Source: Eledone cirrhosa (lineage: Eukaryota). From it: a DNA stretch of 64,000 nucleotides. The first letter of the stretch is position 1, and each line of letters starts with the position of its first letter. Where the stretch lies: positions 216,318,001-216,382,000 of the forward strand of contig OZ024740.1 in assembly GCA_964016885.1 (NCBI GenBank). Reading direction: 5' to 3'. This document shows, in pieces, positions 1-64,000 of the stretch. The translations under genes were made by a program, and so were the position numbers. Under the pieces are notes generated by a model. That model was not told the DNA's origin, did not search any database, and was given only the letters and a program-made list of their open reading frames with translations.

Positions 1-569
1 CTACTTCACATATATAGTCTGGTAAAAAAAATTTTTTTTGGAATGACATACAATTAATTTGAATAAAATGGTGCTTCTCTTTCCTTGATGCTTTAAACAT
101 GAACTAATTTTGCTTGGTCAAAATACAGATCCATACAAGCAAGATGTGGTCTCCTGACTTGTCTCATAATGTATCGGCCCATCTAACCTGTGCAAGTATA
201 GAAAATGGATGTTAAACAGTGATGATGATTTATTAAAATATGTCTCTCTCTCCCCCTCTTCCCGTCTCTCACACACACACAAATTTGCACTAATTAAACA
301 CCATATACACAATGTCAAATATACTTTCTGTATTTGTGACCAGATTCTAAATCAATTGATACAGAATTAATTTTGGGCAACTAGTATCTGAATAACACAG
401 TATACATTCTAAAGAACTGAACACTTGTATCTGCTCACAGGCTGGGTAGAAAGAAACTCCCTATTTAAAATTGTTAATAACTTTATTAATTAGTGGTCAG
501 TTTTTGTAAAACATGTTATATTTTGAACAGTATAATGGTAGAAGTACAGTACAGAGTTAAAATTTTACA

Positions 570-900
570 ATGGTACCAGTGTTTGTAATTGTTTGAGTTT
601 ATCCTCGATTGACTTCATCAGGAACTCAGGTGATATGTTTGTCAGTATATGATAAATGTGTTCCTCGAATTGAGTCAGAAGTTTTGGTTTTGAGCTATAA
701 ACTTCTAGTTGGCCTTTCATATGGACCTCGACTATCCAGTCAACATTCTGGAAATTGGACATCAAGCCACTCATTGACAGTGTGTGCAAAATGAGGAGGG
801 GGTTCCATCTTGCAAGAATATGAGGTCATATGAGGACATTGTCCCAAGTGATCACAGTAGGCCAAATATCTTGCAGCCTGGTTAAGAGTTTCTTTCCACC
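570..900 (-). pseudogene. Degenerate Tc1/mariner-superfamily transposase fragment (DDE C-terminal part)
   Basis: Minus-strand translation across frameshifts and stops gives FLQDG..PHFAHTVNEWLDVQFPEC*LDSRGPYERP...EVYSSKPKLLTQFEEHIYHILTNISPEFLMKSIED. This resembles the FQQDGAPPH..VREWL..FP..WIGR.GP..WP motif and the downstream helix of mariner-like transposases. Confidence 0.75.
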
Positions 901-1059
901 CATCTTGTATATGTGTGTGTCTACTAAATTCTCTTCAAAGATCTTGCTTTATACTTTGTAAAGTAGAAAGTAATTCTTATTAGTGGGAGGAGTAACTTAA
1001 GAGTTCTTTGTTAAACATGTTGAACAAGAAAGGTTTTTGCTGTGGTAGAGCCATGTGTT

Positions 1060-1190
1060 TGATAGTGGTGGTAGTAGTAGTAGTGGTGGTGGTTGTGGTA
1101 GTAGTAAGTTGTGGTAGTGGTGGTGGTAGTAGTAGTGGTGGTTGTGGTGGCAGTAGTGGTAGTAGTAAATTGTAGTAGTGGTGGTATTTG
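1060..1190. repeat. (GTA/GTG)n trinucleotide microsatellite
   Basis: Seen directly; explains the spurious poly-Thr/Pro ORF at 980..1216. Confidence 0.9.
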
Positions 1191-1589
1191 CTGTTGCTTT
1201 TGTTTAACTCAGCCATGAATATCCTCAGTTTTGTTTAACTCAGCCATGAATATCCTCAGTTTGTTTTCTTGGACTGCATATTCCAGTGTATCCTAGGTAT
1301 GATTTGTCTGCTTTTTCTAGCAGATCTACCAACCACATACACCCCAGCCATGACTCTATATTGTCTGCTATTTCTAGCAGATCCACCTACCACCTACCCT
1401 CTAGTCATGACTCTATCTTGTTCTTGTTAATGATAATGACATTGTAAATGTTATTTCTAACTTTTTTAATAAATCTTTTACTTTCCTTGTTTCAACATTT
1501 TAAATTTTTCCTGTTTATTTTTGTTATTTCTGTCGTTTTTTTCTAGTTTCTGGTTAAAAAAACTTTCCTTTCGACTTTTGTCATCAATT

Positions 1590-2161
1590 TCTTATCTTCT
1601 TTTCTTTCTCCCCCTCTCTCACTCACTCTGTCTGTCTTGTTCCCCTCTCTCTCTCTCACTCTCCCTTCTGCTCTCTCTTTCTTCTGTTCTCTCTCACTCT
1701 CTCTTCCACTCTCTTTCTCTCTCTTCTGTTCTCTCTCTCTCTCTCTCTTCTGCTCTTTCTTTCTTCTGTTCTCTCTTCTCTCTCTCTCAACTTGCTCCTT
1801 TTTCTCTCTTCTGTCCTCTCTCTCTATCTGTCTCTCCCGCTCTCCTTCCTACTCTCTTTCTCCCTCTCTCTCTCTCAGTATGTGTGTGTAACTCCACTTT
1901 ATTCCCTCTCCTTTTATCTTTATCTCTCTTCTGCACCCCCCCTTCATCACCACCCTACTTCCTTTCCTATCTCCACTTTCTTCTCTCCTGTTTTATGTCT
2001 CTTTCCAACACACCTGTCTTTCCCTCCCTCCTTGTCCCCTCTTCTGCACCTACACCAACATTCACTTTCCATGTCACTGTTAACGCAACGCTTATTGTTG
2101 TTGATTCAATTAGAAAAAAAACAAGGTAGCTCTTGGGTTGTTTTTCAACTAACAATTATTT

Positions 2162-2219
<58 letters not shown>

Positions 2220-2259
2220 AAAGACATAGATATATACATACATACTTCATATATACATG

Positions 2260-2293
<34 letters not shown>

Positions 2294-2369
2294 TGTATGT
2301 GTAATGTATCTATGTATATATGATGTATATATCTATGTATATATCTATATATCTATGTATCTATGTGTT

Positions 2370-2405
<36 letters not shown>

Positions 2406-2420
2406 CCAATCTATATAGTT
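1590..2420. repeat. CT-rich low-complexity tract followed by (TG)n/(TA)n/(CA)n microsatellites
   Basis: Seen directly; the overlapping Leu/Ser-rich ORFs are compositional artefacts. Confidence 0.9.
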
Positions 2421-3123
2421 TTATATAAATACCCTTAAAATATCTTTTCTCGTTTGTTGTCAACCCCCCCCCCTCCTCCCATTATTGGTTTATCTTTGTC
2501 GTTTCAGTTGTTGCCTTTTTGTTTGTTTCATCTATTGTACATATTCTCTTTTGCTCTTTCAGTGAAACAGTCCTATTCTAGTGCACCGCCTTCCTTTGCG
2601 TGTGTCACTATATATATATAGAAAGTTTGGTTCAGTTTAGTTTATTTTAGTTAGATGGTGGGGAAGAGAGGCCGGGACAGCAGCCGTGAATAAGGAGAAA
2701 AAGATGGGTGGGCAGTTTGTATAGAAACGACCACAATACCATTATTTCATGAGGTCCAATGAATGTCAAAAGAAGAATCTAGAGATGTCTGTGACGAGGT
2801 GAACGAGACACATGTATGGCCCGTCTATGATCGTTTCTTGTTATTTTACTTCAAATATTTTTTCTTTAGCCTCTCGTCTTCAATGTATTTTCGTTTCCCT
2901 TAAACAGGCGACTGAGTGCAGGTGCGGTTGTGGTTGTCCAAACTAAACTTCCTTTTTACGTTTCAACACCCGATATAAAGCAACCGTGTTATACTACTAT
3001 TTTCTTTTACTACCCTTCTCTATTCATTTTTTTTCTTTCTTTGCTCTGTCTATCATTCATAAGTTTCGTACATTCGAACCCTCAGTACATCCAGCTAGTT
3101 TATAACTAAATACTATCTATATA

Positions 3124-3466
3124 TGGAGGCACATGGCTTAGTGGTTAGAGCATTGGCCTTGCAATCGAAAGGTTGTGAGTTCAATTCTCAGACTGGGTGA
3201 TGTGTTGTTTCCTTGAGCAAGACACTTTATTTCACATTGCTCCAGTTTACTCAGCTGTAGAAATGAGGTGATAGGGACTGGGGTCCATATCATTCCACTG
3301 TAGAGTGGTCGTGGAGGTGCCACGGCAAAAAAGCACCCAGCACTCACTGTAAATGAGGTTGGTGTTAGGAAGGGCATCCAGCTGGAGAAATCAAGCCAGC
3401 ATCAGTTCCCGTCCCACCCTTGCAAGCAGGGAAAAAGTGGACGTAAAATGAAATGATGATGATGAT
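3124..3466 (+). mobile_element. tRNA-derived SINE family A (CORE-like body, RTE-derived 3' tail)
   Basis: A box TGGCTTAGTGG, B box GAGTTCAATTC, body TCCTTGAGCAAGACACTT, tail GGTTGGTGTTAGGAAGGGCATCCAGCTG...GGACGTAAAATGA then (TGA)n. Several near-identical copies occur in the window. Confidence 0.9.
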
Positions 3467-3894
3467 CTGAAACATAATGTGGTTGTATGTGTATCATCAT
3501 CATCATCATCATCATCAACGTTTAACGTCCGTGTTCCACGCTTGCATGGGTTTGGACGGGGGTACTCCCACTTGAGGCAAGAGTGATTGTCTTGCTCGCA
3601 TAGGACTGTCTGGCAGGTTTTCTACAGTTGGATGCCCTTCCTAACACCAACCACATTTACAGTGTGGGTCTGGGAGGTTTTTACCGTGTTGCCTACACGG
3701 CCACATTACAGCGTGGACTGTGTGTTTTTTTGTCGTGACACCTACACGATCTCATTTGTTTCGGCCTCGATGGCGCGGCACCAACATAACTTTACATAGA
3801 ACGGGGTGGTGTGGATCGGGTGGGGGTGGGGGTGGTGGGACGGGGTGTATTTTGTTAGAGATGCCTACTGGCTGGAGTAGGTTTTACTATATAT

Positions 3895-6800
3895 TTAGGT
3901 AAGGCGGGTCTTCTCTGTTACTGAGTACCGCCAAAGGTCTCGGTCCAGTGACATTGTCTTGGAGAGGTGTAAGTGTGTGATGTCGGAGTTTATCAGCTCG
4001 TCCCAGGTTTTTCTAGGTCTGCCTATTCCGTGACTACCGTCTATCTTTATTGCCCTGCACTTTGTTATACAGCTATCGACTTTCATGCGCATCACGTGTC
4101 CATACCAACGTAGCCTTCTCTCGAGTAAACAACATCTGATCCCTCTTATCTCTAATTTTTTCCTTAGTTCGTTTATGCTTTGCCGTTCACGTATATTACA
4201 GTTACACATCCAGCGGAGCATGCAAGCTTCGTTCCTCTCTAGTCTGCGTATATCCTCTGCACACAATGCCCAGGTCTCACTGCCATGCAGCATTGCTGTT
4301 CGTATGCAGGCATCGTACAACCTGCCTTTCATTTTTAGTGAGAACCCTTTAGCAGCTAATAGTGGTATAAGCTCTCTGAACTTTTTCCAACCAGTTCTGA
4401 CTCTAGCTACAGTACTTTCAGAGCACCCTCCCCCACTGCTGATTTTATCGCCCAGGTAACGGAAGCTGTCCACTATTTCTATAGAACCCTCTGCGCAATT
4501 GAAAGAGCTAGTAGTTTGTGGGCACTTGCTGCTACTTATTGCACCAGAGCACCGGCCACATGTAAAATCTATGTTCTTAGTTAGCTTACCTGTGATCCCA
4601 CTACATCTTTTATGCACCCATACTTTGCATTTAGGACATAAAATGGAGTTTCTACCTACGCCTTTCCTACACACCGAGCACGACCATTTCCCAGAAGGGA
4701 CCGCCGCCTTGTTTTCTTTCCTACAAACTAGTACTTTGGTCTTAGCCAGGTTAATTTTAAGTCCTTTTGACTCTAGGCCGTGCTTCCATGTTTGGAATTT
4801 CTTCTCTAGCTCGGCCATTGATTCCGCTATGAGTGTCAGGTCGTCTGCGTATAGGAGTTCCCATGGGCAGCCTGTCTTGAACTCCTCTGTTATAGCCTGA
4901 AGGGCAATAATAAATAGTAGTGGGCTGAGAACAGAGCCCTGATGGACGCCAACTTTTACGCTAAACTCTTCACTATATTCGTTGTTAATTCTAACCTTGC
5001 TGACTGTTTCTTTATACATGGCTTGTATAGCCCTCACAAGCCATTCGTCAACGCCTAGTTTTCTAAGAGCCCACCAGATAATGGAGCGGGGGACTCTGTC
5101 GAAGGCTTTCTCCAAGTCGACAAAAGCTAAGTAGAGGGGTTTACCTTTAGCTAGGTACTTCTCCTGTAGTTGTCGTACTATGAAAAGAGCGTCTGTGGTA
5201 CTTTTGCCTGACACAAACCCGAACTGCATTTCATCTAGGTCAATTCTCTCTCTGATTAGTTGCGCTATTACTTTTTCCGTGACCTTCATGACCTGGTCGA
5301 TTAATTTAATGCCTCTATAGTTACTCCTATCTAGGGCGTCTCCTTTACCCTTATAACAGTTAACGATGATGCTGCTATGCCAGTCCTTCGGAACAACCCC
5401 ATTCTGTACGACTTGGTTAACTATGCGGGTGACCATGGTGTGTCCCACCGTGCCAGATGCCTTCAGCATCTCAGCAACTATTTCCGAAGGCCCAGCCGCT
5501 TTACCCGTCTTCATATCCTTGATTGCCTTACTTATTATACTCCCCTCGACTAACACTGCTGGTCCCTCTATTGGGTCGATATGGGGGAGACTGCCTTTCT
5601 CCCAATTATTCTCCTCATTTAGTAGCCTTTCATAGTGACACTTCCAAGCTACCTTCTTATCAGCGTCGGTGATGGCAAGTGTGCCATCGTCGTTTACTAC
5701 ACACTTCTCCCCGACAATATCACGGTTTTCCTTGACGCATTGCCTAGCAATCCTGAACACCTCACGTTTTTGGTCATCGCGTTGTAGAACATGCTTGAAC
5801 TTTCTTTCCTCAGCTTCCCTTCTTGCTAAGTACACTTGTCTCCTAGCTTCCCTCCTGGCCACTTGATAGTCCTCTCTACTTCCCCCATCCCGCCATACTT
5901 TCCAAGCCTGCTTTTTGGCCTTAATTGACCCCTCCACCTTACTGTTCCACCACCATGTTACTCTCCTCCTGCCTACAGGCCTGCTCCAGCCACAGACTTC
6001 GTCTGTCGCCAACAGCAGCTTTGCTTTCAGAAATTCCCACTCTCCCTCTATATTGTCCGACTCTAAATGTTCTTCCTTACTGTCGAAAGCATCAAGTAAT
6101 ATGCTTTGAAATTTATTCCTGGCTGTGGGGTCCTTTAGCTTCCATATTTTCCTCCTGAGGATAGTCCTCTTCTGTTGTCGAGTACGTCTCGTCCTGACTA
6201 TGAGGTCGCTAATTATCAGTCTATGTTGGGAGGTGCATTCTTCATGGGGGAGGGATTTAGTGTTTACAACAGACACTCTGTCACGTCTTCTGGTAAGGAT
6301 ATAATCTACCTGGCTTGTGTGTTCCCCGGATCTATAGGTGATCAGGTGATTGTCACGTTTTTTGAAGTTAGTGTTACAGATAGTTAGGTTATTTGCATCA
6401 CAGAATTCCAGGATTCTGGAGCCTTCCTCATTTCTAGTACCAAACCCATAGCCTCCATGGATTTCGTCGTAGCCGTCACAATGTTGTCCAACGTGACCAT
6501 TTAGGTCGCCTGCGATAATTATATAGTCACTGTCGGATATTTGGGAGGTAGTTAGCATCAGTGTCTCATAGAATCTGTCTTTTATAGTGCCGGGCAGTCC
6601 CGATTGGGGTGCGTACGCAGATATTACTGTCACCGTAGTTCTATTGAGGACAAGTCGTATTTTAATTATTCTGTCGTTCACTCTATTTACGTCTATTATC
6701 TTATCTGCCCACTTTTCTGCTACCATGATTCCTACTCCACCCAGCCCATCGTCGTTTCCCACCCAGAAAAGCTTATAACATCGTTTTTTACCCTCAATGA

Positions 6801-7065
6801 ACCTAGCAGACCCACCCCTCCACCTGGTCTCTTGAATACAACAAACATCGACCTCCTTACGTTCAAGCATTTCTACAACCTCGTTAGCGCGACCCTTTAG
6901 GGTGCCTACATTTATGGTACCAACTCTGAAGTTTTTGATTGCGTTTGGGGGTTGGGGGCGGTGGGGGGCGGGGGGCGATGGGGTTATGTTAGCCGTCCGC
7001 GGTCGAAACAATGAGGAGTGCTCGCATTCTCGTCCAAGAGGTGAATTTGTCTTTATCTTTGGCAT
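3895..7065 (-). CDS. RTE LINE polyprotein: apurinic-like endonuclease + reverse transcriptase with internal PHD finger (1056 aa)
   Basis: APE motifs GTINVGTL, CIQETRW, SAYAPQ, GDLNGHVG, QVDYIL, SQHR. RT motifs QFGF, AFVDLEKAFDRV, GVHQGSVLSPLLF, LLYADD, FRYLG. RTE-type C-terminus AMLHGSETW...RRLRWYGHVMR..GRPRKTW. No internal stops. Confidence 0.96.
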   Translation of the reverse strand: MPKIKTNSPLGRECEHSSLFRPRTANITPSPPAPHRPQPPNAIKNFRVGTINVGTLKGRANEVVEMLERKEVDVCCIQETRWRGGSARFIEGKKRCYKLFWVGNDDGLGGVGIMVAEKWADKIIDVNRVNDRIIKIRLVLNRTTVTVISAYAPQSGLPGTIKDRFYETLMLTTSQISDSDYIIIAGDLNGHVGQHCDGYDEIHGGYGFGTRNEEGSRILEFCDANNLTICNTNFKKRDNHLITYRSGEHTSQVDYILTRRRDRVSVVNTKSLPHEECTSQHRLIISDLIVRTRRTRQQKRTILRRKIWKLKDPTARNKFQSILLDAFDSKEEHLESDNIEGEWEFLKAKLLLATDEVCGWSRPVGRRRVTWWWNSKVEGSIKAKKQAWKVWRDGGSREDYQVARREARRQVYLARREAEERKFKHVLQRDDQKREVFRIARQCVKENRDIVGEKCVVNDDGTLAITDADKKVAWKCHYERLLNEENNWEKGSLPHIDPIEGPAVLVEGSIISKAIKDMKTGKAAGPSEIVAEMLKASGTVGHTMVTRIVNQVVQNGVVPKDWHSSIIVNCYKGKGDALDRSNYRGIKLIDQVMKVTEKVIAQLIRERIDLDEMQFGFVSGKSTTDALFIVRQLQEKYLAKGKPLYLAFVDLEKAFDRVPRSIIWWALRKLGVDEWLVRAIQAMYKETVSKVRINNEYSEEFSVKVGVHQGSVLSPLLFIIALQAITEEFKTGCPWELLYADDLTLIAESMAELEKKFQTWKHGLESKGLKINLAKTKVLVCRKENKAAVPSGKWSCSVCRKGVGRNSILCPKCKVWVHKRCSGITGKLTKNIDFTCGRCSGAISSSKCPQTTSSFNCAEGSIEIVDSFRYLGDKISSGGGCSESTVARVRTGWKKFRELIPLLAAKGFSLKMKGRLYDACIRTAMLHGSETWALCAEDIRRLERNEACMLRWMCNCNIRERQSINELRKKLEIRGIRCCLLERRLRWYGHVMRMKVDSCITKCRAIKIDGSHGIGRPRKTWDELINSDITHLHLSKTMSLDRDLWRYSVTEKTRLT
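4549..4680 (-). other. PHD-type zinc finger (C4HC3) coded within the RT region
   Basis: CSVC-x10-CPKC-x4-H-x2-C-x14-CGRC (aa ~796-839), with the PHD-typical W two residues before the His. Confidence 0.85.
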
Positions 7066-7169
7066 TGTCGCTGAGCGTCCAGATTTTTCTCTCTCTCACC
7101 TCCACTCTCCAGGATTCCGCAGTCCATCCATCCATCATATATCGAAAGGCAACCAGGCAAGCGATAGTA

Positions 7170-7450
7170 TAGGCCTCTGGTTTCTGATTGGTCCGCGTAA
7201 TAATACTGGTGATGCGTGGGGGCTCTGTTTTATGATTGGTCCACGTAATGGCAATGGTGGTGCGTGGGGGTGGGAGGGAGGGGTGTTGGGTAGCTAGCAA
7301 GAAGGTAATGATTGAATGGGGTCCTTGCATTTAACAAGCGATTAACAAAAATACAAAATTTGTTCTGTTGAATACGCCCAAAAACTTTCGTATTTAACAA
7401 TTAATAGAAACAGAAAATGTAGTTTGTTTTAGCGATAGATTGGCTATTTG
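7170..7450 (-). promoter_or_regulatory. Candidate internal Pol II promoter of the RTE element (CCAAT boxes)
   Basis: TGATTGG (CCAATCA on minus) at 7185-7191 and 7233-7239 within a ~48-bp tandem duplication, plus AGATTGGCTA near 7438. Confidence 0.35.
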
Positions 7451-7595
7451 GACTTGATACGAAATATGGATTGTTTTGAAAATACGCTAGAATTAAGATT
7501 TGTGGAGGGAGAGAAATGAAATCCGTACATTACGTTACATGAATATCGTGGATAGAGACAGCAAGCAATGAAATTTGGCGAAGAGAATTCCTATC

Positions 7596-7629
<34 letters not shown>

Positions 7630-7816
7630 GGGGGGGGTGGCCGCATGATGGCTGTGTGTGTGTTAGGCGATTGACCGCCCCGTGCCTTCGAAGAAGGAAG
7701 AAGGAAAGGATTTTGTTTTTTTGTTTTGAAGATACGCTAGAATTAGGGATTGAGGTTTGAAAATACGTTAGGAATTAAGGTTTGAAAATAGCTAGCAAGA
7801 AGGTAATGATTGAATG

Positions 7817-7867
<51 letters not shown>

Positions 7868-7869
<2 letters not shown>

Positions 7870-8036
7870 CGAAGGGAGTGTGGTAAGAAACCAGATGGAC
7901 CATAATGCACCAGAGTACTCGATACTTAGGGTAGTAGAGTGGGTAATAGGAAAAGAGTCAGGACCCCGAAAGCTGAGCTCTGGCCGTTTTCGAAACGGCC
8001 GGAGCTGAGCTGTCGGGGTCCTGACTCTTTTCCTAT
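7868..8036. mobile_element. Penelope-like pseudo-LTR remnant with ~90-bp fold-back palindrome (7946-8036) and 3' half of a hammerhead
   Basis: ATAGGAAAAGAGTCAGGACCCCG...CGGGGTCCTGACTCTTTTCCTAT, with centre GGCCGTTTTCGAAACGGCC. GAAAC-GGC..GCT-GTC resembles stem III. The tail resembles 51843-51920. Confidence 0.55.
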
Positions 8037-8094
8037 ATATATATATATCACATAAGAAACGGAGAATCAGTGTTGTGACGAGTAAAATTTATTA

Positions 8095-8189
8095 GACATA
8101 TTACAATCATTTCTCTGGCGACCAGATCGAGGTACGATCGATGTAATGAGCGAACCTGACTCTGAAATCGCAAGGTCCTCAGATACGTC
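8095..8189 (-). ncRNA. Type I hammerhead ribozyme motif with long stem II (Penelope-like LTR)
   Basis: Minus strand reads GACGUAU-CUGAGGA-C CUUGCGA..(~45 nt)..UCGCCAG A-GAAA UGAUUG UA/AUAUGUC, then AAUAAA. Stem I is 7 bp, and stem III looks like CpG-decayed GAAACGAUCGUA. Confidence 0.7.
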
Positions 8190-8253
8190 TCAATTCTACG
8201 AAGCAGAGTTTCCAGTATATATACATATATATATATATACACATATATATATA

Positions 8254-8301
<48 letters not shown>

Positions 8302-8369
8302 AATAATTAAATGTCTCTTTCACTCACTGTCACCGTCTCTCTTGCTCTCCCCATTTTTCATTATTATAA

Positions 8370-8546
8370 GGATTGGCAGTGTCGGACGCCATGCTTTGAC
8401 GCAAAGAGTTACAGCCCTTTCCATTCTGAGTTCAAATCCCGCCGAGGTTAACTTTGCCTTTCAGCCTTACGGGGTCGATAAAATAAAGTACCAGTAATAC
8501 ACTGGGTAATTGCTGGCCTTGTTCCAAAAGGAGAAACAATTATTAT
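8370..8546 (+). mobile_element. SINE family B (tRNA-like head, Nin/Deu-type core)
   Basis: GAGTTCAAATCCCGCC B box, then GCCTTTCAxCCTTACGGGGTCGATAAAATAAAGTACC core and (ATT)n tail; more than 10 copies in the window. Confidence 0.85.
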
Positions 8547-8598
8547 AAAGAAATTTTTTTATATGTGGACCCATGCGCTTGCCGCCCCGCGGCTCTGA

Positions 8599-8823
8599 TT
8601 AACACAAAATAGAGAAGGCATTTCCCCGGAGGATAGTGAGGAATACTCGTTGGAAGAGCCATTCCAGCTCAGGAGACTCACACCTGCAGGTAGCCAAATC
8701 TGTGGTGAGTAGGGAAGTGGTCCTATGGACAAGGACATCAGAAGTCTCCACTGTTAGGGGCTCAACTGCCAACCTGTCGGAGAGTGACTGATATTTGGAG
8801 AGTTTACATTCCTCGGCCGAAGA
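8599..8823 (-). pseudogene. 3' fragment of CRE-like (RLE-type) non-LTR retrotransposon
   Basis: Translation SAEECKLSKYQSLSDRLAVEPLTVETSDVL...LEWLFQRVFLTILRGNAFSILC* resembles the AE..K..KY..L...P.AVET.G...LFQR.S.AI.RGNA terminus of CRE-clade elements. Confidence 0.7.
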
Positions 8824-9069
8824 GCAACTGAAATGAAATATTTGTTAGACAAGTTTATATAGTTTAAGTCTCCTCCTTCTTCTTCTTCTTCTTCTTCTTC
8901 TTTAGACATGTTCTTACCCAATTCTGTGTATGTCTATATGCACAGACACTGGTCTGGCCTTATGAGGTGTGGGGTCCCTCATTGATATATATATAATTAC
9001 CTTAATTTCATAGCCTGATTGTGTGTGTATGTCTATATATATAGAGAGAGAAAGAGATGACAAATTATA

Positions 9070-11795
9070 GTACTTTATTAAGACAATTTTTGACCAACAT
9101 CTGCACATCACTAGATACCACTGTACTAAGACCTTATGACCAGCATCTCCACATTATCACTAGATACCACTGTACTAAGACATTGTGACCAACATCTCCA
9201 CATTATCACTAGATACCACTGTACTAAGACGTTGTGACCAACATCTCCACATTATCACTAGATACCATTGTACTAAGACATTGTGACCAACATCTCCACA
9301 TTATCACTAGATACCACTGTACTAAGACATTATGACCAGCATCTCCACATTATCACTAGATACCACTGTACTAAGACCTTATGACCAGCATCTCCACATT
9401 ATCACTAGATACCACTGTACTAAGACATTATGACCAGCATCTCCACATTATCACTAGATACCACTGTACTAAGACCTTATGACCAGCATCTCCACATTAT
9501 CACTAGATACCACTGTACTAAGACATTATGACCAGCATCTCCACATTATCACTAGATACCACTGTACTAAGACATTATGACCAGCATCTCCACATTATCA
9601 CTAGATACCACTGTACTAAGACCTTATGACCAGCATCTCCACATTATCACTAGATACCACTGTACTAAGACATTATGACCAGCATCTCCACATTATCACT
9701 AGATACCACTGTACTAAGACCTTATGACCAACATCTCCACATTATCACTAGATACCACTGTACTAAGACATTATGACCAACATCTCCACATTATCACTAG
9801 ATACCACTGTACTAAGACCTTATGACCAGCATCTCCACATTATCACTAGATACCACTGTACTAAGACATTATGACCAGCATCTCCACATTATCACTAGAT
9901 ACCACTGTACTAAGACATTATGACCAGCATCTCCACATTATCACTAGATACCACTGTACTAAGACCTTATGACCAGCATCTCCACATTATCACTAGATAC
10001 CACTGTACTAAGACATTATGACCAGCATCTCCACATTATCACTAGATACCACTGTACTAAGACCTTATGACCAGCATCTCCACATTATCACTAGATACCA
10101 CTGTACTAAGACATTATGACCAACATCTCCACATTATCACTAGATACCACTGTACTAAGACATTATGACCAGCATCTCCACATTATCACTAGATACCACT
10201 GTACTAAGACATTATGACCAGCATCTCCACATTATCACTAGATACCACTGTACTAAGACCTTATGACCAGCATCTCCACATTATCACTAGATACCACTGT
10301 ACTAAGACATTATGACCAACATCTCCACATTATCACTAGATACCACTGTACTAAGACATTATGACCAGCATCTCCACATTATCACTAGATACCACTGTAC
10401 TAAGACGTTGTGACCAACATCTCCACATTATCACTAGATACCATTGTACTAAGACATTGTGACCAACATCTCCACATTATCACTAGATACCACTGTACTA
10501 AGACATTATGACCAGCATCTCCACATTATCACTAGATACCACTGTACTAAGACCTTATGACCAGCATCTCCACATTATCACTAGATACCACTGTACTAAG
10601 ACATTATGACCAGCATCTCCACATTATCACTAGATACCACTGTACTAAGACATTATGACCAGCATCTCCACATTATCACTAGATACCACTGTACTAATAC
10701 ATTATGACCAGCATCTCCACATTATCACTAGATACCACTGTACTAAGACATTATGACCAGCATCTCCACATTATCACTAGATACCACTGTACTAAGACAT
10801 TATGACCAGCATCTCCACATTATCACTAGATACCACTGTACTAAGACATTATGACCAGCATCTCCACATTATCACTAGATACCACTGTACTAAGACATTA
10901 TGACCAGCATCTCCACATTATCACTAGATACCACTGTACTAAGACATTATGACCAGCATCTCCACATTATCACTAGATACCACTGTACTAAGACATTATG
11001 ACCAGCATCTCCACATTATCACTAGATACCACTGTACTAAGACATTATGACCAACATCTCCACATTATCACTAGATACCACTGTACTAAGACATTATGAC
11101 CAGCATCTCCACATTATCACTAGATACCACTGTACTAAGACATTATGATCAGCATCTCCACATTATCACTAGATACCACTGTACTAAGACATTATGACCA
11201 GCATCTCCACATTATCACTAGATACCACTGTACTAAGACATTATGACCAGCATCTCCACATTATCACTAGATACCATTGTACTAAGACATTATGACCAGC
11301 ATCTCCACATTATCACTAGATACCACTGTACTAAGACACTATGACCAGCATCTCCACATTATCACTAGATACCACTGTACTAAGACATTATGACCAGCAT
11401 CTCCACATTATCACTAGATACCACTGTACTAAGACCTTATGACCAGCATCTCCACATTATCACTAGATACCACTGTACTAAGACATTATGACCAGCATCT
11501 CCACATTATCACTAGATACCACTGTACTAAGACATTATGATCAGCATCTCCACATTATCACTAGATACCACTGTACTAAGACATTATGACCAGCATCTCC
11601 ACATTATCACTAGATACCACTGTACTAAGACCTTATGACCAGCATCTCCACATTATCACTAGATACCACTGTACTAAGACATTATGACCAGCATCTCCAC
11701 ATTATCACTAGATACCACTGTACTAAGACATTATGACCAACATCTCCACATTATCACTAGATACCACTGTACTAAGACCTTATGACCAGCATCTC
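9070..11795. repeat. 49-bp minisatellite, ~55 copies
   Basis: Unit CATTATGACCAGCATCTCCACATTATCACTAGATACCACTGTACTAAGA, highly homogeneous, with no spacers. Confidence 0.97.
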
Positions 11796-11934
11796 TGCTT
11801 GCTACATCTCCATACTTAACCAGGCTATGAAATTAATAAGGTTATCAAATTCTTCATTAATTAAATGAAATTCCATGGATTGAATTAGTATTATGGAGAG
11901 GAAAGGGTTATGGGGGAAACATTCTAGTATATAC

Positions 11935-12422
11935 TATACCCACCACTACTGTACTATATACTATACTATATAATCTAGCCACCACTCTACCACTACTGTA
12001 CTATATACTATACTATATAATCTAGCCACCACTCTACCACTACTGTACTATATACTATACTATATAATCTAGGCACCACTCTACCACTACTGTACTATAT
12101 ACTATACTATATAATCTAGCCACCACTCTACCACTACTGTACTATATACCATACTATATAATCTAGCCACCACTCTACCACTACTGTACTATATACTATA
12201 CTATATAATCTAGCCACCACTCTACCACTACTGTACTATATACGATACTATATAATCTAGCCACCACTCTACCACTACTGTACTATATACCATACTATAT
12301 AATCTAGCCACCACTCTACACTACTGTACTATATACTATACTATATAATCTAGCCACCACTCTACCACTACTGTACTATATACTATATAATCTAGCCACC
12401 ACTCTACCACACTTGTACTATA
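11935..12422. repeat. 47-bp minisatellite, ~10 copies
   Basis: Unit CCACCACTCTACCACTACTGTACTATATACTATACTATATAATCTAG. Confidence 0.95.
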
Positions 12423-12859
12423 TACATTATGTTCCATCTCTTCACCCAAGCTAGTATGGGTTGGACTACTATTCTAATATGTCTTTACTTGGTGAGGTTG
12501 TCAAAGGACTGTGACAAGATACTGATCATGCATGAGAGGATAGTGAGTAATGTTGGTATGGTGTAGAAAGAGGTCAGTTGTGATGTCAGTCTGTTCAACA
12601 GCTGACAATACTGTAGATGTACAACAATACCTACCACTGGTTCATGAATGAAAGCTGGAACACATTGTTGTCAGCCAGGATAACTTTAGCAATGTGCTAC
12701 TCACCTAACACAGCAGTATAGCAGTTGCTATTTCAATTGAACTTATCACCTTTAATATTCTTATTAGCATGTCTTTAAAATAATATACAGTGATAAATGT
12801 GATATTTTAAACAATCTACTTGTATTGTATTCTTTTAAAATGACATGATACCAAACCAT

Positions 12860-13095
12860 GGAAATATAAGTGGCTGAAATGGGGTTCCCCTGAAGGGACT
12901 TAGAGTACCAATACTTGATAGGGTGCATAACGCAGAGATTAGTGTGTCCCTCCAGGTAGAGCTGCTACATTGAGAGATCACAACTCTAGTACTGTGGACA
13001 TGTTAGAATGTGTAAGGAAAGGATTACTAGACAGATTTTACAGGTAATGCCAACTGGCAGGAAATCTAAAGGTAGATCACAAGCAAGATGGTTGC
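12860..13095 (+). pseudogene. Old degenerate RTE-like LINE C-terminal fragment (different family)
   Basis: Broken frames give AEMGF...LDRVHNAEI...IERSQL.YCGHV.RM..ERITRQIL..MPTGRKSKGRSQARW. Confidence 0.6.
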
Positions 13096-13784
13096 TTTTG
13101 ATAGGGCCATGTAGAAAGCATGTCTGAGGATTCTGCTCACACAACCTTCTCAGAAATAAGTGCATGAAGAAGATTATACCATTTTACATGAAACTGCCCA
13201 TGGTTCTATGATACAACAGTGTTTATTTCAAAATGCATATGTTTATCTAAACACCTTCCATCATAATTTTATGTAAAAAGTTTTAAGTTACAAACACCAT
13301 TTAAATAATGAGAAAGTTATATATATTTCTAAATCCCTCCATCTTGATTATTTTTCAAATGATTTGAAGATCATAGACAATATTTCTCATTAGAAATATA
13401 GTATCTGAAGGTTTGAACACTACAAATGCCATTTATTGATTGAAAGTCTATTTCCAATCCATATTGGTGCCTGATGGCTTTATAAAGACACTGTAAATTA
13501 CACTTTAACTGTTTGTATAACACTTTAACTGTTAACATTCCGTAATGATTTAACAGAAAATATCTAAAAACTGGGGTGTTATTTCAAATGTTTTTAGTAA
13601 TTTTATTTGAGGGCTGATAATTATTGGAATAAAGACTTTAATTTTTGTACTTTCCAAGAATATCAAGCTAATGTGGTTTCATCTGCCATCTTCAAATGTT
13701 GCCAAAATTATTTCATCGCAAAATGTTGTTTCATCTTCAAATGTTGCCAAAATTACATAACTTGTTTTTATAGATACATTGGCT

Positions 13785-13955
13785 TGGGTATATATCTGGC
13801 TTTGCACCTTTTGAGTAGGGTATATATCTGGTCTGTGTTACCTCTATTGAGTAAGGTACATATATGGTCTTTATCACCATTATTGGGTAAAGTACATATC
13901 TGGTCTTTATCACCATTATTGGGTAAGGTACATATCTGGTCTTTGTTACCTTTAT
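13785..13955. repeat. 36-bp tandem repeat, ~4-5 copies
   Basis: Unit GTAAGGTACATATCTGGTCTTTATCACCATTATTGG. Confidence 0.85.
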
Positions 13956-14219
13956 TTCTCTCAGCTGACATTGCTTTTAAGAAAGGCTTGACTAAACATT
14001 ACAGCTATCATCTTTCAAGAAAAATTATTATCTATATAAGGTATTATATCTATAAAAAGTATGATATCTATAAGGAACTGTTATTTTAAAGAATCTGACT
14101 TGAAATGCTATCTAGTATAGTTTATTCTGTCATCCTTTCTAGGATCAATGAAATATCTAGCTGGATTTTTCACTCTTCATTAGGTTTTTCAATACAAATC
14201 ATTATCATTAAATAGAAAT

Positions 14220-14443
14220 GGCAGTGGATTGGCAGTATCGGTAGGAGGTCAGACACCATGCTTTGCAGCATAGAATAACTGCCCTTTATGATCTGAGTTC
14301 AAATCCCGCCGAGGTTAACTTTGCTTTTCATCCTTAGGAGGTCGATAAAATAAAGTACCAGTCATGCACTGGGGTCAATTTAATTGACTTTCCCCTCGCC
14401 AAGAATTTCTGGCCTTGTGCCTAAATAAGAAACCATTATTATT
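14220..14443 (+). mobile_element. SINE family B
   Basis: Same head, core and tail as the 62006-62199 copy. Confidence 0.85.
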
Positions 14444-15233
14444 AAATAGAAATATATGTCACACCAGTCCACCTAGTAAAAATGGTTGTGCTGCTGATAT
14501 GGCAAAAAAAGCACCCAGTCCACCCTATTAGATGGTTGTTTTAGTATCACCATAAAAAGTACCCAGTCAACACTCTAAATGCGGGTGGTGTTAAGTAGAG
14601 CATCCTGCCGTAGAAACCAAGCCATGCAAATGTGAAAAAATAGACGTTAACAGTGCCCATGATGACTGTTTACATTTAGGGTGCTTATGTTCCAAATATA
14701 ATCGCTTAAATTGTTTACTTTATAAATATGGTGCAAATTACAACCCTGAAGGTATTTCCACAATAAACTTAAATTTACCTTCCATAAATTTCTGTTTAAA
14801 TGTATTAGTAAACAATTTAGCTTAGTCAGGGAGGGCAGTGCCCATGATCCTTTTCAGGGTTTTTGTGACTGATGAGTGGAAGTTAACATCCATCCAGAGA
14901 TCTGAGCTGGATGCTTGTATCAGAGTGGACACCACTAAAGATTCACAATATAGAAGAGATTCAACTGCATTTCACACAGTTTCTATGTACTAAATTTCCT
15001 AATGGGTACATGTATAGCTGTATGGTTAGGTATTAGGCATAGACTCTACAGAACTAATTATACTTTACTAATTTAACTGTTAACATCCTATAATGATTTA
15101 GTAGAAAATATCTTAAAACAAGTTTGTTAATTCAAATGTTTATAGTGTCTTTACTAGTCGTGTTGTAAAAATTTGAAGCATTCGACTAAAGACTTTAATT
15201 TTTAAAGTAATGCAATCATAGTGTTGTTTTGTA

Positions 15234-15573
15234 TGTTTCAAGAATGCCTTACTAATGTGGTTTCATGTGGGTTGTTAGTTCAAATGTTTCAAGAATGCCT
15301 TACTAATGTGGTTTCATGTGGGTTGTTAGTTCAAATGTTTCAAGAATGCCTTACTAATGTGGTTTCATGTGGGTTGTTAGTTCAAATGTTTCAAAAATGC
15401 CTTACTAATGTGGTTTCATGTGGGTTGTTAGTTCAAATGTTTCAAGAATGCCTTACTAATGTGGTTTCATGTGGGTTGTTAGTTCAAATGTTTCAAGAAT
15501 GCCTTACTAATGTGGTTTCATGTGGGTTGTTAGTTCAAATGTTTCAAAAATGCCTTACTAATGTGGTTTCATG
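15234..15573. repeat. 51-bp tandem repeat, ~6.7 copies
   Basis: Unit ATGTTTCAAGAATGCCTTACTAATGTGGTTTCATGTGGGTTGTTAGTTCAA; explains the 17-aa periodic ORF. Confidence 0.95.
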
Positions 15574-16094
15574 AAAGACAGGACATTGGGAGTCGAAGAA
15601 GAAGAAACCTATGTAGTAAAACATTGTCAAACATCAGAACTAAAGTTTAAAGAATAAAAAAAAAAGTGTCAAAACAGCAAAAGGACAAACATGCCTGACA
15701 GGTGTTTTTCACATAATATTATAGACATTTCAGTTCTCATTAATTTAATTTATTCTGCATGTCTTGCTCAAGATAGATTTCTTTTTTTTTATGTGCATAT
15801 ATATGCATTTAAATTATATGCATTTATGTGCATTTAAATAATGTGCATATAGGTACATTAAAATGTTGAGATTATTTACTGTGTATGGTCTAGTGTAGCT
15901 GTTATAATAGATTTAACAATTAGTGAAGTCAACTTTTATTTTTATATGAGGTTAACTGAACACTCATTAAACAGTGATGATTAATTAATTGGATACTTTG
16001 GAAAAAATATCTCTTTAGATTACATAGAAATTTTACATACAATATATTTAAGAGAAATTGAAGTATTCTTCTTTTCTTTAACTACCATTACAAT

Positions 16095-16150
<56 letters not shown>

Positions 16151-16319
16151 TGTGTGTGTGTGTGTATGTGTGCGTGCATGGGTGGGTGTGTACACATACA
16201 CTTGTATTTTATTTAGAGAAAGCAGTTATTTGAGATATCTGACTGAACAAACAACCATTATGTGTGTATATCATCATCAGTTTTATGTCTGTTTCTCCAT
16301 GTGTTAGATTAGTCCTCTT

Positions 16320-16850
16320 CATTATATACATATCTACATATGTAAGTCTTCATGAGTGTGGCCCTACCTTCTCTAGTATGTGTATATTACATGTGTATGT
16401 CACAAGTCTCCTCTAGTATATGTGTAAATACATATATGTCTTCATGAGTGTGGCCTTACCTTGTCTAGTATATGTATATCTACATATGTCTTGATATATG
16501 TCTAGCCCTACCAGCTCTAGTATATGTATGTGTATGTCACAAGTCTTCTCTAGTATATATATATTACATATATGTATGTGTATGTCACAAGTCTTCTCTA
16601 GTATATATATATTACATATATGTATGTGTATGTCACAAGTCTTCTCTAGTATATATATATTACATATATGTATGTGTATGACACAAGTCTTCTCTAGTAT
16701 ATATATATTACATACATATGTCTGTGTGTATATGTCACAAGTCTTTCCTAGTATATATATATATATATATAAGATACATGTCTGTGTGTGTATGTCACAA
16801 GTCTTTCCTAGTATATATATATATATATATTACATACATATGTCTGATGT
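16320..16850. repeat. Degenerate ~48-60-bp tandem repeat
   Basis: Recurring TATGTCACAAGTCTTCTCTAGTATATATATATTACATA. Confidence 0.8.
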
Positions 16851-17226
16851 GTATGTTCTGGCATATATACACGTATGTATGTGCATAAACAAGTATAAAT
16901 CTGCACATAAATGTATGCATGTCTTTGCACATTTGCGTATGTGTGGATATCCATATATACTCATACATATTTAAACAGATAAGTACATACATATAGGTAG
17001 ATATTAATTTATTCAATAGTCTGGTGTTAGACATCCATACTGAAAGTTTTCATGGCTGTAAAGTTGTTTAAATCTTGTCTGGGTCAACAAAGAATATATT
17101 TTTTAGTCATACGTTGTATGAAGGTATCAGATTAAACATTTATATTCGAAATATTTCATACTTTACATTGTATTTGGATCATGTGGGAAGGGAGAGAGTT
17201 TGGAAGAAGCCAAAGAGTGGAGACCC

Positions 17227-17269
<43 letters not shown>

Positions 17270-17392
17270 CCTCATTTAACGTCCACTTTCCACGCTAGCA
17301 TGGGTTAGACGGGTATCTATCTGTATTTATTTATTTTCTTCTTAAGTCTGCCTCTCTGTCTATATGTTTAGGTATACATGATGATGATGATG

Positions 17393-17429
<37 letters not shown>

Positions 17430-17442
17430 TGTGTGTGAGAGA

Positions 17443-17642
17443 GAGGTGGATATGTATGGTTAACAGTAAGGCTACCCAAGAAAGACATACATACTACAAC
17501 AGAACCCCCTATGGGCAGTATGTATGTTAGTGCATGCTTTCACTAACATATATACTGCCCATAGGGGGGGGGGGGGTTCTGCTGTAGTATGTGTTTCTTG
17601 GGTAGCCTTAACTGTTAACTATGCCTACACACCTCCCTCTCT
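17443..17642. repeat. ~200-bp fold-back palindrome (MITE-like hairpin)
   Basis: GTTAACAGTAAGGCTACCCAAGAAA...CCCCTATGGGCAGTATGTATGTTAGTG pairs with CACTAACATATATACTGCCCATAGGGG...TTTCTTGGGTAGCCTTAACTGTTAAC. Confidence 0.85.
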
Positions 17643-17749
17643 CACACACACACATACACACACACACACTCACACCCACACACACACATATATATATATC
17701 ATCATCATCATCATTCTTGTTTACATTCACTTTTCTATGCTTGCGTGGA

Positions 17750-17780
<31 letters not shown>

Positions 17781-17849
17781 TTAGTTATATACAGAGATGT
17801 GTATATATCTATCTGTAATGTATATATATTTATTTAGCTATATACAGGG

Positions 17850-18200
17850 ATCATCTTCATCACTGTTTTACGTCAGTGTCTCCATGCAAGCATGGGTCAG
17901 ACGGGTTGTCCTGTTGTGGGCAATGCTAGGTCAGGTGACTGTGCCTTGCTCATACAGGACTGATTTTGGCTCGGTTTCTACTTCTACAGCTGGATGCCCT
18001 TCCTAACACCAACCTCCTTTTACAGTGAGTGCTGGGTGTTTTTATACTGTGGCGCCTACACGACCACTTTACAGTGTGGGCTGGGTGCTTTTTGTCATGA
18101 CACCTATATGACCACTTTACAGCAGGAGGGGCATGGGGGCACATTGTCTATATGCTTCAGCTGCAACCTGTGGGAACTCGGGTCTTCTGTATTACTGTAT
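17850..18200 (-). mobile_element. 5'-truncated RTE subfamily C copy (3' UTR + ORF end)
   Basis: Reverse-complement similarity to 35567-35946. Confidence 0.75.
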
Positions 18201-18212
18201 ATTTATAATTAG

Positions 18213-18763
18213 ATCATCATCATCATCATCATCAACGTTTAACGTCCGTGTTCCACGCTTGCATGGGTTTGGACGGGGGTAGTCCCACTTGAGGCAAGAG
18301 TGATTGTCTTGCTCGCATAGGACTGTCTGGCAGGTTTTCTACAGTTGGATGCCCTTCCTAACACCAACCACATTTACAGTGTGGGTCTGGGAGGTTTTTA
18401 CCGTGTTGCCTACACGGCCACATTACAGCGTGGACTGTGTGTTTTTTTGTCGTGACACCTACACGATCTCATTTGTTTCGGCCTCGATGGCGCGGCACCA
18501 ACATAACTTTACATAGAACGGGGTGGTGTGGATGGGGTGGGGGTGGTGGTGGTGGGACGGGGTGTATTTTGTTAGAGATGCCTACTGGCTGGAGTAGGTT
18601 TTACTATATATTTAGGTAAGGCGGGTCTTCTCTGTTACTGAGTACCGCCAAAGGTCTCGGTCCAGTGACATTGTCTTGGAGAGGTGTAAGTGTGTGATGT
18701 CGGAGTTTATCAGCTCGTCCCAGGTTTTTCTAGGTCTGCCTATTCCGTGACTACCGTCTATCT
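18213..18763 (-). mobile_element. 5'-truncated, near-identical copy of the RTE at 3494-7816
   Basis: Matches 3494-4045 with only about 3 differences that I can see by eye. Confidence 0.95.
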
Positions 18764-18784
18764 TATATATATAGATATCTGTAA

Positions 18785-19032
18785 TGTGTATATATATTTA
18801 GCTATATACATTTATTTTACAGATCTGTGTATATATATTTAGCTATATACATTTATTTTACAGATCTGTGTATATATATTTAGCTATATACATTTATTTT
18901 ACAGATCTGTGTATATATCTTTAGCTATATACATTTATTTTACAGATTTGTGTATATATCTTTAGCTATATACATTTATTTTACAGATCTGTGTATATAT
19001 CTTTAGCTATATACCTTTATTTTACAGATATG
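18785..19032. repeat. 41-bp tandem repeat, ~6 copies
   Basis: Unit TATATATTTAGCTATATACATTTATTTTACAGATCTGTGTA. Confidence 0.9.
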
Positions 19033-19214
19033 TGTGTTGTTCTCTCTAAATGAGATATAATTAAGATCATGGGTATATAAATGTACTTTATTCAAAGACA
19101 CTTCATAGCAATATCACTTTCTTATTGACAATTCTTTTTTAGTTGTGATTAAAACTTTAAAATAACTGACCAAGGTTGTGAAGCTAACCAAACTGGGATA
19201 GTGAGCTTATGTTG

Positions 19215-19470
19215 TGGTCAACATTCACATTCCACATTCAACAAGGCCTACCATCTAATCTTTTTCTCTAGCCTTGGCATAGCTTTTGCATTCACTACCC
19301 ATGTTTCACTACTATGCTACATTGCTCTTTGTAACAGGCATCACATTATATCCGGAGGGAAAATCCCTTTGTTATCAACCGAGCGAGTAGATCCCTAAAG
19401 TTTTCCACCCTATTTATATTCTGGCTACTATGATTTCGGAGAAACGATCTCCACTGTTAAGTTACATCAA
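19215..19470 (-). pseudogene. Highly decayed RTE ORF fragment
   Basis: Minus-strand remnants SEIIVARI..GWK.FRDL...DAC..RAM.HSSETW. Confidence 0.6.
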
Positions 19471-19513
19471 TAGAAGCTGTTCTCTCTGTGTGTGTGTGTG
19501 ATTTAAGATAGAT

Positions 19514-19738
19514 TTAACCCTTTCAATATCAACCTGGTGAAAACTTGCCCTGATTCTATGCAAGAAAACCCTCCATTTCAAACTATTTTATAATAAATTT
19601 AGTTCTTCCAAAATGATATTATTTTAATTCATTATATTACGGACGAAATAATTAATCATTTGAGTAAATCGTACAAAATTATTAATTAATTAATTGAAAG
19701 TGTGTATTTCATTATAAATATGGTAATGAAAGGGTTAA
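19514..19738. mobile_element. piggyBac-like MITE family 2 (TTAA, CCCTTTCA TIR)
   Basis: TTAA-CCCTTTCA...TGAAAGGG-TTAA; related copy at 49104-49325. Confidence 0.75.
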
Positions 19739-19978
19739 TGTAGATATAACTATAATTATCAAATTAGAATCCTTACTGTAATAAAAAGTGAAAACACATT
19801 CTCCACCATTCTCTTTGTACACAGAGAAAAACATTTAAGATATAATTATATACCGGTTTTAATAGTGAGAAAGCTGTGAGCTATGAACAGGTTTAGTTAT
19901 ACCTAAAACAGAAGTCTGTAAACTAGTCACCAAATAAAGAATACCTCTATGTTATGAACTATTAACTACTTCATTACA

Positions 19979-20179
19979 TACAAGGGTTGGGTGAAAAGTT
20001 CATAGGCTGACTATGAAGGAGTGATCTTAGAGCTGTGAAATCTTGCATGCATTCATTTCAACTCTTATTAACAACTGCCTTGTTTTTTTTTCCAGGGACT
20101 ATGTTGAAAAATAAACCTCATTTGGTCATACCATGAAAGTATCGTGGTCAGTCTATGAACTTTTCAGCTGACCTTTGTA
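19979..20179. mobile_element. Mariner-type MITE (TA TSD)
   Basis: TA-CAAGGGTTGGGTGAAAAGTTCATAGGCTGAC...GTCAGTCTATGAACTTTTCAGCTGACCTTTG-TA; inverted copy at 51016-51218. Confidence 0.85.
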
Positions 20180-20317
20180 TGTGTAAGGCATATTCTATTG
20201 AACAAACACACAATGGGTTCTCTTTAGCTTCATGGCACCATGAGCAAGTGTCTTCTACTATAACCATGGGTAAATGTATTTGATAAACAAAAACAAAGGA
20301 AACCCATTATTTGTGTT

Positions 20318-21718
20318 TCATCATCATCATCATCATCGTTTAACATCCATCTTCCACGCTAGCATGGGTTTGGACGGGAGTTTTCCCACTTGAGGCAAGA
20401 TTGGTTGTCCTGCTCGTATAGGACTGTCTGGCAGGTTTTCTATGGCTGGATGCCCTTCCTAACACCAACCACGTTTACAGTGTGGACTGGGAGATTTTTA
20501 CAATGTTACCTACACGGCCACATTACAGCATGGACTGTGTGTTTTTTTGTCGTGACACCTACACGTCTGGCGGGTTTTCTACGGCTGGGTGCCCTTCCCA
20601 ACACCAACCACACGTTTACAGTGTGGACTGGGAGGTTTTTACCGTGTTACCTTCATGGCCACATTACAGCGTGGACTGTGTGTTTTTTTGTCGTGACACC
20701 TACACGACCTCATTTGTTTCGGACTGGATGTTGTGGTACCAACATAACTTCCCATTTAAGGGGGTGGTGTGGATGGGGTGGGGGTAGTAGGACGGGGGTG
20801 TATTTTGTTAGAGGTGCCTACTGACTGTAGGTTTCGCTTTGTACTTAGGCAAGGCGGGTCTTCTGTATAACTGTGTAGCACCAAAGATCTCGGTCCAGTG
20901 ACATTGTCTTGGAGAGGTGTAAGTGTGTGAGGTCGGAATTTATCAAGTCGTCCCAGGTTTTTCTGGGTCTGCCTACTCCGTGGCTACCGTCTATTTTTAT
21001 CGCCCTGCACTTTTTATACAGCTGTCGTCTTTCATGAACATCACGTGACCCTACCAACGTAGTCTTCTCTCGAGTAAACAACATCTGATCCCTCTTATTC
21101 CTAATTTCTCCCTTAGTCCGTTTATGCTTTGCCGTTCACGTATATTACTATTACACATCCAGCGGAGCATGCAAGCTTCGTTCCTCTCCAGTCTGCGTAT
21201 ATCCTCTGCACACAATGCCCAAGTCTCACTGCCATGTAACATTGCTGTTCGTATGCAGGCATCATACAGCCTGCCTTTCATTTTTAGAGAGAACACTTTA
21301 GCGGCCAATAGTGGTATAAGCTCTCTGAACTTTTTCCATCCCGTTCTGACTCTAGCTACTGTACTTTCAGAGCACCCTCCCCCAATGCTGATTTTATCAC
21401 CCAGGTAACGGAAGCTGTCCACTATTTCTATAGAACCATCTGTGCAATGGAATGAGCTAGTATTCTGTGGGCACTTGCTGCTACTTGTTGCACCTGAGCA
21501 CTGGCCACATATAAAATCTATATTCTTAGTTAGCTTACCTGTGATCCCACTACATCTTTTATGCACCCATACTTTGCATTTGGGACATAAAATGGAGTTT
21601 CTGCTGACTCCTTTCCTACACACTGAGCATGGCCATTTCCCAGATGGGACCAGTGCCCTATTTTCCTTCCTACAAACTAGAACTTTAGTCTTAGACAACT
21701 TAACTTTAAGGCCTTTGT
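20318..21718 (-). mobile_element. 5'-truncated, older RTE copy retaining the PHD finger and C-terminus
   Basis: ORFs 21051..21737 and 20845..21084 align with aa ~770-1056 of the intact ORF across a disruption; 3' UTR has an internal duplication and a (TGA)n tail. Confidence 0.92.
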
Positions 21719-22468
21719 CTCTCCTATTCAACATCATGGGTGGTAATAAATCTTTATGTTCTGCGTGAACAGAAATCTCACTTCTTAGCAGTTACACCTG
21801 CATATTTAAAATGAAGGATTGACATCAGGAAGGGCATCCAGCTGTAGAATCTAGCCAGAAGAAGCTTTATCCAACCCAAAAATTTCTGTAAAACTGTAAA
21901 ACTTACTGTGTAATGTAAACATTAAAGTACTAAATATGTGATCACAGTAAACTGTAGAATCTGACATCAGAAATTATAACTCCCAATTTGAGATGGTAGG
22001 AAAGAGAAACAAGCAAGGTTAGATTTAGACCTTGGAAGAGCCTATCACTCACAAAAAATTAGAATACACAATTTTACATATCAAAGTTAGCTTGGTGCAA
22101 GTAATTGGAATTGAAAAGTTATACATACAGGTATTAAATTGAAAAATTCTAACCTTCCTAAAACTAAAAAGCCTAGTTGAGGACAAATAAATTGCTATGT
22201 CTGTTGCTGGTGGGTGCCCCTCAACTGCAGGGGGCCTGCGGCAATTGCCCCCATTAAATATGGCCCTGGAAACAGATCCCTTGAAACAACTTGAACTATG
22301 TATCTACTTCTTATCAGGTAGATGTGTTAACTATTACAGAAGTGACTGGCGTGCTGCCATCTTAAATACTATAAATTGTTTCAGCCATTTCCATAGATAA
22401 TTAATTCCTCAGTTACTTATAAAACACTCATTTATGTGTAATGACTAATATCATTTATATTAAAATTT

Positions 22469-22890
22469 GCCATCGAGACCTCAGGCGTGCTTGCACCCCT
22501 ACTGCCGAGCTCCTCAGTAAGATCGGAACATCAGCAGCCTGCCTGAAGAATAAGCCCCAGGAGGTGGGATGGCTGTTGCAGCACGTGTCACTAGCCATTG
22601 TCCGCAGAAATGATTTTACGGTCTTGTCTGCGGGGCGCAAACTCAAGACTTCCCCGCCCAAGGCCCAGAGCCCATCACCATCTTCCCTTCCCTCTCCCTT
22701 TTATCTGTGACCGAATAGTCCTTACTTTTTCCCTCTCATGTATGGCTTTTATAGTCATTTTCTCTACTTCCCCATGCAGCCAGATCTGCCCTTCTTTACC
22801 CCTTTCCCTTTTTCTCATTACTTAATTTTGCTTTTATCTTTTTTTCTCATATTTATCTTTTGAAAATAAACTTCCCATATAACAATAAAA
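22469..22890 (+). pseudogene. 3' fragment of CRE-like RLE retrotransposon plus pyrimidine-rich 3' UTR
   Basis: AIETSGVLAP/(frameshift)TAELLSKIG...PQEVGWLLQHVSLAIVRRNDFTVLSA; AATAAA near 22865. Confidence 0.65.
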
Positions 22891-23029
22891 AATATTGTAT
22901 TTTATATATAAATTGACATAATGTGTAGTATTTGGTGTGTGTACATGTTGGTAAGTGTATGTGTACATGTTGGTGTGTAATGTGTAGTATTTAGTGTGTG
23001 TGTGTACATGCTGGTAAATATATAATATG

Positions 23030-25040
23030 TAGCATTATCCCACTGTACCCAGTTCCCTACCTGTTTTTCCACTACCCAGTTCCCTACCAGTTATCCCACT
23101 ATACTCATTTCCCTTCCAGTTGTCCTACAGTATCCAGTTCTCTACCAGTTGTCCCACTGTATCCAGTTCTTTACCAGTCATCCCACTACCCAGTTCGCTA
23201 CCAGTAATCCCACTGTACCCAGTTCTCTAACTGTTGTCCCACTGTACCCATTCCTCTGTCAATATACCAGTTGTCCCGCTGTATCTAGTTCACTATCAAT
23301 CTACCAGTTATCCCACTGTTCCCAGTCCTGCTGTATCTAGTTCACTATCAATCTACCAGTTATCCCACTGTACCCAGTCCTGCTGTATCTAGTTCACTAT
23401 CAATATACCAGTTATCCCATTGTACCCAGTCCTGCTGTATCAAGTTCACTATCAATATACCAGTTATCCCACTGTACCCAGTCCTGCTGTATCTCTTTCA
23501 CTATCAATATACCAGTTTTCCCACTGTACCCAGTCCTGCTCTATCTATTTCACTATCAATATACTAGTTATCCCACTGTACCCAGTCCTGCTCTATCTCT
23601 TTCACTATCAATATACTAGTTATCCCACTGTACCCAGTCCTGCTGTATCTAGTTCACTATCAATATACCAGTTATCCCACTGTACCCAGTCCTGCTCTAG
23701 CTCTTTCACTATCAATATACTAGTTATCCCACTACACCCAGTCCTGCTGTATCTATTTCACTATCAATATACTAGTTATCCCACTGTACCCAGTCCTGCT
23801 GTATCTAGTTCACTATCAATATACCAGTTATCCCACTGTAACCAGTCCTGCTGTATCTCTTTCACTATCAATATACTAGTTATCCCACTGTACCCAGTCC
23901 TGCTGTATCTAGTTCACTATCAATATACCAGTTATCCCACTATACCCAGTCCTGCTGTATCTATTTCACTATCAATATACCAGTTATCCCATTGTACCCA
24001 GTCCTGCTGTATCAAGTTCACTATCAATATACCAGTTATCCCACTGTACCCAGTCCTGCTGTATCTCTTTCACTATCAATATACCAGTTTTCCCACTGTA
24101 CCCAGTCCTGCTCTATCTATTTCACTATCAATATACTAGTTATCCCACTGTACCCAGTCCTGCTGTATCTAGTTCACTATCAATATACCAGTTATCCCAC
24201 TGTACCCAGTCCTGCTCTAGCTCTTTCACTATCAATATACTAGTTATCCCACTACACCCAGTCCTGCTGTATCTATTTCACTATCAATATACTAGTTATC
24301 CCACTGTAGCCAGTCCTGCTGTATCAAGTTCACTATCAATATACCAGTTTTCTCACTGTACCCAGTCCTGCTGTATCTCTTTCACTATCAATATACTAGT
24401 TATCCCACTATACCCAGTCCTGCTGTATCTATTTCACTATCAATATACTAGTTATCCCACTGTACCCAGTCCTGGTGTATCTATTTCACTATCAATATAC
24501 CAGTTATCCCACTGTACCCAGTCCTGCTGTATCTATTTCACTATCAATATACCAGTTATCCCACTGTACCCAGTCCTGCTGTATCTCTTTCACTATCAAT
24601 ATACTAGTTATCCCACTGTACCCAGTCCTGCTGTATCTAGTTCACTATCAATATACCAGTTATCCCACTGTACCCAGTCCTGCTGTATCTAGTTCACTAT
24701 CAATATACCAGTTTTCTCACTGTACCCAGTCCTGCTGTATATCTTTCACTATCAATATACTAGTTATCCCACTGTACCCAGTCCTGCTGTATCTATTTCA
24801 CTATCAATATACCAGTTATCCCACTGTACCCAGTCCTGCTGTATCTATTTCACTATCAATATACTAGTTATCCCACTGTAGCCAGTCCTGCTGTATCTAA
24901 TTCACTATCAATATACCAGTTTTCCCACTGTACCCAGTCCTGCAGTATCAAGTTCACTATCAATATACCAGTTTTCTCACTGTACCCAGTCCTGCTGTAT
25001 CTATTTCACTATCAATATACTAGTTATCCCACTGTAGCCG
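23030..25040. repeat. 52-bp minisatellite (~34 copies) preceded by shorter degenerate proto-units
   Basis: Unit CACTATCAATATACCAGTTATCCCACTGTACCCAGTCCTGCTGTATCTAGTT. Confidence 0.96.
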
Positions 25041-25239
25041 GTCCTGCTCTATCTAGTTCACAATCTGACAATCATCTGAAAGTACTGAACTAAAATATAA
25101 TACAATACAATGCATTTTATGCACTCAACATACTTTCATATTTCAATTATATTATAACCATACCAGTTCCTTGTAACTTTTGTTACTGAAGCGTTTAACA
25201 GGACTATTGATTTGAGAAAAAAATATGAATAAAGACTTT

Positions 25240-28200
25240 ATTACATAATATACACACGTGGCTCTAGTCTAAATATTACACAATATACACACGTGGTTCT
25301 AGTCTGAATATTACACAATATACATACATGGCTCTAGTCTAAATATTACATAATATACATACATGGCTCTAGTCTGAATATTACACAATATACACACGTG
25401 GCTCTAGTCTGAATATTACATAATATACAGACATGGTTCTAGTCTAAATATTACATAATATACATACATGGTTCTAGTCTAAATATTACATAATATACAT
25501 ACATGGCTCTAGTCTAAATATTATATAATATACATACATTGCTCTAGTCTGAATATTACACAATATACACACGTGGCTCTAGTCTGAATATATCACAATA
25601 TACATACATGGCTCTAGTCTAAATATCATATAATATACATACATGGCTCTAGTCTAAATATTACATAATATACATACATGGCTCTAGTCTAAATATTACA
25701 TAATATACATGCATGGCTCTAGTCTGAATATTACACAATATACATACATGGCTCTAGTCTAAATATTACACAATATACATACATGGCTCTAGTCTAAATA
25801 TATCACAATATACATACATGGCTCTAGTCTAAATATTATATAATATACATACATTGCTCTAGTCTGAATATTACACAATATACACACGTGGCTCTAGTCT
25901 GAATATATCACAGTATACATACATGGCTCTAGTCTAAATATTATATAATATACATACATGGCTCTAGTCTAAATATTACATAATATACATACATGGCTCT
26001 AGTCTAAATATTACACAATATACATACATGGCTCTAGTCTGAATATTACATAATATACACACGTGGTTCTAGTCTAAATATTACACAATATACACACGTG
26101 GCTCTAGTCTAAATATTACATAATATACATGCATGGTTCTAGTCTAAATATTACATAATATACATGCATGGTTCTAGTCTAAATATTACATAATATACAT
26201 ACATGGTTCTAGTCTAAATATTACACAATATACACACGTGGCTCTAGTCTGAATATTACATAATATACATACATGGCTCTAGTCTGAATATTACACAATA
26301 TACACACGTGACTCTAGTCTAAATATTACACAATATACATACATGGCTCTAGTCTGAATATTACACAATATACACATGTGGCTCTAGTCTAAATATTACA
26401 TAATATACACACGTGGCTCTAGTCTGAATATTACATAATATACATACATGGTTCTAGTCTGAATATTACACAATATACACATGTGACTCTAGTCTAAATA
26501 TTACATAATATACATACACGGCTCTAGTCTGAATATTACACAATATACACACGTGACTCTAGTCTAAATATTACACAATATACATACATGGCTCTAGTCT
26601 GAATATTACATAATATACATACATGGCTCTAGTCTGAATATTACATAATATACATACATGGTTCTAGTCTAAATATTACATAATATACACACGTGGTTCT
26701 AGTCTGAATATTACACAATATACACACGTGACTCTAGTCTAAATATTACACAATATACATACATGGCTCTAGTCTGAATATTACACAATATACACATGGC
26801 TCTAGTCTGAATATTACACAATATACATACATGGCTCTAGTCTAAATATTACATAATATACATACATGGCTCTAGTCTGAATATTACATAATATACATGC
26901 ATGGCTCTAGTCTGAATATTACACAATATACATACATGGCTCTAGTCTGAATATTACATAATATACATACATGGCTCTAGTCTAAATATTACATAATATA
27001 CATGCATGGCTCTAGTCTGAATATTACACAATATACATACATGGCTCTAGTCTGAATATTACACAATATACACACGTGGCTCTAGTCTAAATATTACACA
27101 ATATACATACATGGTTCTAGTCTGAATATTATATAATATGCATACATGGCTCTAGTCTAAATATTACATAATATACATACATGGTTCTAGTCTAAATATT
27201 ACATAATATACATACATGGCTCTAGTCTAAATATTACACAATATACATACATGGTTCTAGTCTAAATATTACATAATATACATGCATGGCTCTAGTCTAA
27301 ATATTACATAATATACATACATGGCTCTAGTCTAAATATTACATAATATACATACATGGTTCTAGTCTAAATATTACATAATATACATGCATGGCTCTAG
27401 TCTAAATATTACACAATATACATACATGGCTCTAGTCTAAATATTACACAATATACATACATGGCTCTAGTCTGAATATTACACAATATACATACATGGC
27501 TCTAGTCTAAATATTACATAATATGCATACATGGCTCTAGTCTAAATATTACATAATATACATACATGGTTCTAGTCTGAATATATCGCAATATACATAC
27601 ATGGTTCTAGTCTGAATATTACATAATATACATACATGGTTCTAGTCTGAATATTACACAATATACATACATGGTTCTAGTCTAAATATTACACAATATA
27701 CATACATGGCTCTAGTCTGAATATTACATAATATACATACATGGCTCTAGTCTGAATATTACATAATATACATACATGGCTCTAGTCTAAATATTACACA
27801 ATATACATACATGGCTCTAGTCTGAATATTACATAATATACATACATGGCTCTAGTCTGAATATTACATAATATACATACATGGCTCTAGTCTAAATATT
27901 ACACAATATACATACATGGCTCTAGTCTAAATATTACACAATATACATACATGGCTCTAGTCTGAATATTACATAATATACACACGTGGTTCTAGTCTAA
28001 ATATTACATAATATACATACATGGCTCTAGTCTGAACATTACACAATATACACACGTGGTTCTAGTCTGAATATATCACAATATACATACATGGCTCTAG
28101 TCTAAATATTACACAATATACACACGTGGCTCTAGTCTAAATATTACATAATATACATACATGGCTCTAGTCTGAATATTACACAATATACACACGTGGC

Positions 28201-29120
28201 TCTAGTCTAAATATTACACAATATACATACATGGCTCTAGTCTAAATATTACATAATATACATACATGGCTCTAGTCTGAATATTACACAATATACATAC
28301 ATGGCTCTAGTCTGAATATTACATAATATACATACATGGCTCTAGTCTAAATATTACATAATATACATACATGGCTCTAGTCTAAATATTACATAATATA
28401 CATACATGGTTCTAGTCTAAATATTACATAATATACATGCATGGCTCTAGTCTGAATATTACATAATATACATACATGGCTCTAGTCTGAATATTACATA
28501 ATATACATACATGGCTCTAGTCTGAATATTACACAATATACACACATGGCTCTAGTCTGAATATTACACAATATACACACGTGACTCTAGTCTGAATATT
28601 ACACAATATACACACGTGGCTCTAGTCTGAATATTACACAATATACACACGTGGCTCTAGTCTGAATATTACATAATATACATACATGGCTCTAGTCTGA
28701 ATATTACACAATATACATACATGGCTCTAGTCTAAATATTACATAATATACATACATGGCTCTAGTCTAAATATTACATAATATACATACATGGCTCTAG
28801 TCTAAATATTACACAATATTCACACGTGGTTCTAGTCTGAATATTACATAATATACATACATGGTTCTAGTCTAAATATTACACAATATACATACATGGC
28901 TCGAGTCTGAATATTACATAATATACACACGTGGCTCTAGTCTAAATATTACACAATATACATACATGGCTCTAGTCTAAATATTACACAATATACATAC
29001 ATGGCTCTAGTCTGAATATTACATAATATACATACATGGCTCTAGTCTGAATATTACATAATATACATACATGGCTCTAGTCTGAATATTACATAATATA
29101 CATACATGGCTCTAGTCTGA
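25240..29120. repeat. 35-bp minisatellite, ~110 copies
   Basis: Unit GGCTCTAGTCTRAATATTACAYAATATACAYACRT. Confidence 0.97.
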
Positions 29121-29244
29121 AAAAAAATTGTCTAGGGTATCTTTTTCTTATTCGTTTGGGTTAATTATGGCAAAACTACAACAACAGTTTAGATTACTAG
29201 GTATACAAATATTTTGTTGCAAGTAATACCTGAACCAATTACTT

Positions 29245-29442
29245 TATATTGAATATAAGCCGAGGAATATGTGACCAGAGGACTAATGGTAAAATGTGGT
29301 GGTGGTGGTGGGGGAGGGGGTCAGTTTATATACACCATCTAAACAATGTGTTGATTAGTTGCCTCAATTTATAAACAAGGTTTGGAATTTCTCAGACATA
29401 AAATGAGGAAGGCGTCAGCTTATATTTGAGTATATATGTTAT
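29245..29442. mobile_element. pogo/Tc2-type MITE
   Basis: GAATATAAGCCGAG...CAGCTTATATTTGAGTATATATG termini; second copy at 35948-36137. Confidence 0.6.
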
Positions 29443-29686
29443 ATACAAGCATATTCTATAAAATTCACCACTGATTGTAAAAATAATGCATTAAGAAAAA
29501 CTTCAACAGGTGGCACTCCAGCATGGTCATAGTCCAGTGACTGAAACCAGTCAAAAGAATTTACAATATAACAGACTAGATTAGCCAATATATAGTAAAT
29601 TTAGTGATATTTGTTAATAAAGCTATACTAATATATTTACATAGATACTAATAGAAAAATATTTAGACCAATGAAGGAAAAATTCA

Positions 29687-29913
29687 TTAGCCCTTTAGCA
29701 TTCAAACCAGCCATATCCGACCAGAATTCCCTCACCTCGTTCTGTTCAAACCGGCTGTAACTGGTCACTCATACTGATGTTATGGTATTGTTCTCAAAAT
29801 AAATAATATCAAAATCTCAGATTTGATATTATGTGAGATAATTATGTGAGGTAAAGCATTTACTGTGAAAATGTAATAGTATATATAGAGTTATGTAAAT
29901 GCTAAAGGGTTAA
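29687..29913. mobile_element. piggyBac-like MITE family 1 (TTAA, CCCTTTAGCATT TIR)
   Basis: CCCTTTAGCATT...AATGCTAAAGGG-TTAA; five copies in the window. Confidence 0.85.
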
Positions 29914-30118
29914 AGATATGATTTGAATAAACTTGTAAATCTTCCTGCATGGAATTAGAAACTTTTGCAATTAAAATTAAAGAAGTAATTCCAACATTTT
30001 TGTTTATTAATATACCAGACTTGATAAACTACAGCTACAAAGTGAAAATGAATTACATATATATTATTTATAATTATATATTGATTTTCTTATTGAACAG
30101 CATAAGGTGGTACACACA

Positions 30119-30149
<31 letters not shown>

Positions 30150-30169
30150 CATCATTGTTTTTGCATCTA

Positions 30170-30404
30170 CTTTTCTATGCTTGTGGCATCTCTCCACCTG
30201 TTGCATTTTTTCATCATCTCCTCTTTCAGTCTTAGCAATTTGAGGTCTGCCCTCACAACCTCAGCCCAGGTCTTTCTTGGTCGTCCTCTACTGCGGCTTC
30301 CTTCCACTAGGTTTTCCTGGCATTTCTTCACCCATCTGTCATTGTCCATGCACATCACACATCCATACCAATGCAGTTTTCTCTCCTGCACACCATATTG
30401 GATT
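30170..30404 (-). pseudogene. Decayed RTE ORF C-terminal fragment
   Basis: GVQERKLHWYGCVMCMDNDRWVKKC...GRPRKTWAEVVRADL. Confidence 0.85.
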
Positions 30405-30442
30405 ATTATATATATATATGTATAATATATATATATATATAT

Positions 30443-30685
30443 ATAGACAATATGCTCCCCGCCCCATTGCAAAGTGGTCGTGGAGGTGCCACAGCAAAAA
30501 AGCACCCAGCACTCAATGTAAACGAGGTTGGTGTTATGAAGGGCATCCAGCTGTAGAAATCAAGCCAGAATCAGTTCCAGTATGAGCAAGACAAGGTCAG
30601 CCGACCGGACACTGCCCACAACAGGACAACCCGTCTAACCCATGCTAGCGTGGAAGAACGGACGCAAAACGGTGATGATGATGAT
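30443..30685 (+). mobile_element. RTE subfamily C 3' UTR copy
   Basis: Matches 35650-35946; (TGA)n tail. Confidence 0.8.
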
Positions 30686-30691
30686 ATATAT

Positions 30692-30880
30692 ATAATTGTT
30701 TCTACTTTAGGCACAAGGCCAGCAATACCCAGTGCATTACTGGTACTTTATTTTATCGATCCCGTAAGGATGAAAGGCAAAGTCAACCTCGGCGGGATTT
30801 GAACTCAGATCGTAAAGGGACGTAACTATGCTGGAAAGCATGGCGTCCGACCCTCTACCGATACTGCCAATTCACCGCCC
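30692..30880 (-). mobile_element. SINE family B
   Basis: Reverse complement of the family B sequence; nearly identical to 63598-63786. Confidence 0.88.
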
Positions 30881-31360
30881 TCATGATATATATATAATGT
30901 TCATTGTATCCATCCTATATTCTAGTTTTGTCATAGTTTCTACAGCTAGAGCCCTTCATATCTCCAGAATATATGTGTTTGTGTGCTTGTCCTAAAATTC
31001 AGAGTTCTTATCAAACCATAAATAAATATGAAAATATCTACTCATAAATTTAAAATAAACTCTCTGCTAACTGACTATTAAATCTTGTTTGTGTCTCAGA
31101 TCAGATAACACTTATGTTCAATTAATTTTACTGCTCTGCGTCATTGAAAATACCTGATGTTTACCTGGATACATGCATGAAACCATATGGATTTAATGAA
31201 TCATCTATTGTACACTCATACACTCTGTAACTAAGGGTACACAACTGTATAATGAATGTTATAAAGAGAATCATGTGGTTGTGGGAATACTCACAGACAG
31301 ACATTCATAATCATTCACTCAATCACAATTCTAAATTCCATCCTGCTTCCTGCATGGTCT

Positions 31361-31600
31361 AAGAGGGAAAACTGTCCAAGTATCGGCTGCTCACTGATAG
31401 TTTGTGGTAGAACCTGTAACAGTGGAGACTTCCGGTATTCTTGGCCCCCAGACAAACATCCCTACTGACTGCTATCGGGGTGAAGTTGGCCGCTTGCAAG
31501 TGTGAGCAATGCGGGGTGGAGTGGCTGTTCCAGTGTGTCTCCCTTGCCAGCCTCTAGTCAATGCATTCTCCATCCTGTCGGCCAGGATCAGAGGTGGAGG
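31361..31600 (+). pseudogene. 3' fragment of CRE-like RLE retrotransposon
   Basis: KLSKYRLLTDS../VEPVTVETSGILGPQT/SLLTAIGVKLAACKCEQCGVEWLFQCVSLA../NAFSILSA; homologous to 8599-8823. Confidence 0.7.
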
Positions 31601-32064
31601 GTAAGTTAGTTGGAGGTGGAAGATACTCATTCGGACATCACACATTTACATATACTTCATATGAAAATTGATAGCTTTTACGTGGTTTCTTACCGATGTC
31701 TGGAAGTTGGAAATTTAACCTGAAGGCAGTTCTAATTCTATAATGCAAAGCTTGTTTATTTTAAAGTGTATATAAGAATATTTGTTCAGTTGTGTTCCAA
31801 GCTTTAGCTTAGTTATGATAAAGTTAATTATATTAATATATCTTTTCAAATCTTGGATTATTTAAAAAATGAATTGAAAATCATAGGCAGTTTCTTTCAT
31901 TAGAAATATGGCATTGAAATTGTCAAACAGTTGTAATTTATTTGTGTAAGCTATTAAATTGAAAATAAAACTCTTTAAAATATAAATGTCACAAGGTTAT
32001 ATATATATATATAATGACAGAGTGAAGAATAACATGGTCGGCTGTACAAAAAGGGTTTTATTTA

Positions 32065-32179
32065 CAGTATTAACAATTGTTTCATTGATCAGGTGAGTCT
32101 AAAGACCGCTAATCACTCGAAATTGCGCCACTTGACCTTAAATACAGTGTGTGTCTCTAATCAAATCATCGGAATACAG
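32065..32179 (-). ncRNA. Mirror hammerhead copy with core variant CCGAUGA (probably inactive)
   Basis: Reverse-complement arm of the palindrome; U4 is changed to C. Confidence 0.55.
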
Positions 32180-32291
32180 TATTCTGATGATTTGATCAGA
32201 GACTCACACTATATTTAAGGTCAAGTGGCGCAATTTCGTTTGATCAGCGGCCTTTAGACGCACCTGATCAATGAAACAATTGTTAATACTG
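32177..32291 (+). ncRNA. Type I hammerhead ribozyme motif with extended stem II
   Basis: CAGUAUU-CUGAUGA-U UUGAUCAG..(~64 nt)..CUGAUCAA U-GAAAC AAUU GUU/AAUACUG. It has a perfect 7-bp stem I, an 8-bp stem II base and a palindromic stem III, with AAUAAA just downstream. Confidence 0.8.
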
Positions 32292-32513
32292 AAAATAAAA
32301 CGCTTTTTGTACAGCCGACCATGTTATGTTATTCTTCACTCTTTCACTATTATTACTCCAAGAATAACCTACAAGGAAATTCTCGTAAACTCGCTACCTA
32401 ACTATGGAAACCTCTTGTTGAGTCAAACAACGCCATACGTTAAAACTATCCATAGTACAGAGTACTCACAACCTCTAACTAGATTACCTAAAACGATAAC
32501 TTGTTATCCCATA

Positions 32514-32545
<32 letters not shown>

Positions 32546-32569
32546 CATGTGTGTGTGTGTGTGTGCTCA

Positions 32570-32743
32570 GTCCATACTGTAATGTGATTGGCATTAGCAA
32601 GGACATCCAGCCATAGAAATCAAGCCAGAAACAGTTCTCTATGAGCAAGACATGGCCATCTAATCTGGTTTTACTCACAATGGGACACTCATCTAACTCA
32701 TGCTAGCATAGAAAAAATAGACATTAAATGGTGAGGATGATGA
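32570..32743 (+). mobile_element. Degenerate RTE subfamily C 3' tail
   Basis: CATCCAGCCATAGAAATCAAGCCAGAA...TGCTAGCATAGAAAA...GATGATG. Confidence 0.65.
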
Positions 32744-33037
32744 TATATATTTATATATGTGTGTATTCACTCTTTAATGTCTTTTATTGTTGGACTAGCA
32801 CAGAAATATATATATATATATGTGTGTGTTATGAAAGAGAGATTGAAGTTTTAATTCAACATATTCTGATTGCAATCTTTTTTTACAACTAATGAGGAAA
32901 TGAAATCTAGAATCAAGCTGTATGTTACTGTACTATTATATAACTACATATGGCTCAAGACTGGTCAGTTGTGAAACATGTTACACATGATTTTTGATGA
33001 ATTAAATATGTTGAATTGAAACTTTAATCTCTCTTTC

Positions 33038-33266
33038 TTAACCCTTTAGCATTTACATTACTCTATATATACTATTGTATTTTCACAGTAAAGGCTTTAT
33101 TTCACATAATTATCTCGCATAATATCGAATCTACGAGATTTTGATACTGTTTATTTTGAGAACAATACCTTAACATGAGTATGAGTGACAGTTTACAGCC
33201 AGTTTGATCAGAAATAGGTGAGAAAATTCTGGCCGGATATGGCTGGTTTAAATGCTAAAGGGTTAT
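33038..33266. mobile_element. piggyBac-like MITE family 1
   Basis: TTAA-CCCTTTAGCATTT...AAATGCTAAAGGG. Confidence 0.85.
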
Positions 33267-33574
33267 TATATACACTGTATCTTATGACAATAAACATTAT
33301 GTCAGTAGGAATCTCATGTTTAATACTGAATATCTAATCTATGTAAAATACATGCATACATACATATGTATACATACATACATACACCTATATTCATACA
33401 TACATACACTTACACACACATATATGTATACACATATACATACTTGGTTCATGTAATATTTTGGTTTCCTGTTTCTCTGGGTTAACTAGAGTTGTTGAAA
33501 CTATACATGTCAGTGTTTTTGTGATACTGGGAGGCCAGTATAACACTCAACCATTTGACAATTCAGTTCATTTT

Positions 33575-33793
33575 CATCATCATTTCATTTTACGTCTGCT
33601 TTATCCCTGCTTGCAAGGGTGGTACGGGAACTGATTCTGGCTTGATTTCTATAGCTGGATGCCCTTCCTAACACCAACCTCATTTACAGTGAGTGCTGGG
33701 TGCTTTTTTTCCGTGGCACCTCCACGACCACTTTACAGTGGAATGATAGGGACCCCAGTCCCTATCATCTCATTTCTACAGCTGAATAAACTG
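33575..33793 (-). mobile_element. 5'-truncated SINE family A
   Basis: Reverse complement of the 3' two-thirds of 3124-3466. Confidence 0.82.
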
Positions 33794-34171
33794 TTCTTCA
33801 AGTTTTAATAATCTACAGAAATATAATTGAGTTTGATGTAAAATATAATACTTGTAGCTGTTTTAAAGAATTCTGATTAGAACTACAAGGTTATGAAGAG
33901 TTTTTCTTTAAATGAATATAAAATAATTCTAGTGGACAGCTATGAAAAAATAGCTTCTTTTAATTTGTGGCAAATCTTCATAAATCTAATTTCAGAGCCT
34001 TTTATGTCAGTATTTCTATATCATAATCCTTTTCAATAGTAGCTCATCCAAAACCACATCTGCTTCTATAAAATAAAAACACCTATTTCAAAAGGGTTTC
34101 TATTTACATTACATTTTTTTCAACATTAGTTGATATAAGGACCTTTTGTTGCATTAAAAGTGCCATCTTCA

Positions 34172-35525
34172 TTAAACCTTTAGCATTTACATTACTCTAT
34201 ATTTACTATTGTATTTTCAAAATAAACACTTTATTTCACATAATATCAAATCTATGAGATTTTGGTAATATCTATTTTGAGAACAATATCTTAACATAAG
34301 TATGAGCAGCCAGTTACAGCTGGTTTGAACAGAAAGAGGTGAGAGAATTCTGGCCAGATATCTTTAATATCTTCATTCTCAGCCGAAAAGAGGTAGTCAC
34401 GGTTCTAGGACAGCATTCTTTACCATATGAGATGTCATCTGGTGTACCACAGGGATCAGTTCTTGGTCCCCTTTTCGTTGTGGCATATATTAATGACATA
34501 GATGCCAACTTAAAGAATGCCACGGTACTGAAATATGCAGATGACATCAAGCTGTACCTTGAAATCAAAAGGACTGATCCTGAAATCTACAACTCTTTCC
34601 TACAATCAGACCTGGACACAATGCAGCAATGGATCACAGACTGGCAACTGAAGCTAGCTGTGGACAAGTGTACCACTATCCATTTTGAGAGGAAAAATCC
34701 AGCGTCCACATACTCCCTCCACAACACTGATATCGAGAAGTCCTCTTGTGAACGTGACCTGGGCATTACTGTCAGCAGCGATTTGCGTTGGACAAAGCAT
34801 GTCTCTAAGATTGTCAAGAAAGCCGTGGGTGTCTTGGCATCACTCAGCAAGACCTTTGTTAGCCGCTCTCCAGCCATCTATTTTAAGCTGAATACAGCTA
34901 TGGTACGACCACACTTGGAATTCGCATCATCAGTCTGGAACCCCTATCTTGCTCAGAACATTAACCTCCTGGAAACTGTTCAGAGACGTGCAACCAAGCG
35001 CATACCCTCCATCAGACACCTACCATACTCTGAATGCCTTGCTTCCCTGGGCATGGATTCATTGAAGCTCCGACGTCTGGCAATGGACTTGGTAAACACC
35101 CACAAAATTGTTAACCATCTCGCCAACAACAACCCTGAGCACCTTTTTGATCTCCATGTGTCTAACACACGTGGACATGCCTACAAAATCAGAAAATAGC
35201 ACTGCTCCCATGACTTTCGTAGACATCTTTTCACGCTCAGAGTTGCTGAAGCATGGAACAAACTGCCTGCGTCAGTTGTTAGCTGCATCCTTTAAAACCC
35301 TCATGCTTCCTGAAATTCGCCAAAACTACACCTGATGTCCCCCTTCCATACACATGCACACATGTGTATATCATGACTCATGCACTGTTCATTTTCCTGA
35401 CATTTGTACATTACCCTATGTACTATACATACACTTTTTGATGAGTTGTAGTGCACCTGAGCACTGTACACAATATTTCATTATTATTATTATATATATA
35501 ACTGGTTTAAATGCTAAAGGGTTAA
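34172..35525. mobile_element. piggyBac-like MITE family 1 split by a LINE insertion
   Basis: Left part 34172-34361 and right part ~35497-35525 rejoin to give the family sequence ...TGGCCGGATATGGCTGGTTTAAATGCTAAAGGGTTAA. Confidence 0.85.
34362..35496 (+). mobile_element. 5'-truncated CR1-like LINE (RT C-terminal half, 3' UTR, (TAT)n tail)
   Basis: SGVPQGSVLGP, KYADDIKLY, ERDLGI, VRPHLEFASSVWNPY, LETVQRRATK, TRGH. The premature TAG at 35197 is followed by RVAEAWNKLPASVV. Confidence 0.92.
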
Positions 35526-35566
35526 ATAATTTGCATTTTAAAAATCTATCCAAATTCTTCATTAGT

Positions 35567-35946
35567 TACCATACATGACCATGACCTCTGGTGTTACGCA
35601 GTAATACAGAAGATCCGACCCCCCAAGGGTACAAGCTGAAGCTGAAGCATATAGACAATATGCCCCCCCCCCCCCACTGCAAGGTGGTCGTGGAGGTGCT
35701 ACGGCAAAAAAGCACCCAGCCCACATTGTAAAGTGGACGTGTAGGCGCCACGGAAAAAAGCACCCAGCACTCACTGTAAATGAGGTTGGTGTTAGGAAGG
35801 GCATCCAGCTGTAGAAATCAAGCCAGAATCAGTTCCCGTATGAGCAAGACAAGGTCAGCTGACCATACACTGCCCACAACAGGACAACCTGTCTAGCCCA
35901 TGCTAGCATGGAAGAGTGGACGTAAAACGGTGATGATGATGATGAT
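35567..35946 (+). mobile_element. 5'-truncated RTE subfamily C copy
   Basis: Begins with DHDLWCYAVIQKIRPP, homologous to DRDLWRYSVTEKTRLT of the intact ORF; then 3' UTR with ~48-bp internal repeats and (TGA)n. Confidence 0.82.
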
Positions 35947-35947
35947 A

Positions 35948-36137
35948 TACGTGAATATAAGCCAAGGAATATATAACCAAAATAACGATTGTAAATTGGG
36001 GGGAAGGGGGTCAGTTTATATACTCTATCTAAACAATGTGTTGATTAGCTGCCTTGGTTTATAAATGGGGTTTGGATTTTTGCCCATTTCTCAGACATAA
36101 AATAGGGCGGTTGGCTTATATTCGAGAATATATGGTA
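35948..36137. mobile_element. pogo/Tc2-type MITE
   Basis: GAATATAAGCC...GGCTTATATTCGAGAATATATGGTA; homologous to 29245-29442. Confidence 0.65.
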
Positions 36138-38059
36138 AATTCAATTCTTTCAACATAATTTGATATAAGAACCTTTTATTATGTTATGTTACAAATGCCA
36201 TATTAATTAAATAATTTACAATTTTAAATCCCCCCCCACCCAACTCTTCATTAATTAATTTATATACAATATATTTCAGTAGAAATATGAATATAAAATG
36301 ATGATTACAGTGTTTTTGTTTTCTACTTAATAATATTCAGCCCCATACTAACATGGAAATTAGGTATAAAACATTGAAGAGACAATATTGTGGCTAGTGA
36401 TAACTGGAATATATTCCATCAGTTTTTATAACCTTTGTCAGGTTATCTTATAAGTTTTATGATTTTGATATTATTATAAAGTTTGTTTTTTCTAGCATTC
36501 TATAATTTGTATTTTTACTTAAACTTCCTTTATTTCCTCACTTGTTCAGAATTTTGCTAAATGTGAAATTAAAAATTTAAAAAAATCAAACAATTCTTAC
36601 ATTCCATTTGAAATATTTTGTTTTAATTAATCACATCTTTCTTCTAAATCAAATGTTATTGCATTGAAGTAACTAGATTTGAAATGTTTATTTAGTTTCC
36701 AGAAGAGGTTACATGTAAGAGTCTCGAAAATTGATGGAACTATCCAAGAATCTGATTGAGGTTTTGGGCCAAGTTCTGATATTTGTATGAGAAATAAAAC
36801 TACATAAATAATACAATACAACTTATATAAGGTTTCTGATTTATATGTAACTAATTGTTATTGACTATTTACTGGTTTATTTGATATCTTATTTATTTTT
36901 GTACATATTTGGGGTTGATGACAGATAAAGGATTCTATGAAGAGGTGGATGATGTAAAAATATTTGGAGTACCTGGTTTATGTTGTGACTGTATTGATAA
37001 TATTTGGGGTCCCTGGTTTATGTTGTGACTATATTGATAATATTTGGGGTCCCTAGTTTATGTTGTGACTGTATTGATTTTTAAAAAACTGTTAATCAAT
37101 TAATTGATCCACTTCCCATGTTGACATGGGCTGGTCTGAGTCAGTTTTTATTCAGAGTTATTAACTACCTTTCTAAATTGGTCTGAGGAACCACATTTCA
37201 CTCTTGTTTTCCAATATTTGGTTTGATTTCTATAACTTGATGCCTTTGCAGGGTGTATTGAGTGCATTCTACATGAGCACCAGATTTGCATTAGTTGTTT
37301 TATATATTAAATATTGAAGTTAATAAAATAGTTTTTACATCAAAATAATAAGCCATTAGCCCTATGAAAATAAAATGCAAAGAAAATTGTGAACAGTTCA
37401 CACATAACATTGATTATTGATCTCGCAGACTTGACTGTGTATTTATAATGGTTTAATGTATGTTCGAGAGTAATGGTGAATATTGTTCAGTAAAAAGGAA
37501 GACATATGTCTGTAGTATTATGAAACTGTACATTAAGACATATGTCTGTAGTATTATGAAACAGTGTTTAATTGTACATTAAGATATTGTTATATAGTTT
37601 CTCTCAGCAATACAAACAAGTCAATTGTGTCATTAAAAGCTGTAAATAATTTTGTTCAATCTTCTTGTCAGATTGAGACATACAGAACCTGGCAATAGCT
37701 TCCACTTGCTAGGTTATCTGTTAATGGAGCTCTACAGTAACCTGCCACTTGCTTACATTGAATTTCCTTGCTTATCTGTCAGAGATGAAGGAAAAAACAA
37801 TAAAAACAGGCTTCAATCTTACATTCTTTTTTATATATCTTTCATAAACATTTGTTGATAGTCAAAATACATGTAAACATTGGAAGTCACTTAATTGCTA
37901 TTATTTCACTGTGGCTGTCAATCTTTTGCTATGGTCACTGAACTACAGAAAAATGTTCCAGAGAATTCCTACATACTGAAGTCAACTCTGTAATAACATT
38001 AAAGAAATATTATACATCATACAATATAAAACATATGAACTTGTGGTAATATATATATG

Positions 38060-38108
<49 letters not shown>

Positions 38109-38212
38109 ATTTGTATGTGTAAAATGTATTATCAGCATTGGAAAGACTAATGGAAACATTGTTTCCTTGGTCCAATTTGATGAGTTCTATCCCACTCGAT
38201 TAAATATGTATA

Positions 38213-38560
38213 TCATCATCATCATCATCATCATCATTTTATGTCCACTTTTCCCTGCTTGCAAGGGTGGGACGGGAACTGATTCTGGCTTGATTTCTCC
38301 AGCTGGATGCCCTTCCTAACACCAACCTCATTTACAGTGAGTGCTGGGTGCTTTTTTGCCGTGACACCTCCACGACCACGTTGCAGTGGAATGATTTGGA
38401 CCCCAGTCCCTATCATCTCATTTCTACAGCTGAGTAAACTGGAGCAATGTGAAATAAAGTGTCTTGCTCAAGGAAACAACACATCACCCGGTCTGAGAAT
38501 TGAACTCACAACCTTTCGATTGCAAGGCCAATGCTCTAACCACTAAGCCATGTGCCTCCA
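38213..38560 (-). mobile_element. SINE family A, full length
   Basis: Reverse complement of 3124-3466. Confidence 0.92.
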
Positions 38561-38569
38561 TATATATAT

Positions 38570-38680
38570 GTATATATTATTAGCAAAATTTAAAAATTTA
38601 AACAATTTCTGCTTTTACCCTCGGGTGAAAGCAGAAATTGATAGCTTCAACTTTTAATGTGCTACTAATAAATATATAGA
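38570..38680. repeat. Short fold-back palindrome with hammerhead-like 3' half
   Basis: CAATTTCTGCTTTTACCC-TC-GGGTGAAAGCAGAAATTG; GAAAGC...GCTT then AATAAA. Confidence 0.55.
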
Positions 38681-38683
38681 TAT

Positions 38684-39022
38684 ACATGGCTTAGTGGTTA
38701 GAGCGTTGGCCTTGCAATCGAAAGGTTGTGAGTTCAATTCTCAGACCGGGTGATGCGTTGTTTCCTTAAGCAAGACACTTTATTTCACATTGCTCCAGTT
38801 TACTCAGCTGTAGAAATGAGATGATAGGAACTGGAGTCTCTATCATTCAACTGCAAAGTGGTCGTGGAGGTGCCACGGAAAAAAAGCACCCAGCACTCAC
38901 TGTAAATGAGGTTGGTGTTAGAAAGGGCATCCAGCTGTAGAAATCAAGCCAGAATCAGTTCCCGTCCCACCCTTGCAAGCAGGGAAAAAGCAGACGTAAA
39001 ATGAAATGATGATGATGATGAT
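38684..39022 (+). mobile_element. SINE family A
   Basis: Matches 3124-3466. Confidence 0.92.
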
Positions 39023-39716
39023 TTACTATATGGGTTTATATATATATACACATAACAACCCTTATCGAGTCCTCTCCAGATTTTGGTCTTGTATTTATTA
39101 TTACTACTATATATATAAATTAGGTAGTAACATGTGCTTACACTGTATTTGACTAAATAAAATTAGTCTGTTAGTTGGGGTTTTTTAAAAAACCCTGGAA
39201 AACATAGAACATGAGCCTACATCTTTGGTTTGCCGGACCAATGTGTTACCATTGTCAAATCCGGCATAAGCACATGTTACTACCTAATTTTCTAATTTGG
39301 TAGCTGTTTGTAAACAAAGCCTGCTTTGTGTCTCCCTATTTATATACTATATATATCTTTATATATAGACACTAAATTCATTAAAATATGGGATTGTGGC
39401 AAGAAAGTCACCAGGTCATAGAAAAACTATTTCAAAAACAGTATAGTTAATACAAAGCATTGTGAGATATGTAATAACAGACTGATAAGTTTCAAAAATC
39501 TGGTACAATGTGGTAGAAAAAGAACAAATGATGTAAAATAAAAGAAAACAAATTAATGTTCTACCGAGTAAATTTCAATATGATATTTCAGGGCTATAAC
39601 CCTCTTTTCAAATGTGGAGCTGAAACGGTTCAAAACAAAACAAACGATCAATGTATTCTTCCTTAAGTGGCCTACCTGTCTGAAATATGCTTGTGTGAAG
39701 TCATTATATGTTGTAA

Positions 39717-39960
39717 TCATCATCATCACCGTTTTACGTCCATTTTTCCACACTAGTATAGGTTAGACGAGTTATTCTGTTGCAGGCAATGCTAGGTCAG
39801 GTGACCATGTCTTGCTCCTACAGAACTGATCTTGGCTCGGTTTCTACAGCTGGATGTTCTTCCTAATGCCAACCTCATTTACAGTGACTACTGGGGGCTT
39901 TTTGTCATGATGCCTACACAACCACTTTGCAGTATGGACTGGGTGCTTTTTGTCATAATA
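39717..39960 (-). mobile_element. RTE subfamily C 3' UTR copy (degenerate)
   Basis: Similar to 17850-18130. Confidence 0.7.
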
Positions 39961-41082
39961 CACTAGGTAAAACAATACTTTGTTTTGTTTATTTATCATT
40001 TATCCTTTGTATTTTTCTACAGCATTGTACTGGCTTTTTGAAAATTATCGGTCTTTTATTTCGAAAATGTCTCATTCACCCCATGCCAGCATGGAAAAAG
40101 TTGCCGTCAATACAATTATTATTTCTTCATTGGTTGTCTGAGACAATTTAAATGAATTATTTATTTATATTCTTCATGTTCATGAGGATTATTTGTTGAC
40201 ATGACTATTTTGTCTTGAACTGCAATAAAGGTGGACAAATCTTCTAGTTCTCTTCATATCTCTTCATCAAATACAGAGCAGTAAAAAGAACATATTAGAA
40301 TAAACTGCTTAACCATCTCATGGAATAGAATTATATAACAAAGCCTTTCTTTTTTTTCTCTACCATTTAAGTCTTTTCTCACTGAACACTAATACTACCA
40401 AATTAAGATTTACCATTGCGTTATTATTATTGTTGTTGTTGTTGTCACTTCTGACATGACAGAGGAGAATTTTCACAGTTATAGCCAAGGAATTAAGGAT
40501 TCCTCAGATATTTTGTTTTTCTATTTCCACAAAGTTGTACACAGAAAAGAAAATTGGCCAAGATTTAGTTCTAAGCAACTAGCTATTAAACACTTTTGTC
40601 GCTCATTTGAAGTGAGACTGCATTAAGTTTGATGTCAATCACAATTAAGTTAGCTCATGTCTTTGGTGATCAATTGGATATTATTGAACTGCACAGTCAC
40701 TCTCTCTCTATGATATCAACTTTCAATTTGTTGCCTACACTGATATATATATTATATTGTATATATATATATATATACACACATACATGTTTATATATAT
40801 ATATATTATTTACGACGACAGTTAAAGCTGGTAAAAGAATTCAATCTGAGGCCAAATGAAAGACAAAATATAAACTAAATAAAGAACCAAATTGATAGGA
40901 GGCCATTTAGGAAGGAAAGATGGTGACTGTGCTTGGATATTTTTAGCAAGAATATTTGGTTTTAACAAAAATAACTTGAAATAAATGCATTCATTTTTTA
41001 AGCATGTTATCATCATAATCATCATCGTCATCATTTTATGTCCACAATCCATCCTCTCATGGGTTGGACAGCTTGGATATAA

Positions 41083-41290
41083 ATAATGATTTTTAATTTA
41101 GGTACAAGGCCAACAATCTTTGGGGGAGAGGAAAGTCAATTAATTTGATCCCAGTGCATTACTGTTACTTTATTTTATCGACCCCATAAGGATGAAACGC
41201 AAAGCCAACCTCAGCAGGCTTTGATCTTAGAATGTAAAGGGACATATCTATATGCCATACAGCATGTTGTCTGATGCTCTACTGATTCTA
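41083..41290 (-). mobile_element. SINE family B (degenerate)
   Basis: TTTTATCGACCCCATAAGGATGAAACGC core. Confidence 0.75.
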
Positions 41291-41477
41291 TAATAAATAT
41301 AAATAATTGTCTAACCTATGCCAGCGTGGAAATATGGACATTAAACAGTGATGATGATGGTGAGGAATTCAACCATATGAGCAAGGTGTGGTTATCCAAC
41401 CCATCTAGCCTTGGCCTGTCATGAGCTGCCCAACCCGTGCCAACTCTAATTGTCTCAGGCATAAACAACTAGTAAAG

Positions 41478-41671
41478 TAATAATTGTTTCTACTTTTGGC
41501 ACAAGGCTAGCAATTATCCCAGTGCATTACTGGTACTTTATTTTATCGACCCCGTAAGGATGAAAGGCAAGTTAACCTAGGCGGGATTTGAACTCAGAAT
41601 GGCAAGGGCCGTAACTCTATCCATCAAAGCATGGCGTCCAACCCTCTACCGATACTGCCAATTCACCGCCC
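41478..41671 (-). mobile_element. SINE family B with probable TSD
   Basis: Full copy; CTAGTAAAGTAATAAT occurs on both sides (41469 and 41671). Confidence 0.9.
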
Positions 41672-41709
41672 TAGTAAAGTAATAATCATCATCAATTTTA
41701 TATCCACAA

Positions 41710-42100
41710 TGGAGCCACATGGCTTAGTGGTGAGAGCATTGGGCTTGCAATCGAAAGGTTGTGAGTTCAATTCTCAGACTGGGTGATGTGTTGTTTCCTT
41801 GAGCAAGACACTTTATTTCACATAGCTCCAGTTTACTAAGCTGTAGAAATGAGATGATAGGACTGGGGTCCATATCATTCCACTGCAAAGTGGTCGTGGA
41901 GGTGCCACAGCAAAAAAGCACCCAGCCCACACTGTAAAGTGGACATATAGGTGCCACGGAAAAAAAAGCACCCAGCACTCACTGTAAATGAGGTTGGTGT
42001 TAGGAAGGGCATCCAGCTGTAGAAATCAAGCTAGAATCAGTTCCTGTCCCACCCTTGCAAGCAGGGAAAAGCGGACGTAAAAGGATGATGATGATGATGG
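41710..42100 (+). mobile_element. SINE family A with an extra ~48-bp internal repeat unit
   Basis: Matches 3124-3466 plus a duplicated AAAAAGCACCCAGC..CACTGTAAA unit. Confidence 0.9.
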
Positions 42101-42751
42101 TGATGATTTTCCACCATCATCATCGTTTAACATCCATTTTCCACGCTAGCATGGGTTTCCATGTTGGTGACAATTGGGGAAGATTTCATTTCTTGTAGTT
42201 TTTCTATGGCCAGATTCCCTGAGAAAGAATACAACTTCCTAGATGATGAAAGATAATATTCTATAAACCATGAATACTTTTTTCAAAAGTATGTCTGGAA
42301 TGGTTTCATCTTATTCACTCCAGGTATATGTGAGGATTTGGACTGACCTCGTTTTGTGAATGAAATATGTCAATTATACAACACCTCTACTGCTTAATTC
42401 ATCAAAATATTGACCCCGAATATAATCCCCCTTCCCCCTACATGTTACCATTGATTTCTTTTGGTCACATATTCCTTGGTTTATATTCAATTATCTATGG
42501 TATAATATTTATATTAAACATTCATTAAAATGTAGCATTTACTCTAATGATCTGACATTTTTATTGTAAAACACTGGGCTTTTTATAATATAAGTTTGGG
42601 GATTTCATATTATATTGGAAGAATTTATTTTAATCTTTCCAAAAATTACAGACTTTCTAAAGATTTTTACATTACCTATATTCAATTATGGAAAATGGTT
42701 ATTTTTATGTTTTAATATTGATTTTAGGAAAGCCAGACAGTTCCTATAGAC

Positions 42752-43446
42752 CAAAGGTTCTCAACGGGGGGGGGGGGGGGGCATATGCACCCCCGGGGGG
42801 CGTTTCGGAACTCCAGGGGGGCGTTTGGGAGCAAGGTCACGTTAGGGGGACGCTGGAAGGCTCTTTATTTTGGTAAGTTTTATAAGCCATATTTGTTTGT
42901 CTTTGAGACAGCCAGTGTGAATGCATTTGAATGAGCTTGCAGGCAGCATAACTATAGTCTGACCGCAGCTGTGAGCAGGTGTGCAGGCATGTCCGGTAAT
43001 TGAGACGTTAACCGGTAATTGAGATCCTAAAAATGGAAAAACCCACAGTCAACTGGGTCAAAGACACTTTGAGTGCAGCCAGTTAGAATCTTATCTTTCC
43101 TTCACCGATAACAATGTATTTCATGTCTGAAATTATTGACTCAACCGTAACGAGTTAACACTATGTAGATCTATTTTATTCCCTATTGTATAAATAATAT
43201 TACAAATAAAAAAAAGAAAAGAAAAAAAACAGAAGCGAGTAGAACACACATCTAGGACCACATACAACACATAATCAGATAATACACACATCTTTGGAAT
43301 ATTGATAATCGATTTTTTAGTAATCTACTGATATAAAAATCAGTAGTATATTGAAAAATGGAAAAATAGGTGGGGGGGGGGGGGGGCGTTTCGTGATTTC
43401 GAGGGACAAAAGGGGGCGTTTGGCCTAAATGGGTTGAGAACCTGTG
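42752..43446. mobile_element. hAT (Charlie-like) non-autonomous element with perfect 8-bp TSD
   Basis: TIR CAAAGGTTCTCAAC / GTTGAGAACCTGTG; TSD CTATAGAC at 42744-42751 and 43447-43454; subterminal GGGGGCGTTT repeats. Confidence 0.92.
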
Positions 43447-43808
43447 CTATAGACCTTGATATGTCTTCCCAAAGAGTGAGGTCAAAATTTTGATAGGTAT
43501 TGTGTTCTTTATATTTAAAGTTCTGAAGAAGATCCAGAAGGATACCAATTAATGGAAAGGGTTAGGGCGGTACATTGTTTAGAATAGCAGAGCTGATTGT
43601 AGTAGCAGTACACATAGCACAACAGTTGAAACAGGACTTAGCCATGTTGGCCCTGTGACATGCTTTATGCTCATCATTGGGTCTTTTTTTGAGGCAATAT
43701 TTTATGGTTGGATGCCCTTCTTGGGACTAACCATATTAGTCACATCTTACCACAAGTAGGAACATGATATATCTATTCTAAACCAAATCCATGCAGGATT
43801 TTCATAAT

Positions 43809-44046
43809 TTAACCCTTTAGCATTTAAACCAGCCATATCCGGCCAGAATTCTCTCACCTCATTCTATTCAAACCGGCTTTAACTGGCCGTTCATACTGAT
43901 ATTAAGGTATTGTTCTCAAAATAAATAACATCAAAATCTCATAGATTTAATAGATTCAATATTATGTGAGATAATTATGTGAGGTAAAGCCTTTACTATG
44001 AAAATAATATAGTATATATAGAGTAATGTAAATGCTAAACGGTTAA
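43809..44046. mobile_element. piggyBac-like MITE family 1
   Basis: TTAA-CCCTTTAGCATTT...AAATGCTAAACGG-TTAA. Confidence 0.88.
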
Positions 44047-44842
44047 AGATGGAATTTATGATTTGTATAGTTAAATATTGACTCCAGAGAAATGGAGCAG
44101 TTCATATTAATACATAGCTTAAAATATTAGAGATAACTGTAGTAACAGTACATAGAATGGAACAAGTGTTGTAAGGCTATTATTTTTTTTGCTAAAGCGT
44201 TAGCCCAGTGACAGGTTTCATATTCACCATGGAACCTTTATAAGGCAATGTTTTACAGATAGGTGTCCTTCCAAGTGCCAACTCTTATTAGTTACCTCTT
44301 ATAACACACACAGATATGCTGTATGGATTCCAAACCAGATTCAAGCAACATAATCGTGAAGGCACGTGCCTTTGTGGCTAGAGAGTTAGATTCACAATTG
44401 TGAGGTTGTAAGTTCATTTCCTGGGCCAGGTGATGCACCATGTCCTTCAGCAAGGTACTTTATTTCATGCTGCTTCTTCTGTCAAGGATTGACTGGTAGA
44501 TAGTATCTGTAATTGGAAAGACCAATATGAGTCCCACTTCACTCAATAAGTAAATTGTATTAACTATTAATAATAGTGGTTGTTACTGAATGAAGTTTTT
44601 TTTTTATTATTTGTATGGCCTATTTTTGGATAGCTACACTATCTCAGATATAATGTACAATACAATATGACATGGACATGTGTATATTTTAGGCAATCAC
44701 AAACTGTTCAAGGTTAAATAGTTTTTTAACTCTGAGTAGGAGGGTTTGCCATTAGTGTTTAATACTTGGATAAGTTATATTCACAAATTTTTTGTGTGTG
44801 TGCATGCGTGCACACAATGACTGAAATATAGCCTCATTAGCT

Positions 44843-45080
44843 TCCAATCCAATCCCTTCTCCCTCCTGTTGGAGGAACCCCTCCTTTGTTGACTCCCTAC
44901 TGCTTCCTGTTTTGTTTTGGTCATGTCTTCAGGGATAGGGCTGTACTCACATACCTACATGCATATCCAATCTAATCCAAGGCCTTCTCACTCCTGTTGG
45001 AGGAACTTCTCCTTAGTCGATCACCCCCCACGCTACTTACTCTTTGCTTTTGGTCATGTCAGGGGTGCAGCCATACTCAC
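44843..45080. repeat. Diverged ~120-bp tandem duplication
   Basis: TCCAATC...CTCCTGTTGGAGGAAC...TTTTGGTCATGTC...TACTCAC occurs twice. Confidence 0.75.
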
Positions 45081-46799
45081 TATCTTAGTAGCTTAAATAT
45101 ACAGAAAACCAAGTCAGTAAATTATTATATATGAATATTCTAGATTACACAGCTGGGTTGTTTGCTACATGGTCAAGATTTTATAATTTTTTACAAACTT
45201 TATGATAAGATCTTAGACAAATATCGTTTTTCACATTACCAAAGTGTTTTAGGTTTATAATTGACACCACTTCTACTATTAGTGTTGTGGTCAATATTCT
45301 GGGAGGATATTTGACTCCCCCCACCCCCCACCCACACACACACACGCCCCAAGAAAAAAAAAAAAAAACACTTCAACAGTTTGCATGTTAACATCCTGTA
45401 AGAAAGATATAGAATATAAAATGAATATTCAAATTATAATTATAATATGATATTTCTTTTTTTAATTTGATTGACAAGATCCCTGACCTCATCTGCTTAC
45501 CAAGTGGGATGGAACTTGCCAAATTGGACCAAAGAAACAATGTTTCCAGTGGTTTTTCCATTGCTCATAACTATTGCCAGTTGCAACTCCTGGCAGAAAG
45601 ATCAGTGTGAAATAAAGTATCTTGCTCAAGAACATAACACATCACCCGGTCCTTAATAATATTGTTACTAAAAAATAGTTTTCTTGGCAAAGCTCATTGT
45701 TTATCAATTTTAAACCCATTGGGCTTAGTTTAAAAATAAACCTACATTTGGATCAGTATCCAGTTATTGGAGACAGAAATTCCATCAAAGTAATATCATC
45801 TACCCAGGAAGCCTCTGTAACTATTTTTATTTTAGGGCTATTTCTTTTTGGTTTTTGTTGTATTTTACTAACCAAACAGAAAACAACCTATCCAAGACTA
45901 AGAAGTTGGAAGGAGGAAGATCTCTCCAAACTGGAAACACGATCTGAATGATTGGAACAGAATGGGCTTTACCAACCACAGACCAGATGATGGTGTTAAA
46001 CCAGAAGATGGATTAAGTCTAGCACCTACATTGGCCACACTGGACAAGTGCAATTTAAAAATGGTGCATCATTTGAACCCATAAGGCTGAAACAGATCTT
46101 GTGAAATATTACCAGTCCACTGCCCCTGGACTGTTGACCCCTAACAGGGTGAAAGGCAAAGTTGTTCTCAGCAGAGAGCTGAAACAAATCAAATTACGGT
46201 TCAGTTGTTGATTAATTAAACATAATTTTATTTGATTTGTAACTATAATTGTTACTAAATGTTCTACAGATATCATTTAGAGTTTTATGAAATTCTTAAT
46301 TTTTCCTAATATATGAACGAAAACATTGGATTGATATCATTTCTACCAAATTAGTTTATTATTCAATATAGTAACACTGAAATGTTAATTTATACTTTTA
46401 GCTTTGTGTCATAATATAAATATATATAAACCACTTAAGATTGTATTGATTTTTTTTTTGTATTATATATATATGTGTGTGCATATGTGTGCGTGTATAT
46501 AACACACATGGTATATTAGATGATTAAAACTAAGGAACAGTTGGTAAATTCCAATAAGCAGTCAGACATGGCATTAATATAGATAAAAAAGGACATTAAT
46601 TTTATTAGCTACTAATTTTATCATGACTAATTATGTACTACAGTAAACATTGAAAATTGTTTTAAGGCCTATATATGTTTAGAAGCTTTTGAACTGATTT
46701 TGAATGTAAATTTTCTTTTAAATCTATCAGTTAAGAAATTAAGAAATATTTTCTTGGTGAAATACTTGCTTTTATGAAATCAATTTGACATTTGGAACA

Positions 46800-47035
46800 T
46801 GTCATCACCATCATCATCACCATCATCATCATCACCATCACCACCATCATCACCACCATCATCATCATCACCATCATCATCATCACCATCATCATCACCA
46901 TCATCATCATCACCATCACCATCATCACCATCACCACCATCATCATCACCATCATCAGCATCACCATCATCATTAACATCATTAACATCATTATCATTTT
47001 ACACCCTCCTTTCCATGTTGGCATGGGTTGGATGG
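46800..47035 (-). repeat. Expanded (CAT/CAC)n microsatellite forming the tail of an RTE-type 3' end
   Basis: Followed by TTTTACACCCTCCTTTCCATGTTGGCATGGGTTGGA, the reverse complement of the RTE terminal motif. Confidence 0.85.
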
Positions 47036-47653
47036 ATCCTTAGAGACTAAGTCATTACTTAATGAGAGCTTAATGAGAACCACAGTCTTTTAGATGTATT
47101 GGGGGCCATGCTACACTCATGTTCAGGTTTACTGTGAAACCAGCACTAAAGGGATTGCTATGTCTTCGATATTTAAAAAGGGTTCTCTCAACCAATCTTC
47201 ACATTGTATACAATTGGATAACCTTTCTAATGTCAACCACTTTACTGAATGTATTGAGTGTATTTTCTCACAGTACAAGCACAAGAGAGGTTGTCTTGTC
47301 CTTGACATAACTAGCAAGTCCTCACACTCAGTTTTAGCATTGTTTATGTAGCTTGATGCCCTTCCTAATACTGACCACTTTAAACAGTGTACTGGGTGCA
47401 TTTTATCGTAGCACTATCGACACTAGAGAGGTTGTCAGGTTTTTGACTGGGCTGAAGAGCACCCCCTACCCTGTTTGTTACTGGTTGAATATCTAGCACT
47501 TCACAGAGTGTATTGAGTGCATTCTATGGGGTTGGAGGTGTTGCCTTGTTCCAAAGCAAATGTGTTCAAGATTGAAAATAAAGTGATGTTTAAGAGGAAA
47601 CCAGGATGTATAAGGAGTGGTTGATGACCGATTCCAGTCATAGGAAGGACCCG

Positions 47654-48284
47654 TAGTAGTAGTTGATAGCTTCTGCTATCTAGGCAATGTAATTAGCAAT
47701 GGGGGAGGGTGCTCTGAGAGCATAATAGCTACAATAAGGATAGGATGGGAAAAGTTCAGAGAGTTACTTCCACTGTTGACTAGAAAAGGTTTCTCTACAT
47801 ACAAACGGATGACTGTTTGGCGCCTGTGTGTGAAGTGTGATGCTGCATGGTAGTGAAACATGGGCTGTGACTGCAGTGGACATGCGTTGGCTGGAGAGAA
47901 GTGAAGCAACCATGCTCCGTTGGATGTGCAATGTAAGTGTGAGAGAAATGCAAGAGTTGGATGAGTTGAAGGAGAAGCTGGATTTAAGAGGATTTCTAAG
48001 TTGGTGTGCTGGAGAGAAGACTGCATTGGTATGGACATGTGATGTACATGGACAATGATTGTTGGGTGAAGAAATTCCAGGAAATCCCAGTGGAAGGAAG
48101 TCGCAGTACAGGTAAACCAAGAAAGACCTGAGCAGAGATTGTGGAAGCTGACCTCAAATCACTGTCTCACAGAAGAGATGACAAATGATTGCGATGTGTG
48201 GAGAGGCGCCATGTTGAGAAGGACCCATCCAACCCATGCAAGTGTGGAAAGAATGGACGTAAAAATGATGACTATGATGATGAT
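47654..48284 (+). pseudogene. Decayed RTE 3' fragment
   Basis: VVVDSFCYLGNVISNGGGCSESI..RIGWEKFRELLPLL...MLHGSETWAV..MLRWMCN; (TGA)n tail. Confidence 0.9.
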
Positions 48285-49103
48285 CTCATTTACATATGTT
48301 CCCACACTATAGAGAGGGTACATTTTATCTTGACACCGGTATTTAGGGAGGTTATGCCTTTAACATGACTGAAGAATCCTTCCAATCTTTTCTTAGGTAA
48401 CATATAGTTGTATATGTGTATAATGTATATTTAGTATCATCATCACCGTTTAACATCCATGTTTCCATACTAGCATGGGTTATAAGTATTAAAAGAAATA
48501 TTCCATCAAAAGATGTTCTGTTAAATGGCTGAATAGTATCAAAACTTAAGAATTTGAGTTTCCATGAAAGTAGTAGAGAAATTGTTGGTGATAGGATATT
48601 TTGATAAAATCCAATGGGGATTACATTGATTGTATATCCAGCCATCAATCATGTTTTACAACAGTCAACCATCTTGTAAAGAACCTTCTTAAACTCTGAC
48701 AATAGAAGATAACTTAGCACCATCACTAAATGATGTAATAATACCATGTGGAATATATGCAAATGAATTTACCAAACTGGTTATATAATCACATGAGACT
48801 TATAGAATATGGGAGACTTTCCTATATTTTGAAGTGAGAGAGAGAGAGAGAGTACATTTATATCCAAGAAGAAGAATGCATTAAACCTGGCTTGGTTCTA
48901 GAATATCATAAAAATCAATGCAAATGGCAAGTTATTATGTGGAATTCTTGCTGACATAACATTGGCTAGAAATGTCTTTCTACTTCTCTTTTCTGGAATG
49001 TTTGTCATAGGAACTCTTTATTTTTGCCTTGTTTCCCTGAAAGACTTAATGTTAATTATTTTAAATTTGCTGATTGTTTTATGATTCCAAGAACAGCATT
49101 TCC

Positions 49104-49325
49104 TTAACCCTTTCATTACCAAACAGCCTGAAACTGGCTCTCTTTTTATGAAACAACTACCCATTTTTAAGTGTTCTTTTAAATTAATATTTTCCAACAT
49201 AATTTTACATAAGATCCACATATTAAATTACCAACTTTGCAATAAAATTATTAATAATTTTAGTAAATTCTTCAAAACCTTTCGTGAATTAATTAGAAAT
49301 AGAAATATGGTAATGAAAGGGTTAG
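49104..49325. mobile_element. piggyBac-like MITE family 2
   Basis: TTAA-CCCTTTCATTACC...GGTAATGAAAGGG-TTAG. Confidence 0.8.
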
Positions 49326-49478
49326 GCAGCAAATTGGCAGTCGTTAGAATGTCAGATAGAATGCTTTGTGGTATTCATTTCAGCTTTTTGCTCTCTGAGT
49401 TCAAATCCCACCGAAGTCAACTTTGCCTTTCATCCATTCAAGGTTGATAAAAAAGTACCAGTCAAGTACTGGGTTGAT
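49326..49478 (+). mobile_element. SINE family B (older)
   Basis: TTGGCAGTCGTTAG...GAGTTCAAATCCC...GCCTTTCATCC. Confidence 0.75.
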
Positions 49479-51015
49479 TCTTCCTCTATATCTCTTTTTT
49501 ACTTCCTTTCTGACACTATCTTTCTCTGGAAGAAATCTGCTGTACTCAGACCAAGAGAGGATATGGGCTCTGCCAAGTTTTAAAATGCCTTAGAAATGTT
49601 GTATCTCAATACAGGATCCCTGCGACTCCCTTAGGAGTTATGGGACCTTACATACAATGAAAGGGTTCAATTTATTTTTTCATTCCTATTTTTTAAAGTT
49701 TTTTGTAACTCCTAACAAATTAAGTGGTTGCTTGGAGACTGCTGCAGTGGTGATTACTTGCTGCCTTTTGGGGGGGTGACTGGCAATAACATTTTTTTTC
49801 TTTTAATTTTGAATAATTTCCCTGAAAACCTGCTGTCTGGAACATACAGGGCATTTCCAGAACTACAAAACCTTCAAATATACCTCTCCTAATGAATGTA
49901 TATGACCCTGAGTTACCTTTAGTAGAGTCCAGTCTGTTGTAAACATTTAGGCCAGGTCTTCAATCTGAGGATACTTTCTTCTCTTTAACCCTCCTGATTC
50001 AGAAGTCCTGAAATGATTCCCTCCTTCACTAAACAGTAAATAAAAACAGTTGTAATTGCATATGTAAAAACCAACCTTCTTTATCTAGACATACATACAA
50101 ATGTGATACAATATATAATAACATAATGTATATTGATCACACATAAATTTCAGTTATATTCATAACAAATGTTACTTTTTAACATGATTTTTACATAATT
50201 TTGTATTAAATTAAAATAAGAAAGAAATAGTAAAGACAAATAGAATGGCTAATGTGAATGAATACATCAAATAATGAATAAGTATATTTTGTCTTTTATA
50301 CATTAATTAGGCATAACAATACTTATGTATTAAAGTTATACACTGGGTCATTTTATGTTTAAACAATTTTTAATGAATTGTAAAAAAAAATTTCCATAAA
50401 TGTTTTCCATTTTATTGTATTCAATTTAACAGTCTGTTGGTTTTAAAAGTTCTGTAGAATGGAGTTTTATTGAGTGCATAACATTGATAATTATGTAAGC
50501 TGTTTTTTTCTATGCACAACTGATGACCTATATTTGATGCATGTCAGCATATAGTGCCTTTTAGATTATTTACTAACTGGCAAATAAATGTTCTGCAACT
50601 AACTGAAAACTGTTAATTTCTGTTGTATTCAATTGTATGAAGAAGGAAAACCAACAGTATTTTAGGAGAATATGAAATATGAAGGTCGGCTTAAAAGTTC
50701 ATAGGCTGACCAAGTTACTCTCAAGGAATGACTAAATCAGGTTTATTCAGTTATTCAGAATTTTCATTGAGCCAGAGTATAGATGTTATTCTCCTATAAA
50801 TATATATATATATTAACCATAACATACATGCTCATAATATTGTCCTTGTTGAGGTAATGTTTTGTGGCTATATGCCCTTCCTGGTACCAACATATGCTCT
50901 TCCTGGTACCAACCCATTTAGTCACTTCTTACAACACAGGGATACAGTCTACTTTTTCTTAACCAGATACATACAACATGGATAATTTTCTTAACAATTG
51001 TGAAACCAATTGAAA

Positions 51016-51218
51016 TACAAGAGCTGGTTAAAAAGTTCACAGGCTGACCAAGATACTCTCATGGAATGACCAAATGAGGTTTATTTTTCAACATAGTGCC
51101 TGGAAAGAAATAATGCAGTTATTAATAAGAAGAGTTTGAAATTAATGCATGCAAGATTTCACAGCTCTAGCATCACTCTTTCATAATCAGCCTATGAACT
51201 TTTCAGCCCACCCTTGTA
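51016..51218. mobile_element. Mariner-type MITE (TA TSD)
   Basis: Inverted copy of 19979-20179; a partial end also lies at ~50678-50750. Confidence 0.85.
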
Positions 51219-51454
51219 ATTAGGGGATTAATAGGGTTTATAGACAATTTGAAATGTTAAAGTTAACTAGCTAGTGAGAAAACAGGGCCAGCATGAAATT
51301 TCAAAAGGATGTGTATTTTATTTTAAAGGAGTTATTGATGTATGTGTGTGTGTGTGTGGTTTGAGGCCCAAGTGAAGTAAGTTTGATGTAAAGATATGTG
51401 CACAACAAATGTTTAGATGTGATGTTTATAACAACTGTGTGTTGGTAGATATGG

Positions 51455-51652
51455 TCTAAGGCTGAGTGGTTAGAGATTCACAATCTTCAGGTTGAGAGTT
51501 TGATTCCTGGACCGTCCGATGTGTTATGTCCTTGAGCAAGACACTTTATTTCATGTTGCTCCTTCTACCTGGAGTTGCGACTGATAGATAGTACTAACAA
51601 CTGGAAAGACCGACGAAAACATTGTTTCCTCGGTCTGATTTGACGAAAGTCG

Positions 51653-51658
<6 letters not shown>
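51455..51658 (+). mobile_element. Older tRNA/CORE-type SINE with a different tail
   Basis: AGTGGTTAGAG...GAGTTTGATTCC...GTCCTTGAGCAAGACACTT, then GGAAAGAC..AAACATTGTTTCC. The tail is also seen at ~38135-38200 and 45490-45650. Confidence 0.65.
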
Positions 51659-51687
<29 letters not shown>

Positions 51688-51690
<3 letters not shown>

Positions 51691-51913
51691 GTAGTAACAC
51701 AACAGTTAGTTCACACCATACCGAGAACAATTGTTTCACCTTAGCAGATCTTCAGCTCGAACTGGTCATGGTTATACTTTTCTGTTCCGTATAACCATGA
51801 CCAGTCCGAGCTGAAGATCTGCTATGGTGAAGTAACTGTTGTGTTACCACTTCTACCAAACTCGTCCCATGGACTGAGTGCTCTACCACTACGGATATTA
51901 CCATCCAGTGTTT

Positions 51914-51920
<7 letters not shown>
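51688..51920. mobile_element. Penelope-like pseudo-LTR fold-back
   Basis: AGAAGTAGTAACACAACAGTTA...GGTTATAC pairs with GTATAACC...TAACTGTTGTGTTACCACTTCT; flanked by (TA)n and (CT)n. Confidence 0.72.
51722..51759 (-). ncRNA. Minimal type I hammerhead ribozyme motif
   Basis: Minus strand reads CGAG-CUGAAGA-UCUGCUAAGGU-GAAAC AAUU GUU/CUCG, with the same palindromic stem III as the 32177 motif. Confidence 0.72.
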
Positions 51921-51948
<28 letters not shown>

Positions 51949-52335
51949 GTGTGTACTACTATGTTGGCAGGTTGGTAGATATGGTTTAAGGTAGATGATT
52001 ATATATATATATATATGTGTGTGTATTGGTAGATATATGTGCAACAACTGAGTGTGTTGTAGAGAGACGTGTACTACAAATGTGTATTAAATAGGTGTAA
52101 TGTAGTTTTACAAATGTGTATTAAATAGGTGGTGTGTTGTAGAAAGATATGTGTACAACAAATATGTGTTTAATAGGTCTGTTGTAAAGATATAGTTTTG
52201 TGTGTGTGAAGGGGTTAATTTTGATAGATTTAATCATAAAATATGTTCTTATAAATCAGTGTTGTGTCCTCTTGAGAAATAAGACAACAGTATATGAAAT
52301 AAATTGCAGAAATAAGAACAACTGAAACATTTCAT

Positions 52336-52520
52336 TGGATTGGCAGTATCGGTAGAGGGTCTGACGCTATGCTTTGCAGCAAAGAGTTATGCCCTTTATG
52401 GTCTGAGTTCAAATCCCGCCGAGGTTAACTTTGCCTTTCATCCTTACGGGATCGATAAAATAAAGTACCAGTAATACACTGGGATAATTGCTGGCCTTGT
52501 GCCAAATGTAGAAACAATTA
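52336..52520 (+). mobile_element. SINE family B
   Basis: Full family B sequence. Confidence 0.88.
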
Positions 52521-52594
52521 TATTTCTAATTATGCATGCTTTATTTTAATGAAGAATTTGGAGGTATTTACTAGATTTATTATTACATTACTGA

Positions 52595-53010
52595 GGCTGG
52601 TGGATTGGCAGTATTAAATGTCGGGCAACATACTTTACGGCATGGAGTTACGGCCTTTTACATTCTGAGTTCAAATCCCGCCATGGTTAGCTTTGCCTTT
52701 CATCCTTACATATTTGTTAAAACAAAGTACCAGTAATGCACTGGGATCAATTTAACCCTTTAGCATGTACATTACTCTATATTTACTATTATATTTTCAC
52801 AGTAAAGGCTTTATCTCACAATATTGGATCTATGATATTTTGATATTATTTACTTTGAGAATGATACTTTAACATCAGTATGAGTGGCCAGTTTGAATAG
52901 AAAGAGGTGAGAGAATTCTGGACGAATATGGCCGGTTTAAATGCTAAAGGTTTAATCGGCTTTCCACTCCCCAAAAATAGTTGGCCTTGTGCATAAATCA
53001 GAAAATCTTA
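52595..53010 (+). mobile_element. SINE family B interrupted by a piggyBac-like MITE
   Basis: SINE sequence GGGATCAAT-TTAA-TCGGCTTTCC is split at TTAA. Confidence 0.82.
52752..52955. mobile_element. piggyBac-like MITE family 1 with duplicated TTAA
   Basis: TTAA on both sides where the uninterrupted SINE copy at 14220 has a single TTAA. Confidence 0.88.
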
Positions 53011-53589
53011 TTTCATTATTAAGATATTATTTGTAACCTAATTTGAGAAATGGTTCTTAAATAAAATTATGTTTGAAGATTTAAATTTAAATAAGAACTC
53101 TTGAAATGAGTGGTTTTGTTTCAGGTTGGTATGAAAATGGTTAATAAGGTAGAGAGAGACAGAAAGGGGGCATTACACTGTATTGTAAGAAGCAGGGAAT
53201 TTGTTAGTGAGGAAAGAGAAAAATGAGAAGCTGAGAGGGAGAGAGAAAAAAGAGAGTGAGAAGGAGGAGCTGTTGAAATTTATGACATTTCAAACTTTTT
53301 ATTACCATAATAAATGTATTCTAAAACCTTAGGGGTGCACAGTGACCCCTTAACAAATGTGTTTTTTTTTTTTTTTTTTTATAAATTTATTTTATTTATA
53401 TATGATGACAATATTGATTATTTTTTGACTTGGCACAAAACCAATTCTTTTTATGGAGTAAGAAGTAATGCTAACTGAAGTGACACATTTTATTTATTTA
53501 TCCTGTGGTGGATGGTAAGATTTGACCTTGTCATCATTTCAATTCAGTCATCTATTGAGTTTGCTGTTCTTCTGTTTCATTGATTTCCA

Positions 53590-53606
53590 CCACCAGATGG
53601 CGGCAG
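53590..53606 (+). promoter_or_regulatory. Candidate CTCF-binding motif
   Basis: CCACCAGATGGCGGCAG matches the CCACYAGRKGGCRS core and is an isolated GC-rich word in unique AT-rich DNA. Confidence 0.5.
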
Positions 53607-55111
53607 TATTTGTTGTTGCTATTCATACCTGATTGTCTTCTCATAGCCTAAAGATTTCTTTTTTTTTTTTTTATTTATTTATTATTTCTTTCTTATTTCC
53701 ATCATTAACATTCTAACAAAAGCTTGTATTGATGTGACATTCTCTTTAACTCCACACCAACATCTGATCTTTTTACTCTTTTGAAATCCATGTTTTTATT
53801 TTTTATTATACTTCCATGTTATATTTTTAATTTATTTGTAAATTCAAATATTTATTATTTTTTGTTCTCTTTACTTCACTATATATTTTTAAAGTAGTTG
53901 ATACAAGATGTTTATTGTGTCATAGCACTGTTAAAAAGATAGTCTTTTCTAGTGCTTTATTTATTCGGCTCCATTGTTTTTTGTTTCTTTACAAGCCTTT
54001 TGTAAAGCTGGAACATCTTAAATCTTCAATAACTATATTAAATAGATATATTTTAAATCATTTATTTTTCTTTGTTATAATTGTTTCTGAGTTATAAATT
54101 GATGAATGTTGTGAATATTACAAGATATATATAATTCATCATGCTATAATTTACAAACTTTTCTTGTATGTCTAGTTGTATTGCTTCAATGTTCATACAT
54201 CAAACAGTCTATGCACATTTTGTTGATCTATAATTACTTTGATGAAAACAGCATTCCTTCATTTCATTTCATATATTTTTTGAACATCATTCTTTGATAT
54301 ACTGTAGACCTCACAAATCTCAGTTTGACTCCAGTTAAAGTGGATTACATATGAATGGATGTTCAATCACATGTGGCAGTCATTAGAACTTTGTTCGGGC
54401 TTTCTGTATTCTGAGTTCAAATCTTTCCAAGGTTATTGTTGTCTTCAAACTACCATCATGCTGTATTTCCACTAGTCAAGCTCTAGAGTAGTTCTACCCT
54501 CTATAATATATTTACCAGGTCTTTGCTATATTGACAGTAAGCCAATCCAGCTCTATTTCTCCACACTATGGCTATTATATTGTTCGAGTCTTTCAATTTA
54601 GGTTTCAACTTCTTTGCTACATTTTTACAACAGTAGAAGACTATTTTGTAAGGTGCAACACAGTGCAGTCTAATCTAAACCATGTATGTGTAAAACACAT
54701 TTCTTATCCATGTTACTATTAATATCTCTGAAATTACTGCACAGTTATATGAGAGAGGAAAAATGACAGCTTACACCTGCATAGATTTAGCCAACCTCTC
54801 ATGTTTTTTGCTTCTCGGAAGTTTTCTTGGAAGAAATAATTCTTTCTTCAATGTATCTATTTTTGGATATAATTTAATAACCTTACCAAACATTTAAACT
54901 TTCAGACGAAGTAATCCTTTATATAAGCAGTTTTGTATGAAGAAAACTATATGATCTAATATTATTTTTGTCAAAAGTTCAAAAGAAAAACAAATTTATA
55001 TAAATATATGAATAAGAAATTTCTAAAACTCTTTTCACAGAATTTCAAAAGTTAAAGACTAACAATCCAATATTGTGTGACCAATTTTTATTAAAAAATG
55101 AATTTTTATTT

Positions 55112-58100
55112 CACTCACACTATGGCTTTATAGCATTACTTTATCACTAGGCACTCCCTTACACGATGGCTTTATAACATTACTTTACCACTAGGCACTC
55201 CCTCACACTATGGCTTTATAGCATTACTTTATCACTAAGCACTCCCTTACACTATGGCTTTATAGCATTACTTTACCACTAAGCACTCCCTTACACTATG
55301 GCTTTATAGCATTACTTTACCACTAAGGACTCCCTCACACTATGGCTTTATAACATTACTTTACCACTAAGCACTCCCTTACACTATGGCTTTATAGCAT
55401 TACTTTACCACTAAGGACTCCCTCACACTATGGCTTTATAGCATTACTTTACCACTAAGCACTCCCTCACACTATGGCTTTATAGCATTACTTTACCACT
55501 AAGGACTCCCTCACACTATGGCTTTATAGCATTACTTTACCACTAGGCACTCCCTCACACTATGGCTTTATAACATTACTTTATCACTAGGCACTCCCTC
55601 ACACTATGGCTTTATAGCATTACTTTACCACTAAGGACTCCCTCACACTATGGCTTTATAGCATTACTTTATCACTAAGGACTCCCTCACACTATGGCTT
55701 TATAGCATTACTTTACCACTAGGCACTCCCTCACACTATGGCTTTATAACATTACTTTACCACTAGGCACTCCCTCACACTATGGCTTTATAACATTACT
55801 TTACCACTAAGCACTCCCTCACACTATGGCTTTATAGCATTACTTTACCACTAAGCACTCCCTTACACTATGGCTTTATAACATTACTTTATCACTAAGC
55901 ACTCCCTTACACTATGGCTTTATAGCATTACTTTACCACTAGGCACTCCCTTACACTATGGCTTTATAACATTACTTTACCACTAGGCACTCCCTTACAC
56001 TATGGCTTTATAGCATTACTTTACCACTAAGCACTCCCTTACACAATGGCTTTATAACATTACTTTATCACTAAGCACTCCCTTACACTATGGCTTTATA
56101 ACATTACTTTACCACTAAGCACTCCCTTACACTATGGCTTTATAGCATTACTTTACCACTAGGCACTCCCTCACACTATGGCTTTATAGCATTACTTTAC
56201 CACTAGGCACTCCCTCACACTATGGCTTTATAGCATTACTTTACCACTAGGCACTCCCTCACACTATGGCTTTATAGCATTACTTTACCACTAGGCACTC
56301 CCTTACACTATGGCTTTATAGCATTACTTTACCACTAGGCACTCCCTCACACTATGGCTTTATAGCATTACTTTACCACTAGGCACTCCCTCACACTATG
56401 GCTTTATAGCATTACTTTACCACTAGGCACTCCCTCACACTATGGCTTTATAGCATTACTTTACCACTAGGCACTCCCTTACACTATGGCTTTATAACAT
56501 TACTTTACCACTAGGCACTCCCTCACACTATGGCTTTATAGCATTACTTTACCACTAGGCACTCCCTCACACTATGGCTTTATAGCATTACTTTACCACT
56601 AAGCACTCCCTTACACTATGGCTTTATAACATTACTTTACCACTAGGCACTCCCTCACACTATGGCTTTATAGCATTACTTTACCACTAGGCACTCCCTC
56701 ACACTATGGCTTTATAGCATTACTTTACCACTAGGCACTCCCTCACACTATGGCTTTATAGCATTACTTTACCACTAGGCACTCCCTTACACTATGGCTT
56801 TATAACATTACTTTACCACTAGGCACTCCCTCACACTATGGCTTTATAGCATTACTTTATCACTAAGCACTCCCTCACACTATGGCTTTATAGCATTACT
56901 TTACCACTAAGCACTCCCTTACACTATGGCTTTATAGCATTACTTTACCACTAGGCACTCCCTCACACTATGGCTTTATAGCATTACTTTACCACTAGGC
57001 ACTCCCTCACACTATGGCTTTATAGCATTACTTTACCACTAAGCACTCCCTTACACTATGGCTTTATAGCATTACTTTACCACTAGGCACTCCCTCACAC
57101 TATGGCTTTATAACATTACTTTACCACTAGGCACTCCCTCACACTATGGCTTTATAGCATTACTTTACCACTAAGCACTCCCTTACACTATGGCTTTATA
57201 GCATTACTTTACCACTAGGCACTCCCTCACACTATGGCTTTATAACATTACTTTACCACTAGGCACTCCCTCACACTATGGCTTTATAGCATTACTTTAC
57301 CACTAGGCACTCCCTCACACTATGGCTTTATAGCATTACTTTACCACTAAGCACTCCCTTACACAATGGCTTTATAGCATTACTTTACCACTAGGCACTC
57401 CCTCACACTATGGCTTTATAGCATTACTTTACCACTAGGCACTCCCTCACACTATGGCTTTATAGCATTACTTTACCACTAGGCACTCCCTCACACTATG
57501 GCTTTATAGCATTACTTTATCACTAAGCACTCCCTTACACTATGGCTTTATAGCATTACTTTACCACTAAGGACTCCCTCACACTATGGCTTTATAGCAT
57601 TACTTTACCACTAAGGACTCCCTCACACTATGGCTTTATAGCATTACTTTACCACTAGGCACTCCCTCACACTATGGCTTTATAGCATTACTTTACCACT
57701 AGGCACTCCCTCACACTATGGCTTTATAGCATTACTTTACCACTAGGCACTCCCTTACACTATGGCTTTATAACATTACTTTACCACTAGGCACTCCCTC
57801 ACACTATGGCTTTATAGCATTACTTTACCACTAGGCACTCCCTCACACTATGGCTATATAGCATTACTTTACCACTAAGGACTCCCTCACACTATGGCTT
57901 TATAACATTACTTTACCACTAGGCACTCCCTCACACTATGGCTTTATAACATTACTTTACCACTAAGCACTCCCTTACACTATGGCTTTATAACATTACT
58001 TTACCACTAGGCACTCCCTCACACTATGGCTTTATAACATTACTTTACCACTAGGCACTCCCTCACACTATGGCTTTATAGCATTACTTTATCACTAAGC

Positions 58101-59570
58101 ACTCCCTTACACTATGGCTTTATAGCATTACTTTACCACTAAGGACTCCCTCACACTATGGCTTTATAGCATTACTTTACCACTAAGGACTCCCTCACAC
58201 TATGGCTTTATAGCATTACTTTACCACTAAGCACTCCCTTACACTATGGCTTTATAACATTACTTTACCACTAGGCACTCCCTTACACTATGGCTTTATA
58301 GCATTACTTTACCACTAAGCACTCCCTCACACTATGGCTTTATAACATTACTTTACCACTAGGCACTCCCTCACACTATGGCTTTATAGCATTACTTTAC
58401 CACTAGGCACTCCCTCACACTATGGCTTTATAGCATTACTTTACCACTAGGCACTCCCTTACACTATGGCTTTATAACATTACTTTACCACTAGGCACTC
58501 CCTCACACTATGGCTTTATAGCATTACTTTACCACTAAGCACTCCCTTACACTATGGCTTTATAACATTACTTTACCACTAAGCACTCCCTTACACAATG
58601 GCTTTATAGCATTACTTTACCACTAAGGACTCCCTCACACTATGGCTTTATAGCATTACTTTACCACTAAGCACTCCCTTACACTATGGCTTTATAACAT
58701 TACTTTACCACTAAGCACTCCCTTACACTATGGCTTTATAACATTACTTTACCACTAGGCACTCCCTCACACTATGGCTTTATAGCATTACTTTACCACT
58801 AGGCACTCCCTCACACTATGGCTTTATAGCATTACTTTATCACTAAGCACTCCCTTACACTATGGCTTTATAGCATTACTTTACCACTAAGGACTCCCTC
58901 ACACTATGGCTTTATAGCATTACTTTACCACTAAGGACTCCCTCACACTATGGCTTTATAGCATTACTTTACCACTAGGCACTCCCTCACACTATGGCTT
59001 TATAGCATTACTTTACCACTAGGCACTCCCTTACACTATGGCTTTATAACATTACTTTACCACTAGGCACTCCCTCACACTATGGCTTTATAGCATTACT
59101 TTACCACTAGGCACTCCCTCACACTATGGCTTTATAGCATTACTTTACCACTAAGCACTCCCTTACACTATGGCTTTATAACATTACTTTACCACTAGGC
59201 ACTCCCTTACACTATGGCTTTATAGCATTACTTTACCACTAAGCACTCCCTCACACTATGGCTTTATAACATTACTTTACCACTAGGCACTCCCTCACAC
59301 TATGGCTTTATAGCATTACTTTACCACTAGGCACTCCCTTACACTATGGCTTTATAGCATTACTTTATCACTAAGCACTCCCTTACACTATGGCTTTATA
59401 ACATTACTTTACCACTAGGCACTCCCTCACACTATGGCTTTATAGCATTACTTTACCACTAAGCACTCCCTTACACTATGGCTTTATAACATTACTTTAC
59501 CACTAAGCACTCCCTTACACTATGGCTTTATAGCATTACTTTACCACTAGGCACTCCCCCACACTATGGT
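55112..59570. repeat. 44-bp minisatellite, ~100 copies
   Basis: Unit ACTATGGCTTTATARCATTACTTTACCACTARGCACTCCCTYAC. Confidence 0.97.
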
Positions 59571-59837
59571 CTCCACTACAATACAGTCTGCCCCAACCAT
59601 CATACTCTCACACATCTCACCCATTCATTTTGGTCCTTCTTTGCCATTACTTTCTCATTCAGTCACCCTGTTGATTAGATTGCCTTAAATGAGTGGAGAC
59701 AATGTGGAGTATTGAGTACTTCCTTAGTCTTCTTAAATTCAAGGTAGGAAAACTCACCAGTGTTCATGTTAGGAAGGGGATCTATCCAAAGAAACCACAC
59801 AATAAAAAAGGAATGTATGAGCTAGACATTGTTTTCT

Positions 59838-60265
59838 AACTGGTCTAGCCTTGGGCAGTAACAACCTGCCCACTGGTCTACAACCTGCCCACTGGTCTAG
59901 TCTTGGGCAGTAACAACCAGCCTACTGGTCTACAACCTGCCCACTGGACTAGTCTTGGACAGTAACAACCAGCCTACTGGTCTACAACCTGCCCACTGGT
60001 CTAGTCTTGGACAGTAACAACCTGCCCACTGGTCTAGTCTTGGGCAGTAACAACCAGCCTACTGGTCTACAACCTGCCCACTGGTCTAGTCTTGGACAGT
60101 AACAACCTGCCCACTGGTCTAGTCTTGGGCAGTAACAACCAGCCTACTGGTCTACAACCTGCCCACTGGTCTAATCTTGGACAGTAACAACCTGTCTACT
60201 GGTCAAGTCTTGGACAGTAGCAACCTGTCTACTGATCAAGTCTTGGACAGTAACAACTTGTCTAA
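59838..60265. repeat. Compound 33/18-bp tandem repeat running into an RTE-type 3' tail
   Basis: CTGGTCTAGTCTTGGRCAGTAACAACCTGCCCA alternates with CTGGTCTACAACCTGCCCA and ends ACAACTTGTCTAACCCATACCAGCATGAAAAGCAGACATAAAA. Confidence 0.85.
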
Positions 60266-60770
60266 CCCATACCAGCATGAAAAGCAGACATAAAACCATT
60301 ATGAATGTCAGAATAAGAAAGCATAACAAACTCTAAATGACAATGTTTTATTTTCATTGACTTAGAAAATAATAACTGCATGATCATGGGTTAAATGACT
60401 TGATAATTACTGCAATTTAGAATGAAAGTGTTGGCAATAAATCTTCCTGGTGAGTTGGAATGCTTACATGCTCTTAAGAGTAAGCACTTTCTATTAAAAT
60501 GAAAATAGTTACAAACTACAATGATATGATGTATGAAATAGTGAAGCTATTAACAATATAAAGTGGTTGCTAAGAGGTCTTAACTATCACTATCAACACT
60601 TGTTGGAAGTTGAAATAATCACTTGATAAGGGGCAAAAAGTCTCTCTATATATATATATGAGCATATACTTTTCATTTCAATGCTGTCTTCATGTGTGTG
60701 TGTGTGTGTGTATTTGTAAATATGTCTGTGCATGTATGGGTGTGTTTGTATATATGAGTGTGTGTGTTTG

Positions 60771-60809
<39 letters not shown>

Positions 60810-62005
60810 CTGTCTAAATATTTTAAAAGTTTTTAATTAAGTTGAAAATTATCACAGGTTATATGTTTATTTCAACAAAGTATGGAACACTCTCTCTCCT
60901 CTCTCTCATTCCCCTTCTCTCCCTCTTTCCGTCTCTCTCTCCACGCTTATATATGAATGTACATATTTTTCTGTAATACTTAAATTGTGACTTGAATATT
61001 TTTTTTTCTATTTAAAAATTCTCATATTTCTTAGCATGCTAGAATTAATTGGTCCTGTTGCCCTGAATGAGAAGAACCACTGTAAAGTTAGTGATGAAAT
61101 AGAACCACTGTAAAGTTGAGAGAACTCATTAGTACTGTTGGAGACAACCTCTCTAATTATAATGAAACATATAAAAAAAAAATCATTTAACAGAAGCAAA
61201 TTAAACTTACATACAATGTAAAATCCAGCATACAAATAATTCTAGTGAATAGCTTAGAATTTTTACAAACCCCAACTTTTAACTGTTTAATAGGACTTTT
61301 TAAAATTTATTTGGGACCTAAGCAACACAAAAAAAGTGATTACAAGCCAGGAACAGATAAAAATGTTTTTTTGTTACACGATGTTATTGATGGTACAATA
61401 TAATATGCTGAGTATATTCTGTAAAGTATTTGCTGTTAGGAAGGGCAGCTAGATTGCTATTAGGAAGGGCTGCTAGGTGTAACTGTTATTAGGAAAGGCA
61501 GCTAGATATAGTTGCTGTTAGGAAGGGCTGCTAGATGTAGAAACTATGCAAAAAGTGTTGGTGTCACACTAAAAAGATACAACCACTATTACCCCCTGTA
61601 AAGTGGTTTGCATAAAGCAATAGAATCATTGTAAAAAAAAAAAGGAATGCTGAGTGAAAGATGGTTCTGCAACTTAACTAGTCTCAAATCATGATGACCC
61701 ATTCAACCAAGGAGTGAATGGAAAATAGATGTAAAATGATTGTAATCAGTCAAAAATATTATTAATCAAGTGTACTTCTGCCTGAGATATCACCATCATC
61801 ATCATTGTATATCCATTTTTCATGCTTGCATGGGTTTAACCAATATTATCTCTTTCTGTCATCTGTTAACAATAATGTGTATCTTGGTTTATAGAATAGT
61901 TACACTATATTTCTCCCTGTCTTAAGAAGTAACTAAAAGAATTAGTGTCAGGAAGAATGGTAGTGATATTTATCATTATTAATACCATTGTTATTATTTT
62001 GAAAA

Positions 62006-62199
62006 GGGCGGTGGATTGGCAGTATCGGTAGAGGGTCGGACGCCATGCTTTGCAGCAAAGAGTTACGGCCCTTTACGGTCTGAGTTCAAATCCCGCCGAG
62101 GTTAACTTTGCCTTTCATCCTTACGGGGTCGATGAAATAAAGTACCAGTAATGCACTGGGATAATTGCTGGCCTTGTGCCAAAGGTAGAAATAATTATT
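62006..62199 (+). mobile_element. SINE family B, full length
   Basis: GGCGGTGGATTGGCAGTATCGGTAGAGGGTCGG...GAGTTCAAATCCCGCC...GGGGTCGATGAAATAAAGTACC. Confidence 0.9.
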
Positions 62200-62872
62200 T
62201 AGAAAATATTCTGAATTTCATTGGTGGGCTCCCCAAAAAATAATCAGTGTGATGTTTGTATCAGATATAATTTTTAAAAAGAATTTATTGCCAACTGATC
62301 AAATATGATCAAAACTGGGGCCCCCTGTCATTAAAATACTCAAGGAACCTCTTAAAAGGTGCACATGAGGTGTGAGTTATAACAGTTACAGAAACTGGTC
62401 AAGTAAATCTATAAAATATTCCTATGTCAAGTTATGATGTAACCGGTCAAAGTACAAAATATACTGTAAGCTTTTCTAGCTTATTACTTCACTGAACCTT
62501 TTATAGATTCTTCTATAATTCTAAGTTACACCTTCTAAATTTGTCCCTGGTCCAGAGACTCACCAGGCTGCTGCTTATCCCAGTTTTGTGTCATGAAGTG
62601 ACTGAGAGTACAAGACTTCACCCTGGACAGGACTTCTATCCTAGCTATTGCTGGTACTCATTTTCAACTAAGTATACTGGAGCAATGTGAAATGAAATGT
62701 TTTGCTCAACACACAACCCAGTCCAGGAATTGAACACATGGCATTATGATCATAAGTCCAACTCTCTTACCACTAGGCAGCATATCTCCACAATTCACTC
62801 CTTATCAATCAATATTTCTATAGAATAGTCAAAGAACTACCACTAACCATCTCAAATTATTGTGATTATATT

Positions 62873-63786
62873 TATTATTAATAATTGTTTCTACATTTGG
62901 CACAAGGCCAGCAATAACCCAGTACGTTACTGGTACTTTATTTCATTTTATCGACCCTGTAAGGATGAAAGGCAAAGTTAACCTCGGCGGGATTTGAATT
63001 CAGAATGGCAAGGGCCATAACTCTATGCGTCAAAGCATGGCGTCCGACCCTCTACCGATACTGCCAGTCCACCGCCATTTATTATTAATAATTGTTTCTA
63101 CTTTTGGCACAAGGCCAGCAATCACCCAGTACATTACTGGTACTTTATTTTATCCACCCCGTAAGGATGAAAGGCAAAGTTAGCCTTGGTGGGATTTGAA
63201 CTCAGATTTCTAATTCAGATGCAAGGCCAGCAATTTAGGGAGAAGGTATAAATCGATAAAATTGATTTCCTCTACTTGGTTTTATGAATCAGGATATGTT
63301 TAAATGTTACTGAGACCACAAAACACATATTTTGATTAAATAAAAATATCTATTTTATATAGGGCTAGTTCATGTTCTCTACAATGTTTATATTCACCAC
63401 AATTGAAACACCATTGATGTACTTATATACAGTGAATGTGGTGTGGTAAATAAATGTAGGTCCTTCATTTTATTCACCCTGGAAGGTTGAATGAAAAGCA
63501 AAGTTGACTGCAGTGGGATTTGAACTCAGAATATAAAGTGCCAAACAAATACTTCAACGCCTTTCTTCTGATATTCCAACGTGTCTGTCAATCTGTATTT
63601 ATTATTAATAATTGTTTCTACTTTAGGCCAGCATCACCCAGTGCATTACTGGTACTTTATTTTATCTACCCCGTAAGGATGAAAGGCAAAGTCAACCTCG
63701 GCGGGATTTGAACTCAGATCGTAAAGGGACGTAACTATGCTGGAAAGCATGGCGTCCGACCCTCTACCGATACTGCCAATCCACCG
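62873..63786 (-). mobile_element. Cluster of family B SINEs (62873-63076, 63080-63206, degenerate ~63440-63590, 63598-63786)
   Basis: Repeated reverse complements of the family B sequence inserted into (ATT)n tracts. Confidence 0.85.
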
Positions 63787-64000
63787 TATTAATAATGAAC
63801 TTCTTTAAGTATTTAACTATACTTTCATAATCTGATAATATTGTTGTAACTACTAGCAAGCAATATAAATTTATAATGATTAGAGCAGAGTTTTGTATTC
63901 GTAGTCTACTGTTTTGATTTGTGATACTTGAAGATCATAAGTTAGTTGTCATAGAAGATCATAAGTTAGTTGTCATATCTAGTTCCTATATTTTTGACAT

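Follow-up and report, generated by a model that had tools for sequence, protein, structure and literature searches.

A palindrome of about 335 bp beside a (TA)n tract, with a hammerhead ribozyme motif on each strand, raises the question of whether it belongs to an undescribed system of ORF-less ribozyme retroelements, as an earlier note on this DNA had proposed, or to the end of a kind of element that is already known. The window, i.e. the whole stretch of DNA that was analysed, covers 64 kb of the genome of Eledone cirrhosa. The reading preferred here, to which we give a probability of roughly 0.88, is that the palindrome consists of the head-to-head terminal repeats of a 5'-truncated Penelope-like element (PLE) with Hydra motifs, left by a single integration of two cDNAs into (TA)n.

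The palindrome itself is as announced: its arms (32029-32177 and 32179-32327) show 93% complementarity over 149 nt and can be aligned outward to about 32014 and 32349. A descriptor scan recovers the expected type I hammerhead of the + arm at 32177-32291 and, run on the whole window, its mirror with CCGAUGA on the - arm. The end that had been assigned to the element, at 32349, has to be moved, as the + arm continues for 160 bp to 32510 and is then followed by (TA)n. The insertion exceeds the palindrome, and (TA)n adjoins both of its ends. With respect to the CUGANGA/GAAA core and the NUH cleavage site, the + arm is canonical; the - arm carries the change U4C and has a stem I of 5 bp. In the + arm hammerhead, a U.U junction pair lies between the core and stem II, and the core-to-GAAA spacing is 82 nt. 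The features of the insertion, in positions of the window, are the following.

31998..32013, no strand: (TA)8, the left-hand side of the microsatellite that served as target (family copies have (TA)n at their ends)
32014..32177, - strand: inverted pLTR copy without tail, extending between the likely RNA start (+3) and the short 3' end
32065..32177, - strand: type I hammerhead motif of the inverted arm, predicted to misfold
32172-32166, - strand: core CCGAUGA (U4C) of the inverted arm
between 32072 and 32071, - strand: predicted cut in the inverted arm
32177..32350, + strand: direct pLTR copy, extending between the likely RNA start (+1) and the short 3' end
32177..32291, + strand: type I hammerhead motif of the direct arm, with palindromic stem III
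32177-83/32285-91, + strand: stem I (7 bp)
32184-90, + strand: core CUGAUGA
32192-99/32264-71, + strand: stem II (8 bp), around 64 nt
32200..32263, + strand: 64-nt insert closed by stem II
32211..32257, + strand: candidate 47-nt GT..AG segment framing the inner hairpin, a putative intron
32217..32254, + strand: inner hairpin of the insert (32217-30 with 32241-54), four pairs of which are compensatory between subfamilies
32239..32247, + strand: second UUUGAUCAG, created by two substitutions (32239-40) seldom seen in the family
32273-84, + strand: GAAACAAUUGUU, predicted cut after 32284
32294..32299, + strand: AAUAAA, likely poly(A) signal (column conservation 0.99 in a 26-copy alignment)
32351..32510, + strand: 160-bp 'tail', corresponding to the 5' UTR, which in long elements runs as far as where the ORF begins, about 55 nt further
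32511..32531, no strand: (AT)n, right part of the target microsatellite

A 28-mer taken from the 3' part of the repeat has 520 exact matches genome-wide (control, 0), and a DNA search with the repeat gave 1,894 first-look candidates, 40 of which were scored. Many of the best-scoring copies extend upstream into common sequence. At one locus (L031), the order is RT, linker, GIY-YIG and about 700 bp of 3' UTR, followed by a window-type repeat at 90% identity. A search with a piece of the L031 ORF returned 29,783 candidates; among 150 listed, 20 loci, including two near-duplicates, were picked for their long open frames, and the repeat lies downstream of the ORF, in sense, at 19 of these 20 (partial at one). 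Direct pLTRs flank the ORF, 3.3-3.4 kb apart, at L068, L069 and L081, and the 160-bp tail seen in the window continues through the 5' UTR into the ORF at L068, L069, L080 and L081. Genome-wide, 50 such tail-to-ORF continuations were counted, at least 10 of them being duplicates within one segmental array. No intact family ORF was found among the loci read, and most family copies are short and ORF-less.

Since the repeat ends ORF-bearing elements of Hydra type, the proposal of an ORF-less ribozyme retroelement does not hold, nor does that of an undescribed system: the element and its layout of hammerheads on opposite strands are of already published kinds, and the double hammerhead is ordinary Penelope biology. 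Linkage to RT/GIY-YIG ORFs had been put forward as a check, novelty being expected to drop if all homologues were LTRs of an annotated Penelope family. The linkage exists, and most of what would lower the novelty is the case; the family is, nonetheless, not the published Hydra-1_Obim, which its ORF N-terminus resembles and from which both this N-terminus and the hammerhead differ in a comparison by eye. In the assembly (G000), family copies at about 100-kb and about 22-kb spacing occur at 217.31-217.62 Mb of contig C1 and 313.52-313.75 Mb of contig C2, a pattern indicative of segmental tandem duplication, through which copy numbers are overestimated.

The protein motifs of the ORF allow the family to be placed. 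The N-terminal RT region contains RWK and DKT at L069, L080 and L081, QWK and DKT at L068, and DKT at L065. The L065 ORF and L031/L033 show a CxCX5C linker, and CxxC and CxH around conserved E and N; a CCHH between GIY and YIG is absent from the ORF, in which GIY-YIG is C-terminal. RWK, DKT, CxCX5C, CxxC/CxH, the lack of CCHH and a (TA)n target are features of the Hydra clade (PMC8557442), and insertion into (TA)n of the Hydra type is seen both for the window insertion and for family copies. Hydra elements tend to be smaller than 3 kb according to the same source, a tendency rather than a rule that the unit found here exceeds. The sense ORF with RT and C-terminal GIY-YIG, the inverted 5'-truncated copies and the optional tail are, furthermore, those of EN+ PLEs. 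By its protein motifs, the family would therefore be a Hydra-clade PLE, a new Penelope family of this type, and the window repeat is made of its terminal repeats.

Other assignments were considered and dropped: Neptune/Nematis, which have a CX2-5CxxC linker with CCHH, Naiad, whose EN is N-terminal, and an origin from a Pol III transcript (SINE), since no clear A or B box was recognised by eye. A Pfam search with three pieces of the ORF gave no match above the cut-off; homologues of the ORF carry PF26215. Database proteins match the ORF in 365 cases at E<=1e-10, and the best 120 of these 365 are 31-44% identical to it and mostly unnamed, two being labelled Argonauta, which would fit a cephalopod host. 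More distant PLE ORFs, two Hydra-like and one of another PLE type, lie beside family copies at L034 (657-1994 and 3685-4818) and L065 (5124-5915); PLEs cluster at (TA)n tracts.

The hammerhead motif recurs across the family. The 108 motifs scanned, which include some junction chimeras, comprise 60 with the core CCGAUGA, 20 with CUGAUGA and 3 with CUGAGGA; the U.U at the base of stem II (10.1-11.1) is present in 89 of the 108 and the same 82-nt spacing in 64. The core, GAAAC and the cleavage site are conserved at 0.91-0.96 across subfamilies that are only about 72-90% alike, and A9U occurs in one subfamily. U4C is reported to lower hammerhead activity in vitro and U.U to be the best-tolerated mismatch at 10.1-11.1 (PMC3088659).

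The large-insert stem II that had been proposed is borne out by compensatory changes in an alignment (A1) of 26 copies from several subfamilies. RNAalifold run on A1 recovers the inner hairpin only and misses stems I and II, partly from gaps in stem II; stems I and II were then tested on A1 as a named structure. In this structure, 92.4% of the cells are paired versus 87.6% after shuffling (0/500), slid controls giving 23-47%, and two of the five shuffle measures are not significant (53/500 and 181/500). The stem covariation whose absence was to speak against the motif is present: two pairs of stem I, three of stem II and four of the inner hairpin have changed on both sides. One stem II pair is broken in 6 of the 26 rows and one inner pair in 8. 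Counted on a tree for eight pairs, about 9 compensatory switches fall on 4-5 branches, the sequences being related. Judged from this alignment, the elongated stem II does exist; compensatory changes speak for it as well as for stem I and for the inner hairpin.

Stem III consists of 2 bp and a 4-nt palindromic loop, which is not the stem III of a stable monomer; its 8-mer forms a self-duplex of -6.4 kcal/mol, as in dimer-type PLE hammerheads. The earlier reading of the motif as a Penelope pLTR hammerhead with a palindromic stem III is supported. The operation as dimers that had been mentioned with it does not extend to the window pair: the two ribozymes cannot form a cis dimer because they lie on opposite strands, and an RNA reading through both arms would be one 165-bp hairpin, the 336-nt strand of the palindrome being predicted to fold into a single hairpin of -236 kcal/mol (z -29). 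The separate arms fare no better in prediction. For the two window arms, the probabilities predicted for stem II are 0.00 and 0.01, and the hammerhead fold, forced with an unpaired core, lies 9.0 and 5.6 kcal/mol above the lowest. As both arms are predicted to misfold and read-through RNA to become a hairpin, the window copy is likely dead. In 85 copies of the family, the median probability of stem II is 0.71, and it exceeds 0.5 in 51; the lowest-energy fold of each of four family-typical copies contains the long stem II.

Long-stem-II forms had been suspected of escaping standard searches. Indeed, Rfam reports no hammerhead anywhere in the 64-kb window at E<=1 and so missed those present, and the core search of PMC8557442 used a spacer of 7-17 nt, eight half-cores being noted there at 35-50 nt. 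Hammerheads with a stem II domain, invisible to Rfam and outside a 7-17 nt search, are therefore likely under-counted. Spacers of 26-62 nt occur in numerous further hammerheads of the fetched loci, so that a longer stem II seems to be a widespread tendency in the genome of Eledone cirrhosa.

How the copies end is informative about the formation of the palindrome. Ends were mapped, with alignment ends accurate to a few bases only, on 89 arms; these belong to 85 loci, drawn from the first 100 of the 520 matches after five duplicates had been dropped. There are two fixed 3' ends, 160 nt apart: 58 arms are short and 31 have the tail. At the other end, 27 of the 89 arms start at -1..+8 of the first base of the hammerhead (4.7 expected per 10 nt, p ~1e-14) and 3 near the cut site, 25 extend upstream into the 3' UTR, and 47 adjoin an inverted family piece. 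In several subfamilies, a TATA-like motif is found about 30 nt upstream of +1, which is the usual distance between a TATA box and the start of an RNA. The copy ends would thus map the life cycle of the element in vivo, with a likely RNA start at the first base of the ribozyme and two starts of reverse transcription. As 5' ends pile up at the start of the hammerhead and show no excess at the cut site, the uncleaved RNA is the likely template, a pattern that agrees with an in vitro model in which uncleaved RNA plays this role. In the sequence of the element itself, a TAT lies at the short end and an ATATA at the long one, which makes base-paired priming on nicked (TA)n likely.

Full double palindromes were found in 2 of the 85 sampled loci, and 33 head-to-head double-hammerhead junctions genome-wide (21 of the window type and 12 others). 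The junction loci carry the tail on one arm, on the other or on both, and this speaks for the palindrome having arisen repeatedly and independently. A scheme consistent with these ends would be as follows. The RNA would begin with stem I of the hammerhead, about 30 nt past the TATA motif. (TA)n would be nicked by the RT/GIY-YIG protein, which would then prime reverse transcription within the RNA, at one or the other of two sites that match TA over 3-5 nt. Two cDNAs, one from each priming site, would both reach the 5' end of the RNA and be joined there, giving an inverted short arm and a direct arm with tail; the double-hammerhead palindrome would result whenever both cDNAs run to +1. In active elements, the hammerhead would probably act as a slow ribozyme assisted by a dimer or a protein, its stem II being extended by the structured 64-nt insert into a branched rod. 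Inverted 5'-truncated copies and tails are part of the published anatomy of PLEs (PMC8557442, PMC3846280); palindromes were accounted for in PMC3846280 by self-priming on an antisense template, an alternative route that may also be compatible with the end data.

Two other explanations of the locus as a whole have to be weighed against this one. The palindrome could be the spreading unit of an independent, ORF-less element resembling a retrozyme or a MITE, in keeping with the prevalence of window-type junctions (21 of 33) and with the fact that most copies are short and without ORF. However, the 5' ends grade continuously into the 3' UTR and the ORF, full double palindromes are rare in the sampled loci, the variable position of the tail does not suit a fixed unit, and head-to-tail arrays of short units were not seen in the loci read, except for a partial direct pair at L116; we therefore regard such an element as highly improbable. 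Clustering of the arms of 15 loci gave mixed nearest neighbours, a test weakened by internal deletions. The hammerhead could also be a catalytically dead structure retained as a binding or promoter-proximal element. U4C in most copies, the U.U at 10.1-11.1, the GUU site, A9U in one subfamily and the lack of excess of 5' ends at the cut site (3 of 89 arms) would all accord with this, and cleavage is dispensable in vitro for the anole element (PMC11167929). However, core, GAAAC and site have stayed conserved while the subfamilies diverged, and U.U, besides being well tolerated, is common at this junction in published Hydra hammerheads (PMC8557442, File S2), so that a loss of catalysis throughout the family appears rather doubtful. 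Truncated terminal repeats of a Hydra-type PLE, with a hammerhead conserved in the family and probably inactive in the window copy, remain the preferred reading.

The closest known systems are the elements of the Hydra clade (Craig et al. 2021, PMC8557442; Hydra-1_Obim, Penelope-13_HM), which share the C-terminal GIY-YIG, the linker motifs and (TA)n, as well as a type I hammerhead close to the 3' end, whose stem II is often flanked by an additional U on either side; for Penelope-13_HM, hammerheads on the two strands are listed together with an inverted 5' copy (PMC8557442 supplement). The differences concern loop II, which has 64 nt and an inner covarying hairpin here versus 3-10 nt in the Hydra rows of File S2, and dimensions, with a unit of 3.3-3.4 kb and a tail of 160 nt versus the published <3 kb and 30-40 nt. 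Metazoan PLE hammerheads (Cervera and de la Pena 2014, PMC4209133) likewise have a helix II of 7-8 bp and a small palindromic helix III predicted to be dimer-dependent, and occur mostly in single truncated copies, with some opposite-strand pairs 100-700 bp apart, so that hammerhead pairs on the opposite strands of inverted pLTRs were already published; the part of that account available describes no large loop II insert. A precedent for a long loop II is provided by PLE-X1_sMoe and PLE-X1_sTam from spike mosses, flagged as deviating in File S2 of PMC8557442, whose stem II of 9 bp closes a loop of about 35 nt, the longest of that file. They belong to another clade and another kingdom, their loop has about half the length, and the table reports no inner structure.

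Poseidon PAc of the green anole (Frangieh et al. 2024, PMC11167929) also has two internal RT starts that define a tail, an AT-rich target and uncleaved RNA as the main template. Its starts are not homologous to the cut DNA, whereas those inferred here have a TA match of 3-5 nt; unlike in Poseidon PAc, the two 3' ends are 160 nt apart within the 5' UTR, and the hammerhead is located upstream of the ORF instead of overlapping its start. Non-LTR retrozymes (bioRxiv 10.64898/2026.07.22.740005) resemble the window insertion in being non-coding, related to pLTRs and equipped with a type I hammerhead. However, they are head-to-tail tandem units that each carry a hammerhead, whereas the window insertion is made of head-to-head truncated ends; assignment to the retrozymes was rejected, as the family shows head-to-head or single truncated ends and is linked to an ORF.

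What is new is the covarying 64-nt domain in stem II, which makes the ribozyme a modestly new variant and a natural construct for asking about the function and regulation of PLE hammerheads. A large structured loop II in PLE hammerheads was not found in full-text searches of the literature; Lunse et al. 2017, reportedly dealing with dimers of PLE hammerheads, might list some.

The 64-nt insert is itself open to several interpretations; it likely folds into an additional hairpin, as part of a structured rod. The second UUUGAUCAG had been thought to offer an alternative fold. This fold does exist, as the lowest-energy fold of the window copy, so that the segment could be taken for a conserved conformational switch, all the more as the place of the 8-mer is taken, in 18 copies out of 85, by the 7-nt form UGAUCAG and, in 43 of the 85, by the wobble form GAUUAG, which may create a weak competition between folds in the family. 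However, the full 8-mer occurs in 1 of the 85 full-length copies, the window copy itself; in the family, this stretch forms the 3' side of the inner hairpin, which covaries, and all 4 of the family-typical copies put the long stem II into their lowest-energy fold. Contigs of the same organism (three runs, one sample) mostly have the family letters at 32239-40. Such a switch is thus very unlikely.

The insert could instead be a short retained spliceosomal intron whose splicing would leave a compact loop II and switch on or alter the hammerhead. The corresponding signals are frequent: GT is found on the 5' side in 20 of 26 rows of the insert alignment (the donor G of the candidate segment is A in the window + arm), an alternative GUAAA donor in 10 of 26, and YAG on the 3' side in 24 of 26. 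Furthermore, the unpaired UAGAC after the inner hairpin (32255-59) is conserved at 0.98, like the catalytic core, with 0.89 for GUAUU before it, and a second Hydra-type family has GUAUGU...UACAUAG in a long stem II in 4 of 4 diverged copies. However, a length of 42-56 nt is short for a large animal genome, in which introns are usually longer, the pyrimidine tract would be paired within the inner hairpin, and no branch point is common to all subfamilies. Spliced DNA copies were sought with three junction patterns, which gave 1, 0 and 0 matches, the sole match being an unspliced copy with a 2-nt duplication; this says little, because Penelope elements keep their introns, and retained introns would leave no spliced copy. 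Among the joints listed for contigs of one sample, no 47- or 56-nt GT..AG skip was found. A parallel exists in the Penelope of D. virilis, which retains a 75-bp intron 46 bp past its start, adjoining a hammerhead (PMC2377424). Globally, an intron appears unlikely, and the structured rod is preferred. A pairing of UAUUUA of the insert with the poly(A) signal is possible and was set aside, as it does not covary.

The second Hydra-type family, a young one with copies up to 99% identical (L090:2400-2600 on the - strand, L201-L225 and L248) carries an unrelated stretch of 99-116 nt between core and GAAA, predicted to form a rod (about 105 nt) in stem II. Its 5' end is defined and lies a few bases ahead of stem I; it also forms double-hammerhead palindromes, has at L248 a nearly complete ORF in two pieces, and offers a better test object than the window copy. 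We would only tentatively suggest, as a doubtful possibility, that unrelated inserts (of 64 nt and about 100 nt) have been built at least twice into stem II at the 5' end of the mRNA to gate self-cleavage; if true, a module, either a spliced mini-intron or a protein-binding rod, would decide whether the RNA is cut or used whole as a template.

Further hammerheads had been reported at 8.1, 51.7, 7.9 and 38.6 kb of the window. The first two were recovered, that at 51.7 kb by the descriptor scan of the whole window and that at 8.1 kb by a looser scan; the hairpins at 7955-8035, which recurs in other loci, and 38600-38640 lie beside (TA)n, have no CYGANGA core and are not hammerheads by these scans. 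The motif at 8040-8215 (-) has the core CUGAGGA and a 62-nt spacer that holds a B-box-like GGUUCGAUC; its repeat gave 2,444 first-look candidates and resembles a PLE end by its short and tailed ends, inverted pairs and (TA)n, and no ORF linked to it was found within 1.5 kb in 25 loci. At 51690-51890, there is a second head-to-head palindrome (2,539 first-look candidates), partly deleted in its + arm, with a hammerhead of short stem II, the core CUGAAGA, an 11-nt spacer and the same GAAACAAUUGUU; a linked ORF was not seen in 20 loci. L082:5609-6320 contains three neighbouring hammerheads, two on the - strand and one on the + strand, with a 50-nt spacer and GAAACUAAUUAGUU, which have relatives in L040 and L066 and are possibly retrozyme-like.

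The window also includes an uninterrupted ORF of 1066 aa at 3895-7095 (-), with a fragment at 21051-21791, which resembles an RTE-type LINE in its endonuclease, RT and Cys-rich finger, and a 297-aa RT fragment at 34306-35199 (+), presumably of a CR1/L2-type LINE. Weak Rfam tRNA matches at 3132-3195, 38493-38550, 38687-38744 and 41718-41781 are likely heads of tRNA-derived SINEs, the tRNA-like pair at 38.5-38.7 kb being itself inverted.
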